Source: Guillardia theta CCMP2712 (Eukaryota; Protista; Cryptophyta). From it: 64,000 nucleotides of DNA. The notes beneath the pieces are model-generated. The model was not told the origin of the DNA and made no database searches. It saw only the letters and a program-made list of their open reading frames with translations. A program made the translations under genes and the position numbers. The stretch is taken from the NCBI RefSeq assembly GCF_000315625.1, contig NW_005434622.1, positions 463,697-527,696 on the forward strand, in the 5' to 3' direction. This document shows, piece by piece, positions 1 through 64,000 of the stretch. Every line of letters starts with the position of its first letter. Within the stretch, counting starts at the first letter, position 1.

Positions 1-3000
1 CACTCCCATCACCACTTGTAAATGCATGGCAGACTTAAAGCAACAAACGGAATTTGTACCAAACAATTTGCATGAATGGATATCAAACATTGTACAACAA
101 TCTCGGTCTCCATACAAACCATTCCTTGATATATTCGAGCAAGTTGCAGTGACAGAACTGCAAGCAAGATTGGTGGGTGCCATGAAAACGACATCAATTC
201 TGTCTCCAGACAAGGTGAATTGTGCATAGTTGACAAGAGGCGCAAACTCTTGAACGCTGATTTCAAACCCTGATCCCGGCACCATTTGCAACATGTTGGT
301 CTCAAAGTTTGACCTCATAAAAAGAAAAATCCTGTACAGCCCAGGAATGGCTATCTTGAAGACTACCTGAGAAACATTAGAAGATGACGTCACATTGTAC
401 GAAATTGACACTGAATCTCCACTGCGGTCTTGAACTTGCAGTTCAAGTTCCTGGTTGAAAGGGCATCTATTTCCAAAAAAATCTCTGCCATGAAAGAAAG
501 CATAAATGCTTTCATTTACAAACGATTCTCTTGGTGGACCTGTGAAGAAAGAGTTTTTGATATTCGCTTCTTGAGGTTCAAGGGTAATCTCAAATCGAAA
601 TTCTAGGGTATCTAATGAGAGAATATTTGAACGCACACTATATGCTCCAGACTTGGTCACCAAGAACGAAGCTGACATTTTTCTTCTTTTGGAGTCTTGT
701 TCAATGTAAAATGAAATCTGTTTAGAGAATGATGAACCAAGCACTTCCAACGATGGATATTTCTGAATTTCTTGTGAAAGTAAAACACTTTGATTGGAGT
801 AATCTTTGATGTCGATTTCAAACTCAATCAGCTCTCCAACAACGAGAATGTTACAGGGAGGGTTGAACGACTGGCTTGACGCAATGCTATACTCGCACAG
901 TTGGCCAGCCTTCTGAGCAAACTTTATGTACATCTGAGTGTTTGATCGATCGACCGCAAATTCCTGAACTCTCAGAATGAATGGGGCTCGTTGAAGGAGA
1001 ATTCCATTAATCATCACGAATATTCTGTAGTCACCCCCTGCACTCACCGAGTACTCAACCCTGTAACATCCGTCCCTCAAACTCACTATCCGAGGGAACA
1101 TGGGAGAGCCGTAGGTAGACAGGATGGAGACGTTCACCTTGTCGTCTCCTCTAAACTTGTCGTATGAAGGTTTGCGGATGGGATTGTTAAAGATGTCTCT
1201 CGTCTGGATCTCAAACGTTGCCAGCTTTTCAACTTGAGCGAACGAAATCCCAGTACCCACAATCCTTGTGTAGTTGACTTCAATGGGAGCAGAGCGCACT
1301 AAGACCGTCCACGGACTCCCCTGAAGAGGACTCACCAGATTTGTTGAGTTTCCTTTGATCTGTACCCCGCCATACTCGACATAAATCTTGTAGATCCCTG
1401 AGACTGAAGAGACCCAGGAAGCATGGAGTTGCCAAGGAATGTAGCCTTGGCTCCTCTGCGGCTCAATCCGTCGGCTGCTCACACCTGGAGGCCCAACAAT
1501 CCTGATGACAAATGAGTTGCCTTGATCATCTGCAAGTGAAGGGAGGAAGCCATCAGCGGTGAGCGACAGGTTGGTCATAGCATGCACGTAAAGATAGACT
1601 GTGTCTCCTGCAAAGTGAGTGTAGAGAGCTGACCCTGTTGCGAATGAGTTTTCAGCATTCGGTACAAGTGCAGTGTAAGGATATTGCGGAAACCATGAAT
1701 TAGTGAAAAAGGATTGGAGATTTCCATTGGGCAAAGTGAAAGTTGCTCTCTTGGATCCAAGGTATACCTGAAAGTAAACCAGGCCTGTGGTGTTTGGCCA
1801 TGGCACATATTGAACTTGGAATAGCCCTTCTCCGAAGTAAACCAACCTTGTCCATGGTGTCAAGGCTATGTACTGTAAACTCAATCGTGGAGAGGGATTT
1901 TGATTTGGGTAACCAATTCCAAAAGTATTCGGTGGTGAGAAGGCGATACTGATTGTTGAATTTTGGCAACAATCTGGCTCCCACAAGTTTCCGACTGAGT
2001 CATACACCCGCATGTAAAAGTATGTCATGTTTCCAGGAGTGTATACATGCAGCCCTGGACCAAATAATTGTACACTATTCAGATTTGGTTCACCTGATCG
2101 AATGGTCCGAAAAATCTCCTGTTCTCCAACACGAAGTCCTTGGTAAAGAACTTCAATCTTGTATGTACCGCTAATTGAGTATGTCGGCCAAAGATATTGG
2201 TACGCACCGCAGCTAGGGTCTAAGTTAGTTTGCTGGCAAACTTGGAGATCAGGATTTGGACTCAGAGGTTCTGCTATCGAAGAGAAGATGATTGACCCAT
2301 TCCTGTGTATGATCAGAATTTGAAACTCAAGCTTAGAGAAAGTCAAACGATTTCCGAATGCATCGCGCGAAAATATATACACATATGGCAAATCGAAAAA
2401 AACTGTTGAGGGAGTAAATTGCGAGGTTTCAGCTTGTTGCAAACTTGAAGAGATTGTTGATACAGTACGGTTGAATGTAGATGGTAAGATAGTTATGACA
2501 TCTCCACAAACAGGCCCTGCATCCCCTGATGAGGGACAATTCACACCACTCTTGAGAGGAATACAACATCCGTTCTCAACCGCAATATCGCCGTTCTCGA
2601 CGGCAATGATATCATCAACCGAAACATGCTTTGCTATCCTAAAACCGTTGATAAATACTTCTATTCGATATTTTCCTGCGACTGTTGTGTAGAAAGAAAG
2701 AACGAAACTACCGTTTGACATGGAGCTGATTTCTTCATGTTCTACCTGAGATGATGAAGGATCGACCGGCGGGATAGTTGAGAATCGTCCACAAGTAAAC
2801 AAAGATGAGTTCGAAATGTAAACGTTGGGCGACTGTAGAGATAGTGATACAGTACCATTCGTAACAACTATATTCTCTTCATTCCAGATCGTAAGCCCAC
2901 CATTCACGATTTGCGAAAATTGCTTTCTAACAGTAAAAATAATCTCAGGCAATTGATTCCCGCATTGTTCAATAATCTGTGCTTGGTTCAAAAGATTTGA

Positions 3001-6000
3001 GAATTTATCTTTTATCACAATCGTAAAAGAATTGGAACCAACAGCTTTGATGAAAGCACCGTCTTGAGAAGAGGTTTTTGAGGAAAATGTCTTGCCGCTT
3101 ACTTGCTTCGTGTAGATTTTGACCTGTGGCTGAAGTAAGTAAGTGTTTTGGAGCGAAATTGGTCCGGGCTGAATGTAGATCTCATATGGAGAACCATGTA
3201 CATCGATCTTGTTGAATAGTATTTTCAAAAGGAACTTTCCACTGTAGGTTGACAGACAGTATTGAATGGGAGCCATTCCCGATTGCACACCGCATTCACC
3301 ATGCTCTAACGTCACATCATACAGAGCCAAATCATTGTTCGTGTGGTTGAATTGATCTCTTCCTATGATCGAAAACTTGAAAGGTAGACCAGCAGTTGCA
3401 TATGAGAAAGTGCTATCGAAACTAACATATGAATTGGACGCAGAAATCCCACGTGAAAGTGCCATGCAATCGATACCTTCAGGGGAAAGCGGTGACATTA
3501 AACCTCCAGTGTAGAGTGTACCATATTGAACAATCGTTCCATCAACAGAAAATTGCAAGAGATATTGCCCAGGCAATGCAAAGGAAAATGACACGACATT
3601 GAAGCCAGATTGGGGATGACATGGAATTTGCAGACGCAGGTTGGGATCGATCCTTGAAGTCACATAGAGCGAACATTTTACGTTGAAGGCATGCAAAATC
3701 TTGTTCCCGAAAATATCCAGGAAATAGATGGAGGCCTTGTTGAGCACATTCACATAAGTGAAGAGGATAGATTCAGAATATATCTCACACGCCTTGGCGT
3801 CAAGTTGGCTTGTGCCGACATCCACAACAAAAGGACTGCCTTGAATTGGTATTGCGCCATCCAATATGCTCAAAATGTACTTACCTGCTACATAGATGGG
3901 GGGTAACGTTCCAAGGTAGCATTCATCGTTTTTACATTCAACCAAGGCATCGTTAAATCCATCAAGAAACAGCCGCAAGTGACCATAAGATGTGGCCACT
4001 TTCTGCCCCACAGAATTTTCTGGCACCACATATATCTGCAAAGACTCACCAGCGGAAAAATAGAGGCCTTTGCTCTTTGATATCTTTAGTGAGAATGAAG
4101 CAGGCTCAAAGAAAACTCCAGCGTCAAAAACAGACAAACATTTGGAAAATATGATGATCGATTCGTTGAAAACAACTGTGATATTGGCATCACGGGATGA
4201 GTTCTGCATGTTGCATGCCATCATGCTCTGAGAGATACATTGAGCAGAAAGTGGAATAAAAAAGCTTACAAGAAATCTGCCATCATAGACGCATGTTGCG
4301 TCCAAACAATTAGAAAGACCTTGTACAGAAGCTTGGATCAGATTGCCTTCAAAGTAGATTCGAACATCAAATGGATTCGACTTTTGTTTGGATGACCTCA
4401 GGTTGCCAAACTTATCCCTGTTTTCGATCGTGAAGGTCTGCTTGTAATTGAACGCAAGTCTTTCCAATGCAGACCCATACAAAACAAACTCATTTCCTGA
4501 GTCGGTGGGATGTACCATGACATTCCATTTGTATAAAATGCCAATTCCTTGCAAGGCAAATTCATGCCGTACTGCACTCGAAAGATTATATTCAAATCGA
4601 AATCGTCCGAGGATATTCGTCTGAATGGGAATTATGGTATTCGACATTACCTTGCAGCGGCTGAAGTGGGCGTAAAAAAGCATGTCACATTTGAGAATAT
4701 TGACGTGCAGTGAATTGTTGGGAATCAGAGGGATCAGGCCAAGGTCATCAAGCAAACTTCCCTGAAGAACGAATACAGCTCCGGCTTGCATCGAAGCATC
4801 TCCGTCAGATTGACAAGGATACAATCTTGAAAAGCCATCACTTACAAATTCGCAGCGTACAATCGATTGATTTTGAGACAGCTGCGAACTTTGATTTTGG
4901 AAAACAGTAAAGTTGAAATTGGAGAATTTGTGATTCAGATAACTCACTGTAAGCTCAGATGAAAAGTTCCATTGAATCTTGAACAACAGCGAACATCTAG
5001 ACGAATCACTCGCAAAAGGAATTGTGAGCAGATTCTGACCTCTATCATAATGAAGCGTAATGTATGAAACATTGCAATGAACAGCATTGCCGTATTGATC
5101 TTTGGTATGTAGTTCAAGAAATGTGAAGCAGTCTTGATATCCTCCAATCAATCCGGGTCCAGACATAACGGAATTCGATAAGTTCAACAAGCCAGGATTG
5201 ACGATGAAAAACAGCGGGCTTCCAACAAGCATGCTCTGCTGAGAACCAAAAACTTGGACCATGTATTGACCAGCCCTGGTACACTCAAACAAATATTTGG
5301 TAGTAAATGGAGGTTGAAGTTCTGCCAATGTTGTTGGTTGAGAAACTGTAGAATATCCTCCTATATCGTTATCCCAAACGAAGAAGGAAAAAACTGTATT
5401 CATTGTATTGTAGTATCTGTCAAATGGAACAATCACAGAATTTTCACAAGCGACTGAGCAAATACCCTTGCTCAATTCAATTGTCGAGCTATTATACATT
5501 GTTGGAGAAGACAAGACTTGGAAAGAAAAATTCATTTGTTTGAATTCGGAATTACCTTCCTTGAGAAATATGCTGTATGGTCCTGTTACTACAAATTGAA
5601 TGCGTGAGACAAAATTGTTTGCTTCTAACGTGAGAAATTCATTTGTGCAATTATGATTGAAAAAGCAAACGTAAAACATATTTTCCTGCCAGTCGGATGC
5701 CAGGGCAAGATTGTTGCTGTTAGAATCCATCAAAGTGAATAGAAAGCAGTATTGCTCTCCAGCCACAAGTGAAGTGCATTTATCTTCTGTTGCTGTCGGA
5801 GTTCTTGAACAAACTATGTTTCCTTTCTTGTCTGTAATGATTAAGCTAGAATGTGATAAACTAACTTCCATGGGGTTTACCTGGACTTCTTTTATTCCTT
5901 TGCTTATCTCGGTATTGTTGACATACATTCTAAATGTGAAGGTACCAACCGCATCAAATCTGATTTTGAATTTGATAGGAGCGGTTGGCGCAAAGTATGC

Positions 6001-9000
6001 CCAATTCCGATAGATTTTGTTAAAGGGCACCGCAACATTCATTCCAGAAAAATTTGAGAATGGGTATGCTTGTGTCTGTATGAAAATTGGACCTGTCATA
6101 ACGATGCATCTCCCGTCCAAATAAGTTCCTGTATTCGCTACGAAAGTCAGACAACTGCAATTGAATTCAATGCACTTCAGCATGCATGTATCGAAGTACT
6201 TCATCATTGACGAAACATTCATTGCAGCATGATTTTCAGTTGTGTAATTGTCAAATTTTGTATATACTGAATCAAATCCTGTACTTGATATACATTTTGA
6301 GTCATTGTGTATGTCAAAGTCAAATTGAACCATGGAATTCTTCTCTTGCAATATCTCCACGTACACATGATCAGCTTGAACACCATTGCTTTCCATCGAA
6401 TTGCAATATTGTCCATAGTTTGTGTTCACACATCTTGAATTCGTCCATAAAGGTATGCCCAACTTCGATGGAACTCTGTAAGCTGAATTGCTGTTCAATG
6501 AAATTTCTATCTGAATGTTTTCATAGCCAAAACGAGTTGGGAAACCTATCAGATCTTGACCAAAAAAATCCAATTCACAAAATTGTGTAACAGTAGTTTG
6601 AAAGGTCTTGTAAGTTGATGAATAAATCTCAAAATTGTTTGAATTTGAAATGTTTGAAAACTTATTGAAAACAAAAGAAGACTTGCTGGGATCCATAACT
6701 CCACCATATATTTGAATAAGGGAAGAACCGTGATCAATGAGCTCACCGTCGATGGAAATGTTCAGCAGATGCGTACCAGCTGATCTCACGTCAGTGATTG
6801 AAATGCTGTACAGGCCATTCATATGATCCTGAACCGATTTTGAAAAGCCTTCCTGTCCATAAAAATTTCCAATGGGTGATAGTTGAATGTCAAATACATC
6901 CGCCCCTACAGATAATCTATTTGAATACTTGTCGTTGACCTGCACAACAAAGGAGAATCCAGAAGTTGTCAACAGGTTCTTGCTCAAATTGCTCAAAAGA
7001 AAAGAGAATTCTGGATAAGATGTCATCATAGGAAGTATCTGAACATCGAGATCATAAGGCAATAAAGGAACCCCTTCCACATACACATTGATCCTGTAAA
7101 TTCCACTCCTTGTCAACTTGATATCTACCTTTGAGGTACTCCCAAAATCTGAAATAGCCGAGAAATTCGTATATTCGCTGAGGATATCAGCAACAATGAA
7201 TATTTTTCTTTGCTCTGCAGACGTTGGGTTATCACAAGAGTCTTTCCAATCAATTATCAATGGAAATGCTTCACCAGCAGTTATTGGTTGGCCCTGAACA
7301 ATACCTAGCATCACAACAGAACCATTGCTAGGAACTCCCAGACAAGAACACTTCTCTCCATAACATGCTCTCCCAGGCTGCACATGGATCAAGAAGGGCT
7401 GCATTGTGGTCCCGACCATATCTCCTTGAAATAATTTGGATCTGTTTCCGACTCTTGAGGTGAAGTATGAATTTCGAATGACAGCCAGTGAATCAATTGG
7501 TATTGATGGAAATTCGTCCAGCAGCATAACCGTGATATTGTAAATTCCAGACCTAGAAACATCAAGCTCAGATACATAGCCCCCCGCATCCATTCTTTTC
7601 AGTCTTCCCACAACCTCGTAAGAATGCATGTCAGTCAGATATACTTGGAGGAGGCTTTTTCCAGGAAGAAAGGTATACTCATCAGGAGGAAATAAGTTTG
7701 GTACTGGATTACCGAATCGATCTCGAGGATGTATTGTGAACCTACTCACATCCCCTGCAGTTGCTAGCGTGAGGCCACTTCCAAGTATGCTGCTTGCTTC
7801 TGGACTCATCGGTGCTGAATTTACAGATAATTGTTGGAAATTTGAGTTTCTTGCTGAAAAATTCACGTTAACTCCCTGAAAATCAACACTGACGTAGTAA
7901 TGTCCAGAAACGGTGATCAAAACTTTCAGCTCGTGCTCTCCACGATGAGTCCTTGTTGTGTATCCTTGAAGAAGATTAGATCCTAATGAATTTCTAATGT
8001 TCACATTAAAAGTAACGTTCTGATCTTGTGGAACTCTGCCAAAGGCATCTCTTGTCGAGACTTGTACCCAGAAAGGATTTCCAGCCACAATCATGTCGTT
8101 GCAAAGGTCGGTGGCAGTGAATTGATTCCTATTGCTCGGTCGCGAGCAACTCCAGTATGTACTTTGACTGCGCAAGCGAGCAAAGGTTGAAAATAATGAG
8201 AAAGGATATAGTCCAAGAGCAACATAAAAATCTACTGGACCTCCAACTGCAGATATTTGATTGTACTTCAAGGACAGCTGATATTTTCCGACCCGGGTGG
8301 GATTGAAGAAAACAAGACAGGAATATTCAAACTGAGAACTATCGGACGAGATAAAAAGTGCGATTTCTATTGGTAGACCATTTGAATCTCGGATTGCAAT
8401 ATCAACCTCTTGCGAGTTGCAGGGCACAAAGTTGTCGAATACATCGAAAACTGATATAGAAAAGTAATTTTCACTTGTAGCCTCGATCACACCACCTTGC
8501 AATGCCGGACCACCAGGTATAGCATGATTTGATGCACCAGGAGATATCAAAATTTGGAAGGGACTTCCATGGATCTGACCTTCCCGACTTTGGTTCATGG
8601 CAGCTAAAGACAAGTACCCACTCTGATTATGCAAAACGAAACCAGCATCTGAAAAAGGGAGAAATCGGATGAACATAAGCGTTAATCCTGTTTCCTCAAC
8701 ACCATAACTGATGAGTATTCCTCCATCTGTCTGAGGACTCACCTCGTATACAGAAAATCCTTGAATTGGTCGAATGGGAAGCAGCGAAGAGTTCAAAATA
8801 TAAGTGTGGAAAGCTAATTTACAGGTGCTCAGTCCATATCCTGACGTTGGTTCCCCGCTCGGTAAAGTTTTGTATGGATACCCACACTCTTTGTAAAACG
8901 GCCACCCTTGTTGAGGAATTTCAATATCAGGTGGGATCAAATTTCCAAAATGATCTCTAAGATAAAGAGTGAAAGTGTTCTCATCCCCAACTTTTGCGTA

Positions 9001-11595
9001 GGATATTCCACGCCCAGAGGCCACGGAGAAAGTCGAATTAAACAATTTGTAGCTCGTCAAAACAGAGAGTTTGAAGGGACTGTTGGGAAGCAAAATTCCA
9101 TCAATGTGCACAAGCAATGTATAATCTCCAGTGATGTTGGGACAAAAAGGAATGAACAGGACACGCCGAGACGAATCAAATGAGCAGACTCCTTGCTCAA
9201 TATCAAAGGACTGGAACATATATTCACAAAGAGTATTCTCACTGGCATCAGTAGCATTGATGAATACAGTGTTTCTTACTCCCACTGACAACGTAGAAGG
9301 AGAAAAAATCTTACTGTTTTGAACGTTCACAGTGCCTGGAACGGAAGTAAATTGAAAATTCATTCCGTGTATCCTGCATGCAAAATTTAAACGAGCTCCA
9401 CCAACAGATCCTGCAGGAAGATCTGTGCAGAAATTTGGCGGTTCAGGTGGCTGTAAACTTGACAAGTTGTAGCTTCTCTTGTCACACGTGTTTTGACTAT
9501 CGTGCGTCCGAGGATCACAGAACTGAATTTCAACATAATAGTTTCCTAGCCTGTTTGGAATGAATCCAGCCTTAAATGATCCGAATCCAGGGTCTTGACC
9601 GTTGCATGCTTGTGGGCACTTCAAAATATTCAACCCTGAGGAATCAAGTGAGATTGTTGGATTCTTGGAATCCAAATACTCAGCCCAGATCCAAAAGCCT
9701 GGAGCACCATTGGAACTAGACATCCCTGGATAATTTGATGCAGAAAAGAAAGGATCTGACGATGGGACAAAATTTCCAAATGTGTCACGGGCCTGGAAAA
9801 AGCAGATTTCATACGTGCCATTGACAGTAGAATTTGTGTAAGTTAAAATGATAGTGTTTGCAATGTCAGGAGAACTAGGCAAAATCGAAATGTTGTACGG
9901 GGATCCTTGGATGTAGCGAAAAGAGCCTAGCAGTCTTAAATCGAGCAAATATGTTCCCGACCTCGTAATCGTGCATAACAGTTCGTACGTTTTGAGTGAA
10001 AGATGAGGAACAATATCAACCATGATGCTATCGACATTCTGAACACTTCTTATTGACATCGTGAAAACATTTTGATCGAAGAATACTGAATTTCCGTACT
10101 TGTCCCGGAGGATGATCTCGCTACGAATTGTGCGATTTGGTGAAGCAATACCTTCGAGGATTACATGAGTATTGTTCGCATTGTACTCTATAAGAGACGT
10201 TTTTGACGCATTTGGCTCGCCTCCATTGATAGTATACATCAGGTTACCAGCCGGCGGGTGCATTCCGAACAGGTTTTGACTGAAACTTGGAGGAATCACA
10301 ACTCTCTTGGTATGATAAGTAAATTCAATAAAACAAACACCAGCCTTTGTTGTCTCAAATATTCCAAGAACCGCAGTTCCATTGTAATAATTGCAAGAAG
10401 CACACTGAATGCAGCTCCCTCGAGTGCAATTTGTGTCCAACACGAATGTTAAGCGTTGTAAATCGATGTTGACAGGAGCAATGAAATGATTGTCTTCAAA
10501 ACAGCTGACTTGACTCACTGCAACATAACGAACTTCATATGCAATAAGCCGTGAGCAAGTGTTATCATGACCACATTCAATGTTGTTTGAGAACTCATCA
10601 ACTGGAAACATACGAAACAGTGATCGTCCTGGTGACACAGCACCTTCAACATATGAAATGTCTACTGCAAAATTAGATAATTTTCCGGGATTAACTTCTA
10701 CCAAGAATGGGCTCCCTCTTGCTATTGGTGAGTCGTTTAGATCAACTATCATCCATGTCTTGAAACTCCTGGTCGGCAACACCACCCTAGTTATTGGACA
10801 TTCGAATGTCTTGCAAGTCGTGGGCCCATACGCAAATGTCTGATTTTCTACACTGTACGATGTCCATTCATCCGGGCCGAGAGAGGAGTTCAAACCTCCT
10901 CCAAGAGGCATGCCACCCAAGCTTGCACGGATAATATCCACAGACCAATCCCCTGAAACTTTGTTCCCCCAAGCATCATATCTCAGAACCTGAAGGTCGA
11001 TACAATTTCTTTCGTGACACAAAGGGAACCCACGGAGGATGGACAAGAGTGATGCTTGTGACGATGATTGCAAGTTGGAAGTATCGGTGCTAACGTTTGG
11101 GAAAGCTGGTGGCACCAACCCCACAGATTGGTTGAGAGTGACGCAGATTTCGCTTCCGATATCTTGAATTGTAACATTCTGTGTGAAAATCAGTGGCGAT
11201 AGATAACAGACCTTGGACATGAGCGGCGATGAACTCCCTGAGATGACAAGAACACTCGTGAATAATGGCATTCCAGTTGCGACGTTAGTGAAAATGGCAT
11301 TTCTCTCCACTCTTGATAAAGTATGATATTTTCTGTCTGATCCTCCTTCACTACCAATGCAATCTTCATAGACCATCTCTGGATTGGAGTGACCCTTTAC
11401 ATTCTTGTTGTAATGGAAACATTTGCGATGCACAGGGATACTGTTTCGCAAAGCTGCTTCTGACGCGGTCTCAGTACATCGAAAGCCCAAAGCCAATGTA
11501 GCTATTATCAGTACAGGTGATAACCTGTTCTTTCCTTGAATGATGTACTTGCATCGCATGCACTTTGGAAATCCTAAGGCATGGCCTCGCATCAT
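1..11595 (-). CDS. Giant filamin/ABP280-type Ig-repeat protein, probably secreted or surface; single exon in window, 3' truncated (>=3865 codons)
   Basis: The minus frame with triplets starting at positions 1 mod 3 had no stop in any stretch I translated. The ORF track has no minus ORF in this frame between 1 and 11595, as expected for an ORF running off the edge. An upstream in-frame stop lies at 11599-11601. It starts MMRGHALG...SPVLIIATLALG (hydrophobic). Filamin motifs recur: FEIQTRDIFNN, FTIHPRDRFGNP, GCYRVEYSVSAGGDYRIFVMINGIPLQRAPF, GQIHGSPFQILISPG, PLQGSPWTVLV. Confidence 0.88.
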   Translation of the reverse strand, partial: MMRGHALGFPKCMRCKYIIQGKNRLSPVLIIATLALGFRCTETASEAALRNSIPVHRKCFHYNKNVKGHSNPEMVYEDCIGSEGGSDRKYHTLSRVERNAIFTNVATGMPLFTSVLVISGSSSPLMSKVCYLSPLIFTQNVTIQDIGSEICVTLNQSVGLVPPAFPNVSTDTSNLQSSSQASLLSILRGFPLCHERNCIDLQVLRYDAWGNKVSGDWSVDIIRASLGGMPLGGGLNSSLGPDEWTSYSVENQTFAYGPTTCKTFECPITRVVLPTRSFKTWMIVDLNDSPIARGSPFLVEVNPGKLSNFAVDISYVEGAVSPGRSLFRMFPVDEFSNNIECGHDNTCSRLIAYEVRYVAVSQVSCFEDNHFIAPVNIDLQRLTFVLDTNCTRGSCIQCASCNYYNGTAVLGIFETTKAGVCFIEFTYHTKRVVIPPSFSQNLFGMHPPAGNLMYTINGGEPNASKTSLIEYNANNTHVILEGIASPNRTIRSEIILRDKYGNSVFFDQNVFTMSIRSVQNVDSIMVDIVPHLSLKTYELLCTITRSGTYLLDLRLLGSFRYIQGSPYNISILPSSPDIANTIILTYTNSTVNGTYEICFFQARDTFGNFVPSSDPFFSASNYPGMSSSNGAPGFWIWAEYLDSKNPTISLDSSGLNILKCPQACNGQDPGFGSFKAGFIPNRLGNYYVEIQFCDPRTHDSQNTCDKRSYNLSSLQPPEPPNFCTDLPAGSVGGARLNFACRIHGMNFQFTSVPGTVNVQNSKIFSPSTLSVGVRNTVFINATDASENTLCEYMFQSFDIEQGVCSFDSSRRVLFIPFCPNITGDYTLLVHIDGILLPNSPFKLSVLTSYKLFNSTFSVASGRGISYAKVGDENTFTLYLRDHFGNLIPPDIEIPQQGWPFYKECGYPYKTLPSGEPTSGYGLSTCKLAFHTYILNSSLLPIRPIQGFSVYEVSPQTDGGILISYGVEETGLTLMFIRFLPFSDAGFVLHNQSGYLSLAAMNQSREGQIHGSPFQILISPGASNHAIPGGPALQGGVIEATSENYFSISVFDVFDNFVPCNSQEVDIAIRDSNGLPIEIALFISSDSSQFEYSCLVFFNPTRVGKYQLSLKYNQISAVGGPVDFYVALGLYPFSLFSTFARLRSQSTYWSCSRPSNRNQFTATDLCNDMIVAGNPFWVQVSTRDAFGRVPQDQNVTFNVNIRNSLGSNLLQGYTTRTHRGEHELKVLITVSGHYYVSVDFQGVNVNFSARNSNFQQLSVNSAPMSPEASSILGSGLTLATAGDVSRFTIHPRDRFGNPVPNLFPPDEYTFLPGKSLLQVYLTDMHSYEVVGRLKRMDAGGYVSELDVSRSGIYNITVMLLDEFPSIPIDSLAVIRNSYFTSRVGNRSKLFQGDMVGTTMQPFLIHVQPGRACYGEKCSCLGVPSNGSVVMLGIVQGQPITAGEAFPLIIDWKDSCDNPTSAEQRKIFIVADILSEYTNFSAISDFGSTSKVDIKLTRSGIYRINVYVEGVPLLPYDLDVQILPMMTSYPEFSFLLSNLSKNLLTTSGFSFVVQVNDKYSNRLSVGADVFDIQLSPIGNFYGQEGFSKSVQDHMNGLYSISITDVRSAGTHLLNISIDGELIDHGSSLIQIYGGVMDPSKSSFVFNKFSNISNSNNFEIYSSTYKTFQTTVTQFCELDFFGQDLIGFPTRFGYENIQIEISLNSNSAYRVPSKLGIPLWTNSRCVNTNYGQYCNSMESNGVQADHVYVEILQEKNSMVQFDFDIHNDSKCISSTGFDSVYTKFDNYTTENHAAMNVSSMMKYFDTCMLKCIEFNCSCLTFVANTGTYLDGRCIVMTGPIFIQTQAYPFSNFSGMNVAVPFNKIYRNWAYFAPTAPIKFKIRFDAVGTFTFRMYVNNTEISKGIKEVQVNPMEVSLSHSSLIITDKKGNIVCSRTPTATEDKCTSLVAGEQYCFLFTLMDSNSNNLALASDWQENMFYVCFFNHNCTNEFLTLEANNFVSRIQFVVTGPYSIFLKEGNSEFKQMNFSFQVLSSPTMYNSSTIELSKGICSVACENSVIVPFDRYYNTMNTVFSFFVWDNDIGGYSTVSQPTTLAELQPPFTTKYLFECTRAGQYMVQVFGSQQSMLVGSPLFFIVNPGLLNLSNSVMSGPGLIGGYQDCFTFLELHTKDQYGNAVHCNVSYITLHYDRGQNLLTIPFASDSSRCSLLFKIQWNFSSELTVSYLNHKFSNFNFTVFQNQSSQLSQNQSIVRCEFVSDGFSRLYPCQSDGDASMQAGAVFVLQGSLLDDLGLIPLIPNNSLHVNILKCDMLFYAHFSRCKVMSNTIIPIQTNILGRFRFEYNLSSAVRHEFALQGIGILYKWNVMVHPTDSGNEFVLYGSALERLAFNYKQTFTIENRDKFGNLRSSKQKSNPFDVRIYFEGNLIQASVQGLSNCLDATCVYDGRFLVSFFIPLSAQCISQSMMACNMQNSSRDANITVVFNESIIIFSKCLSVFDAGVFFEPASFSLKISKSKGLYFSAGESLQIYVVPENSVGQKVATSYGHLRLFLDGFNDALVECKNDECYLGTLPPIYVAGKYILSILDGAIPIQGSPFVVDVGTSQLDAKACEIYSESILFTYVNVLNKASIYFLDIFGNKILHAFNVKCSLYVTSRIDPNLRLQIPCHPQSGFNVVSFSFALPGQYLLQFSVDGTIVQYGTLYTGGLMSPLSPEGIDCMALSRGISASNSYVSFDSTFSYATAGLPFKFSIIGRDQFNHTNNDLALYDVTLEHGECGVQSGMAPIQYCLSTYSGKFLLKILFNKIDVHGSPYEIYIQPGPISLQNTYLLQPQVKIYTKQVSGKTFSSKTSSQDGAFIKAVGSNSFTIVIKDKFSNLLNQAQIIEQCGNQLPEIIFTVRKQFSQIVNGGLTIWNEENIVVTNGTVSLSLQSPNVYISNSSLFTCGRFSTIPPVDPSSSQVEHEEISSMSNGSFVLSFYTTVAGKYRIEVFINGFRIAKHVSVDDIIAVENGDIAVENGCCIPLKSGVNCPSSGDAGPVCGDVITILPSTFNRTVSTISSSLQQAETSQFTPSTVFFDLPYVYIFSRDAFGNRLTFSKLEFQILIIHRNGSIIFSSIAEPLSPNPDLQVCQQTNLDPSCGAYQYLWPTYSISGTYKIEVLYQGLRVGEQEIFRTIRSGEPNLNSVQLFGPGLHVYTPGNMTYFYMRVYDSVGNLWEPDCCQNSTISIAFSPPNTFGIGYPNQNPSPRLSLQYIALTPWTRLVYFGEGLFQVQYVPWPNTTGLVYFQVYLGSKRATFTLPNGNLQSFFTNSWFPQYPYTALVPNAENSFATGSALYTHFAGDTVYLYVHAMTNLSLTADGFLPSLADDQGNSFVIRIVGPPGVSSRRIEPQRSQGYIPWQLHASWVSSVSGIYKIYVEYGGVQIKGNSTNLVSPLQGSPWTVLVRSAPIEVNYTRIVGTGISFAQVEKLATFEIQTRDIFNNPIRKPSYDKFRGDDKVNVSILSTYGSPMFPRIVSLRDGCYRVEYSVSAGGDYRIFVMINGILLQRAPFILRVQEFAVDRSNTQMYIKFAQKAGQLCEYSIASSQSFNPPCNILVVGELIEFEIDIKDYSNQSVLLSQEIQKYPSLEVLGSSFSKQISFYIEQDSKRRKMSASFLVTKSGAYSVRSNILSLDTLEFRFEITLEPQEANIKNSFFTGPPRESFVNESIYAFFHGRDFFGNRCPFNQELELQVQDRSGDSVSISYNVTSSSNVSQVVFKIAIPGLYRIFLFMRSNFETNMLQMVPGSGFEISVQEFAPLVNYAQFTLSGDRIDVVFMAPTNLACSSVTATCSNISRNGLYGDRDCCTMFDIHSCKLFGTNSVCCFKSAMHLQVVMGV

Positions 11596-11939
11596 CCCTC
11601 AAGTCGTCGGGGAAAGTTCTTGTTCAAGCGCAGATATGAGATGCTGGGCAATGTCATGCGCCATGGGAGCATACTTGTTGTCAGCACACTTGAACTTCCG
11701 TCAGACATCAGCACTTGCACGCGTCACAGGCTGGCTAACAACTCTTACCATCATTCTCGCGCTCAATGTCGTGTGTGTGCTGCATGGAGGTTGCAATCGG
11801 GAATTGGCTTGGGGAAGGTACTATGATGGACAGACTCCCGAGTCAACCCGCGCATGAGTTATTGGTATCTCAGAGAAGTGGACAGCTCATTTCAAGATAT
11901 TAAATAATTTCTCACTGTCTTTCTTTGTTAGGCTCATTG

Positions 11940-12260
11940 GAGGGCCCGGCACCGCCCGCCCGCCTTGTCACACGCTGTTACGGGCCGGGCGCTGGGCAGC
12001 CCGCCGCCAACCCTGTCTACCGGACTTCCGCCCGGCGCCGCTGGTAGTAACCGTTTGACGGCTACTCTGGCGGCGGGCAGGCAGCCATGTTAGAAAACAG
12101 TACTGTAGTCACGATTCACGGCGGCCCGGACTCAGTGGGAGTTTCAAGGCTACTCAAACGGTCCACGCCCGGCATGACTCAGGCTGGTCCGGGTCACCGG
12201 TGCCATGCCAGATCGGCGGGCCCTCAGTGATCGGACTCAGCCGGCAACTGAGCTGAGGCG
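11940..12260. promoter_or_regulatory. GC-rich island in divergent promoter region
   Basis: CCGG/GGCC-rich tract with GACTCA motifs between two divergent gene starts. The same pattern occurs upstream of other genes in the window. Confidence 0.5.
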
Positions 12261-12381
12261 AACTCGAGAATAAGGATCGATTTTAGTTAACTCGGTATTG
12301 GCACAAGGGGGTACCTGCGTGGGATATTGAAGGGGTAGTGCCACACGACAGCGGCTCTTCGCAATGTACGCTGGGGGGAGG

Positions 12382-13253
12382 ATGAGCCAAGAAGATGCAC
12401 CTGCGATGGGGGCAGCCTTCATGTGCCTCTTATGTTGCAGCTGCATCTTCCTCTGCCTTGTGCTAGCATGTAAGTTTCTATTTCTCTCGCCTCTCCATCC
12501 TTTTGTGTGTAAGCTTGTCTCTATCCGTTTCATCACAGTCCTACCCTTGTCTCAACTTGACCTTCGCTGCTGGAGGGGTTGATTTAGCTTTCTCATTCTC
12601 TGTGTCATGCTTGCCATGCCAATTTGAAGAGACGATGATGATTGGTTTGACAACATCAAGCATTTCTGGTTTCTCATTTGCGTATTTGTATTTTGTTGTG
12701 GAGCGGCCACTCGTTTACTGACTTCCGCACTCGCATTACAGTTATCGTATGGGCTGTATGGGTAGTATTCGACAGCTCCAGCGCTTATTATGTTTCCTGT
12801 GCTGAAGAATCCAATATCTGGGTTTTTGTTCTCACAGCAGTGATAATTGTCCCAGTGACTGGAATGATCATAAGTTTGATCCAAGCTCAATTTGGCAGGA
12901 ATGTGACCTTGATGATAATCACATCTTGCATCCCATTCTTCACCGGGACATGGGGATTCTTGTTGTGGGTCAATATGACAAGAGATTGTGAAAAGTATTA
13001 TGATATCCACTATTCTAGCCTTCTACTTCTTTTCAAAATTTCGGTGGTTCTTTGCGTAATATCGTTCATCACGACGTTATGCACCATATGTATCCTGGGA
13101 GGAGCAATGGCTGCTGGCTACAGTCAACTTAATCCTTCAAGCGATGCAACCTATCATGACATTCCGGATTCGCTGAATGACAATGAAAAGCAGAAGAGCT
13201 CCTCTCAAGGGCAGGCTGGAGGAGCCTCGGGCGTCACTGAAGGCTACGTCTGA
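12382..13253 (+). CDS. Multi-pass membrane protein of unknown function (multi-exon)
   Basis: Starts MSQEDAPAMGAAFMCLLCC, followed by short introns. The long last exon (ORF 12678..13253) has about four hydrophobic helices and a polar tail. Confidence 0.65.
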
Positions 13254-13478
13254 TTGGATGAAAGCATTATGAAATGGGGATGATGTCAGAATGCTTTCAT
13301 GTGCTGCGTCGTCAAAAGCGAAATCAGCAAGGGGTTCGAATCGCCGCCTTGGCTTTCTTTTTCGGGAATAGTTTCCATGTATGTAACAACCTATAAATAA
13401 CCGGAGCGTCGATTTGAGACGATTTGAACTCTTTTATTGGTTTGTTTTGTCGAAGATCTTGTCGATGTGCCATTAAAT

Positions 13479-16057
13479 TTACTTGTCCGTGAACAATCTA
13501 ATGGTGTGATCGATGCCACACGTAAACAACCAGGGCTGTAAACTCTCATCACAACTAGCTTTCAAACAGCAGTTTCAGGTGTACCTGAGTAGGATGGAAA
13601 AGAATGTCCAGTATTCCATCCATTCCATCATTCTTGTGCGCATGCAATCTTTTCAGCGGCACAATCAACGGGTTGTCCATGAGGTCGTTGTAAACCTGCC
13701 CACGAATGAGCTGATGGCATCAACAGCTCAGGCATCCCCTACCATGCCATGGAACACGTAGGCAACACCGTCCTCGCCTCCTGCTGCAAAAAGTGGCAAT
13801 CGCTTGTGAAATGCGACCGTCCTGCAACTAAACATCAGAAGCAAACGAGGAGAAAGGTTATTGACCTCAGTCCCGTGTTGTTGTATCGCATTGTTTTGTA
13901 AGGCTTCGCCGACAGGTCCATGTCAAACCAAGAAATCTTGCGATCGAAAGCAGAGCAAACAACATTATCTCCTCCGGGATGAATATCAAAGGACGAAAGC
14001 CATTTAAACCCTCCAAGAAGATTTTTGCTCAACATTTGCTTTTGCAGATTGTACACTTTCACATGCTTCTTAGTAGCAAGGAATAAAAAAGGTTTGCTTG
14101 GATGGAACAAAACTTTCTGCGTATCAGATTTGGATTTGGTGAAGGGATTTTGACTTTGCATCTTTGAGAGCTGGTGAATCAGTACAGCTTTTGTGTTTGC
14201 TTGAGGCGACAAAGTGACGAAATAGTCCCCTTTGTGATGCCACGTCACTTGAGTGACTGGTTTGGCGTGCTTGACCCGGAGAAGAAGACCTTGTTCTTTC
14301 TCTGCGCTTGCCACGTCTTCAAACTTGACAAGTTCGTTCTTTTCCTTCGATCCCTTTGACGCAGCAAATTCCCGCCCCTTCAATAACAACTCTTGTATCG
14401 CAGCTGATTGCAGATTGTCCTGTGGTCCAAATCTAGGATCAATCAATATCACTTCAGAACCTACCGCAACCGCAATGATTGGAAAGTCCACATTCGGGTT
14501 CCAAGAAATGTACGAAACTGGTTGTTTCAAATTCCACTTTTTCCAACACCTGCCTGTTGAAACCTCCCATACCATCACAAAACCGTCGTTGGAGGCTGAA
14601 GCAAAGTATTGGCCATCGGGATGGTGCGAGAGAGAATTGATTTTGTCCTTGTGACCTTCATAGACTACCGTTAGCACGCTAGGATATGGTCTGAGGTCTG
14701 CAGGTTTCGGAAGCTTTGGCAACAAAGATTGAGGATCGACATTCATACGCTTCTTGACTGTCCTAGGGCACAGATAAAGATCTAGGCACCTTTCAAAACG
14801 CTCTTGCACCAGACTAGGGTATAAAGGAACTTTTTTCAGGGATGTATAAGCCTGGGGAATGAAGTTCAGTGGTCGATCTGAAGGATCTTGTTTCAGCATC
14901 TCCTCTTGCTCTTCCGGAGACAAGAGATACTCCTTTGAGGGATTGTAAGATTCCGCATGTCCGGGCAATTTCATCTTTGGCGCAGGTATCGGGACCGCCC
15001 CCCGATGGACCACATCATCCTCTCTTTCCCAGACATCAAAGTTGTATAGCTTGTCAGGATCTTGGGGATCTGGGTCTCGCTTGAGCTTTCCAGCACGAAT
15101 CATCCTAACATATCGAACGATCTTCTTGGCTTCATGTTTCGACGGGACAAATCTCGACTTTGGTTCGGGTCCGCTTGGACCAAAAATCTTGAGCTCAGGG
15201 TCGTCCTCAGGAACCGGATAATCCTCGTAAGGATCAATACCAGGCTCGTATTTTCCATTTCTCAACCGTCGAAGCAGCTTCACTTCTGCATCGGTCAATC
15301 GAAGCTCCTCGTCGTTGACTTCATCATACACCAGCCGCCAAGGTTCTGGATCATCCGCGCGATCTAGATGTCTCTGCAATGCATCTTTCTTGGTCTTTCT
15401 CAAGATCTTCTTGCCACTCAAATCATAACCAATATGCTTTTCATCCTTGTACCACTCCATCGGAATATTCCCCACAGGGTTTTTCATGACAGGTCCATCT
15501 TCGTCTGAGTCTGATTCTGGAACAATTCTGCCTTCTTGAGACTCTTGATGCTCAGCAGCCGTGTTCTTGATCTTCAACAGCTTGCTTTTGTTCAAGTATT
15601 TCCTCACTTCTCTATCTTCTTCTTCCTTCTGAATTTCGGCGCTGGTCTTATCGCGTTTCTTCGATGTTTCGTCATCGGATCCCCACAAGTCCCCATCGCC
15701 GTGCTCTTCATTTTCTGTTTCATCTTCTTCGTCTTCGCCTCCTTCGTCTTCCACACAATCCTCCTGCTCTTCTTCTTCTTCTTCCTCCTCCTCCTCCTCC
15801 TCCTCCTCCTCCTCCTCCTCTTCCTCCGCCTCATCTTGATGGCTCTCTCCGCTATCGCCTTGTTCATCTTCATCATCCCCACCCTCAAAGTCTCCTTCCG
15901 AAAGTTCTTGCTCCTCTCCCTCAGGTTCATGGTCATCCTTACTTCCATCTTCATCGCTGCTATCTTCACCAACACTTATCTTTCCGTTCTGACCGAGGCT
16001 CTCCTCCTCCTCCTCCTGCCCTCGGCTTGCACCAGCCGCACGTCGCTTGCCTACCAT
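13479..16057 (-). CDS. BOP1: Ribosome biogenesis protein BOP1/Erb1 (WD40)
   Basis: Acidic N-terminus; [54 protein letters not shown]40 repeats. Three short 3' introns lead to [23 protein letters not shown], with the stop at 13479. Confidence 0.96.
15771..15826. repeat. (CTC/CTT)n trinucleotide tract encoding poly-Glu in BOP1
   Basis: Directly visible in the sequence. Confidence 0.9.
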
Positions 16058-16614
16058 GCTGCACGTGAAGTCGAGGGGGGGTGGGGGTACGAATACAGTT
16101 TCTAGAAGGGGTGGGGGTGCCTACTTGGCTGCCCCGGCCCAGTTCGATCAGAGGGGAGGCGGGCTCGCTTGGCTTCACACAGAAGCGTCTCGAGCATGGG
16201 AGGGGGACGGAAAAGGAGGATGGCGGGGAAGGTGAAGAAGGGAGATAGGGGGTTTGTTTCAGAATACATGTAGAGGAGATAGCCAGCAGATAGATAACAA
16301 GTTCGAGGTGGTGAAGCAGCAATCTCAGTCTGGAACTTCTTGTCTTTGTGTACACACGGGGATTTGAATCGAACGATCCATTGCACGCGGGGTTTCTGGA
16401 GGCAGTCCATCGCATCCATTTCTGATCAATATGTGGTGACAAGCCGATAGATCTTGAGTTACCTTCCATAATTGAATGCTGACAAATTTCAAGAGGGCCG
16501 GGGGCCGTTGATAAAGTGGTTGACCTTCCTGTCAGGGAATATTCTACTCGCCACCGCTGGCCGTGTTCATAAACCAATTCATTTCGACTTGTCCTGAAGT
16601 GGGGTGTCTACGCA

Positions 16615-19600
16615 ATGAAGTCTTTTTTCTCCTTCTTGTGAGATAAACTTTATTTTCACTTCAACTTTTCTGGATTCAACTCTGAAATTCCTAATTCGCA
16701 GACTATGTTGCATTTTAATGCTACAGCTTTTACCCGTTCAGATGTTCTCGATCGCTGCGATGAAAGAGCAAACGAACCCCCCGAAAGGTTGTCCACCCAT
16801 ACTTCATGGTGCGATTGTAGTTGCTACTGTCTGCTGTGCTTTTGACACAACGATCACAGCCTCGAGACTGCGAGGCGGAGGACACGAAACAGTCTTCTCG
16901 TCAAAGTTTCTGAGGTGGATGAAAGTCTGTACTGCTGAGTTCATCTTATTTCATGCTAGTTCTGAGCTGGGGAATGATGGTCCAAACGACAATGTGCCAG
17001 GTTTGTTGTATCTTGTCTGCATCCGCCATGATTTCTGGTTTCTGGTAGAGCAAGCATCCAACCAGGCAGCAGGTCAAGATACGGATGCAAACCAGGGCAC
17101 AGCAAATGCGGGAAGGATGGCGGAGGACTCAAAATCTTTGGACCTTGAATTCACGTCGTCATCTGCAGGTTCGATGGTTCTTGAGAGTGCGGTGCTAACA
17201 TCGACTCAGGTCAACAGTATCCGCGAAGAGCTGAACAGTCACAAGGCAGATATGGAAGGCCTTCGCGTGGACGATTTTCAAGGGGATCACGAGGAAATTA
17301 CAGAAATTTTGGAGAGAATCCTGAGGATGGGAATTCGAGGACATGGAGTGAGAGTGGAATTCTGCTCGCCTTCGAACGATGACAGATCCATTTGATCGCA
17401 GCACGAGAAATGCCAGAGCCTCTCTCGCATTCCAGACCCACTCGATTTAACAGTCTCGACGAAGATAAGTGAGTGACATTGGGCTGCCTTTCTGGATCTG
17501 AACATTGTCATGTAGGATGAAAAGGCTGGAGAGGCTCATGTCGGAGGATCTTGATGCCCCAAGGAGGGAAGACTTCGGGCCAGGCTCAAGAACTTTTTCA
17601 GCACCTCTGACAGGGGCAAATGCTGTGGATTTGGATGTGAATAATGTGGCTTTATACTTCAAATCGTGATGATTTGCCGGCAGCCAAACGACCAACCAAA
17701 GCAGAGGCCCGATAACCTTGAACCTGTCTTCACCCGACAAGATGATGCACCAAGTTTGTGCCATGACGTCTGACATGCTCGTGTATAATTTGCTTCTAGA
17801 TCTGCCCGAAAGGCGACCTTCCAGAGAATCTGAGGGAGCGGCAAGGGCTGGTGTCCACCCTTCAAGACTTTCAGCTATGGCAGAAGAGGTTTATTCTTCG
17901 GCACCACCACCCCAGCCACGTCGGTACCTTGGTGGAAGGTGAATCCATCTTGAACCGCGAGAGATAGATAATGCTGTATACGTCAGAGGAGGAGGGGATA
18001 GAGGAAGGGGAGGAATGCGAACAGGTATGCTTAGCGAGGAAGCTGCATCAACCAGAGCTCCGGCTTTTGGTGGACGAGGAGGGAGACCCACATTGGGGTT
18101 TGATACACGCAATGAGCGAGAATATCAGGTGGCTTTCAATTTTCATCGTGCTGTTGATGAGAAAAGACAAGACGGTTCACACTTATTTTCAGCGCGGTTT
18201 GTTCTACGATCAATGGAAAGTTGCGAGGGATGTAGACCTTGACATAACTCAAGTACTGAGAAAATGCGAAAAACTTGCACCTTGTCCCAGAGTGAGATTT
18301 TCGTATAGGTTCTTCAAAGGAAAAAACCAGCTGAAAAGACTTCTGCTACCACCAGCGTTGAAGACATGGGAGTCGATGAGGTTTCAAGCTGGATGATGAG
18401 TCTGGAATTACCAGTCAATGCCATAGAAATAGTCAAGAAGGTGGGTGGTCAAACGTTTGATGTTGACATTAGATAACGTGATTCTGTATGTGCAGGAGGG
18501 ACTGAATGGCAAGGATGTTGCTGCATTGACTGTTGAGGAGATGGAGACTGAACTGGGACTCAGCAGGTCTTGTATGCCCATTTTTTTGATCTTTTTTGAA
18601 GAGGATTCAGATTACAAGCTAAGAAGCTGATGAATCGCATACAAGAATTCAAAAAGCCGGCCGAAGTGAAGGAAGCTGCCTCAAAGGTGGTCTTCGTCCA
18701 ATTATATCCCTTCCTGACACACTCAAAAGTCGATGGAACTTCGGGGTCTGCAGCCGTTGAATGCTCGGAAAGACTCAAACATGGTACAGAAGTCACAAGG
18801 CCTCCTTATTTCTGATCCCCCTTGTCAGGATTGGAATGCTGTCTTGGACGAAAAGGAGTCAGCGACAACTTATGACTCAAAGACGGACGCGTATGAGTAT
18901 GAGCAGGCTTCCGGAACAATAACGGAGAAAGAGGCTAAGAAGTTGAGGAAGCAGATTCGAGACCTCAAACGACAGAAGAAAGTCTCGGAAGGAGATACCA
19001 AGCAAGCAATCAAGGTACCTACTTTTTACGATACTTTCTCTGTTTCACTGACGGCAACCTTCAGCTTGAGATTGCAAAGCTTGAGGCACTTCTGTCACAA
19101 TCAGAGGTTCGTACACCAGCAGCTTGTTGATCCATTCATTTTGCTTTTCCGTTTCTTCTGAATGAGACAAACTGCAGAGCGAAAAGTTAAACCAGTACCA
19201 AAACTTGACAGAAGACGGTCTGCAATGTAATTGGCATCCAAAGAATACTTAATGTTGACCTGAAGGTGGTGTGCGAATGCGGGTCATCAGCGAAGGAAAA
19301 GGATATCAGCCAGAGAAGTGGGCAAGGGTGTGTGAAATAAATTCTGTCTGCTGAAGTGCTCTGATAAAACTACTTCAGGTTGAAGTTCATTTCACTGGAA
19401 AAGTTCAAGGAGGGGAAATTTTTCACAACACTCGGACTGGGGGATATCCAGTCAAGTTCATCGTGGGTGCGAAGCAAGTGATTCCGGGGCTGGACGTTGG
19501 GATTAAGGCGATGAAGGCTGGTGTGTCACCTAGAGTCATTGTTAACCGGATGGGCTGATGTCTCGTAGGCGGACGGGCTGACTTCATCTTCTCGCCCGAG

Positions 19601-20527
19601 TATGGATACGGATCCAAGGGACGGAAGCCTGTGGATGACGAGCCTGAGGTGAGCTCGCTTGCTCGTTGTGCTGGCTGAGTTGCCCCAGGTCTTGCCTGGA
19701 AGTTGGCTGGAGTATAATGTGGAGCTTATGGCCTTTGAAGCCAAGCCTCTGGGCTTCCCGTTGAGCTCGGCTGCGGACAACAGACCAAGCGTAACCTTTC
19801 ATATTCACAAATCGCTCAGTTGAATGGCCTTAAGCAGGGACAGGGAGCCCCTGATACCCAGGAGGATTTTCCTGCCCTCCCGTCCAGGGATAGAAATCAG
19901 CCAACGGGGGTGGCAGGAACTTCGAACACAGGGAAAGTTATGCAAGGATGGGCAAATGTCGTGAAGAATTCAGCGGCGAAGGTGATTTAAACGAAGCATG
20001 CCCTTGTGTACAACAGTGATGGACCGATTCTGCAGGCAAACGAAACTGTTGTGAAAGAACAAGTTCACAAGAGATCCCATTCAAGTGTTTTTTTCGCTTC
20101 TGTTGATTATATCAAGCTTAAAGCTTTCCGCTCTCTAGGAACTCCTGCTTCGGTCTACCATGGAGGCGGCGAGAACCATCAGACTCCTCTGGTCCCTGCT
20201 AACTGAATATTGGTGACCGACTGATGCCTCCCACAGACCCCAGGGAAGTCACCGAGAAAGCTTCAGGATCTTGACATGCATGCGGGTGACCGTCAGGAGG
20301 CAGCGTCCTCGTTGTGATGTCATTGGCAGCCTTGCTCAACATGGACTCGCTTTCTCTGGACGGCACTGAAGCAACCGAAGAAGAGATTGTCGACTCGGAT
20401 CCAGGTGCTCGAAGGAAAGTTCTTGTTGTATGTGACATTTTCATCTCTCGTAGAACTGGCGGCTCTCGCTGCCGGCAGGTCGACAACGACGAAATTCAAT
20501 CTCGCGCGAGCTGGTAAATTCGTTTGA
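16615..20527 (+). CDS. Signal-peptide-bearing SAM-domain + FKBP-type peptidyl-prolyl isomerase (many exons)
   Basis: Spliced N-terminus MKSFFSFLLCCILMLQLLP (intron 16638-16701). SAM-like EGLNGKDVAALTVEEMETELGLS..RKLMNRIQEF. FKBP motifs VEVHFTGK, PVKFIVGAKQVIPGLDVGIKAM, FSPEYGYG, LEYNVELM. The 3' end is approximate. Confidence 0.75.
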
Positions 20528-20722
20528 AGTGTCTGAGGTTGCTGACATCAACTCAGCTGGTCTGACGAAGCCAAACGAGGGTGGAGAGAGCGATGACTCG
20601 TGAAAATGCAAGGGAAAGAGTTCGTCGCCCGTCCTGCAGCATGTCCTGCCCTCAGCCTTTGGTTCCCAGCTTTCTCCTGTAGGATATGATTCATATTTTT
20701 TCAACTACAAATGTCCAATCAA

Positions 20723-22584
20723 TCAATCAATCCGCCCGCCCCCCATCTCTTTGATCTCAACGATCTCACACATGCTATCAATCAGAACGCCATTAGGATC
20801 AGTCGACTCCCTCAAGTCAAGAGTAACAAGGATGGTCGGAGCTTCGTCCTCAGTCCGAGCTGTCAGAGATAGACAGCAAGACAAGACAGCCAGGCTCAAG
20901 ACTCGCCCATCCATCTCTTCGACATTCTCAGTCTCGTAGAAGACATCCTCTGCCGAGATGTTTCCGAACATTTGATTGATTGCCTTGTCGTGCATGACGG
21001 CCGTCGTTCTAACACTTCCAGAGGAGAAGTCGACAAACGCTCCACACCAGGTGTGGGTGAAAACCTTTTGATTCTTGTCAGCATCAGGGAAGGGACAATG
21101 TCTGCAAGTGAACAGGTCAAACACCTCAAAAAAGTAGAGCCAACTCACTGGCAGAAAGTACTCCCGTCGTGATTGGGGAAAACTGCTCGAAGGCAACTGG
21201 CGCAGGACAGCACAAGAAATTCTCTGACTTCATGCAAGCATTTTATGTCATTCATCTGCCTTTCGCTTCCATCTTCCAACAGAAATCTCAAGTCATGGAT
21301 CTGAATTCTTTCGCACACACGCGCCCTGCAACCTGTCGTAGTCGTCACATCATTCCCTGCACATCCTATTTGGGTTACCGCTTCCCAGCAGGTCGCAAAG
21401 GTGCTTGTTCGTTTCTTGAGGGTCTGCAGGAGGTGTCTTGGATTTGTTTCGACGATGATGGATTGCATTGCTCTTGTCTAATGCGATGATGCACACGGTG
21501 TTGGATCTCGTGCTGAGGACGATGTCTTCGTTCTGTTGGAGGTCAACATAAGCCCCATGGAGCTGAACGAAGAAGACGCTGTTCAACAACTCTTCATGCG
21601 TCAAGCTAGAGAGCGTCATCGATAAATCTTTGCAGCGTGCGATGTCAATTAGGACCTTGACGTGACATCCCGCATATCCATCCCCGCCACCTGAATCAAA
21701 GTTCGCGTTGGTTACAAATGCGGCGATCTAGGTCGAGATTTGATTAGTTCAGCCATCATGAACTCTATTAGCGCACCTTGGAAACTTTTTTCCCGATTCG
21801 AATGTTCATGATTGAAGTGACAGCTTCTTTTGTAAAGAGAAGGCATCCACACACATTCGCTGTTGCCCCAAGGTGTTGAAACAAATCTTGAATTCTCGTG
21901 AAATGTATTTCTTGCTTTCCATCGATTGAGGAGTTTCGACCCAGCATTGTCAAGATCCTTTGACAAGCTCCATGACAGGTGTCCTTGCACGAAGCAAGAT
22001 GCTGCATGCCGATTCCGAGCAAGGTTTGACCCCTCGCAGATTTTACATGCTTTGTCTCATTCCAAGCGCTGGCCCTCTTGCCACAGGATCGGGATGAACT
22101 CTGACGAGGGATTCCTCCCTGTTTCACCCACTCCATGATCTTGTTTGCACATTCTGTGGTAGCTTTTGACACGTTCTTATCCATTCCCGGCCCTGTCACC
22201 CACTGCTGGTTGAAAACAAAGGTTTAGTTTGCGAACGGCACCGAGAAGTCAAAAGCTTACGCATGAGGAGGAATTCAGATTGCAAGCATCCTTCAATCGA
22301 AATAGAATGCGAAGATACGATGATCCAACGATTGAAAAGTCTGAAGAGTAAGTTCTATACAAGGAGTGTCTTCCTCCATTGATCAACACGACATCACCTA
22401 GTAACACCCCTCCATGGACCGCCCAGTGAGCTCTCCTTCCCCATAGCTTGAGACAGGCTGAGGTTGGGGAACAGAACTTGGAGAGGGATGTTGAAGACAT
22501 CTCGTCCTCTTGGATCACTTCGAGAGACAGCATCGCCAAGCTTCCTTCCTCTTTGATGTTTCGCACTACACCCACCGCCTGCAT
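20723..22584 (-). CDS. Multi-OB-fold ssDNA-binding protein, SHLD2 (FAM35A)/RPA1-like
   Basis: N-terminal OB motif CLKLWGRRAHW...LLGDVVLI. C-terminal OB with zinc ribbon CASC...TCRHC, then KAINQMFGNISAED and terminal TDPNGVLID, matching my recollection of the SHLD2 C-terminal pattern. Confidence 0.6.
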
Positions 22585-22599
22585 GTTCCTGCCTAGAAC

Positions 22600-22800
22600 A
22601 GCCTGGCCCGGCACAAGTACACTACTCGGTAATTACTGTCAGGGCCCGGGCCGGGCCCGGCGCCGCGGGCGGCGGGCGGCCGCTCTGGCAGCTGCGCCGG
22701 CGGGGCTGGCACAGGCTGAGGCCGTCGGATGTACGGACCGTTAGAGAAATGAGTCACTGGTACTGAGCTAAAAAATAATCGGTACTGAGCACACGGAACG
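22600..22800. promoter_or_regulatory. GC-rich island upstream of the SHLD2-like gene
   Basis: GGCCCGGGCCGGGCCCGG tract and TGAGTCA at about 22750, just upstream of the ATG at 22584. Confidence 0.5.
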
Positions 22801-22855
22801 GTCACAGTATTTGACATTTATTCACATTCAGTGGAGCCAACTTCATATCAAGCTC

Positions 22856-24836
22856 TCATATGTTCACTCGCTTCAACTGGTCTGACAATTTCTCTTTGGC
22901 CCTAATTACATACCAAAGTCAGTCGCAGCAAGGTTTTGACTAGGGTTGCACGCGTACTCTTGCTTCAGCCTTTGAAACTCTTGGATTTGCTTGTCATACT
23001 CTTCCTGGATCTGTCGCGCGTTTCTACAAGAACAGAATGACCGTCAAGAGATCGCTAGACGATTTATGCCCGGCCAACTCACCGCAGCGCCTTTGCATCG
23101 AGCCCGTTATAGATCGTCCTGAGAAGAACGCGGTGAGATGCTTTTGACTACAATAAAAACATAAAGTCTAACTTCACGTGCACGCATGTCACACGCCCAG
23201 CAATTCCTCTGAGAGGGACATCTTCAAAACAAGATCAAAACTTGATTTGTTTATCAAGGATGAGAAAAACCCGCTTTCCTTCTCGGAAACATCCTGTACA
23301 ATAAAAATCAGTAACAGGGTTTCAGCGAGGGGAGGACGCACTCGACGCATCCATGTTCTTGAAGGTACTTAGTATTCATGTAGGCCTCGTCTGTGTAGAG
23401 TTCGTCAAAGTGTCTTCCGGCCTGCTTGTTTCAGATTTGCAACATACCGGCGATGATGGCTTCTCCTATCAGCTCGTCACCTACAATTTGATTGGAGACA
23501 CCAGACAATGTCGAGAACAGTTGTAGTTTGATGGGAAGGGCATGTGTCACTGGAAGCTGTAAGACGTACAAGAAGACACGTCAACGAGGAACCCTCATGG
23601 GAGACTCACTCGAAGTGTATGATGAAACATGGGAAACTCACTCGAACTGTATGATAATGAAACATGGGAAACTCACTCGAAGTGTATGATGAAACGATGG
23701 ATTCAGTGTGTTTGAGGCAGCTGCTGTTCTTAATCTGCTATCTCCCACTCGACACTCGACATAGTAATCACCAAATACCTGATGAGACGAGTGAGATCCT
23801 GGTGGGCAACAAAAGAACAATTATGCTCACCGAGCCCATGAAGCCTGACAACATTCCACCAAGATCCAGTGTGTTCTTCACCTGAATCATGAGTTGGACA
23901 TAGATCGGGCAAGATTGCGGGATAACTCACTGGTATGTTTTTGACTTGAAGGATTGTCACATCAACAAAGCCAGGCGGCGGTTGGGTGGTGATGGGTGAG
24001 ACCTCGGAGCGCTGACTTCCAGGCATGGAATGATCGATGGTGACAAGGCGATGAACCTGGACTCTCACGGCAGATTCTCTCTTGTCAATGCTTCTTCTGT
24101 GCCTTGGAATCGCAACATCCGATTGCTGCGTCAACCGCTCTTCCCTGTCCACCGCTGCCACTGCAGGAATGTCGCGGTGTCGAGCTACAGCAGGATCGCT
24201 TCCTGGTTCATCACGCGCACGAGACATTCTCAAGCAAAGATGCACTTGCGGCGCGAACTTTCCCTTGCGAAGATTCTCTTCACCCTGCGAGGAATCAGGA
24301 GCAACATGCCCGACAGCTGTGCTGGAGTGACCTGCACGACGACCAGGGGGAACCAGGCTTTGAGCTGCATGCCTGAGCGAACCAGCTCCTGGACAGGAAA
24401 GGGTTCCATGGCAGCGAGAAACTTCCCTTTTTGAACGCTAGAAACAGCAAAGCGAACCAAATGCGATTCGAACTGACCGGTGGAGATGATCCAAGTGAAG
24501 CTGCAGGACGCTGAGATTCAGTCGCAGAGGACATGGCATGAGGGCAAACCTGCAATCTCTCCATCTCACTTCTCCATCGTCATCAAACGGTCCTGAGGAC
24601 TCCTTCAAGCTCCTGCATAAAGCCTTCAACGGTCCAGCAAGGAGGGATGTGAAACATTTGACATTTACTTGAACTCTTCTCCATCGCTGTCACAAGATAT
24701 GACAGCACAAAGCCCACCTGTCACTGATGGGCTCAGGCAAGCATGGCAGGTCTCCTGCCATCCTCTCCTCACCTGCCATGCTTCCCATGCCCTCCAGCCC
24801 TCGGCATCCTCCGACAACCCCGCTCAGCGTCCACAT
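22856..24836 (-). CDS. C2-domain protein (two C2-like domains, coiled-coil C-terminus; multi-exon)
   Basis: MWTLSGVVGGCRGL...DGEEFKS...VRW; QLKAWFPLV; GFVDVTILQVKNIP...DYYVECRVGDSRLRTAAASNTLNPSF; GDELIGEA. Both ends are approximate. Confidence 0.65.
23596..23695. repeat. Three-copy tandem repeat (32/35/32 nt) spanning an exon-intron junction
   Basis: catgggaRactcactcgaaStgtatgat(aat)gaaa x3. On the minus strand each copy carries GTGAGT. Confidence 0.9.
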
Positions 24837-24931
24837 TGACACACTGGTCAACCCCTACCCCCTACCCCCTGAAATACCATTCTACTCACCCCCGCCTTTG
24901 TGACCATCTGAGGCGGGCTGGCTGTATCAAA

Positions 24932-26739
24932 ATGCCGCACAACTATCAAGACATGCAGGAGAGCGAGGAAGAAGGGGAGGGAGGGGGAGAAGAAGAAGGG
25001 GAGAGAGTGAGAGGAGCAGCAGCGACAGACGGAGGGGATGGGCGAGATATATTTGAGGCCATCAATGAGGCGTTTGAAGGAAGGGAGGCGAGTTTCGTAG
25101 AGTTGGATCTTGTCCACTCCGATGGTCCAATGGAGGCAGAAATGCTCGAGCAGCTGTGCGGCTCATCATGCTCTAGCGATGAAACTTTCACCATACGAAA
25201 GGGAGCCGTCGTCGTGATAGGAGACCGTCTCGCCATCGGTCAATGGTGCATCCCAAGGCTGCTGAGGTTCGTGAAACAGAACCTGAACGATTGTGCGTAC
25301 TTTTGATACCAACAGCGAGCAATTCCAATCAAAGTGTGTCGTTTGCAGGGGCCACATGTCAGGATTCTTCGAATGTGAAGCAGCTCATTCATCTGACCCG
25401 CGCACTCCTCCTCATCGTTGCTGATCACGCGACAGCATGGAATCACAGGTAGAGTTTGTTGATCGGATTATCCTTTTGTCATCGGCTCAAAATGTACGCA
25501 AGGAAGCGAATGATAAGGGGAAAGCATATCGAACTTCTGCACGAAATAGACTTCATAAACCTTGTGAGAATTCATCGGAATTTCTCTCTTGATTGCTGAA
25601 CTTGGAGCAATGAAAGGTCCAAACCAAGTTCCCCAAGAGTCAGGAAGTTTGGTCACACCGGAAATGGGTTGTTGCAAACATGTTGAAGAGCACAGACGGT
25701 TGGATTATATCTAGACCTCTTGCTGACAACTGTCTGTAACGACATCATTCGCAGATGTAGAAGATTTCCTTGAGAAAGAGATCCAAGCAACAGCTCGAGC
25801 TGCGACTCTTTACCCCAAGAACTACTACGCTTGGACGCACAGGTGAGAGTCTGTGTGCGAATGAAAGACAAGAATATATCTTGATGCTCTCTTGCTCGAG
25901 GAATCTCATCGTTCCTCAAGGTACTGGGTCACTACTCGAATGCAGTCAGTGCCCGAATGTGAAGCGAAGGCCGAAGACGTTCGCAGGTAGAGGATACAAG
26001 TGTGAGAAGGGAACCTGTCGGAGACTGAAGAGACCTCGCTCTTCAGATTCTGCAGGCTGAATGTCTCAGACTCAGCTGCTCACAGCTTCCGGACTTCTCT
26101 GCTCGCGTTTCGTGCGTACAGATGGCTGGAGGACGGGCAACGACGCGACGAACATATGGTGGACATGATCCGAAACGAATTGAATCACTGCATCACAACA
26201 CTCGTGAGTTCCACCTCGCCAGGTTTCTTCATCTGACTGATCGTGCATGACAGGATCAGCATCCTGCCCATGAGTCTGTCTGGATCGCCTTGCAAGGGGT
26301 GCTTCATGTCTGCGGGCAATGCCTCGTTGACGAGAGAGTGAAAGTTAAGATCATACCGACGATCTTTCTGCCGTTGGTCGGAAGTAGCGACCTGATGGAG
26401 GAGCTGCGGGCATGGGAGCTTTTCCTGCGAGACAGCAAGTCCTCCGCGTCCTCCTCGGGCTCGCAAGGCAGCAAGTGGCGAGCAAGAGACCTCTTGTTGG
26501 CCTGGGCCCTCCAGTTCGCAAGGTCGCACGTGCATTTTGATGATCCGACTGCAACAGACAACTCTCATGCACTGAGGTTTGCCGCTAAGACGCTGAGCAA
26601 GGTGGACCAGCAGAATCTCCTCTCCTCCCCGCACGAGAAGCCCGTTGAAGCTGTTCTTCACCTCAAGGCCGAAATCCTCCGTCTGCTGATCTGCGTTTGC
26701 CCCATGCAAGAACAAGCTTGGCGATCCATGGCTAACTAG
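24932..26739 (+). CDS. PTAR1: Protein prenyltransferase alpha-subunit repeat protein (PTAR1-like)
   Basis: LTRALLLIVADHATAWNHR, ATARAATLYPKNYYAWTHR and HPAHESVW are PFTA repeats in PTAR1 order. Multi-exon. Confidence 0.8.
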
Positions 26740-26804
26740 CAGACACCCTGTACAGAATTATATCTCTCTCTTCCTTCTCTTTAGTACAATTAATCGTATC
26801 AAAA

Positions 26805-29487
26805 TCAGGCATCGTCTTCCTCCCCGTCCTCCTCCCCGTCCAAGTTCATCAACGCTGCCGCCTGAACCAGCATCAGTCTATCACATACCAGTCAATGGGT
26901 TAACGAGACCTTCTCCATGTAAGCTGCGGCCTTCTCTCGTCTGTCTGCATCTGAGAGGTTCGAAACTTCATCTCGGGCCATCCTAAAGGACCGTCAAACA
27001 AGCCGAGGGGCTGCAGGAACGACCTTAGCATGCCAAACAGCTGAGAAAGGTCATCGTCCTTAGCATCCACATCCTCATGTTCCTTGTGTTTCTGCTCCTT
27101 GCTGGCAAGCTCTCTCTGAGCGATGGCTCGAGCCTCAGCCTTGGCGTCTTTGAGCGTTTGGAGCTTAACATCTCGTCAAGCAAGCAAGTCCTCGCCTTCG
27201 CTTGCTTACCACGTTCTTGTCTCCTGGTTGGATCTCCTCCGCCATCTCCAGGTCTCGGATGGCCCAACACAGTAGAGCATCACGTGACGGGAGCGTCTTG
27301 TCGCCTCCCGATCGCTCTGACCGCTTGTCCTTGGCGTCTCCTTCGGCCTCTGAGTTCAAAAAGGCCTGAGCTCGCCTGCCGCAGCTTGTTAGGAGGAGCA
27401 TCGACAGCATCTCGCCGTTGCCTGTACAGCGCCTTGGCATTTCTACCATCCAAAGAGAGCGCGCTGTTGCAGTGATCGATTGCTGTCTGCATCTGTTCCT
27501 TGGATAGCTTGATGCACATGTCATCAAGAAGAAACCAACCTGATGAATTCACCTTCAAAGCACATGCAGCTGAATTGAGATGAGACACCAAAGTAAGTTG
27601 CCGCGCTTTGTCCAACCAAAACTTTCCCTTCTCGCCATTCCAGAACTTTTATGGAAAAATGGTCAGCAATTACTATGTTGAACGCTTTTACATTACCTGC
27701 TTCATCATGGATATTGTAATCGAGTATTTCAGCAGCGCATCTTCATACTTTTTGCTCTTGAAGAGTTCATTGCCCTCCTCCTTTTGCTCCTCTGCTCCAG
27801 AAAGCAACTGGACGCAACGAAATTTACATGCAAGCACAAGCATCTCAAAGAGACCTCATGAAAGTAATCGGTTCTCTGACATCCCTTTTGCATTGATCTG
27901 CATTCATGTAAACATAATCGTGAAAGGGTACAGAATCATAGAACAAATTTGGACTGATCCATTAATCAAGAGTGTTGAAATGATTGCACAGGTGTATTGG
28001 TTGCCGGCTAATGAGAAATTTACCTCAGTGCAGCAGGAACAACACAATTTTCCAGCCATTGCGCAACGTTTTCCTATCAAAGATTACCGACTTTGCTCGT
28101 GTAGGAAAGTAGCTTACTTTGGATTCCATGATCCGGATGTAGAAGCGGCTTGTTCCTTCAGCAACACAAGATTCTAACAGGCTCCTACGACAGCACATTA
28201 ACGCTCTAGTACTGTAAGGAATTCCATCCCACCAAACAATGGCGATAGGGAGAGCCTGTCCGATGTCTCCTTGGTGCTCCACCATCAGGCCCCACAAGAA
28301 GTTTCTGACAGAAAGTTGTAGCAAATGTAGATTCTCGTTGATGACAATGTGTGTGGTGGATAAGAACTGCATTGAAAGGAATGACTCGTCTTAAAGAACC
28401 AAATGGTTTTCTACCTGGGCCACGATCGGCAAGGCATGTGCGCGGTTGATGTGAACCGCAGCGTTCGCCCCGACTGAAATCTGGTCCAAGATTGAAGAGT
28501 CAAGAAAGAAATTCTCAGTCTTCATGTCAGGCCGTCGGATCATCTCGAAGATCTCTACGAGCAGTTCCTTCTGCGCTTCAGTCGGCTGCATGGCATCCAC
28601 GACTTCTTGCAGAGGTTTGTCCGCCTCTATGACGACATCTGAATCTCTTAGACTTGCAGCACTAGCTGCAATGCTGTGTTGCACCTCTGGTTCTCCCCTG
28701 CTCCGCTCCTCTTCCTCGTCAACTTGCAACTTGTTCCACCTGTCATAGTTGATCTCAAGACGAGGACCTGAATGCACGTCGTCATAAACCCAGGAGACGT
28801 CTCCACACACAGGGGCTTACCTGCTTGCTTCTTGTCCTCCTTCCTGACCAAGTTTGACCATGTGTGATTGCCAACAGCTTCCACAACACGATCGAGGCCC
28901 TCACTGTCCCGATCGTATGTGAAACGATCTTGAAGTGCTGAGCAGTGAACGAATTCGATCTGGTGCAGAATGCACCAGTTCTCAGCATCCTGCAGGAGTT
29001 CGCTGGGGTCTCCTTTGAGGAGATCAGTTTTGTTTGCCACACATATGAGAAGATCAAGGTCAAGTTGGTCAAGTAGGGAAAGCCATTGCTGAAAGGACTG
29101 AAAGCCTTCCTCCTGTGAGCTGTCGTAGACGAGAATCAAGCCCTGTGCTGATTGTCACACAGGGAAAGCGCAAACAAAACTCAGGAAAGAATATTTTGAA
29201 AGGCATCAGAACCTGAACTCACTCACCTCGATCTCTTTCTCACCCCGTTCTTCCCGAACCTCGTCGACGGAATGCACTACCTTCACCTTCACTTCCGCAT
29301 TGAAGTACTTGTTCTCGACATGGAGCACAGTCGAATCACGGGCTGCTCTCGAGACTGAGATCGAAGGGAATGGTGGCCTGTGCTCTCCTGCCAGTCGCCC
29401 CAGCAGGGTTCTCTTCCCTGCTCCCTGCTCCCCCGCAATCACGAGCTGCATGTCCACATACTCATCACACTTCTGTGCCCGCCTCAT
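26805..29487 (-). CDS. AAGAB: Alpha/gamma-adaptin-binding protein p34 (AAGAB/Irc6) with internal TPR insertion
   Basis: Pseudo-GTPase: GEQGAGKRTL, ENKYFNAEV, CVANKTD, WCILHQIEFV, EGLDRVVEAVGNHTWSNL. TPR: KEEGNELFK..LNSAACALK..NAKALYRRAQA. AAGAB-type C-terminus: LSQLFGMLRMARDEVSNLSDADRREKAA. The start could be 29451. Confidence 0.8.
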
Positions 29488-29539
29488 TGATATCCTTCTA
29501 CACGCCAATTCGAAGCTGAATTCTAACTTCCGAAATTCG

Positions 29540-29800
29540 GAAGGCTCGGAGTCCTCGCGCGGCCCGGCGGGACTCGGGGAGGTACGGTCTCAGTCCGAGT
29601 CCCGCCGCCCCGTCACCCGTGCAGCCGTTTACTCAAAGTTAAGTTAAAGAGCAGTACGAGGACAATCAGGAGAGTCGAGGAGGCTTGACCCTGCACAGCG
29701 CGGCCGGTTGTCGGGTCACAGACTTTACGGTCCGACAGGCCCGGGCTGATTCGGATCTCCGCACTGCGACAGGGTCCGAGTCTGCCTGCGGTTGAACCCC
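29540..29800. promoter_or_regulatory. GC-rich island in divergent promoter region (AAGAB / SPP)
   Basis: CCGG-rich, with GTTTACTCAAAG at about 29627. Confidence 0.5.
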
Positions 29801-29946
29801 TCAGAAAAAAAAAGGTTTTTTTCTTTTACAGACAAGCTGCCAAATTTTAGTGTGGGCGGGATGAGGGGAAGGTGGCTGTTGGCAAGACCTTCATTCTCCC
29901 TCCCTCCCTCCATTCTCGGCGAATTCTGAAGGACTATACAGGAACC

Positions 29947-30046
29947 NNNNNNNNNNNNNNNNNNNNNNNNNNNNNNNNNNNNNNNNNNNNNNNNNNNNNN
30001 NNNNNNNNNNNNNNNNNNNNNNNNNNNNNNNNNNNNNNNNNNNNNN
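29947..30046. other. Assembly gap (100 N)
   Basis: Run of N. Confidence 1.
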
Positions 30047-30141
30047 CATCCGCCCCCCCCGACAAAGAACGCGCGCCCGCCCCCCACCAACTAACTTTCA
30101 TAGGGACGCACGCACTATCGGGCAATCAATCCATCCGACTG

Positions 30142-30184
30142 TCCCTCCCTCCCTCCCTCCCTCCCTCCCTCCCTCCCTCCCTCC
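30142..30184. repeat. (CCCT)n microsatellite
   Basis: Directly visible in the sequence. Confidence 0.9.
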
Positions 30185-30330
30185 TCTCTTGGATTCTTTC
30201 GGCATCGCCCTTGCTTGCTTTCATTCCTGAGACCCTCAACTTGTAACTAGCACTTGGTTGTCGAGCTGGAGGGCGAATCCGGCAAAACGCCCATTGAATT
30301 CATAGCCTGCCCGATATTGCTTCCCTCACA

Positions 30331-31650
30331 ATGAAAATTCTTCGGGGCTTTGCGCTCATTCTATCCCTGTCGGTGCTGATCCATGCGCAGAAGATTGAAT
30401 ATCATTCTAGCGCAACTGTCAAAAGATCGCAGAATATGCATCATCACAGCACCAAACTCCAGGAAAAGGCGCCCGCGGGTGTCAAAACAGCGGACAGGGA
30501 AGCCAGGCTTGACCCTGCCAACTTCCTTGTCGTGTTGGTTGCTGGGTTGATTCTCTTCTACTGTGCCGGACGCGCATATGTGCCTCCCTTCACCGACTTC
30601 TCCAAGCTTTCAGAGAGCGAGATAGCCGAATATGAAGAGATTAAGAAAGCAGGTTCTTTGCTGCTTTCATTTCGTTTTCGTCCCATTGAACATCTTGCAG
30701 GAGAGTTGGAGCTCCATACAGCAATCTTGTTTGTTGTTGTCGCATCTGCTGCCTTGGTTCTCCTGTTCTACTTCATGTCAGGTGACAGGAAAGCTTGTTT
30801 GCTGTTTAGTTCATAACTCCCTGTACAGCCATGTCGATTCTTATCACTATCATCTTCAGCCTCGTAGCCACAATATCCTTTGGATTTCTGCTGTACCCGT
30901 ACATCGATCACTGGACAGAAAGAAAGTTTTCCAAGGACGTGGACCTACCTCTCCTCGGACCAGTCCCGCTGTTAGCCTTCTTTGTCGCTCCACTTGCCTT
31001 GCTCGTCGTCGCCCTGTGGCTGTGCACCAAGCATTGGATCGCGAATGACGTGCTTGCAATCTCGTTAGTGGTTTTCTTTCTTGCAAACATCAGGTTGTCA
31101 AGTCTGATGGTCGCTACTGTGTTGTTGCTGTTGGCCTTCTGCTACGATATCTTTTGGGTTTTCATGTCATCTTCAATCTTTGGCAAGAACGTCATGGTCA
31201 CTGTGGCTACTGATTTGGATGTTCCAATCAAGATTCTGGTATGTAAATCTGTCTCGCATGTGAATTTCTGGACTGACACATGTATTCTTACACAAGATCC
31301 CACTGGTCTTGACGGAGGAGACTAAGTCGCAATTGGAATTCACCCTCATCGGTCTCGGCGATATTGTACTTCCCGGCTTGCTTCTATGCTTTGCCTGGCG
31401 AGTTGACTGCGACAAAGGGATCGATATGCAGAAAGGATATTTTGCGGTTACAATGGCCGGATACTTGGTGGCTCTGACGTTATGCGAAATCATCGTGGGC
31501 TCATTGCACCTGGCACAGCCTGCTATGATTTATCTGGTTCCAGGAACTCTGATTCCTTTTACGTTGCTAGCGCTGGTAAGGAAAGAATTCACCGAGGTTT
31601 GGAATGGTGTCGAGGAGACACCCATCGCTGCAGCCCCAGAGAAACCCTAG
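30331..31650 (+). CDS. Signal peptide peptidase-like aspartyl intramembrane protease (peptidase A22B)
   Basis: Signal peptide; HWIANDVL; catalytic YDIFWVF and LIGLGDIVLPG; QPAMIYLVP (PAL motif variant). About three introns. Confidence 0.93.
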
Positions 31651-31744
31651 ATCGTCCGTCGACTCGCATCACTGAACAGCTTTCTTCTACTAGAAAAGTT
31701 AATCAGAGACTAATGAGCCAAACATGTTGCAGGAATGAATTTCA

Positions 31745-32538
31745 TTAGAACTCATCATGTTCCTGCATATCGTCGTCGTAACGATCAAAACCCTCGTCTT
31801 GTTCATCCGGAAGTTCCACTCTTTGAGGAGTTTCCTGAGCTCCCTTTGCCTTCTGGTTGCAAAGAATCAACAGCGATTGACGGAACCCTCCGACAAACCT
31901 TCTGAGCTTCATCAGTCTCAGATCCGCTGGGGGCTTTCTGCTCATTGGTATCGATGAGAGAGTCAGGTCCTCTTCTCGCATTCTTGCCGAAGATCCCTTT
32001 CAGATAATCCAGCGAAGGGTCATAAATCTTCAACCTTGCAACCTGCATGGAAACGGGTTAGAGATTGCTTCTTCAAATCAACAGCATGTAAGTACTGGCT
32101 CTCGGACTGGCATGTCATATCTGCTGCCTCTCCCTCTCGATCTTCTGCTACCTCCCGGTCCCTTGTCGCCTCTGCTTCCCTTCCCGCCTCCACTGTGCCG
32201 ATGTCACACAACTGCAGACGTAGCAAGACACTAGCAGACCTCTTGTCTCGCATCCTCTCGTGCTTCCTCCTTGCATGCATTTGTGTCGGGTTGAGGCGCG
32301 TTGAGTACATCTCGGCGACCACAACAGGGGCAGTGGAGGTGTTGGCGTCACGCTTCACTGCTGTCAAGATGACGATCCTCTTCTCAAACCTCTGGTTGGC
32401 GCCATCCACAACCTCGTATCTGTTCGCAATGTCAGCAACCCTGCCGTCATGGATCGAGTTAATCTTGCTGCAGCGAGATAGAGCCGGCAGGAATGCAAGA
32501 CAACATAGGGAAAAGATAAACACGGCGGTGCTTAGCAT
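31745..32538 (-). CDS. Unknown secretory-pathway protein with C-terminal HDEF
   Basis: Signal peptide MLSTAVFIFSLCCLAFLPALS. A phase-0 splice (AAG|GTTTGT...CCAG|AAG) puts the last exon in frame, ending DDDMQEHDEF*. Confidence 0.6.
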
Positions 32539-33263
32539 ACTTGTTGGATAGCCTCCTAACAAGGGCCATCTTCGCGTCCTGCCATTCCTTTTCCCAGGGA
32601 GAATTGCCTCGCAATGCGTCCCAGAGCCCTTGCCTGCCAGTCCAATACACGGCAAACATCGCAGCCAGTATGAGAATGACAGCTTGACGAGACCAGTCGA
32701 CCATCTGCCATGGCACATGTCAGAGGAACGCAGTGATTGTTATCTCCTATGAGATGGCATAAGTCTTGATAGATTCCTCTAAGAGCAAGTTCTGGTGATC
32801 ACAGAACTGTGCTCTAACAATCTCTCTGCATGTTCATCGTGCTCATTCTATCACAGTCATCCCAACAAGTACTCGATGCTCTACCCTGCTCTCCCCTCCC
32901 GTGACTGGCTACCACTTCGGCCAACTCCTGCTCCTCCTCTTCTACGATCTTCTTTTTCTCGCTTTTTCTCAATCGTAAAACTCAAAAAGAAAATGAAAAA
33001 AGAATGGAAAGCCTGTCCTCAGGGGCCTCCTTGCGCTACTGCTCCTTCCCCTGATCCTCGTCCCCCTGCTTGTCGTGCATCACTGCCTCTCCTTGAGGGG
33101 GACTTGCCAAGTGTCTCTCTCTCATTCCGATGTATGCCGCACATCATGGCTTCAGTCTTGGCTGCTCAATGAAGCATACATCTTCATTCCAATCACAGAA
33201 ACATACTGCTCCTCAGCCCTCAATGCCCTCCTTTCCGCCCTTCCTCCCTCCTTCCCGCCCTCC

Positions 33264-35070
33264 CTAGCTCCGGGGTTCAATACCCTTCATGCTCCGCCGC
33301 TCGTAGTATCGCAAACGACATGCAGTGACACTGCACAGACGGTGAGGACAAGCTGGACGCAGTACTGCATCACCTTGGCGAAGTTGCAGCTCATTCAAGA
33401 GCTCGAAGTTGTCCTCGCGCAGCCTTGCTGAGTTCTCGTTGCCGCCTGACATGGCCGTGAGGACTCGACAGGTTGGAGCTCAGGAAGAATCACCCAGCAC
33501 AAGCGTCTGCAGCGAAGGCAGAAGATTAGGGTGGTCTCGGAGCGCGACCAGCAAAGAGATCATCCATTGCTGCAAAGTGGGCAAGGAGAAGAACGTCAGA
33601 AGAGCTTGAAAAGTCAGACTTGCCTCTACCTCTGGAAGATTGTTGGCAGCTAAGTCTAGCTCCTTCAGGCTACTACACAAGACTTCCCCTGCCACTCATG
33701 TCAATCAGGTCGAACCTCCGGCTTTACCGGCGAACCTTTCTCAGCTTCCTCTGAGATCTTCGTGGGAAAGTGAATCCCCTCTGCAATCTTGTTGTTGAAC
33801 AAACCGAGCTTGACAATCCTGAACGATGCAACGCAAACGGTCACAGGTTAAAACAGCGAACCAGTCATCTCACTTGCAATGTGAAGATGTTAAAACGGTG
33901 AAGAGGCCCTGACCGTTGATCCTATTCCCAGACAGATCGATGTCTCTCCCCACTACTCCAGCGTTGGGTTAATCATGACATCGGATTACAAACATGCACC
34001 TGACGAATGAGCAAGGATCTTGATGGCCTCATTGTCTAGTCCCGAATGGCGAATCCTCACCTGAGAGCATCACAAACAAAAACCTTCAGTTCCACTTGGT
34101 GAGTGTCAGTCGCGTGCTGGCATCACCTGTCCAAGTACAGGGCAACCCACCACCGCGGCAGCAAGCGTCTTTGCTTGTTGTTCGTCAAGATGCAAATCAT
34201 TCAGGCTGGATCATCGTGAATGACAGGAGAGATACATGGGAGAAGACGGAACCTGAGAGATTCTAATCTACAGTTCGAATCTGACAAGGAAGCTGAGAAT
34301 GCTGATGCTGACTCATCTGGAAAAGCGTCACAACAGTGAGGTTCGAGTCGGGGATCACCCGTGAAGGCAAGCGGGCAGCCGTCAAGCTCCAGGTATTTGA
34401 TCTTGTTGTGTGGACGACAAAGTACAGTCCACAATGTTGCAACGCTCTGACCCGTCATGGAGGGATTGTCTGCCAGGTTTAAGCTCTCGATGTAAACATC
34501 TTCTTTGAGCAAAGCTGAACCCAACGCCTTCATGCCGACATCACCAACTTCGATGGATGACAAGTCGACTCGCTCGAGATTTACACCTGCCTCCCCGAAT
34601 ATGCTTGAGAGCTTGCTCAGTCCTTCATCCTTAATTGAATTTCGCGACAGCGAAATCGATCTGAGCACTTTGTTCTTGAGGAAAACTTCTCGCAAGGTCG
34701 AAACCCCTTCGCTTGTGATGCCTTTATAGTCGAGCTCGATTGCCTCCAGGCCAGCATTCTCTGCAAGACCTGGGGCCAACAATGTGAGACCCTCGTCACC
34801 GAATGTACTGTCTCCGATGGCAAGCCGCTTTAGCGCTTTATTATGCTTCAGCATGTTAGAGAAGGCAGAGACTGATTCCGGTTCCAACTTGTGGCCACTT
34901 GCCTTCAGCTCATTCAGAACATGATTGTGCGCTATCGAGTCACACAACTCTCTCCAAGACGATGTCTCCATCACCCTGTTTTTCATGAGCAGTAGGGAAG
35001 TAAGCCCCGGATCATTCTCAGCCAGACGGCCTGTCCAGTCTGAAACTCCTTGTCGCTTACCCCATGCCAT
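33264..35070 (-). CDS. Ribonuclease-inhibitor-type leucine-rich repeat protein (multi-exon)
   Basis: RLAENDPGLTSLLL and LRR_RI repeats (LRSISLSRNSIKDEGL, LERVDLSSIEVGDVG, LKELDLAANNL). Ends are approximate; an in-frame hydrophobic stretch upstream suggests the start may be further 5'. Confidence 0.8.
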
Positions 35071-35561
35071 CGCTTCGAACAATGGGATATTTGAGAGCAG
35101 CAATAAGGAGAAGAGAACGAAACGCAAGTTGGCTGTAATCTTGTACCCTCGTCAGGTGAGTTCCTAGAAAGAGAGCGTTAGAAGTATCATCTTGAACCTC
35201 AAACCACAAATGCTCTCGTTGCTCATCTCCCTAGTCCCTGCTCATTCTGCTTCTTCTTTCTCTCACTCTCACTTTGCTCCTTCTCGCTGCCCCTAGTCCT
35301 CCCCCCTCCCGGCGTTCTCGCTCGATTGTATCATCGCCGAGTCTTGGCATTTTCGGTCGCTTCGATTTTCTAAGCTCGCCTCAGAAAGGGCACGTGCGGT
35401 CACAACTCCGGTCAGAACTGACAAGATGTACTTGTACTGAGGGGAGAAGGGATGGAGACGGGGGCATGGCAGGAAGACATGTGCATATGAGAAGAGGATG
35501 AAAGAGGATCTTGAGCTGATGTGTTTGAGAAGTGAGAAACATTGTGACATGCGACCTCAGG

Positions 35562-35918
35562 ATGACTTGTAGAGTATTTAGACTCTTTAGTCTTGTGAAC
35601 CTGCTTTGTTTGCTGCATGCAGTTTCTGCGTGTCGCCATGCGCCTTGCGGGAAAAGAGGAGTTGTTCGATCGCCTTCGATGATGACTGCTCCATCGCTAA
35701 GTATGCCGTCCAGCATGCACGATACGGGCAAGAGGACTGTGGAAGAACTTGATGGCGCTATCCAACCACCTGAGTCGCAAAGGCTGAGATTGGACGGGTC
35801 TGCGAGCGAACACTCCCACGACGATACACAACAGGAAAGGCCCAACACGGATTCATCGGAAGAGACAGTAGTGAAGGGAGAAGCTGATCCCATGCAGAAT
35901 TCTGATGAGGAGGAGGGC

Positions 35919-35950
<32 letters not shown>

Positions 35951-37460
35951 AGAAGAGATGGTTCTTGATGAATTCGGTCGTGTGCCTGGAGGAATCCTCC
36001 CATCGAATCCATGTTATCCAGACCTGAACTACGACTTTCGGAACTTTCCCAAGTTCTTGGACTCATCGAAAGAAAAGGTTGTCAGTTGTGAAACTGCAAG
36101 GAGCGACTGAAATTCCTTGCAGGAGTTCAATCAGCTTGTGCAAAGCTGCCAGCTGGCATTCAATGCGCGCAATACAAGAAGTGGCCAACAATATAGCACA
36201 GGCGAAACATTTTGGATCGCATCGGACACTGAGCCTCGAATGCCCCTGGAGGTATCGGACGAGTCACGCTGATTTGAAACAGCTCCACTAACACTTGCTG
36301 CCAGAAACTGGCGAAGGCTGTTTTTGAGTTTCATACCCAAGGACTAGAGCCTGGAGTCCATTACGAACCATCCAAGTCTGGAGCTGAGTAAGCATGCTCC
36401 CCCCTGACGACGAGCCGCTGAGTCCCGCAGGTGGTGGACGTTGGCTTTCGAGCCTGGAGACGACGTCGGGCTACACTGGGACAGTGAGTGGCCCCGAGTG
36501 AACGAACCTTAGACGCCAACCCTCATGCCACAGGAGACTACGAGCTCGAGTCGACCAGCGGCATCCTTGTGCATCCCCATCTCTCCACGGTCAGCTTCGT
36601 GGGAGGCAGAGGAACGTATGCTGAGAGAGCATGGAACAGGTGACATACCTGACCGGAGTTGGAGGCCCGACGATCGTGTTCGACAAGATCTCTCCGTGAA
36701 TGTGCCATGGCAATGATTTCATCTCACACAGACGCAGGATGGAGACCGGGCCTCTGGAGGAGATTCTGGGTGAAATAGCTGAGGGCATACTGAGCCGACC
36801 GTCACCTGGTGAGTCTGTGATTGTTGCGACCGGACGTCCACAGGGTTTGACAAGATCCCAGGCAAACATGTCTCGTTCGATGGAAGACTTCTGCATGGCG
36901 CTCCTGCTGACGCCGATGCGTGGAAACACCAGCATTCCAAGAAGGAGAAGAGAATAACTTTCCTAGTCAATGTGTGGCTCAACCATGTCCCCGTGACTGC
37001 TGAAAGATTCCCGGAAGAGAAGGTCAGAGCTTCCTGTCTGCCTGCCTGCAGGTCTCTCCTCACGAGATGAGCAGATCGAGATGTTCAAGGAGATGATGGC
37101 ACTGGATGTCATCCCAGTCAACGACACCGAGGAGGAAGCAGAGCTGCTTGACTTGCCCGAGATGAAAAAGCGCCAAGAGGAGCTTGAGGAGATCAAACTT
37201 CAGTTTAAGACCACGGCAAGAACCCCACCGCCATCTCCTTGCCTCGGCATGACCCTCATTACTTGCAGGCGAGGGCTGAGATGCGGCTGGAGCTCCCTCT
37301 CATAGCGTTGAGGACAAGACACTCCAAGAGCGGCGCGTCCTTCCGCCTTCGTTTTGCTAGCGCCGAGGAGGGCAACAACACTGACAGTCTCTGCTGTCTT
37401 AGTGAGTTCCAGAGACCAAAGGCGAAAGACAGAAAGGAATCGCAGAAAGGGAAGAGATGA
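35562..37460 (+). CDS. Signal-peptide-bearing 2OG-Fe(II) oxygenase-like protein (many exons)
   Basis: Signal MTCRVFRLFSLVNLLCLLHAVSA. Spliced GAEWW, VGLHWD-DYE (HxD), HPHLSTVTYLT, KHVSFDGRLLHGA, RRITFLVNVWLNH. Confidence 0.7.
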
Positions 37461-37529
37461 ACAGAACTAGTAAGTAAATACTATATGCTGAGACTCCACG
37501 AACATCGAGGGGCATCGTGAAGAGCCGAA

Positions 37530-37610
37530 GGCTGGGCGCCGCCGTAGGGCCGGGCGTCACGGTGCTCCGCCGGCCCGGGCAGGGGCCGGCGTGATCGGCC
37601 CCGGAGTAAA
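37530..37610. promoter_or_regulatory. GC-rich island upstream of p31comet
   Basis: GGCCGGG/CCGGCCCGGG tract with GAGTAAAA, about 140 nt before the ATG at 37748. Confidence 0.45.
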
Positions 37611-37747
37611 AGACAATGCAAGTCCGCCTCGCGATGCTTTATTAAGTCATACTAAAAGACAGCAGTACATACCTATGTCGCTCGACATCGTAACTTTCAT
37701 ATGAATGATTGTTATGGCGGGAGATTCAAGTTTGTGGTCAGCGGGAG

Positions 37748-39530
37748 ATGGCTTCTCCTGCAGGAGGGATAGGAAGAGGTCACCGTAGAGCGATGGCGAG
37801 GGAGAGGTCTTGCTATCTTCATGCCGAGGGTGTGAGCTGGAATGAGCAACGGAGGGAGGGAAAGTTGAGAGTCCCCGGGGGGGAGCGGGGGGGGCGGTTG
37901 GCGGGGAGCCTGCAGGGGTGAACCCTTTTCTTTCCCTGGAAGGGATGGATCTTTTTTTGTCGAAGTCTTACTTTCCTCCAGGATGGACCATCAAGAGAAT
38001 GGGAGGAAGAAGCCACTGAGAAGACAGAAGATGGAGAAGGAAAGCTGCCCTTGTTTTGCGTTCATTTGTTCACTCTGACGCATGAATCGTGGTTCAGGTG
38101 CATCACCTCAGTTGCGGTTTCCCCGCTCGACTGCACCGGCACTGTCAAGCGCAAGTGGCTCAGGCGTTCTTAAAGCATCTCCTCTTCATCAGGCAGCAGA
38201 TACCCATGTTAGCACGTGCAACGGGTTGTCAGAACATCTGACGTATTCTTGAATGTACCAGACCGTACGATCAATTTCGCAAGCAAGTGCTTGTTGCAGA
38301 CGTTGTGATGGTGATTATGAATGTGTTGATGATTGAATAGAGCACAGGACGCTCAAAGCAAGAAGACTGCTCGATCAAAAGCTCTTTCAAGAAAATGCAG
38401 AAAAGTTTGAACAGGCAATCGGTTTTCGAACTCATCATGACTACTCCCGCAGTTTATTGAGGGTTCTGACTATGCCCTTGAATCCTTCCACGAACTATTT
38501 GCGTGAGTTTACACTTGACTCCACGCAGAACAGTTTGTGATCTTTTCGCCAAAGCCATCACGACGTTACCTCTATCGCTATTGCGTTTGGTCCAACACCA
38601 ATCAACCCTAGGCAGCTTTTCTTGCTGAAATTCGATGATTGTACAGTATTGTATCCTTCGCAATTCCTTCCACATGACAACACTTTGTAGCTTCAACAGA
38701 AGATATTGAAAGCAGCAAACTTCAGAAATTGGGAATGGTAACTCATTTGTGACTTGGATCAAATCTCTGATGGTACGTGACAGGATGCTTCTCGAGCAAT
38801 TGTGAGACAGTGCATCGGTAGCGGAATCTCTGAATTTGATAGTCCTTCTCTCCCGTAAGACAGCATGTAAAATCACCCCTTGGCTGAAATACTGATTGCA
38901 TTCACAGTCAAAAGATATACCTGATGGCATATGTGCGCAATTATGGGATCAGTCCTGAGAGCGGCTCAGATGAGCAACAGACGAGATTTCACGGGTGATT
39001 CTAGCCTTGTCTTGTTATGCTGGGCTGCTATGAAGCAGACGTTATGTCGCGCTGATGTATGTCTACAGATGGAATTGCAAGCATAATTTTGGATTGAAAG
39101 CAAGGCAGGGATGGAAAAGCTATCTGAAGGTCCAAATAACAAGTTTTACAGGAAGTGTTCCCCAATCATTCTCTACGTCGGATCCCATCAATTCTGTTCA
39201 TCTGCTCCTGAAGATTCTACATTTGTTTCTGAGAGTAAGCGGTTTGACTTAATTCTATCTTTGATTGGTCACAGCGAACTTGGACGCGATTGCAAAGGAT
39301 ATTGAGGTAGGTTTAGGGATGGGACTTTGCACTCTTGAACTTGTTCAAATCAGGCGGAGAGCAACTCTAGCTCACAGGAGCCCTCCCATACTTCGATATG
39401 GCTGCAGTGTCAGGCTGTGAGAACTCAAACACGCTTCCTAATCCTGATGCCCTTGCTGAATGGTCTACAGGTCCTGAAAGGCCTTGTACCCGAGAACTCT
39501 TCGGGTTCAGATTCGACGTCCATGATTTGA
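37748..39530 (+). CDS. MAD2L1BP: MAD2L1-binding protein p31comet (HORMA-like); not visible in the ORF track
   Basis: Spliced motifs AFLKHLLFIRQQIP-PYDQF, IAIAFGPTPINPRQLFLLKF and C-terminal SIWLQCQA|VLKGL follow p31comet motif order. The start is approximate. Confidence 0.75.
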
Positions 39531-39675
39531 AAAGACTAGCATTCGATTCCGCTGTATAATATACCAATCTTAAAAGAATAGAAAGAATCTTTGGAGAGGG
39601 ATTGCACTACACATACATTTCTTCCGTGTTGATTTCCCGTGGACTTTGTCACATTCAAAGTCACTCACACCTCTC

Positions 39676-40390
39676 TCAACCACCCCGATTGTTCTTCCAG
39701 TAATCCCATACCTGAAGCAGCTTAACTTAGTCGCAAACAAGTCAAAACGTTATTTTTCACACCATCCAATCTGTGGACGTCGGCTGCTCATTAATGCAGT
39801 CGCGGCATAAGTAGACTCCCGGGACAGACAAGCCACCCGGTAAGGTCTGGTAGTCTATGAGAACTGCCAAAGGCTTCAATTCTTATTCGCCAAGTCTTCT
39901 CCTCCCCCTACCGACTCTCTTCTTAGACTTGCACACCTTGCATGCATTATTGCCTCCCTGCTCAACCTGGGTTGCGACAGCCTCTTCTTTGGTCACCGAT
40001 TTGGGTTCCTCAACACTCTTTCCCTCTGCCATTACTGGCGTGACATCGTCCTGAGATGGCTGCTCTGTCTTGTTCTCAACATCGGGCACAGCATCTTGAA
40101 CCAAACCATCCGCTTTCTCATGATCAATCACGTTCTCCTCAGGGCCTGTGGTCAACAGCATGAAACTCTAGCAACACGAGCTCAAGTCAACCTCCATTTG
40201 GCACTGCAGGAAGTGTCTGGAGATCAAGAATCATGCCATTCAAGAGAGGAAAGTTGATTGAATCACCTCTGCCGTTTGTTGCTTGTTTTTGTTTTCCTCG
40301 GCATTCTACCTAATGAAATTTCATGAGACATTGACCTCTACCGATCAGTCAGCAGTCTGCTCAGCTAAGTTTTCTTCTGATCTCATTCCA
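39676..40390 (-). CDS. Hypothetical acidic protein with C-terminal CxxC...CxxC motif
   Basis: Exons splice in frame: NAEENKNKQQTAE|TLPAVPNG|GPEENV...CKVCKSKK..YLCRDCINEQPTSTDWM|VWDYWKNNRGG*. The start is uncertain. Confidence 0.45.
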
Positions 40391-40553
40391 TCCTTCCGTC
40401 CTCACATCTCCTCTCGCCCCTGTACTGCCACCCATGTCTCCCCTCTCCCCTGCATCCAGCAGCCTGCATAGTGGGGTTCATACTAATGTTTAGTCAAAAA
40501 GTTGGGACCAGAATGAGGGCGATGAGTCAATTGAGGAGGCGGATCGGGGTTTC

Positions 40554-43500
40554 ATGCAGCGAGTGCTGCTAGCATGGCTGCTGTTATGCTCGGGGGGAGG
40601 AGGGAGGGAGGACATGGTTGGAGGAGGAGCCATCAAGAACGAGCTACCATCGGCCACGCTGGAGAGGCTCAGAACCTCCTCGCACTTGGTGGTTGAGACC
40701 GCGCGAGCAACTGTAAGTTCGCGTTGCGCCTGGACCTTGGGCGTGTCGACATCAGATGGTGGGGTCTCAAGGAAAACTAAGACTTGCAGCGAAGAAGGTA
40801 TGTGTGGAGAGTTCCACTTGTACAACAGGAAGCTACGCACCAAAGGAAGAGCTTGCATCCAAATCTGTCAGAAAGGACATTCACCGTTCTTCTGCATGCA
40901 GATGAAAGGGGGGGAACGATCGAGAGGACGTGAGGATGAGGATCGAAACTATGGATTACGTGAACGAAGAAAATCAAAATATGGACCAGATAAACGAAGT
41001 CAAACTAAGAGAAAACCGTTCAGAAAATCGTCCAGAAGAACAGATCCCAAGCCATCGGGCTTACAAGAGTTAAAGGGAAAGTTGCGAGCGAAGATTCGTG
41101 CAACTGTTAAAGGCAATTACACAGACAGAAAGAATTATAGGGACCAAATTGCAACATCGGATGGAGATCAAGCTGGTACAAAGAAACATAGACCTGGCTC
41201 CTTCCCTGCCTTGGGGATCGAGGATTCGATAGCCAAGGCTTTAATGCATGCAGGGTACAAGTTTCCGACGCCCGTGCAACGCAAATCGATTCCTGAACTC
41301 TTATCCGGGGCTAATGTTGTGATGATGGCTCGAACAGGATCAGGCAAGACGGCCGCTTTCTTGGTTCCTCTGATTCAGAGAATTCGAGCAATAAGTGACT
41401 CAAACTGGGCTCAGGGCAAAGTGATTGGCATACAAGGTCTTGTTCTGGTCCCAACTAGGGAACTTGCGTTGCAAACTTTCAATTTTTTCAAGTCATATGC
41501 CAAGTACACGCAGTTGACTGCCTGCTTGATCGTTGGTGGAGAAGCCTTGGAGCCGCAGTTCGCGGCACTAGCAACAAATCCGAACGTGGTCATCGCTACA
41601 CCTGGACGATTGCTGCAACTGTTGAACGAGGTGAGGCGTGGGTGACAACATCGGCTTTCTTTCTTATTATCCAAGGTGAGAGTTCTGAGCTGGATCGTGT
41701 TTGACAGGTCCGCACGTTCTCATTGAAGGGAGTTCGGGTTTGCGTCCTTGACGAGGCTGATCGCTTGTTCGAGACTTCCCTGATACGTGAGCCTCTGACT
41801 AGCGATCTTTTTGTGTGCACTCATTGTTTCTTTACCGATAGATGAAGTACAAGAGATCATGGCAGCGATGTCGTCGCAGAACGAAATCAAAATCGTTCGC
41901 ACCACGCGAAAATCAAGAGCTGGAAAATTGCATGGGAGTGACTGGAATGGTACAAAAGAGAGCGAGAGAGCGGTGAAGAAGAAACCTTTCAGGCAAATGA
42001 TCTTGGTCAGTGCTACAATGCCAAAGGAGCTCGCAGACTTTGCATCAGCCGATGTGCAAGATCATATCCTGATACGCCTAGATACTGATACTCTAATGTC
42101 CGAAAGCCTCAAAGTCGGATACTTTTATGTCTTGGATTACGAGAAACTTCCCGGACTTGCCTTCCTACTGAGCAATATTCTTGACACGACGGGTAATACA
42201 ACATTACCGTCAATTCAAGACTTGATTATGAATCCTCATCCCTTGACGCCCTGGGGAGCCTCGAATGTGCATAAACTTCAAGACCAGAAGTTCAAGAAAA
42301 GATGTCTCATCTTCTGCGCCACAAGGCACAGCGTGGAACTTATAACGCAGGTGCTGGGACACGCAGGCTTCCAGGTGGGAGGGCTCCATGGGCACGCAGA
42401 CAACGAGCAAAGGAAAATTCTGGTCGAAGACTTTGCGAAGAAAAGACTTCAGGTTGTCCGGTAGTAATAGTTTTGGCTGTACTGATTATCGTGATATGAA
42501 GGTTCTAGTCGTCACAGACCTTGCAGCACGTGGCATTGATATCCCTCTCCTGGACTACGTCATAAATTTTGACTTTCCGAGTACTCCCAAGTTGTTCATT
42601 CATCGTTGCGGGTGAGAATTGCTCATAAGGTCACCGGCCCCTGACCTGTCGGACAGTCGTGCAGGCAGGGCAGGGATGATAGGCACCGTCTATTCCCTCA
42701 TTACTCCAGAAGACCTTCCGCATCTCATCGATGCAAATCTTGTCCTTGGGCGGAAAATGAGAACTACCCCTGATGATCAGAACGTGAAATCCGCTGGAGG
42801 ATGCCTGTTAGATGCCGCAGACAACTTCCTGATTGGAAAGTTGCCGACAGATTACATTGGATACTGGACAAGAGCTATTCATCAAATATTTCTCAAGGAC
42901 TATGATCTTGAAGGTCAAGCGGCGACAGCGCGGAGGTAAACAGAGGCCTCGTCCAAAACGCTTCCTTGATTTTCTTATTTCAACCAGAGGATTCAAGTTG
43001 TACCTCAAAACTTGTCCTTCACCCAGTGATCAGAGCAAGAAGTATTTTGTTGGAAATGTATTTGTGTAATGAGCTGAAGCTGAGATGTCAGACAAGCCAA
43101 CGATCTCTTGGACACAGAATTGGCGTATCTGCAGGTCCATCACTGGTTTCGCCACTTAGCGGGAGAGGCTGATCTTTTCGAAGAGAAGGTACAAACGTCT
43201 CTTGTTGGCTGATCTGACCTCAAGGGACAGGAACAAAGGGATGCTTTCCTGGAGTCAAGCTCGAAGCTGTCCATCAAGAAAGGGAGTTTCCTTATGCCAG
43301 GGGAGAAAATCTTGTGGGAGCTCAACGATGGGGTTCGTAAGGAAGTACGTCGATCTGACTCCCTTTCAAGGTCCTAAATTGCTTTTTTTACAGGCGGGTT
43401 GGAGGCTTCAAAGACATTCAAAGTTTGTTTCCAAGTATCTAGCCAACGGATTACAGCAGCATCCAGCAGAGTCATCAGAGAAAAGCCTCAATTCATCTTT

Positions 43501-44376
43501 GCTCATCAGAGAGTTGAATTCAGAAAGTGTCAAACCGACTTATCGGCAGAAACTAAGAGCGCAACAGCCCGTCTTGGTGCCAGATTTTGAAGTTTTGCAA
43601 GGTCATGATGTCTGAAGAACGACGTGAAATGACATGTTATCCCCAGGTATGTCGGAGAGAGCACAGGACAAGAGTTTGAGAGTTAGTACTGGCGGGTCGA
43701 TGCAAGGAGACCTCAATCAGGAAGTACTTGAAGTGGGGGGCGATGATATTGAAGACATTGCGAAACGCGAGCATCAGCGAAAGATCTGGGATAAGAAGAA
43801 GAAGAGGTTCACGACGTACGAGAACCTGAACAAAGAACAACAGAAAGAAATCCGCTACCTGAGAAACGAAGCTGGCAATCGTGTTAGGCGATTGAGCTCT
43901 CAACAAGAGAAGGTAGGGCTGCCCAGTCCTTGTTACATACGTAAACCTCTGGACAGGACGGAGCGATCTATCAGAAATGGAAGGACTCGAGCAATTTGAG
44001 GGTACAGAGCATCGGCGAAAGCAAAAACGAGAAGAACGCAAAGAAAGCTTCCGCCAACGCCTATGTCGCCCTCCGAAACAGAAATGCAGGCGAAAGCTCA
44101 AGACTCGGGGCCTCGATCTTAGCAGGCACCAAGAACCCGCTGCTGCTCAAGATCGAGAACAAGGACGGCGCGTCTGGCTCTCAACGGAAACTTGCGCAGA
44201 TGAGGGAAATCAAGGAGAACAAGGCGACGAAGGAGAAGAAGGCGAGGTATGAACGACAGAAGGCGCAGATTGCAAGGAAGAAAGGAAAGGCGAATGATGT
44301 CATCCCCTCAAAGCTGCTCAGTGCCATGAACCAGAGGCTGTCAACGTTGCACAAGACGACAAAGGTGACAAGATGA
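40554..44376 (+). CDS. DBP10: DEAD-box RNA helicase DBP10/DDX54 with N-terminal signal-like extension
   Basis: [69 protein letters not shown], and DBP10-type tail [10 protein letters not shown]...RNEAGNR. Confidence 0.88.
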
Positions 44377-44664
44377 GAGTTTGCTGTTGTGTGTGCTTGT
44401 GACAATCTGGCAGGGGCTGAGGGTCGGGGCGAAGGTCGATGTTCCCACGCTGTTGAAGCTCCATCAGAAACACATGAAATCTTCAATGAAAGAGCTGCGT
44501 TGGGACAGAAAGCGCTAACATATATCCTCGATAATACATACATGTTACATTACAAGTGAGTGTCTTGAGCATTCATGCACCTGTATGCAACACTTCAGTC
44601 ATGAGCAACCTTTCGATGTGATTCACCTCTCAGCAACGCAAAGATTAGAAGTGCTAGAGCAACG

Positions 44665-47600
44665 ATGGCAAAGAAGAACGCGGGCGAGATCGACACGCCA
44701 AGTATGGTCGGACATCTGAAACACAATTCTTGCCCTCACCCCTTTCAACCCTTTTCCTACTGCATGTTCGCCCACTTCACATGTTCGCCCACTTCACATG
44801 TTCGCCCACTTCCCTTTCTCCCCTCTTACCCTCACCCCTTTCAACCCTTTTCCTACTGCATGTTCGCCCACTTCACATGTTCGCCCACTTCACATGTTCG
44901 CCCACTTCACATGTTCGCCTACTTCACATGTTCGCCCACTTCACATGTTCGCCCACTTCACATGTTCGCCCACTTCACATGTTCGCCCACTTCACATGTT
45001 CGCCCACTTCACATGTTCGCCCACTTCACATGTTCGCCCACTTCACATGTTCGCCCACTTCACATGTTCGCATTTTGTTCTAGATTTAGAGCACCCACAG
45101 AAATGTTTTACTCATCAATATGCTAGGAGAAGACGAGAGGGTAGGTAGCAAGACTAGAAGAGGACGAATCAAACTTTAGACGCCTGCTCTAGATTTAGAA
45201 TAGATCCATTCTTCGACCTTCTGTTCTAGAATCAATCTTGACTTTGACAAGGCAGGTCCATGGCCAACCAGCGCCATGGCTTTCTTGTCGTGGAGTACGC
45301 GGGGAGTGGAGACAGGTGTCTTCTCCTTCCATCCTCTGCCATAGTCATACTTGCTCTATCCTGACACTCTTGCTTGCAGATATGAAGGGGAATGGGTAAA
45401 CATCTCAGTTGAGTCTCCCATCATGAGCTGATTGCACAAACTTTTCATCTCTGTAGGTCTTAGGGAAGAAGGAAGGAAAGGGTCGCTACACTTCTCACAA
45501 TGGGGGTAAACCTGCAGCACCTGCGTGAACATGCAGGATAGTGAGTTGATTTACAGATTTGTATGAAGGAGAATACAGAGAAGGCAAGCGGAACGGGGTT
45601 GGGTTGTACAAGTATTCCAACGGCGATGGTGCGAGCTTGCTTCACATGTTCGCTTGTCGTACTGACATATTGGTCGATTCGTGAAGAGTACGAGGGGCAA
45701 TGGCTCCGAGGTAAGCCTTCACTCGACCTATGTCTAAGATGACACTTGCGTCAAGGGAAGAAGCACGGGCAAGGAAGAATGTCGTTTGTCAACGGAGCCA
45801 TCTATGAAGGCGGATACAAGGAGGACAAGAAGCATTACAAGGGGATCTACAGGCACGCCGACGGGTCTTGCTACACGGGTGAGTACAAGGATGGCAAGCC
45901 GTCGGGCAGGGGAGTGTACATCTTCCCGACGGGAGAGAGGTTTGAGGGAGAGTTTGTAGGAGGGTTCAAGCACGGGAAGGGCACAGTGACTCTGACCGAT
46001 GGGATGAAGTACACGGCCAAGTATCACCTGGGGAAACGAGCTACTCGCAAGAAAATCCTCGCGCTCCCCTCTGGGTTCAACGACGAGGACGAGGGCTTGC
46101 TTCCTACCCCGAGCACTGGCCCAGCAGCAAAGGCGGCCAAGGGACACGAGAAGATGTTTTCCTTTGCGAATGACGACGACATGAAGCTGAAGCAGGCTCC
46201 TGCGAAGCTGTCGGACTTTGATTCGATGGCCTCTAGAGACTCCCAGAGGAAGTTCGGAATGGCGGACAAGAGATTCGGGATGCAGAGCGCTGAGTACGAC
46301 AAGAGCCGGGGGTCGGAGAAGAGCCTCAAGTTCGGGGAGCTTGACATCGACTTCTTCTCCTCGGACATGAAGGGCAAAAAGCAGCAGGAGGTGCATCGGA
46401 TCGATCGCCGCGGCAGCCAGACGTCACACCTTGTCCTCACCGATGAGAGGAGCGCGCTAGATGCCGCGGCTGCTCGGTCGCAGCTGAGCAGCTCCCACTC
46501 GCATAAGGCGTTCGATTCCGATGCTCTAGAGCTGTTCAAGTTGATGGATACAGACGGTAACGGGTACCTGAGCTGGAAGGAGGTCTCGGTGGCCCTGTCG
46601 ACCTTCGGCTTCTCCGCCTCCAAGATTGAGAGGATCTTCGAGGTTGCAGACATCAACAAGGACGGTCAGATCTCGATCGCCGAGTTCTCCGAAGGGATCG
46701 GTGAGGGTTCCAGAGGTCAGGGGAAGGAGAATTCGTGTGTCTGACTTGCTCCCTCCAGTCCCCATCCTGCTGGAGACGGAGCAGATCAAGAACGAGATCC
46801 GATCGCGGGGAGAGTTCAAGGCGACTGAGTACCTCGACGTCACCATCATCCAGTGCCGGAACCTACCGGACCTGAGCAGCAACGTCATCGACAACAACCT
46901 CTCCTACTGTCCCTTCGTCCAGCTGCAGTACGGCGGGAGGGCCTTCCAGACGCGGGCGGCCAAGGGCTCACTGAACCCGGTCTTCGACCAGACGTTCCGC
47001 GTTTTCGTCAACGACGCGGTGGACGAGTCGGAGTTCGAGTTCTCGGTGATGGAGTGGGAGGTCACGACCAACCGGGCCTCCCACGTCGGGTCCGCCAAGG
47101 TTTTGTGGAGGGACATCAACGGTAGGTCGTCTCAGGAGTTCCACGAGACGCTGCAGCTGAGGCGGCCGGACGGGCGGCCACTCATCTTCCAAGACAACCC
47201 GTCGGTGCTGGAGATAAGCATCGAAGGAGAGAGCGTGAGTGAAGCTGCGGATCGTGATGATGCGCGTGTTCATGGGGGGCAGAGGAAAGGGAGGAGGGAG
47301 GGGAAGGTGGGGGGAGTGATGGGAGGGGGAATGAGGTGGGTTGGGAGGTGTGTCTGTTTGTTCCTTGCTGGTGTTGTTGTGCCGGATATCTTGTTTGTAC
47401 TCTGCTGGAAGGATGTTTTCCTCTCTCCTCTTGATGTTGCCTTGTGTGTCGTGATGCTCCTCGATCAGCTTGACATGTCATGCCTGCATGCCACATCGCG
47501 AGTTGCTGACTTGAGCTGAACTTATCTTCTCAGCTCCCGATCCTTCTTAAGATCGACATCGGGACTGCTGAGAACCTCTCCCATGACGAGCGCTTCCTCC

Positions 47601-48724
47601 CCGATCCCTTCGTGCGCGTCACCGTCGCCGGCCAGCTGTACGAGAGCAAGGTGATCAAGCAGAGCAGCAGGCCGGAGTTCCACGAGACTCTATCCTTCAA
47701 CCTCTTCTCTGAGGATCTCACCAAGCCGCTCACCCTCGAAATCCTCGACTGGGGCAACAGCAGGGGAGGAGGAGGAGGAGGAGGAGGAGGAGGCTTCCTA
47801 GGCATGGTCCAGTTTCAGCTCCACCAGCTGCTGCTGAGCAACAGCTCAGCCAACGGTTGGTTCCCCCTCCTCGACAGGTCACTCAAACCCATCGACCTCG
47901 ACGATCAGCACCCTGCTCGCCTCTGGCTGCGCGTGCGCTGCATCCTCCGTTCGGAGACGCGCGATGGAGAGTCCGAGTACGGGCTGAGCACGCGGCCCAG
48001 CAGCTCAGGTACTCCGGCGCAGAGAAGCTTCATGGACCCCAACGACGTTGAAGAAGACGAAGACACGGAGGAGGAGCAGTGGGGGATGGCGCAGGAGGAG
48101 GAGGAGGATGAGAACAACTTGATGCAGTTCCTCGGAATTGACGACAGCCGTGCTAAGGCCGGGAAGAGGGAGGAGAGGTCAAGAGCTGTCACGTCCAGGT
48201 CAGCCAGGAAAGCCTCCGGGGGCAGCCTCTCGAGCTCGAACGCGGGAGGGTCGGGGGGAGGGAAAGTCCTGACTGAGTCCGAGGAGCTGCAGGTCGCCAG
48301 GCTGCAGAAGAAGATGGAGAAAGCGGCAGCGAAAGGAAATGTCGCCGTCGCCGAGCAGTACCGCAAGGACATGCTGCGGCTGCAAGGGCTGGACTACCTG
48401 TCCTCCCAGGAGATCTCAGAAGGCGTCAGGAGCTCGAGCGTCGAGCTGGAGCTGGATCAGGATGAAGCTGCCAGCGGTGAGGAGGAGGAGGAGGAGGAGC
48501 TCGGAATGTACGACCCTCTCAATCAGGGCATGCGCAACGACTCTTCGAACATGGCCTCCTCCAGCTACGGTGGTGCAAGCGGCTCCTATCGCTCAGAGTC
48601 AGTACAAGGAAGTCTGAGATCGCAAGAGTCGCGACTGACGCAGGAGGAGGAGCAGAAGGAGGAGGAGGGAGAAAAGTCGAAGAAGAGCATCTTTGCTCGT
48701 ATGAATCCTTTCAAGAAGAGATGA
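44665..48724 (+). CDS. MORN-repeat + EF-hand + tandem C2 domain protein
   Basis: MORN repeats (YEGGYKEDKKHYKG, YTGEYKDGKPSGRG); EF-hands DTDGNGYLSWKE and DINKDGQISIAE; two C2 domains (LDVTIIQCRNL..SLNPVFDQTF; PDPFVRVTV..PEFHETL). Confidence 0.85.
44733..45071. repeat. Intronic 17-bp minisatellite (CATGTTCGCCCACTTCA)n with duplicated leader
   Basis: Three copies at 44763-44813 and 12 full copies plus a partial at 44859-45071. Both blocks follow the same ~30-nt leader. Confidence 0.95.
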
Positions 48725-48749
48725 AGCTGTCACACTTTTCAAGTTCTGT

Positions 48750-48900
48750 ATGAGTAAACTTGAGTCGACACTGAAGTCACCGGACCCGACGGCCACCAGG
48801 CCCCGGGGCCCGGCCGGCTACCGGGCCGGCTGGTTTTACTCAGAGTGACTCACTGACCGTCAAGTTGGACTCCGGGAACTTCGGAACGGTAGTGAGTTTG
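48750..48900. promoter_or_regulatory. GC-rich island upstream of the EsV-1-7/AP2 gene
   Basis: GGCCCCGGGGCC palindrome, GTTTTACTCAG and TGACTCA. Confidence 0.5.
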
Positions 48901-49121
48901 TACGATCCCCTCATCCCCTTTCAGACCCCAGAGGTTGGCCCCCATTTTGCGCCAAGCGATGCAAGGCTGGAGGGGTGAGAGGGGCGGGGAGAAGAGGAGG
49001 CAGCAGACGGGAGGTGCAGGGAAGAGCGAAGAACACAAGCGAGCGAGAAAGAAGAGAGCGAGGGAGCTTGCAGAAGAAAACTGTCATCAAAGAAGAGCTT
49101 CCAGTTCTTCAGTCCCATGAG

Positions 49122-51601
49122 ATGTATCGCCGAACTGGCATCAAGAAGCCCTATCTCGTCATTCTGCTCTTCCTCGCCATGGATGTGCGAGGCAGAGGAG
49201 AACGTCAGATCGTTGACAATATGGTATTCGATGAAATCAAGCACGTCCAACACATTGCCAGCAATGGAATCGTTAAGTGTTCAAGCTGTGGAAATCTCAG
49301 GAACGCACAAATTAGTTCCATAGAGAATTGCAAGGGCGAAATGTGTCTGAGCTGTCTCAAGTCAACAGAATTTCTTTCTATTTGCTGAAGAAAAAGTGCT
49401 CTGTGTGCGAGAAGAGGGCGCGTTATGGTCCCAGTATCTTCGACCCCCTTCGATGCCGATTGCACAGGTTCGTTCAGCTTCAGCAAGTCGTCTGTGAGAT
49501 GTGAGTAGGGAGGACTGATAAGTGTGCAGGGAGGAGGGAGACAAGGTATCTAGTGCTCTGATATGTAAATACGACGATTGCTTGCAGAAGGCAGGTAAAC
49601 CCACACCGCACACGTGATGTCAATCCTGGATAAGCACGACCGACCTTTGTTTGTAGTCTACGGAGATCCGTCGAGAGGGAGGGCAACATACTGCAAGGTC
49701 TGCACGCAAGTGACTATGTTGACCGTGATCACGAAGCACTAGGAGCACAAGAACGCTTCGCACGTGAACCTTCGGAAGAAGAGATGTCAGGTTGCCCGTG
49801 TGTTCATGGCGACCAACCTTCTCTTGATTCAGACGCACAGCACCCGGAAGGATGTTCGAGGCCCTCGGTGTTCGGGACGTCGATCCCGTTGTTCTGCGGG
49901 GAGCACAAGGGGAGAGGAGACATCGCTCTGAGGTCCCATGCTGCCCCGTCCCCCCTTGGTTGCCTGACTCCGGTCGCAGCGGCACCAGATGCCAGAGATT
50001 TGGATGCATCAAACAAGTCGCGCGAGACTTCTTGTCCATCACCTCCTTGGCTGACATGCTCCCTAGGCCTCTTTTGGCAATGTTGAGGACGGAATCGTCA
50101 TGTACTGCCTACGGCACAAGGGAGAAAATCACACGGTGAGAGATTGAGGAGGACGAGGAGGAGGGGAGGGGAGGGGAGGGGAGGGGAGGGGAGGGGATGA
50201 ATTTGTTCCGGAAGTGACTCTCAGCAGTACCTTAGGAGTGTCCGATGCAAGTACCCCGAGGGATGCACTAGATGGGCGACCTTCGGCAATCAGAACGCAA
50301 GGTAAGCGCTGCTGCTGCTGCTGCTTCTGCTGCTGGCGGTGCTGCTGCTGCTGCTGGTGCTGCTGCTGCTGGTGCTGCTGCTGGTGCTGCTGCGCTTCTG
50401 GTGGAGGAGGTGGTGGGTTGAGAGAGTGAGGTGAGCTGGCAGTGGGGCCCCGCTCTTTTGCCTGGAGCATCGGGATGTTGGGCAGGTCTGTTGTGCCGGG
50501 GACAGCGGAGGGCTCAACAAACGTGTGCGTAGGTGAGAGTGACAGGAAGGAACGAGAGCGCGCGATCGCAGCGGGAGCTGTGCGAGTTCTGTCTCCGCAA
50601 GGTCCTGCTCCTGAGCGAAGCCTGTTCCTGCTGCGTTGACACGGGCACGCAGATCTCGAGGAGGAACATGGCGAAGCACTTGAAGGTCGAGAAGGCTCGG
50701 CGGCTCCCTAGTGCCCCGGGGGCTGAGACTGGCACTGCAGGGGAACTTCTGCAAAGTGAAGGGCCTGGTGGCGATGCAGATGGCGAGAAACCGATTCGGT
50801 GATGGGAGGAGGAGGAGGGGGAGGAGGGGGAGGGGGAGGGGGAGGACGAGGACAAGGAGGAGGAGGAGGAGGAGGAGGAGGAGGAGGAGTCTCGGTGATA
50901 AGGGCCCAGGTCGAGATGTGACGGAAGCACTCAAGGGGAGGTCAGTCGGCAGACATCCGTCGCTGCAATCAGCTCCCGCACCTCCGGCTGAGGTCAACAG
51001 GAGTTGTCAGGGGTCAGAGAGTTGAGCAGGTTTCCAGATCTTCATCAATAGCGGGGAGGAGAATCGGACTGTAGCCCTCTTAGGAAACTTCACCTCCTGC
51101 TGCCTCAAGTAGGGCTGCTGTCGTGGCCATGGACGAGGAGGGTTGTCACGAGCTCCTGCAGGTGCCAGCAGAACAAGAAAGGTATGCGGTACTGCAGATT
51201 CGTCAAGAAGCACCTGGTGTGCTTTCGACTTCTCTGCACAAGAATCTCGTGTCATGCAGCGCTTGCAGGAGCCAGGAGGGAATGTGGTATCGCTGGAGAA
51301 GCGAAAGACTAGTCAGTACCTCGGTCTGTCTTCTCAGAGAGGCTTCCTCCCTTGCCTGATTTCCTCTCTTCAGGGGTAGGATGGAACGAGCAGAAGCGCA
51401 AATGGAGAGTGCGAATGACCACGGACGGCAAGACGCTTCATGTTACCCATATTTGCATTATTTATCTGCACTCCTGATGTCTTGCTGTAGGTTGGATTCT
51501 ACGACAACGAACTTGAAGCTGCACAAGCGTATGACCACTTTGCAATGTCTCGCAATGTTTCTACCAAGTTAAATTTTCAAGACTCGAAACGTGTAAATTA
51601 G
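49122..51601 (+). CDS. EsV-1-7 cysteine-rich repeat protein with C-terminal AP2/ERF DNA-binding domain
   Basis: Repeats of the C..EGC...A.FG....FC..HK type (HPEGCSRPSVFGTSIPLFCGEHK; CQRFGCIKQ|ASFGNVEDGIVMYCLRHK; CKYPEGCTRWATFG). Spliced AP2: SQYLGVGWNEQKRKWRVRMTTDGKTLHVGFYDNELEAAQAYDHFAMSRNVSTKLNF. The start is uncertain. Confidence 0.8.
50308..50392. repeat. Intronic (GCT/GGT)n trinucleotide tract
   Basis: Lies inside a GTAAGC...GCAG intron at about 50302-50441. Confidence 0.85.
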
Positions 51602-53000
51602 TGAGATAGGATAATAAAAGAAGACCCTCAAAAGTTTGACCAAACAACTTGCAAGACATCAACAACGTTGCAAGCAACGTGGTACACAGAGAAACAGCAC
51701 CATCAGCGATTACTTCTAGAATACATGTCCTTCCTAACATCATCACACGCTGTAAGAGCTGCACCGAGACGATCGGTGTACAAGCACCTCAGGCCAGCTC
51801 AAAAAAAAAGTTGGTCGGTACAACCATGACCAACATTCCAGAGGAAATTCCTGCAAGGCCAAGGTTCAGCACAAAGAATCAAACCATAGGCAAACTGAAT
51901 ACCTCTCGAAGTCCTTTGCTTGTTTTTCATACTCCAGCCAGCGTAGAGCGCCATCAACTCTATTGCATAGCTAACCAACGTGCTAGAAATGACTGCTAAT
52001 CCAAATTTTTTTGATTAAAATCGGTGATCTTGACGCGAGCGCGAGGAATAAAGGTCCACTTTATTCTTGTGACCATCAAGGATGCGGGCCGTTGCGATTC
52101 CAAGGAAAGTGCGATGTGATGAGACCAATCCCCAATAAACCCAAGAATAACCCCGATGAAACGTTCTCCTCCCATACGAGACAAGACAACCCATGCGCCA
52201 TGACTTGCACACAACATCCTAACCAGCAACAACCTTGATCCTTCGAGGAATGAACGGATTCACGAACACAAGTTGGGAATGGAGTGCACTGCATAGATCT
52301 GGGATCTGGTCCTTCAAACTGACTGACACAGCAGGATGACACCAACAAGACACTTTGAAGCAAACCGAGCAGTGTGAAAAGCCAACGCAGAGGGTAGCAG
52401 GTGCAGAAGCAAGCCAAAGTTACAATCCAGGCAACCACGAGGGATGGCAAGTGTCAAACCAAAAAAATGGAATAAGCACATATGGTGCACACTCTCACAC
52501 GATGACTGAACTGAATTAGTACAATCTCGGGAAACACCTATTGCAATCACACGGGATGCAGCTAAACGCGTGTCAGATGCTTGAAGCCAATTCTCAACAG
52601 GAAAGTGATTCGCATCAGAAGATCGCACGATGGCTTGTGTGGAAGGAAGGAAGATAAGCAACACCAAAGGTCTGAATTGGAAAGTATGATACAGCTGAGA
52701 GAGCGTTTGCAGGATCTGAACACGAGTGTTGCAAGATCGATGTGAAGGTTCACGTTGGATTGTCAGATGGGCTGGGAGAGGGAGATGTGTACGCGTGAAT
52801 CAACATGAAAGAAGTCAGCAACACAAACAACATTGTTCCTTACATGGAGGGGGTGAAGAAGAAGACGGGGGATGGCATGTCGAGGCATTGAGGTGAGGTG
52901 CAAGCACGCAAGAGAACCATTCTCTCATCACATATGTAGGGTGAACTCCATGCTTCAGCGAACTGTGTGTGCCTATGCCCATCTTCCGTTGTGCCCATCC

Positions 53001-53254
53001 TCAATATCCTACGTGAACCATTGACTGTGACTTGTGATTGACGAGCTGAGTGTTGGGTGCAGTGGCTGTGCGAGCTGTAGCCTGGGCTGTGGAGACATGA
53101 CGGTGTTCTGATAGCTCTGCGCGCTTCCAGCTGGACGCCTTTAGCGCTGCGTACTGAGCCCATGATCCGATAGCGAGCTGTGGAGCGTGGACGATGATGA
53201 TACTGCGAGCTGCTGCACATGAGCACGCCTCCATACCTGCTCCTCCACTTTCAT
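53001..53254 (-). CDS. Putative 64-aa spliced microprotein
   Basis: TATAAAT about 50 nt upstream, GCCGCCATG start context, exon MKVEEQ, canonical 59-nt intron 53178-53236, exon 2 LAIGSWAQYAALK...HVGY*. Confidence 0.5.
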
Positions 53255-53319
53255 GGCGGCAGGCGGTTGGCGGCTGAAGGAGACCAGGGACCAAGGGTGT
53301 ATTTATAGCCCCTGCAACT

Positions 53320-54620
53320 ACCCCTACCCCCCTACAATCACAGTGAGTTTGAATGCAAACCAAATTCCATGGATAATGGGGTACTTTATCTAGAACATTG
53401 GGGAAGCTGATGGGGTAGTCATCTAACATACCCCACCGTGGTAGGAACAAAAGAGTACCCCACCCGTATAATGAATTGAACGCCCTTACCCGGTCCGTTA
53501 CCGGTGTCCAAACCAAGTTGGTTTTCTAGAATCTCCAATTCGTGGTACAGCAACGAATACATATTTCATACTAAATTAAAACCATATGAAGTTTACATGA
53601 CTACTGGTATTATTGGAGTTTATTTTTAGATTCATTTCAAATTGAATTTAACCCCTGACAAGGTACATGTTGAGACATGTAAGAAAAATGATCCTTTTTT
53701 TGGATACTTTGTAATGTATAAAATGATTTGTTTCTACACATTTGTATCATTTCTGTCTGTGGTATCATCTTAAAATTGATCTGCCGCTAAAAGGACTCCC
53801 TGGATAACTAATTAATTAGTCAACTCACAACCTACTAGTTGCGGTACTGATGAAGCCGCATCGGGCCGCCGCCACCGCGCCGGGTTTAGGCACCCCCCCT
53901 GTCATCCAACCAGATGGTGATGACTAGGGGTAGTAGTATTGTCGGAGGGGTCAAGAGATTGGACTCGATCAAGGGTATGCATAGATGATAAAATATATGA
54001 TTATCTTCATATGGAAAATCCACATCCCTATACCTTCCCGAAAAGAGACAGCCTGTGACATCCCAGGTGTGAGAAGTTAGCTTCATGACGGGTAGGTGGT
54101 GATGTGTAGGAGGGGTACCGGGCCAACGACAATTTGAAGGGTTGGGTCACCGAATCAAAATGTGGTCGAGGTGAGGGGTAAAGAGAGTTGTGATAAGGGG
54201 TGGGGGTCAAGTGAGTGATGGGGTTATCGCTCCAGGGGGTGAGTTGAAGTTGCAGTTGGGGGTGGGTAGGATTGTATGTCATGGTAGTGAATGTGAAAAA
54301 ATTGGGGTACTTTGATGTAGTAAGGGGGGTAGGGGGTGATACTCTAAAGCAACATCAGGGTGGGTACAGAGGATACAAGATAGGGTAGTTAGAAATTGAA
54401 TGTTAGGAATATGGGGGTACCTACGGACAGAGGCTCATGGTTGCAAGGGTAGGTAAATCAAGGGAAATATTATCCCTCCAACCATTGATAAGTTCTAAGT
54501 AGAACAATAGCAAACAATAAGGAAGGTTCAAAGATACCATAACTTTGTTTCACATGTATGTGCTTCTAAGGGGTAGTGGTGACGAAAGGGGGTGGAATTT
54601 TGATGTCAGGGGTAGGGTAA
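53320..54620. promoter_or_regulatory. Long divergent intergenic region dense in GGGTA/TACCC motifs
   Basis: Roughly 20 GGGTA/TACCC occurrences by eye, around a short GC core at about 53860-53890. Confidence 0.45.
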
Positions 54621-55091
54621 TGGAAACAGGTAGGTGGTTGCGGGAGGAAAGCGACGGAGCGACGCTTGGTGAACTGAAGAGAAGGAGCGGAGTACGGAGC
54701 AAGGAAGGGAGGAAGAGATCAGAGCGACGGAGATCCGACAAGAAGAACAGCGAGCGAGAGAGAAGGATCGACGCTCGGCGACTTTGTTGTGTCGCTCAGT
54801 CTTCAGCCAGGAGTGTCTAAACTGTACAAGTACAGAGATCAGCCCAGGGGTCAACGGCAGTGCCCTCGGTTCGCGAGCCCGAGGACATTCAAGGGGCAAG
54901 GCGGCGAGCCTGACTGGCAGGGAGGGACATAACTGGCGTACAGCACTCGTCGAGCAGTGTGCCGTATGTATTGAGACAGACTTGACTGTTTTGGTTGGGG
55001 CAGTTTATACAAGGAGAACCTTTGCCTTGTTGCCCTGCGTGCTCGAACTCCCGGTAGCTCCAGGAAAGAAGGAAGAAAAGCCGTTCTCAAG

Positions 55092-57395
55092 ATGTGCAAC
55101 GAGGTTGCCGCCTCTGGTCCATTGAAGAGGCACAAGACCAGAGGACATGACGCTTCAAGGACCAGAGACAAGTGGCGCAAGAATGCAGAGTCGAAGAGGG
55201 TGCTCGGCGAGAAGGGGATGAAATGCTTGAAGGGATTCCTAGATGAGGAGATCGCCGTGATGCCTCAGGCTGGCAATGAGAACTTGCCGTCCATCTTCGT
55301 GACACCTGCCGAGATCATTCGGTACACGCTGGCAAGCTTTGCCTCCAAAGGATGCGGGAGGCGAGGGCAGGCTGCGCCCATGTTCGCGGAGGTGTACGGA
55401 AGTGTGGCCCACAGGGTTGTCTGCACTGATGTTGAGATTGAGAACCTTCCAAATCCTCCCACTGACTTTGACGTTCGATTCTACATCCCGAAACTCTTCG
55501 GGTGCGACATGTCATGCTTCGACATCTGTAGGAACATCATTGAAGAACTCCTGGCCATGAAGCTGCGGCTGATCCTTCAGGCAGAGGACCCTTCAGCGTG
55601 CATGATAACACTTGTTCGGACAAAGTACTTCCAGAAGCAAGTTGTCGTTGGAAACAGCTTCAGCCTCCTTTCCATTGGAGACTTCAACTCTGGCAAAGCG
55701 ATCGACATTGAGTTCTGGAGGAACCTAGAGGGAGGGCGCAAGTACTTTGATGACGCGAACTCGTTTGTGATTCCTCTGAACTTGGAGCAGCTTGCGGGTG
55801 TCATGCCTGTCAATGCTTTCACTATGACAGAGTCGTTTCAGAGAGCACTCGATCTTGCTGCCGCCAAGACCCTCGTGGTCGACGAACCTCTGAATGTCCT
55901 GAACGGGTTGACTCTGTACGCGCACGCTCTTTGTCACAAGATTCTGCTCCCGGAGGATATTGCTTGTGAGGACAGCTATGGCACGCTCTTTGCGGACTCG
56001 TTCATGGACACCTGCTTCATGCTGCAGGGCAGGTTTGACGACCCATTGAGATACGTGAAGAGCTTCATTCGCTCGCACTACACCGGCGCGCCGATCTGTG
56101 CCCTGGTCACTTTGACTCAGATGATAGTGGAAATCTTCCACCATGGTTCCTCGGACTTCACGGGAAGGGCTGTCGAGCAGAACGTTGTCGTTCTGTTGTC
56201 GAACTTCTTCGCTGAGCTGCTCTACACTGTGATCTCCACCATGGAATGCAGTGTTCGATCATTGGACATGATACTAACCGTCGCCAAGTTCGTCAAGAAT
56301 CCCTCGTGTCTCAGTGAGAGCAGTGTGGAAAGGATACTGACACTTCCGGGAGAAGGTGGCAGAACGATGAGGCTGATCAAGAAGTGTGGGGAAACCGAGC
56401 AGGCAGCACAGTTTGGAGAGCAGGTTGCGGACAGGCTGAAGAGATTTGTCTCCGAGAGTATGGCTACTTGGAGAAATGTTGCCCTCCTGTCAACCTGTGA
56501 GGCCCTCGATGTAACGTTTGATTCCTCAGCAAAGGGGAAGTTGATCAGCCAGCAGGACAGAGGGTCACTCCTGCCTTTCGTCGAACTGTTGCACTGTTGT
56601 TTGCAACCTTGCGAGGAACAGCAGGAAGGCACTCAAGGCTCAGCATCGTGTACGATCGACGATCGTGGCACCGGCACGTACTGGAGCGCAGAGGGTCAGG
56701 GCTCAGGTGGGATTTCAACGGAGGTTGCAAACCAGGAAGACTTGAAGCAGTTCCTCGATTTTCTCTGCAGTGCGCTCGATGTCAGGCTTGCGGATAAGGG
56801 AGGCAACGTCTGTGAATCTCCCCAGACTGCGCAAGAGGAGGAGGAGGAGGAGGAGGAGGAGGACACGGCTTCTTCGACTCTCGACTCAGTATCCGACACT
56901 TCATGGGATGATCCAGATGCTATCTTCAGGATCATACAGCCTGAGAATGACGTGCAAGACGAGCGGGGGGGAGCCTCTGAGGTCTTAATCCACAAGGATC
57001 TCGACATATTGAACATCAAGTACATTGACGAGCTTGTGCTGGACCAGGAGCTGGAGCCTGAGCTGGTAGGTCTCAGCCGCCGCGGGGCCAAAGATCGCTC
57101 TTCAGGAAGGAACAAGCAGCGAGCTCGGACGCCGTACTTGACCTTGAGACGGCTGCTAAATCTGGTGGCGGAACGTTCGAAGAAAGATGAGTTCCCGTTG
57201 CATTCTTCAGAGGCGATGAAGCAAAACAGAGCAAGCACCAACGATGCCGGGAGCAACAGGACGCTGCTGGCTTCTTGGCAGCCTCCTTCTCCAACTCCTC
57301 TCTCCCCCCTCCGCAATTCTGTGAAGCAGTGCAAGATTTTTCCCAGCCCTCGTTTCTCTTGCTTCCTCCGCGGGAGGATCCAGCAGGCGGGCTGA
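55092..57395 (+). CDS. TENT5/FAM46-like terminal nucleotidyltransferase, single long ORF (767 aa)
   Basis: Pol-beta NTase motif VYGSVA...TDFDVRF. FAM46-order motifs YFQKQVVV, FSLLSIG, SGKAIDIEF, ANSFVIPL. Confidence 0.75.
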   Translation: MCNEVAASGPLKRHKTRGHDASRTRDKWRKNAESKRVLGEKGMKCLKGFLDEEIAVMPQAGNENLPSIFVTPAEIIRYTLASFASKGCGRRGQAAPMFAEVYGSVAHRVVCTDVEIENLPNPPTDFDVRFYIPKLFGCDMSCFDICRNIIEELLAMKLRLILQAEDPSACMITLVRTKYFQKQVVVGNSFSLLSIGDFNSGKAIDIEFWRNLEGGRKYFDDANSFVIPLNLEQLAGVMPVNAFTMTESFQRALDLAAAKTLVVDEPLNVLNGLTLYAHALCHKILLPEDIACEDSYGTLFADSFMDTCFMLQGRFDDPLRYVKSFIRSHYTGAPICALVTLTQMIVEIFHHGSSDFTGRAVEQNVVVLLSNFFAELLYTVISTMECSVRSLDMILTVAKFVKNPSCLSESSVERILTLPGEGGRTMRLIKKCGETEQAAQFGEQVADRLKRFVSESMATWRNVALLSTCEALDVTFDSSAKGKLISQQDRGSLLPFVELLHCCLQPCEEQQEGTQGSASCTIDDRGTGTYWSAEGQGSGGISTEVANQEDLKQFLDFLCSALDVRLADKGGNVCESPQTAQEEEEEEEEEDTASSTLDSVSDTSWDDPDAIFRIIQPENDVQDERGGASEVLIHKDLDILNIKYIDELVLDQELEPELVGLSRRGAKDRSSGRNKQRARTPYLTLRRLLNLVAERSKKDEFPLHSSEAMKQNRASTNDAGSNRTLLASWQPPSPTPLSPLRNSVKQCKIFPSPRFSCFLRGRIQQAG

Positions 57396-57588
57396 TCCAA
57401 GATGACCCCAGGCCTCCGAAACTAACACCCTCTTGTTTTGAATCAGTGACGCTCAAGTGATGATATTTGTACATTTACAGGAGGAACTAGATTCCAATGC
57501 AATGATATTAGATGAAAGTGTATAAAAAAAAAGGAAAGTAAAACAAACAAAAAGAAATCTTGTCGTGATTGTATTGATGAAGAACAAA

Positions 57589-58623
57589 TCAACCCTGACT
57601 AGGTACGGCCTCGACTTGATTCTTTTTCTCCTCAGCTCTTTGTTTGCGTCTCTCCTTGATCAATCTTAAGTCCTTGACGACAATTTTCTTCCCTTCCAGA
57701 TCCTGCAATCTCTTGTTCGTTGTCTCCACCACTTGCTCTTGCAGTTTCTTGTAGTAATCCACCAGGTGCTGATCATTAGCCGTCTCAGCAACCTTGATCA
57801 TCTTGGAGTAGGGAAGCCTTGTAGCAGCAGGCTTGCAAGGACGGAGCTCTCCTTCGCGGTCTATGTACTCAATCCATGCCATGTCCGCGTTGTCTCCCTT
57901 ACGAGGAGCGATGCATCGCACTATGCGTGTGTAACCGCCATGCCTCTGCGCATACCGCGGGACCAAGTCCAAGAAGAGCTTTGAGATGCTTTCTCCTGTC
58001 CTCAGAAATCCTCCAAGCTGTCGACGGGCCATTAACGTTCCCTGCTTCGCGAGCGTCACCATCCGATCCGCCACTCGCCGAAGCTGCCATGCATATCAGT
58101 AAACAGCGCATATGCCCGCCAAGGGTCAACCGCTTTAGCTCGTGCCACAGTCGTCTTGATCCTTTCATACATGATGAGATCAGTTGCCATATTTCTCAAC
58201 ATGGCCATCCTGGAAACAAGAGAACACAAAAAATCACATCTATCAGTCAGAAATCCCTTTGGACATCAAACAAAAGCTCGTCCCGTACCTCCTGTCATAT
58301 GGACGGTTCAATTTATTCTTCTTCTGCCTATGTCTCATTCCTCTCGTCTGCTCCCATGCCACCAGCCCCAACTTTGTACCCGCCATCGGCATGGGCGAGG
58401 TCCATAGGGTAGGAACAGCCATCAAACCTCTTGGAGCCATTGAATTCACAGCACCGAACGTTGACAAGCGGCTCATGGGCGATGAGAAGGAGGAGAAGTA
58501 CCTCTGACGGAGGGATGTCGAGGAGATGGTCTTAGTTTGCATGCTCTGAGCGGTACTTCTTCCTGCAAGCGACCCGAGCGCCCGCACCGCACCCGCCCTC
58601 ATTCGCTGCATTCCCACGAGCAT
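57589..58623 (-). CDS. MRPL17: Ribosomal protein bL17, probably mitochondrial (presequence; two introns)
   Basis: MRHRQKKNKLNR, MLRNMATDLIMYERIKTTVARAK, RYAQRHGGYTRI, RKGDNADMAWIEY. Arg/Ser/Ala-rich N-terminal extension. Confidence 0.92.
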
Positions 58624-58659
58624 CGCTGCTGCCAGCGGCGGATGCGCGGAATATGAGGG

Positions 58660-59090
58660 TGATGATCTGTACCGCCGCCGGCTCTGTCGGACCGTACGGG
58701 CCCGGCGGCGGGCCGGACACCGGGCCGCCGGGGGGCCGCCCGACCGCCCGGCCGGTCCCGGAGTCCGATCCGATCATCACCGGGCCGGGCCAGTCACAGC
58801 AGCAAGTTACTCAAAGTACGGTCACAGCAGCCTTAACTGAAGTGAGTAAAGTTGCACCTTAACTGATATGAGGATAAGTGGAGTCCACTGATCAGGCTCC
58901 GGGGCCGGTGACGCCGCCGCGGGGCCGGGTCCCGCGGGCCGCCGCCGCCGCGCCCGCCCCGGGCTGAGCCTCCGTCTCCGCGGGGCGCGGCGCCGCCGAG
59001 CAATCGGATGATCGGTGCCGTGGCATTCGCAAGAGTCACGCCAGTATAAAATAAGAGTAGTATAATCTCTTAATAGTTGGTTTTACTCAA
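58660..59090. promoter_or_regulatory. GC-rich island in divergent promoter region (L17 / EF-hand gene)
   Basis: Two CCGG/GGCC blocks flank GTTACTCAAAG and TGAGTAAAG; GTTTTACTCAA at about 59080. Confidence 0.55.
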
Positions 59091-59508
59091 CTGTGATCTG
59101 TACCATTTAAGGCTGACACGTTTTTAAAACGCTCTTGTAGAGTTTTACTCCAGACGTAGCCTTACGGTACCCTACCCACCTCAATCAGTTTGACACACTG
59201 TGAAAAGTCTTCATAAATTGTCTCCCAGATATCTTGAAACTTTGAAATCAAAGAGAATTATTTTCAGGATATCTGAGAATTTTTATCAAACACCCCCATT
59301 GCTTTTTCGTTCACGCAAAGATTCCAGATCTGACCTTTTTTTTTCGATGGATGGGATCCGTGCAGGGGTGATCGGGGAGGAGGGGGTAGTGTGTGGATAA
59401 ACAGGTGGGTAGTGACGCTAGAAAGCCGTGATTTCGAGATCCATAATGAGGGGTAGGGTGGGGGTGCTAGGTTGCAGGGCAGGCTACCGGTGGTCGTATT
59501 AGCTCGGC

Positions 59509-61052
59509 ATGGCTGAGGTTCGTGTTATTTCATGCTCCTTGCTGCCGCGGCCATGGATGACGATGACGATGACGATGGATGACGCATGTGCTAGCAGGTA
59601 GACTCCAAGAGGAAGCGCTTCGACCACCTGTTCGAGGAAGCAAGGCAGCTAGTACACTTTGTGAAGGAATGCTCGAGTGAGAAGTTTTTGATGCGGGACA
59701 TTGAGGTGCTGCGCGGGAGATCCGCCCGAGTGTTGATTCACAACTGACATGCTGATGGAAATCAGGACGCGGAAGCGATGCTGCAAGAGTGCCTGGAAGC
59801 CTACCACGAAGTGATAGACTCACTGGATCCCGATTCACAGAAATTGTTCCGGATCAACGTGGGCGACAAAGTAATGAAGCTGAACAAGGAGCTCACGGAT
59901 TTCGTTGCCATAAAAAAACCACCAACGCCAATAGGATTACAGCGAAGGAAATCAGCTACTGCCTTGGATATGAAAAAATGTATACCGGGCACAACTGGCA
60001 TGGCTACGGCTAACATGACTAAGGTCTCACTCGTTAGAACCATTTTGAGTCATTCATGACCTAACAACTCAGATCTCATCACGGTGCTTGGACTCCTTAC
60101 TTAAACTTCCATCAACGAAGAAGATATCAGATGATACCCTGGTGAATTGTACAACCTTTGCTGTTTGGGTCAGTGAGTTTAATCGTGCTACAGGCTTTTA
60201 ACCCCGTCGAGGTTGATGCAACGCTTGCGTCACATTGTAAACTGCTGACTTTCAGTCATTTCCCAGCTATCCCCAAGATCTCGCACGTCGTTCCTGCGCC
60301 TTCCACTTAGCCGCCTCAAGGATTTGACCGAGGAAGCATTGGTGTGTATTTCCAAGCGCCCTGTCGGGTAAAATGACTTGGTGGATAGCTTTCCAAACGC
60401 GCCGAATTGTTTCGTCAAGACACAGAGGAGGCCATGGCACTTGCGCAGAAGTGATGTTTAACCTCTTGTTGAAGTTTGATGTTGACGGCTTCGGGTTCGC
60501 AGGGCCTTGGAGGCGTCCAGCACTTGTTTAAGAGACTATTTCTCGTCGATCAAACCATCGGAGCTGTCGTCTCGCATCAAAGTGACGTTTGATGCTTATG
60601 CCAATGAGAAAGGCCTGTTAGAGCGGAAGCAAGTACAAACGGCATTCTTGGAGATGGGTAGGAGACTCAAAGAAGATGAAATTGATGTACTGATGGACGA
60701 GTTCGATGCCGATAACAATGGTGCTTACGATCTGGTGAGCTCCAAATCAACTCCTTCCAAAACTGAAACTGACGGACTTATTTGAAGCCGGAGTTCGAAC
60801 ACATGATTCGTCATTTGATCGGCACGAAATGTCCTGTAAGTTCGCTATTGTGGTGTCTGCACCTTTTTGACGGTCTGTGTTTCCCAACGAATAGGAGAAC
60901 TGCCTTGTATGCACAACGATCAAAGTAAGAAAGTCAGAATTATTTCGATCAAACTCACGTATTTCATAATCTTGCAGAAAGTGCTGGACAAAGCAGGTCA
61001 TTTTGATGCGCCGACGCTCAGTTCGGAGATGCGAAAGGTCGCTATCAAGTGA
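59509..61052 (+). CDS. EF-hand calcium-binding protein (multi-exon)
   Basis: Helical N-terminus; EDEIDVLMDEFDADNNGAYDL|PEFEHMI EF-hand; ends RKVAIK*. Confidence 0.7.
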
Positions 61053-61189
61053 GAACACACTGGAGGCCGCGACTCGTTGGGCCCTGTTTTGCAGCTTTCG
61101 TGTATCAAGAGTAGAATTGAATGAATTGGATAGACTGACCCCTAGGCGATGTCTTTGCATCTCATTTCTCAGTCCGATGATTATGCCCG

Positions 61190-61430
61190 GACGGTAATCA
61201 CTGAGTGATCGGACTCGGAGCCGCGGCCGCTAGCCGATCGCTCCGACTGAGTCCCAGCCTGGCAGCCTGAGCCTGGCCTGCCCGGCCGCGCAGGTCACTG
61301 GCGCTGATCGGCCCGGGTGCACTCAGCGGCCGCGGTCACCCCGTGTCGCCGATCGGACTCGGCCCCCGACTGCCGTGACACCGGCGGCAGGAGTCACCGG
61401 GTGTTCGGCCGTTTCCCGTAACTGTAATTT
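61190..61430. promoter_or_regulatory. GC-rich island upstream of the kinase gene
   Basis: CCGG/GCGGCCGC-rich, with CTGAGT/GACTC motifs. Confidence 0.5.
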
Positions 61431-61469
61431 GACTCGCATAACCGTCTTTCAGCGAGATTTCGGGGCGCC

Positions 61470-64000
61470 ATGGGCACCGAGAGCGGAGGAGGGTCATGGT
61501 GCGTGTACGTCTCCTTCCTCGGGGTCGCCGGGCTGGGCGAAGTGAAGGTCCCCTGCAAGGCCAAAGACAGCATCCGCCACCTGCTGATCAAGGTGAGTCA
61601 GTCCTGTCCTCCCTGCCTTCTCGCTCGTCCCTCCTCCTGAACCTTGGTTGGGCCCAGGCGAAGGAAAGGGCGAGGATGATGCTCCCTGAGAACACAGACG
61701 CGTCACTGATAGAAGCAGCGGACTCTCTGATCGAACGTTCTGGAGCCATCCTCTTCCAGGGAGACAGTGTGTCCGAGGTCTCTTCTCCCCTCTCGTTCAC
61801 TCCAGTGGGACTGAAATGCTGCAGGTGCTTTCCAACGGCGACCGAGTTACAGCGATCAGTCCTCTGATACCGAGGGATGCGGTGGAGCAGCAGATGACAG
61901 AACGAGCCAGGTCAACGAGAGGACGGAGCAAGAAGTCTTCCAGGCGCCAAAGGACTCCCAGCACCAGTCCAGAGGACTCCGGGACTTCACATTCGGGGAC
62001 TTCACGATCAAGATACCGCACCACTCATGGCACTGAAGAGTTCCTCAGAGGAACGGACAGGTGAGGAGAGGATGACAGTGCAGGCGAGCACAAACCTTCC
62101 CCCGCAGGCCAGCCACGGGGATACCAGCAGCAGGGTCGATGAACTACAAACAATGGCAGACCAAGGGGCACGACGATAGCTACGAGACGGTAACTTGCGA
62201 CGCTCGTCAGGTCTCTTGACGCTAAGATCATTGCAGTCAAGTGCGGGCTCTGAGAACTCTCCTCCTCAAGACGCGAAGCGACAATCAGTCGTGACCCGCA
62301 CGCCGGGCGATGGCTCAGTCTCCTTCAGCGTTGTCATGCCGCCGCCGTCTATCAGGATGGACGACAAGTCAAGGATGAGGGACAGCCGTCGAGACTCGTA
62401 CACCGACTCGTCCCTCATCAACACGACGCAGGAAGGTGTGAAGCACATTGACGATCTGAGACGGTCGTCGGCATGACCAGCCCTCCACCAGCTACCCCAG
62501 TGACGGCGCTGGTGCATCAGACCATCAACAACATTAGTGGCCCTCCTCTTGCTGTGAGCTGGCTTGCTTCTTTGACTGTCCTCTACCTGCGTCTGATTGT
62601 GATCCGTCGAAGATCCGTCAGCGATACAAAGAGATTCGTAGGCTCAAGGGAGGACAGAAGACGATCGTGTACCTCGGTCACGACACTGGTTGCCCATCGT
62701 TCTACCGCGAGGTTGCGAGATCTTCCTTTCCCATCTGTTGACGATGTTGATGATGATGATGACGACGATGACGACGACGAGTGATGATGATGATGTTGAT
62801 GATGTGACATTGATTATTATGATGGCGACGACTGTGGTGGTGGTTGTGACGATGATGATGATTATGAGGAGTGTGACGATGACCATGACAATGACGATGC
62901 AAAGGTCGTGGTAAAGTTGATGCCGGGCAACTCTGCTGGGGACGTGCTCTACAGGTGGGAACGGTCGTGTGGGGCCTGAGGCCTGACTCGGTCGCAAGAT
63001 GGAAGCAGGAGATGAGAACAGTTGCCAGTCTCCGGCACCCGAACATCGTCACCTACTTTGACATGGGGCAGGTCAGCCTGCCCTGACGCGACGGGACTAG
63101 GAGTTGGTGACGGTGGGACGGCAGGACAACGACGGGTCGCAGTACCTCGTGATGGAAGTCGTGCCGGGGACAGGTAGCTCTGCAGCGGAAGCCGAGTAGC
63201 TCCTCTAGCTGACACTTAGTTGCCCGTTGCCATGGCAGATTTGCAGCAGATCTTGGATACTCAGGTGAGAGAGACCTGCTGTGATCGTAGAAGTTGCTGC
63301 TTGCTGCTTGCCGGTAGGATGAAGTTGCTGACTAGCTGCCAGGGTTACCTCTCGGAGGACCAGACCATCTCCATCGTCATCGGCGTCCTCCATGCGCTCG
63401 TCACTGCACATTCAGCCGGTGAGGAGCGAGGAGGAGGATAAGGAAGGAGACGAGGAGAGGAGAGGAGAGGAGAGGAGAGGAGAAGAAATGCAGATATCTC
63501 AATTTCATCTCCAACGATCGGAGAGGAATGCTCTTTCATTCTGATCAGAGGGGATGATTGTCCTTTCACTGTTGTCTCAGGGATCGTTCATCGAGATATC
63601 AAACCATCGAACATCATCGTCGTCCTCTCAACTCTGCATATCAAGGTGAAGAGATGGAGGGGTCGAGAATGAGGGAGAGGGAAACGAGGTCGGAGGAAGA
63701 GGAGAGTGGAGGAGGGAGAAGGTGAGGAAGGTGCAGGTGACAAGGAGGGGGGGGGGGGGCAGTGATCATGAAGGAGGAGGAGACGAAGGAGTGGTGGTGG
63801 TGGTGGTGGTGGTGGTGGTGGTTAGTGGAAGAGGAGGAGGAGGAGGAGGAGGGGGAAGAGGAGGAGGAGGCGATTTTACGGGGAGCTGACGAGGGAGCGA
63901 TCAGCTCATCGACTTCGGTCTAGCAAAGCAGATGGATAACGCGTCTCTCATCAGTCGAATCTACACGCCCATGTACTTCAGCCTGGCATAACGATGCCAG
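61470..64000 (+). CDS. Ser/Thr protein kinase with N-terminal ubiquitin-fold (Par3/HAL-N-like) domain; probably 3' truncated
   Basis: N-terminus WCVYVSF..VKVPC..IRHLL..GAILFQGDSVSE|VLSNGDRV. Kinase motifs VVVKLM, LRHPNIVTYFD, YLVMEVVPG, GIVHRDIKPSNI, LIDFGLAK. Confidence 0.85.
62744..62900. repeat. Intronic (GAT/GAC)n low-complexity tract
   Basis: Lies between the kinase exons YLGHDT and VVVKLM. Confidence 0.85.
63421..63870. repeat. Purine-rich (GAGAG, GGA, GGT) simple repeats in kinase introns
   Basis: Directly visible; they flank the HRDIKPSN exon. Confidence 0.8.

What the first reader, a model, noticed from the sequence alone, without database searches (positions are those of the whole stretch)
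16615..16882. Signal peptide followed by ubiquitin-tail mimic RLRGG on a SAM+FKBP protein
Seen: the spliced leader MKSFFSFLLCCILMLQLLP... is followed by SRLRGGG (16865-16882), ahead of cytosol-type domains. Known: ubiquitin ends LRLRGG and is cleaved by DUBs, and cryptophytes import periplastid proteins with bipartite leaders through the ERAD-derived SELMA machinery. Inference: the motif could be a DUB-type processing site that removes the leader of periplastid-resident proteins. That would be a maturation code I cannot tie to a described mechanism.
Basis: partly seen in the sequence, partly recalled or inferred. Interest (0 to 1): 0.8.

Follow-up and report, generated by a model that had tools for sequence, protein, structure and literature searches.

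The report
Ubiquitin-tail motif ends periplastid leader
A Guillardia theta gene for a SAM-FKBP protein begins with a secretion signal and a short leader ending in ubiquitin's last residues (RLRGG), a tag also found on all six proteins shown by GFP fusion to enter the alga's relict endosymbiont cytoplasm, so it probably marks where the import leader is cut off.

Summary
The window is Guillardia theta nuclear DNA. RNA contigs show one 30-exon gene (16615-20603, 849 aa), which GenBank splits into two models. Its product has a signal-peptide-like start (residues 1-27), a 23-residue basic leader ending in RLRGG (16865-16879), RG-rich disorder, a SAM domain and an FKBP domain.

Within this window alone the pentapeptide is at chance level. 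In published reference sets (ASAFind 2.0 appendices), however, all six G. theta proteins located in the periplastid compartment (PPC) by GFP fusion carry LRGG, four of them LRLRGG. PPC Cdc48, PPC ubiquitin and four further proteins with a non-aromatic first leader residue also carry such a motif. It lies 14-65 residues after the signal-peptide cut, just before the conserved mature part. About 34 stroma-type leaders carry none. Diatom PPC proteins show a looser xRGG.

In a close relative both substitutions inside the RLRGG codons are synonymous.

Cleavage and the enzyme remain inferred. A candidate enzyme is the nucleomorph-encoded ZUFSP-like peptidase, because that family cuts the linear peptide RLRGG.

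I found no description of the motif in the accessible literature. The scan noted the same motif earlier on other DNA of this genome.

The parts
16536..16614 (+). 5' UTR. The RNA contigs start at about 16536-16545. It holds no ATG and has an in-frame TAA upstream of the start codon.
   Evidence: Depth and record coordinates; arithmetic; transcript L004.
16615..16637 (+). Exon 1: start codon and the first 7 2/3 codons of the signal-peptide-like segment.
   Evidence: The exon 1/exon 2 junction is seen directly in transcript L004. The 64-nt skip fits the depth.
16638..16701 (+). Intron 1 (64 nt, GT..AG).
16702..16759 (+). Remainder of the signal-peptide-like segment, through residue 27 (h-region F4-L18, c-region PVQMFSIAA). 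The predicted cut is after A26 or A27.
   Evidence: Kyte-Doolittle 15-residue mean peaks at 2.55. The cut site follows the (-3,-1) rule by eye; no SignalP run was available. No substitution in the close relative L011.
16760..16879 (+). Transit-peptide-like leader, residues 28-50, interrupted by intron 2 (16809-16859). It has K29, K36, R46, R48 and a single E. Its first residue is not aromatic.
   Evidence: In relative L011 there is one replacement (G37A) and three synonymous changes.
16809..16859 (+). Intron 2 (51 nt, in frame). Unspliced, it would add 17 hydrophobic residues.
   Evidence: A 51-nt skip in the depth. The junction is seen in L004 and in P0276 and P0280.
16865..16879 (+). RLRGG (R46-G50), identical to ubiquitin's last five residues. 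The predicted end of the leader is after G50.
   Evidence: Sequence. The motif recurs in PPC reference proteins. The changes 16871 C>A and 16876 C>G in relative L011 are both synonymous.
16615..20603 (+). Whole coding region: 30 exons and 29 GT..AG introns of 40-71 nt, giving 849 aa. GenBank splits it into a 217-aa ORF model and XP_005829563.1 (552 aa).
17168..18204 (+). Disordered, RG/RGG-rich region (about residues 116-345), with introns.
   Evidence: Composition and RGG positions. There are 19 synonymous against 5 replacement codon changes over residues 1-318 in the relative.
18372..18653 (+). SAM domain (residues 383-443), with introns.
   Evidence: Pfam SAM_1 at 18.4 bits, below the cut-off. 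An ortholog profile hits solved SAM domains 2dkz and CNK2 at E = 3.5e-6 to 7e-4.
18910..19106 (+). Conserved K/E-rich helical linker (residues 500-548), invariant blocks in the five aligned sequences (G. theta, Hanusia phi and three unnamed metagenome or transcript relatives).
   Evidence: Alignment A1.
19307..19727 (+). FKBP-type domain (residues 576-669), with introns. The pocket positions equivalent to FKBP12 W59 and D37 read L and H.
   Evidence: Pfam FKBP_C at 9.1e-22. Alignment to wheat FKBP73 and FKBP51/52. The residue mapping to FKBP12 rests on my own knowledge.

Best explanation
The first 50 residues are a bipartite presequence of the periplastid-compartment (PPC) type. A cleavable ER signal peptide (about residues 1-27) takes the chain into the chloroplast ER. 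A short basic leader without an aromatic first residue (28-50) takes it through the ERAD-derived SELMA translocon into the relict endosymbiont cytoplasm.

The leader ends in RLRGG. This is the local form of a class-wide box, h-L-R-[LMV]-[RK]-G-G, that closes the leaders of G. theta PPC proteins directly before the mature part. The box is most likely the site at which the leader is clipped off after import, by a cysteine peptidase that reads the ubiquitin tail (R-x-R-G-G) as a linear peptide. The mature SAM-FKBP protein would then start at G51.

Shown here: the gene model, transcription, the leader's form, the recurrence and position of the box, and purifying selection on it. Inferred: PPC location of this protein, cleavage after GG, and the type of enzyme.
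For: Gene and leader are real.

Signal-peptide-like start with a basic, non-acidic, non-aromatic leader. This fits the published PPC rules.

The box recurs in reference proteins:
- All six GFP-located G. theta PPC proteins carry it (evidence column): EF-1alpha MLRLRGG, 14-3-3 ALRLRGG, RRM1 PLRLRGG, CyP ALRLRGG, Ubc8 IPLRGG, ugg-t MSLRGG.
- So do PPC Cdc48 (CMRLRGG) and PPC ubiquitin (CLRVRGG).
- So do four more proteins with a non-aromatic first leader residue: FBPase ALRLRGG, thioredoxin FLRLRGG, aldolase TLRMRGG and a nucleotide transporter SLRLKGG, whose ortholog in another cryptophyte reads NLRMKGG.
- About 34 aromatic-type G. theta leaders have none in the presequence. Fisher's test gives 2.6e-7, and the chance of 6 out of 6 is about 5e-13.

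The box sits at the junction with the mature part. In EF-1alpha the next residues are GKEK, the native N-terminus. In ubiquitin the next residue is M1.

Diatom PPC proteins show xRGG in the same place: DLRGG, QIRGG, SLRGG, GRGG, ARGG (P about 2e-4).

In a relative at about 5 % neutral divergence, both changes inside the RLRGG codons are synonymous.

PPC import in diatoms needs no specific leader motif, which points to a role after import.

A 'TPL peptidase' is postulated but unidentified. ZUFSP-type peptidases cut the peptide RLRGG efficiently without a ubiquitin fold, reading the two arginines. A ZUFSP-like gene lies in all four cryptophyte nucleomorph genomes analysed in that study, with no role assigned.
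Against: - No mature N-terminus and no cleavage assay exist for any of these proteins.
- This protein has S where the class has L at position -6.
- It carries three other RGG triplets, so a chance match is less unlikely here than elsewhere. The expected number of RLRGG in this protein is 0.003.
- The N-termini of its orthologs in other genera could not be recovered, so conservation beyond one close relative is untested.
- Signal-peptide and leader calls are heuristic; neither SignalP nor ASAFind was run.
- Stroma-bound proteins cross the same translocon without the box, so the box cannot be the general way of removing ubiquitin.
- Most deubiquitinases need folded ubiquitin.
- The reference sets are small, and two leaders (CyP and FBPase) share a 10-residue stretch, so not all cases are independent.
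- I counted by eye and did not read part 5 of Appendix S9.
Confidence: 0.5

Rival explanations
1. The box is functional but is not a ubiquitin-tail protease site. Either an unrelated leader peptidase cuts at or near it, with the arginine as the determinant as in the mitochondrial and stromal processing peptidases, or it is not cut at all and acts as a retention or sorting signal that keeps the protein in the PPC or directs it on to the nucleomorph.
For: The recurrence and position are the same as for the main reading. Diatoms show only xRGG rather than the full ubiquitin tail. ptDUP is absent from cryptophytes. Most deubiquitinases need folded ubiquitin.
Against: In G. theta the box matches ubiquitin's tail over five to six residues in most cases, more than an arginine rule needs. 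PPC ubiquitin's own precursor uses the same junction. Import and retention in the diatom PPC were obtained with leaders lacking any such motif.
Confidence: 0.25
2. The box is an inherited passenger. PPC leaders spread by duplication or exon shuffling of a leader cassette that once came from a ubiquitin gene, and LRLRGG is carried along without a present function.
For: The CyP and FBPase leaders share the stretch VPQALRLRGG. PPC ubiquitin has a degenerate ubiquitin-like unit in its leader. In the target, an intron lies directly before the codons of SRLRGG.
Against: Apart from the box, the leaders share no similarity and differ in length from 14 to 65 residues. The box is kept between two cryptophytes in the transporter while the rest of that leader differs. 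Both substitutions in the target's box are synonymous. Diatoms have a related box.
Confidence: 0.13
3. In this particular protein RLRGG is a chance RGG-type peptide. The protein is not PPC-bound: it stays in the ER or secretory route, or is made mainly from a downstream AUG (M14, M22 or M28) as a cytosolic or nuclear protein.
For: There are four RGG and ten RG in the protein. The window shows no excess of the motif. ER-resident FKBPs with signal peptides exist (my own knowledge). A prokaryote-type gene caller picked M14.
Against: The first AUG has G at -3, no upstream AUG and an upstream in-frame stop, and every transcript 5' end lies upstream of it. The signal-peptide codons are unchanged in the relative, and the leader is under purifying selection. 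The leader matches the PPC class in charge, first residue, length and box. There is no ER-retention end.
Confidence: 0.12

Closest known systems
Bipartite targeting signals of Guillardia theta periplastid proteins (Gould et al. 2006; EF-1alpha, 14-3-3, RRM1, CyP, Ubc8, ugg-t)
   Same: A signal peptide is followed by a leader without an aromatic first residue on a cytosol-type protein. The leader ends in (L)RLRGG or LRGG before the mature part.
   Different: The target has S at -6. Its location is untested. None of the papers I could read describes the box; they state that such leaders lack sequence conservation.
Ubiquitin precursor processing (polyubiquitin and ubiquitin-ribosomal fusions cut after RLRGG by deubiquitinases)
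   Same: The same pentapeptide directly precedes the released protein. G. theta PPC ubiquitin uses LRVRGG-M1 at its own leader junction.
   Different: No ubiquitin fold precedes the motif: only about 18 residues lie between the signal-peptide cut and RLRGG. Enzymes that need folded ubiquitin should not act.
ZUFSP/ZUP1-family cysteine peptidases
   Same: They cut the linear peptide RLRGG with high activity, reading R-x-R through two acidic residues. A homolog is reported in all four cryptophyte nucleomorph genomes analysed in that study.
   Different: Their known substrates are ubiquitin chains. The nucleomorph protein was assigned by fold recognition only. I could not obtain its sequence, and nobody has linked it to leaders.
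Coronavirus papain-like protease cutting LxGG in viral polyproteins
   Same: A ubiquitin-tail-like linear motif serves as a maturation site within a longer chain.
   Different: The enzyme is viral and the setting is unrelated. Its activity on the peptide is far below its activity on ubiquitin.
ptDUP, the periplastid deubiquitinase of diatoms, within the SELMA import model
   Same: It works in the same compartment and pathway and removes ubiquitin from imported preproteins.
   Different: It is USP-type, is absent from cryptophytes, and has not been proposed to remove leaders.
Large FKBPs (wheat FKBP73, human FKBP51/52)
   Same: They give the best structural-sequence matches to the FKBP domain.
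   Different: The target has no TPR domain. It has a single FK domain with L and H at two pocket positions, joined to a SAM domain and RG-rich disorder. This combination was found only in cryptophyte-like sequences.

Membership tests
PPC-type bipartite targeting signal of cryptophytes | N-terminal ER signal peptide | tested here: met
   n-region MK, h-region of 15 residues (15-residue hydropathy mean up to 2.55), c-region with P19 and S-I-A/A. This is heuristic only; SignalP was not available.
PPC-type bipartite targeting signal of cryptophytes | First residue after the signal-peptide cut is not aromatic (F, Y or W; the sources differ on whether L counts too) | tested here: met
   A27 or M28 at the predicted cut. 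A cut before F23 would need M at -1, which breaks the (-3,-1) rule.
PPC-type bipartite targeting signal of cryptophytes | Leader is not acidic near the cut, since acidic starts keep proteins in the ER | tested here: met
   Residues 28-50 have 2 K, 2 R, 1 H and 1 E.
PPC-type bipartite targeting signal of cryptophytes | Leader closed by h-L-R-[LMV]-[RK]-G-G (a feature derived here from the reference sets) | tested here: met
   A-S-R-L-R-G-G at residues 44-50. Five of six positions fit, with S at -6.
PPC-type bipartite targeting signal of cryptophytes | Protein located in the PPC or nucleomorph | not testable with these tools
   Needs GFP fusion or immunolocalisation.
Ubiquitin-fusion precursor | Beta-grasp ubiquitin fold directly before the GG | tested here: not met
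   About 18 residues lie between the predicted cut and RLRGG, and there is no identity to ubiquitin beyond the five residues.
Ubiquitin-fusion precursor | C-terminal RLRGG followed by the released protein | tested here: met
   Residues 46-50.
FKBP-type peptidyl-prolyl isomerase | FKBP_C domain | tested here: met
   Pfam PF00254 at 77.6 bits against a cut-off of 21.1. PDB FKBP hits down to 5e-37.
FKBP-type peptidyl-prolyl isomerase | Canonical pocket residues (FKBP12 Y26, F36, D37, V55, I56, W59, Y82, F99) | tested here: inconclusive
   The alignment shows VIPGLD and IFHNT, that is L for W59 and H for D37. Activity cannot be judged from sequence.
SAM domain | Match to SAM profiles or structures | tested here: met
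   Pfam SAM_1 is below the cut-off (18.4 against 23 bits). A three-sequence ortholog profile finds solved SAM domains at E = 3.5e-6 to 7e-4.
Substrate of a ZUFSP-type peptidase | Linear R-x-R-G-G accessible in a disordered stretch | tested here: met
   RLRGG lies in a P/G-rich leader.
Substrate of a ZUFSP-type peptidase | An active enzyme of that family present in the PPC | not tested
   Only a published fold-recognition assignment of nucleomorph ORFs (Gt2_270 and three orthologs) exists. The sequence was not obtainable here.

The most novel reading that the evidence does not exclude
Proteins that stay in the periplastid compartment are matured by a ubiquitin-tail code. After SELMA import, a nucleomorph-encoded ZUFSP-type peptidase cuts after R-x-R-G-G and removes the leader together with any ubiquitin attached to it. 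This would identify the long-postulated leader peptidase. It would also explain how cryptophytes manage without ptDUP although their PPC holds 26S proteasomes. Diatoms keep a relaxed xRGG version of the code.
Probability: 0.2. Interest if true: 0.9.

Novelty: new variant of a known kind. Interest (0 to 1): 0.8.

Why it matters
How proteins resident in the periplastid compartment lose their leaders is an open point of the SELMA import model. Reviews postulate a leader peptidase that nobody has identified. Cryptophytes lack the only known periplastid deubiquitinase.

A conserved ubiquitin-tail box at the junction between leader and mature protein gives three things:
- A sequence marker that separates PPC-bound from stroma-bound and ER proteins. 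Current predictors use only the first residue of the leader and composition.
- A predicted mature N-terminus for each such protein. Here it is G51.
- A concrete enzyme class and a named candidate gene to test.

For this gene the result also corrects the reference annotation, which has two models for one 849-aa protein. It adds a cryptophyte-specific SAM-FKBP protein to the candidate proteome of the relict cytoplasm and nucleus.

Tried and rejected
Chance reading. My first reading was 'chance RGG peptide in an RG-rich protein'. I held it until. It is supported by the within-window counts and the per-protein expectation. I gave it up when the published PPC sets showed the box on nearly all bona fide members.

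Ortholog N-termini were not recovered:
- The FKBP-exon search of the representative library gave Hanusia phi and three unnamed relatives from metagenome or transcript contigs, but all lack a usable N-terminus.
- The Hanusia model starts in a wrong frame inside exon 6.
- L002 runs off its 5' end into a low-complexity repeat.
- The hydrophobic start of P0271 is intron read-through.
- L007 and L008 are repeat-ridden contigs with only the SAM exon.
- The word searches with P0261 and P0131 were swamped by low-complexity candidates.
- The protein atlas gave nothing for the full protein and only generic BOP1 for the neighbouring gene.

Raw RNA reads (run X21) gave only 8 reads.

Literature. Searches for RLRGG or LRGG together with plastid, periplastid, cryptophyte or ZUFSP terms found no paper that describes the box. 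Three targeting papers that I searched by term do not mention it. Gould et al. 2006 (MBE) is not held, so an earlier remark there cannot be excluded.

Not done:
- I did not type the spliced protein into any tool. References to L004, P0276 and P0280 became available instead.
- The nucleomorph ZUFSP-like sequence could not be fetched.
- Part 5 of ASAFind Appendix S9 was not read.
Full report
Organism and gene. Spliced RNA contigs from three runs lie on 16536-20900. Fifteen joints were printed. I derived the rest from the skipped lengths in the depth table and from the record coordinates, all of which fit exactly. The result is one gene of 30 exons and 29 GT..AG introns of 40-71 nt, with the ATG at 16615 and the stop ending at 20603, encoding 849 aa. 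An independent JGI transcript (L004) shows the first junctions directly, has an in-frame TAA upstream of the ATG, and translates to the same protein minus one Q, which reflects a NAGNAG acceptor. An MMETSP ORF of 848 aa has the same first 70 residues. The GenBank annotation splits the gene into an unspliced 217-aa ORF and XP_005829563.1 of 552 aa.

The observation. The product starts MKSFFSFLLCCILMLQLL-PVQMFSIAA. This has a short charged n-region, a 15-residue hydrophobic core with hydropathy up to 2.55, and a c-region with small residues at -3 and -1. Then comes a 23-residue stretch with two K, two R and one E that ends in RLRGG (16865-16879), followed by G51. A 51-nt in-frame intron (16809-16859) removes a second hydrophobic stretch seen in the raw ORF. 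Downstream lie RG-rich disorder, a SAM domain (weak in Pfam but clear with an ortholog profile), a conserved helical linker and an FKBP domain.

Chance, taken alone. The expected number of RLRGG in this protein is 0.003. The protein holds four RGG. My own rough estimate, not a tool result, is that a proteome of this size should hold about ten RLRGG by chance. Up to this point I read the motif as a chance match.

The turn. A text search of the supplementary files of ASAFind 2.0 (PMC12136025) for the motif found it in the 25-residue windows of other G. theta leaders. I then read the files.

Guillardia proteins with the box:
- All six G. theta proteins whose leaders were shown by GFP fusion to reach the periplastid compartment (evidence column) carry it: EF-1alpha MLRLRGG, 14-3-3 ALRLRGG, RRM1 PLRLRGG, cyclophilin ALRLRGG, Ubc8 IPLRGG and ugg-t MSLRGG.
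- PPC Cdc48 has CMRLRGG, and PPC ubiquitin has CLRVRGG directly before its M1.
- In the cryptophyte 'plastid' set, the entries whose leader does not begin with an aromatic residue include an FBPase with ALRLRGG, a thioredoxin with FLRLRGG, a class II aldolase with TLRMRGG and a nucleotide transporter with SLRLKGG. The transporter's ortholog in another cryptophyte reads NLRMKGG at the same place while the rest of the leader differs.

Position and controls. By my count the box ends 14 to 65 residues after the predicted signal-peptide cut. It is followed at once, or within about 20 residues, by the conserved mature part. In EF-1alpha the next residues are GKEK, the native N-terminus. About 34 G. 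theta leaders of the aromatic, stroma-bound type in parts 1-4 of the same file have no such box in the presequence. The two RGG I saw in that file outside a box lie in conserved mature regions, one of them in a non-Guillardia entry whose leader is not aromatic-type. Guillardia entries without the box and without an aromatic start are mostly BLAST-assigned proteins whose mature domain follows the signal peptide directly, which is what ER proteins look like.

Statistics. Fisher's test for 6 of 6 against 0 of 34 gives 2.6e-7. The chance of six of six leaders holding [LMIV][RK]GG is about 5e-13. These counts were made by eye on small sets. Two leaders (CyP and FBPase) share ten residues and so are not independent.

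Diatoms. Thalassiosira PPC reference proteins show a looser form in the same position, before an acidic or mature-looking part: sDer1-1 DLRGG, sSec14 QIRGG, TrxH SLRGG, sCdc48-2 GRGG and sCdc48 ARGG. That is five RGG against 0.5 expected, P about 2e-4.

Selection on this gene's box. An ENA metagenome contig (L011) is a close relative. It differs at 5.3 % of intron sites and 4.9 % of upstream sites but only 2.5 % of exon sites, with 19 synonymous against 5 replacement codon changes over residues 1-318. The signal-peptide codons are unchanged, and the leader has one replacement (G37A). Two substitutions fall inside the fifteen bases of RLRGG, and both are synonymous. The sample is small, but it shows that the leader is translated and constrained.

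How it most likely works. Published work gives the frame:
- Such proteins enter the ER by the signal peptide and cross the next membrane by SELMA with ubiquitination.
- A non-aromatic first residue keeps them in the PPC.
- Import into the diatom PPC needs no particular leader motif. A box conserved at the leader's end therefore points to a step after import.
- A leader peptidase is postulated but unknown.
- The diatom deubiquitinase ptDUP has no cryptophyte homolog.

A ubiquitin fold cannot precede the box here, so enzymes that need folded ubiquitin are unlikely. The ZUFSP family is the exception. Its catalytic core cuts the peptide RLRGG with high activity and reads the two arginines through two acidic residues. 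A re-analysis of nucleomorph genomes reports a homolog of exactly this protein ('zinc finger with Ufm1-specific peptidase domain') in all four cryptophyte nucleomorphs it analysed, with no role assigned. I could not obtain that sequence, so this link is an inference from two papers and not a test.

The protein itself. The combination of SAM, helical linker and FKBP was found only in Hanusia phi and in a few unnamed relatives from metagenome or transcript contigs. The FKBP domain is nearest to the FK domains of large FKBPs but has L and H at two pocket positions, so isomerase activity is uncertain. With its RG-rich region it looks like a nucleo-cytoplasmic type of protein, which suits the relict cytoplasm or nucleomorph. 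Its role there is unknown.

Novelty and limits. Seven literature searches and term searches in three targeting papers found no description of the box. One of these papers states that such leaders lack sequence conservation. Gould et al. 2006 (MBE), which introduced five of the six proteins, is not held, so an earlier remark cannot be excluded.

Earlier scan notes. After my analysis I found that the scan holds 32 earlier notes with RLRGG on other pieces of this genome. Follow-up agents reached the same reading, and one speaks of about 200 proteins. None mentions ZUFSP. These notes are not independent evidence, and I did not test the number.

What remains unshown: cleavage, the enzyme, the location of this protein, and conservation of its leader beyond one close relative.

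Noticed in passing
window 40554-41645 (+), motif at 40896-40913: A DBP10-type helicase gene with a signal-peptide-like start ([12 protein letters not shown]...). In the unspliced ORF it has CMQMKGG, which resembles the box of PPC Cdc48 (CMRLRGG). A GTAAGT donor at 40713 and two in-frame acceptors (exon starting at 40872 or at 40902) leave open whether the mature protein reads ...FFCMQMKGG or ...RAT-MKGG. It may be a second box-bearing leader in the same window, on a ribosome-biogenesis factor that would suit the nucleomorph.
   Followed up: partly
window 16615-20603; L001 4918-7409 and 8126-8779: The reference annotation of G. theta splits this gene into an unspliced 217-aa ORF (it starts at M22 and reads through four introns) and XP_005829563.1 (552 aa). 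Leaders lost in this way will hide PPC candidates in proteome-wide predictions.
   Followed up: yes
window 19834/19837: NAGNAG alternative acceptor. RNA contigs differ by 3 nt (pieces start at 19835 or 19838), which gives products with or without Q691.
   Followed up: partly
L007 1-2509 and L008 1-2800 (JGI metagenome contigs): A relative's genomic contig carries one intact SAM exon preceded by many decayed copies of a 'QEKLSGVDVV'-like fragment, interspersed with CA/TG-type simple repeats. It looks like a tandemly amplified exon fragment.
   Followed up: no
window 16219-16559: One RNA contig of run X7 covers the intergenic stretch upstream of the usual 5' end (about 16536), between this gene and the divergent BOP1 gene. 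It may be a longer 5' UTR with two short upstream ORFs (ATG at 16432 and 16478) or promoter-associated transcription.
   Followed up: no
Sequencing-run output, run X5: A run labelled as a freshwater metagenome holds 56 % of the sampled words of this locus, although G. theta is known to me as a marine isolate. The label may be wrong, or a culture or feed organism may have been present.
   Followed up: no
P0131 (EukProt, Hanusia phi): The Hanusia model of the ortholog starts in a wrong frame within exon 6 and reads through an intron inside the SAM domain, so public protein sets for this family are unreliable at the N-terminus.
   Followed up: partly
ASAFind 2.0 Appendix S3, gt_155024: The leader of G. 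theta periplastid ubiquitin contains a degenerate ubiquitin-like unit ending in LRVRGG before the true ubiquitin. This may be the evolutionary source of the box.
   Followed up: no

What the first reader, a model, noticed from the sequence alone, without database searches (positions are those of the whole stretch)
49122..51601. EsV-1-7 repeat array fused to an AP2 domain, with a possible signal peptide
Seen: multiple Cys/His repeats, a clean AP2/ERF domain split over three terminal exons and invisible in the ORF track, and an N-terminal basic-then-hydrophobic stretch (MYRRTGIKKPYLVILLFLAMDVRG). Known: EsV-1-7 repeats are named for a phaeovirus protein, are expanded in brown algae and cryptophytes, and have no established molecular function; AP2 binds DNA. 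Inference: the fusion suggests the repeats act on nucleic acid. If the leader is real, this is a candidate host-encoded transcription factor sent to the nucleomorph.
Basis: partly seen in the sequence, partly recalled or inferred. Interest (0 to 1): 0.78.

Follow-up and report, generated by a model that had tools for sequence, protein, structure and literature searches.

The report
Cryptophyte EsV-1-7/AP2 fusion with signal leader
This Guillardia theta nuclear gene really does join a secretion-type leader, five or six EsV-1-7 zinc-finger-like repeats and one AP2 DNA-binding domain in a single protein that other cryptophytes also have, which makes it a good but untested candidate for a host-encoded regulator sent to the alga's relict second nucleus.

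Summary
Window 49122-51601 (+) is the CDS of the public Guillardia theta model GUITHDRAFT_111551 (356 aa, "hypothetical protein"). That model already joins the MYRRTG leader, the EsV-1-7 repeats and the AP2 domain.

- **Domains:** on the public protein, EsV_1_7_cys scores 65 bits. AP2 scores 25-28 bits (E 2e-6), below Pfam's cut-off. An AlphaFold model of the AP2 region has the three-strand, one-helix fold, and its ten best PDB matches are all AP2 domains.
- **One gene:** the fusion does not rest on splicing. In a Baffinella-like marine cryptophyte, one uninterrupted genomic ORF runs from the last EsV repeat into the AP2 domain (E 2e-60). A second relative has everything in one 610-aa ORF.
- **Gene model:** the public model is imperfect. 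I propose 19 exons, 18 GT-AG introns and 416 aa, restoring four repeat exons.
- **Leader:** all four family members start with a short, very hydrophobic signal-like N-terminus with no aromatic residue after it. This is the cryptophyte pattern for periplastid rather than stromal import.

Targeting, DNA binding and any nucleic-acid role of the EsV repeats remain untested. No RNA reads could be obtained.

The scan holds a separate note (s1-437349, not followed up) on another AP2/zinc-finger protein with a signal peptide elsewhere in this genome. I found no paralogue.

The parts
49122..51601 (+). Whole coding region. Refined model: 19 exons, 18 GT-AG introns of 45-167 nt, 416 aa. The public model GUITHDRAFT_111551 (356 aa) has the same start and stop.
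   Evidence: Colinear tblastx chain to the orthologue locus L006, summed E 5e-26.
49122..49223 (+). Exon 1, the leader. Residues 1-24 look like a signal peptide: n-region RR..KK, h-region YLVILLFLAM. They are followed by RGERQIVDNM. The next aromatic residue after F17 is Y46.
   Evidence: The orthologue leaders are equally hydrophobic. The exon 1/exon 2 junction is supported by alignment to L008.
49117..49119 (+). An out-of-frame ATG 5 nt before the annotated start. It opens a 68-codon ORF, 49117-49323.
   Evidence: Its effect on initiation is unknown.
49391..49467 (+). Exon 2: first repeat, a C-x2-C variant of EsV-1-7 (KKCSVCEKRARYG...RCRLH). It is missing from the public model.
   Evidence: BLASTP to the orthologue ORF in L008, E 5e-7. 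Alignment.
49530..49790 (+). Exons 3-5 (49530-49594, 49657-49697, 49743-49790): EsV-1-7 repeat 2. Exons 3 and 4 are missing from the public model.
   Evidence: tblastx HSPs at 49659-49694 and 49746-49790.
49841..49932 (+). Exon 6: EsV-1-7 repeat 3 (its first Cys lies at the end of exon 5).
   Evidence: Pfam PF19114, 21.7 bits on the exon alone. Own-genome scan hit at C52:513534-513623.
49980..50135 (+). Exons 7-8 (49980-50016, 50067-50135): EsV-1-7 repeat 4. The public model skips exon 7 and reads on into the intron that starts at 49933, as far as 49972.
50228..50485 (+). Exons 9-10 (50228-50301, 50443-50485): EsV-1-7 repeat 5.
   Evidence: Pfam 19.1 and 14.0 bits on the two exons. Aligned to P0119 residues 1-37.
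50533..51216 (+). Exons 11-16: conserved linker. It holds a CxxC...ISRRNMAKH...C element, a GRDVTEALKGR..RHPSL..PAP.AE.F motif and a C-x2-C...KKG...C...H element. It has no Pfam family.
   Evidence: Colinear with the single ORF P0119 at 45% identity, E 2e-60, and with P0115 and P0116.
51269..51601 (+). Exons 17-19 (51269-51323, 51374-51441, 51491-51601): AP2 domain and stop codon.
   Evidence: The last exon alone retrieves the public protein at 100% identity and about 110 AP2 proteins.
51129..51131 (+). ATG in a good context (gccATGg) inside intron 15. It would be the start of a separate AP2-only gene under the rival reading.
   Evidence: Disfavoured, because conserved coding exons flank it in one colinear chain.

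Best explanation
This is one intron-rich nuclear gene of Guillardia theta. It is single-copy and conserved in other cryptophytes.

Its product has, in order:
- a cleavable-type ER signal peptide and a short, basic, aromatic-free stretch;
- five EsV-1-7 Cys/His repeats plus a C-x2-C variant, with conserved C, C, C, H spacing (presumed zinc ligands);
- a conserved Cys-rich linker;
- one divergent AP2 domain at the C-terminus.

Most likely mechanism (inferred, not shown). The leader takes the nascent protein into the ER lumen, the first step of import into the cryptophyte complex plastid. With no aromatic residue at the start of the transit-peptide-like part, the protein would stop in the periplastidial compartment. 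Basic patches could then take it into the nucleomorph. There the AP2 beta-sheet would bind DNA, and the EsV-1-7 array would add either further nucleic-acid contacts or partner binding.

Shown: gene structure, domain identity, conservation of the architecture and conservation of the leader.
Inferred: cleavage, compartment, DNA binding and the role of the repeats.
For: - **Public protein.** EKX42579.1 / L1J365 is encoded here.
- **EsV-1-7.** 65.3 bits.
- **AP2.** E 2e-6. The protein keeps every invariant or near-invariant column of a 42-sequence AP2 alignment. The model has pLDDT 82 with three strands and a helix. The ten best PDB matches are all AP2: TEM1, WRI1, AtERF1 (TM 0.72 by target) and ERF96.
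- **Fusion is real.**
  - P0119 is one 224-aa genomic ORF present on 24 or more marine metagenome contigs. It aligns to P0004 residues 122-329 at 45% identity, E 2e-60. That stretch spans nine G. theta exons, from the last EsV repeat into the AP2 helix.
  - P0115 has the EsV repeats, the linker and an AP2-like end in one 610-aa ORF.
  - The P0119 contig is from a cryptophyte: a neighbouring 583-aa ORF is 80% identical to a Baffinella frigidus protein and 41% to one from Hanusia phi.
- **Gene model.** 18 canonical in-phase introns give an uninterrupted 416-aa ORF.
- **Leader.** The peak 10-residue hydropathy is 2.91 (G. theta), 2.95 (P0116), 3.66 (L008) and 2.36 (P0115). The median of 118 other fetched proteins is 0.8. 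P0116 and P0115 have in-frame stops upstream.
- **Precedent.** G. theta nucleomorph histone H2A carries a signal peptide plus a transit-like part without an aromatic +1 residue (PMC5443833).
- **Single copy.** Neither the AP2 exon nor P0119 finds a paralogue in the genome.
Against: - The 5' end, the exon 1/exon 2 junction and the start codon therefore rest on phase, orthologue alignment and the public prediction.
- An out-of-frame ATG lies 5 nt upstream of the start.
- SignalP or ASAFind was not available. The signal peptide is judged from simple physico-chemical measures only.
- In G. theta only about 10 residues separate the hydrophobic core from the first zinc-finger cysteine. That is a very short transit-like part. 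The orthologues have about 55-95 residues there.
- The leader lacks the LxLRGG ending that other (unchecked) notes of this scan find on periplastid leaders.
- AP2 scores below Pfam's gathering cut-off. In P0115 and P0119 it is not detected by Pfam at all.
- The taxon of the P0115 and P0116 contigs is not established.
Confidence: 0.5

Rival explanations
1. An ordinary host-nuclear AP2 transcription factor. The hydrophobic N-terminus is not used, because the 5' exon is mis-modelled or because translation starts at a downstream Met (M34, the last codon of exon 1, directly before the first repeat).
For: - AP2 proteins are normally nuclear.
- There is no RNA support for exon 1.
- An out-of-frame upstream ATG at 49117 could disturb initiation at 49122.
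- A Met sits 1-3 residues before the first repeat cysteine in all four family members.
- Dual targeting through alternative N-termini is documented in algae with complex plastids (PMC4494062).
Against: - The leader is kept in four diverged orthologues, with upstream stops in two of them.
- No other in-frame ATG would include all the repeats.
- Only 2 of the roughly 100 M-initial AP2 proteins fetched reach a hydropathy peak of 2.5.
Confidence: 0.22
2. A periplastid- or plastid-targeted RNA-binding protein rather than a transcription factor. The AP2 domain and the zinc-finger-like repeats would bind RNA, for example nucleomorph transcripts or ribosomes.
For: - Four AP2 proteins of Toxoplasma are integral RNA-binding parts of the mitoribosome (PMC11652630).
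- T. gondii mitoribosome chains appear among the structural matches of this AP2 model: 9g6k, 9i05, 9hqv, probability 0.85-0.93.
Against: - The best structural matches are DNA-bound plant AP2 domains.
- There is no similarity to the apicomplexan mtAP2 proteins beyond the fold.
- Nothing links EsV-1-7 repeats to RNA.
Confidence: 0.12
3. A secreted or ER-resident cysteine-rich protein. The signal peptide works, but the protein stays in the secretory pathway and the AP2-like part has another role.
For: - The signal-like leader.
- The very short transit-like stretch in G. theta.
- Many cysteines.
Against: - The conserved C, C, C, H spacing looks like zinc ligands, which suits a reducing compartment.
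- The AP2 fold is a nucleic-acid-binding module.
- P0116 and P0115 have long Ser/Ala/Pro/Arg-rich stretches after the signal, typical of transit-like sequences.
Confidence: 0.06
4. Two genes: an EsV-1-7 protein ending at TGA 50800, and a small AP2-only protein starting at ATG 51129.
For: - The open frame 50533-50799 ends in a stop codon.
- ATG 51129 has a strong context.
- The stretch between them is low-complexity GGAGG sequence.
Against: - Every small exon between 50533 and 51323 is conserved, in order and in frame, with one uninterrupted ORF of the orthologue, E 2e-60.
- P0115 shows the same single ORF.
- ATG 51129 falls in a canonical 53-nt intron.
Confidence: 0.03

Closest known systems
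AP2/ERF DNA-binding domain proteins (plant ERF, TEM1 and WRI1; apicomplexan ApiAP2)
   Same: Three-strand sheet plus helix. The conserved YxGV..W, G.F, EAA.AYD and LNF positions are present. The best PDB matches are all AP2 domains.
   Different: A single, divergent domain that scores below Pfam's gathering cut-off (28.3 against 33.3 bits). It sits at the C-terminus behind a signal-type leader and an EsV-1-7 array. That architecture was absent from the other 113 closest AP2 cluster representatives.
EsV-1-7 cysteine-rich repeat family (Ectocarpus IMMEDIATE UPRIGHT, phaeovirus EsV-1-7, giant-virus proteins)
   Same: Repeats of about 38 residues with C-x4-5-C ... FG ... C-x2-H. Pfam PF19114 scores 65 bits. 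The family is large in G. theta too: at least 147 six-frame hits.
   Different: In Ectocarpus, no EsV-1-7 gene carries any other Pfam domain (preprint 10.64898/2026.04.27.720984). Here the repeats are fused to a known DNA-binding domain and preceded by a signal-like leader. The repeats are split by introns.
[quoted passage not shown]
   Same: A nuclear-type protein with an N-terminal signal peptide and a following stretch that lacks an aromatic residue at +1.
   Different: H2A has a clear function in the nucleomorph, whose genome lacks that gene. For this protein neither the target nor the need is shown, and its transit-like part is very short in G. theta.
Toxoplasma mitochondrial AP2 proteins mtAP2-1 to 4 (PMC11652630)
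   Same: AP2-domain proteins sent into an endosymbiont-derived compartment.
   Different: Those proteins bind rRNA fragments inside a ribosome and have mitochondrial presequences. There is no sequence relationship beyond the domain fold.

Membership tests
AP2/ERF domain (PF00847) | Profile match at or above Pfam's gathering score (33.3 bits) | tested here: not met
   24.7 bits on P0004 and 28.3 bits, E 2.1e-6, on the domain alone. The match is significant but below the cut-off. The orthologues P0115 and P0119 are not detected.
AP2/ERF domain (PF00847) | Three-stranded antiparallel sheet packed on one helix | tested here: met
   AlphaFold2 model from 42 sequences, pLDDT 82, with E17-20, E25-32, E35-42 and H45-58. 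The Foldseek top 10 are all AP2 domains, probability 1.00 for 9 of the 10 (0.87 for 3igm_B). AtERF1 (1gcc) gives TM 0.72 by target and rmsd 2.4 A.
AP2/ERF domain (PF00847) | Conserved signature positions (G-V after the first aromatic, G before F, E-AA-A-D of the helix, N-F at the end) | tested here: met
   Every invariant or near-invariant column of alignment A2 is reported at a residue of the G. theta sequence: G16, V17, G40, E45, A48, A49, A51, D53, N66, F67.
AP2/ERF domain (PF00847) | Sequence-specific binding of double-stranded DNA | not testable with these tools
   Needs DAP-seq, PBM or EMSA.
EsV-1-7 cysteine-rich repeat (PF19114) | Profile match above the gathering score (25 bits), in tandem copies | tested here: met
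   65.3 bits in three stretches on P0004. There are four sub-threshold exon hits by reference. The refined model has five repeats plus a C-x2-C variant.
EsV-1-7 cysteine-rich repeat (PF19114) | Invariant C, C, C, H positions (presumed zinc ligands) | tested here: met
   C3, C9, C25, H28 and C43, C48, C65, H68 are invariant in 23 two-repeat units. Zinc binding itself was not tested.
Cryptophyte periplastid/nucleomorph presequence (signal peptide plus transit-like part without aromatic +1) | N-terminal cleavable signal peptide | tested here: inconclusive
   Four basic residues, then an 11-residue core with mean hydropathy 2.91. This is conserved in 4 of 4 family members. No SignalP or TargetP run was possible.
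Cryptophyte periplastid/nucleomorph presequence (signal peptide plus transit-like part without aromatic +1) | No Phe, Tyr or Trp at the first position after signal cleavage | tested here: met
   There is no aromatic residue between F17 (inside the core) and Y46, so any plausible cleavage site gives a non-aromatic +1. The rule is as quoted in PMC5443833.
Cryptophyte periplastid/nucleomorph presequence (signal peptide plus transit-like part without aromatic +1) | Transit-peptide-like stretch of useful length and net positive charge | tested here: inconclusive
   G. theta has only about 10 residues (RGERQIVDNMKK) before the first repeat. The orthologues have about 55-95 residues rich in Ser, Ala, Pro and Arg.
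Cryptophyte periplastid/nucleomorph presequence (signal peptide plus transit-like part without aromatic +1) | Leader ending in the ubiquitin-tail motif LxLRGG (proposed only in other notes of this scan) | tested here: not met
   The leader reads DVRGRG. There is no LRGG in the first 60 residues.
Cryptophyte periplastid/nucleomorph presequence (signal peptide plus transit-like part without aromatic +1) | Experimental localisation in the periplastidial compartment or nucleomorph | not testable with these tools
   Needs a GFP fusion or immuno-EM.

The most novel reading that the evidence does not exclude
Cryptophytes keep a dedicated host-encoded regulator, sent through the ER into the relict red-algal cytoplasm (possibly with a leaderless host-nuclear isoform from the conserved downstream Met). 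It binds the nucleomorph genome through an AP2 domain helped by EsV-1-7 repeats. That would make EsV-1-7 a new class of nucleic-acid-binding zinc finger and would give the first named transcription factor through which the host nucleus controls nucleomorph genes.
Probability: 0.3. Interest if true: 0.82.

Novelty: new variant of a known kind. Interest (0 to 1): 0.6.

Why it matters
- **EsV-1-7 function.** EsV-1-7 repeats form one of the largest gene families of brown algae, include the developmental regulator IMM and are common in giant viruses. They have no known biochemical activity. In Ectocarpus they never occur with another domain. A conserved natural fusion to a DNA-binding AP2 domain is the first architectural hint that they work in a chromatin or nucleic-acid setting, and it offers a tractable protein for testing that.
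- **Nucleomorph control.** How the host nucleus controls the few hundred nucleomorph genes is unknown. Nucleomorph genomes encode few specific transcription factors (PMC6559170). A single-copy, cryptophyte-conserved AP2 protein behind an import-type leader is a concrete candidate that can be localised and put through DAP-seq.
- **Limits.** The gene model is already public. Signal-peptide-bearing nuclear-type proteins are a known class in this alga. Nothing here shows localisation or binding.

Tried and rejected
- **Joined model.** On the operators' instruction, the refined 416-aa joined model was assembled and aligned only inside local scripts. Database searches used single exons by reference and the stored public protein P0004.
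- **AP2 pieces.** The single AP2 exons give nothing in Pfam. The last exon gives only a weak WRI1 hit in the PDB, E 0.38.
- **Rejected idea on exon 1.** I first thought that 49270-49362 (CSSCG...CLSCLK) was a conserved coding element that needs a frameshift. BLASTP to the orthologue gives only E 0.048, and the exon 1/exon 2 junction aligns well without it. I now treat it as intron 1.
- **Other fusions in the genome.** The four unsplit AP2 hits are not next to EsV hits. The L001 AP2 gene shows no zinc-finger exons.
- **Synteny and neighbours.** tblastx shows no shared neighbours with the orthologue contig. Two neighbour proteins find nothing in G. theta.
- **Fold of the EsV-1-7 repeat.** A confident model gave only insignificant matches to other zinc modules such as nsp13 ZBD, RING and FYVE.
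- **ESM Atlas.** The large EsV-1-7 clusters are viral, and none combines the repeats with AP2.
- **Literature.** No paper links EsV-1-7 functionally with AP2: the two that hold both terms are versions of one brown-algal expression study, each term once. None combines EsV-1-7 with Guillardia, and none names GUITHDRAFT_111551. Curtis et al. 2012 is not held, so I could not check its predicted periplastid proteome for protein 111551.
Full report
**What is there**

The window is G000:C52:463697-527696 of Guillardia theta CCMP2712. Between 49122 and 51601 on the + strand lies a chain of short exons.

Single exons taken by reference give sub-threshold hits to Pfam EsV_1_7_cys at four places: 21.7, 17.8, 19.1 and 14.0 bits. 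The three last exons read, across two introns of 50 and 49 nt, as an AP2 domain...SQYLG | VGWNEQKRKWRVRMTTDGKTLH | VGFYDNELEAAQAYDHF...LNF. None of the three pieces hits Pfam alone. The last one finds only the AP2 protein WRI1 in the PDB, E 0.38.

**The public model**

A library-wide phmmer search with the last exon (36 aa) returned one 100% match at the C-terminus of a 356-aa protein, P0004. This protein is EKX42579.1 / XP_005829559.1 / UniProt L1J365, "hypothetical protein GUITHDRAFT_111551". The fused gene model is therefore already public, but it is unnamed and I found no paper that discusses it.

On P0004, EsV_1_7_cys scores 65.3 bits (E 4e-18). AP2 scores 24.7 bits (E 2.8e-5) against a cut-off of 33.3.

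**Is the AP2 domain real?**

- The domain alone scores 28.3 bits, E 2.1e-6. Of 42 aligned relatives, 29 are Pfam AP2.
- The G. theta sequence keeps all invariant and near-invariant columns of that alignment.
- An AlphaFold2 model (pLDDT 82) has three strands and a helix.
- Its ten best Foldseek matches in the PDB are all AP2 domains: TEM1, WRI1, AtERF1 (TM 0.72 by target, rmsd 2.4 A), ERF96 and PF14_0633.

I file it as a divergent AP2 domain. The fold and the signature are met. Pfam's gathering score is not.

**Is it one gene?**

Comparative evidence answers the question instead.

- The word-index searches found three relatives.
- P0119 is a single 224-aa ORF on genomic contigs from at least 24 marine metagenome assemblies. 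It aligns to P0004 residues 122-329 at 45% identity, E 2e-60, with few gaps. In G. theta that stretch covers nine exons, from the last EsV-1-7 repeat through a conserved Cys-rich linker into the AP2 sheet and the start of its helix.
- P0115 (610 aa, one ORF) has four Pfam EsV repeats, the same linker and an AP2-like end.
- tblastx between the orthologue locus and the window gives a colinear chain of ten exon-sized HSPs.
- The contig that carries P0119 is from a cryptophyte. A neighbouring 583-aa ORF with no Pfam family is 80% identical to a Baffinella frigidus protein and 41% to one from Hanusia phi. No non-cryptophyte names appear among its hits.

The rival "separate AP2 gene from ATG 51129" is therefore very unlikely. 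That ATG sits in a canonical 53-nt intron between two conserved exons.

**Refined gene model**

Mapping P0004 back to the DNA and comparing it with the orthologues shows three faults in the public model:
- it skips three exons: 49391-49467, 49530-49594 and 49657-49697;
- it skips 49980-50016;
- it reads on into the intron that starts at 49933, as far as 49972.

A model of 19 exons with 18 GT-AG introns (45-167 nt) gives an uninterrupted 416-aa ORF. It has a C-x2-C variant repeat plus five EsV-1-7 repeats, each matching an orthologue repeat.

**The leader**

- ATG 49122 is the first in-frame ATG of an open frame that begins at 48849.
- The N-terminus has four basic residues, then an 11-residue uncharged core (YLVILLFLAM, mean hydropathy 2.91). 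That is too short for a membrane anchor.
- All three relatives also begin with such a core: P0116 MPRRRIRTHAVCVLLLAAAAGSVAG (2.95), the L008 orthologue MRIAVIVLVLALVQLVAP (3.66) and P0115 from its second Met (2.36). The median for 118 other fetched proteins is 0.8.
- P0116 and P0115 have in-frame stops upstream.
- P0116 and P0115 follow the core with long Ser/Ala/Pro/Arg-rich stretches, as transit-like sequences do.
- In G. theta, no aromatic residue occurs between F17 and Y46. Whatever the cleavage site, position +1 is non-aromatic. That is the published mark of periplastid rather than stromal proteins in cryptophytes, as for the nucleomorph histone H2A (PMC5443833).

Points against the leader reading:
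- the transit-like part in G. theta is only about 10 residues;
- an out-of-frame ATG lies 5 nt upstream of the start;
- the leader lacks the LxLRGG ending that other, unchecked notes of this scan describe for periplastid leaders;
- no signal-peptide predictor could be run.

**The EsV-1-7 repeats**

G. theta has at least 147 six-frame hits to the family. Only this locus joins the repeats to AP2:
- the four unsplit AP2 hits in the genome are elsewhere;
- the AP2 exon and P0119 find no paralogue;
- none of the other 113 closest AP2 cluster representatives has the repeat pattern;
- the large EsV clusters of the ESM Atlas are viral and lack AP2.

A two-repeat AlphaFold model is confident (pLDDT 83.6), and the C, C, C, H positions are invariant. 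It matches no solved fold: Foldseek E > 2, VIA Z <= 2.3. The idea that the repeats act on nucleic acid rests on the fusion alone. A 2026 preprint states that no Ectocarpus EsV-1-7 gene carries another Pfam domain, which is what makes this fusion informative.

**Mechanism and rivals**

Best reading (confidence about 0.5 for the whole chain, about 0.9 for gene and architecture):
1. co-translational entry into the ER;
2. passage into the periplastidial compartment;
3. nucleomorph import through basic patches;
4. DNA binding by AP2, with the repeats adding contacts or partners.

Rivals:
- a host-nuclear factor whose leader is unused or bypassed from the conserved Met just before the first repeat (0.22). 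Dual targeting by alternative N-termini has precedent (PMC4494062);
- an RNA-binding organellar AP2 protein like the Toxoplasma mitoribosomal mtAP2s (0.12; PMC11652630; structural hits);
- a secretory Cys-rich protein (0.06);
- two genes (0.03).

**Verdict**

What is new is a cryptophyte-conserved architecture (signal-type leader, EsV-1-7 array, AP2) and a corrected gene model. It is a new variant of known kinds, not a new kind.

The scan also holds a separate note (s1-437349, not followed up) on an AP2/zinc-finger protein with a signal peptide on another piece of this genome, and several notes on other nuclear-type proteins with leaders. The general pattern is therefore not unique to this gene.

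Noticed in passing
window 49224-50066: The public model GUITHDRAFT_111551 is inaccurate here. It omits four conserved repeat exons (49391-49467, 49530-49594, 49657-49697, 49980-50016). It also reads on into the intron that starts at 49933, as far as 49972, adding 13 spurious residues.
   Followed up: yes
window 50150-50197, 50306-50385, 50803-50892: Three introns hold microsatellite-like runs: (GGAGGG)n, (GCT)n and (GGAGG/GAG)n. They create long spurious open frames on both strands in the ORF list.
   Followed up: no
window 49221-49223 (M34); P0115 res. 128; P0116 res. 116 and 165; L008 about 5344: A Met sits 1-3 residues before the first cysteine of the first repeat in all four family members. 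It could serve as a downstream start giving a leaderless isoform, or it may mean nothing.
   Followed up: partly
L013 (G000:C43:77200-79600, minus strand): A 604-aa open frame holds more than twelve canonical, phaeovirus-like EsV-1-7 repeats (C.F.GC.K.P.YN.EGET.GLYC..HKEEGMINV). Three are near-identical degenerate copies. It gives the strongest PF19114 hits in the genome, up to 60.8 bits.
   Followed up: partly
L012:17765-19513 (-) and relatives P0123-P0131: A Pfam-less 583-aa protein family is seen in cryptophytes only (Baffinella 80%, Hanusia 41%, G. theta C59 54% over 163 aa). Several members begin with signal-like hydrophobic N-termini.
   Followed up: no
L004 (JGI 3300050671 contig, 2745 nt): The first and last 170 or so nucleotides of the contig are nearly the same sequence. 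The contig is therefore a circularised or tandem assembly product. The 610-aa ORF itself is not affected.
   Followed up: no
L005:1990-2053: P0116 ends in a GT-started, TG-rich stretch just after the conserved HPESF motif. This is probably an intron, so the AP2 part of this orthologue lies beyond the end of the contig.
   Followed up: partly
G000:C332:9076-9210, C45:179708-179842, C1:1051438-1051980: Only four AP2 domains in the 87-Mb genome are detectable within single exons. The C1 locus has two detected AP2 hits (a third AP2-like stretch by eye) in one 455-aa open frame, and the C332 locus has two. None has EsV-1-7 repeats nearby.
   Followed up: partly
window 47612-48724: The upstream neighbour ends 400 nt before ATG 49122. 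It is a 370-aa open frame rich in Gly, Ser and Glu runs. I did not examine it.
   Followed up: no
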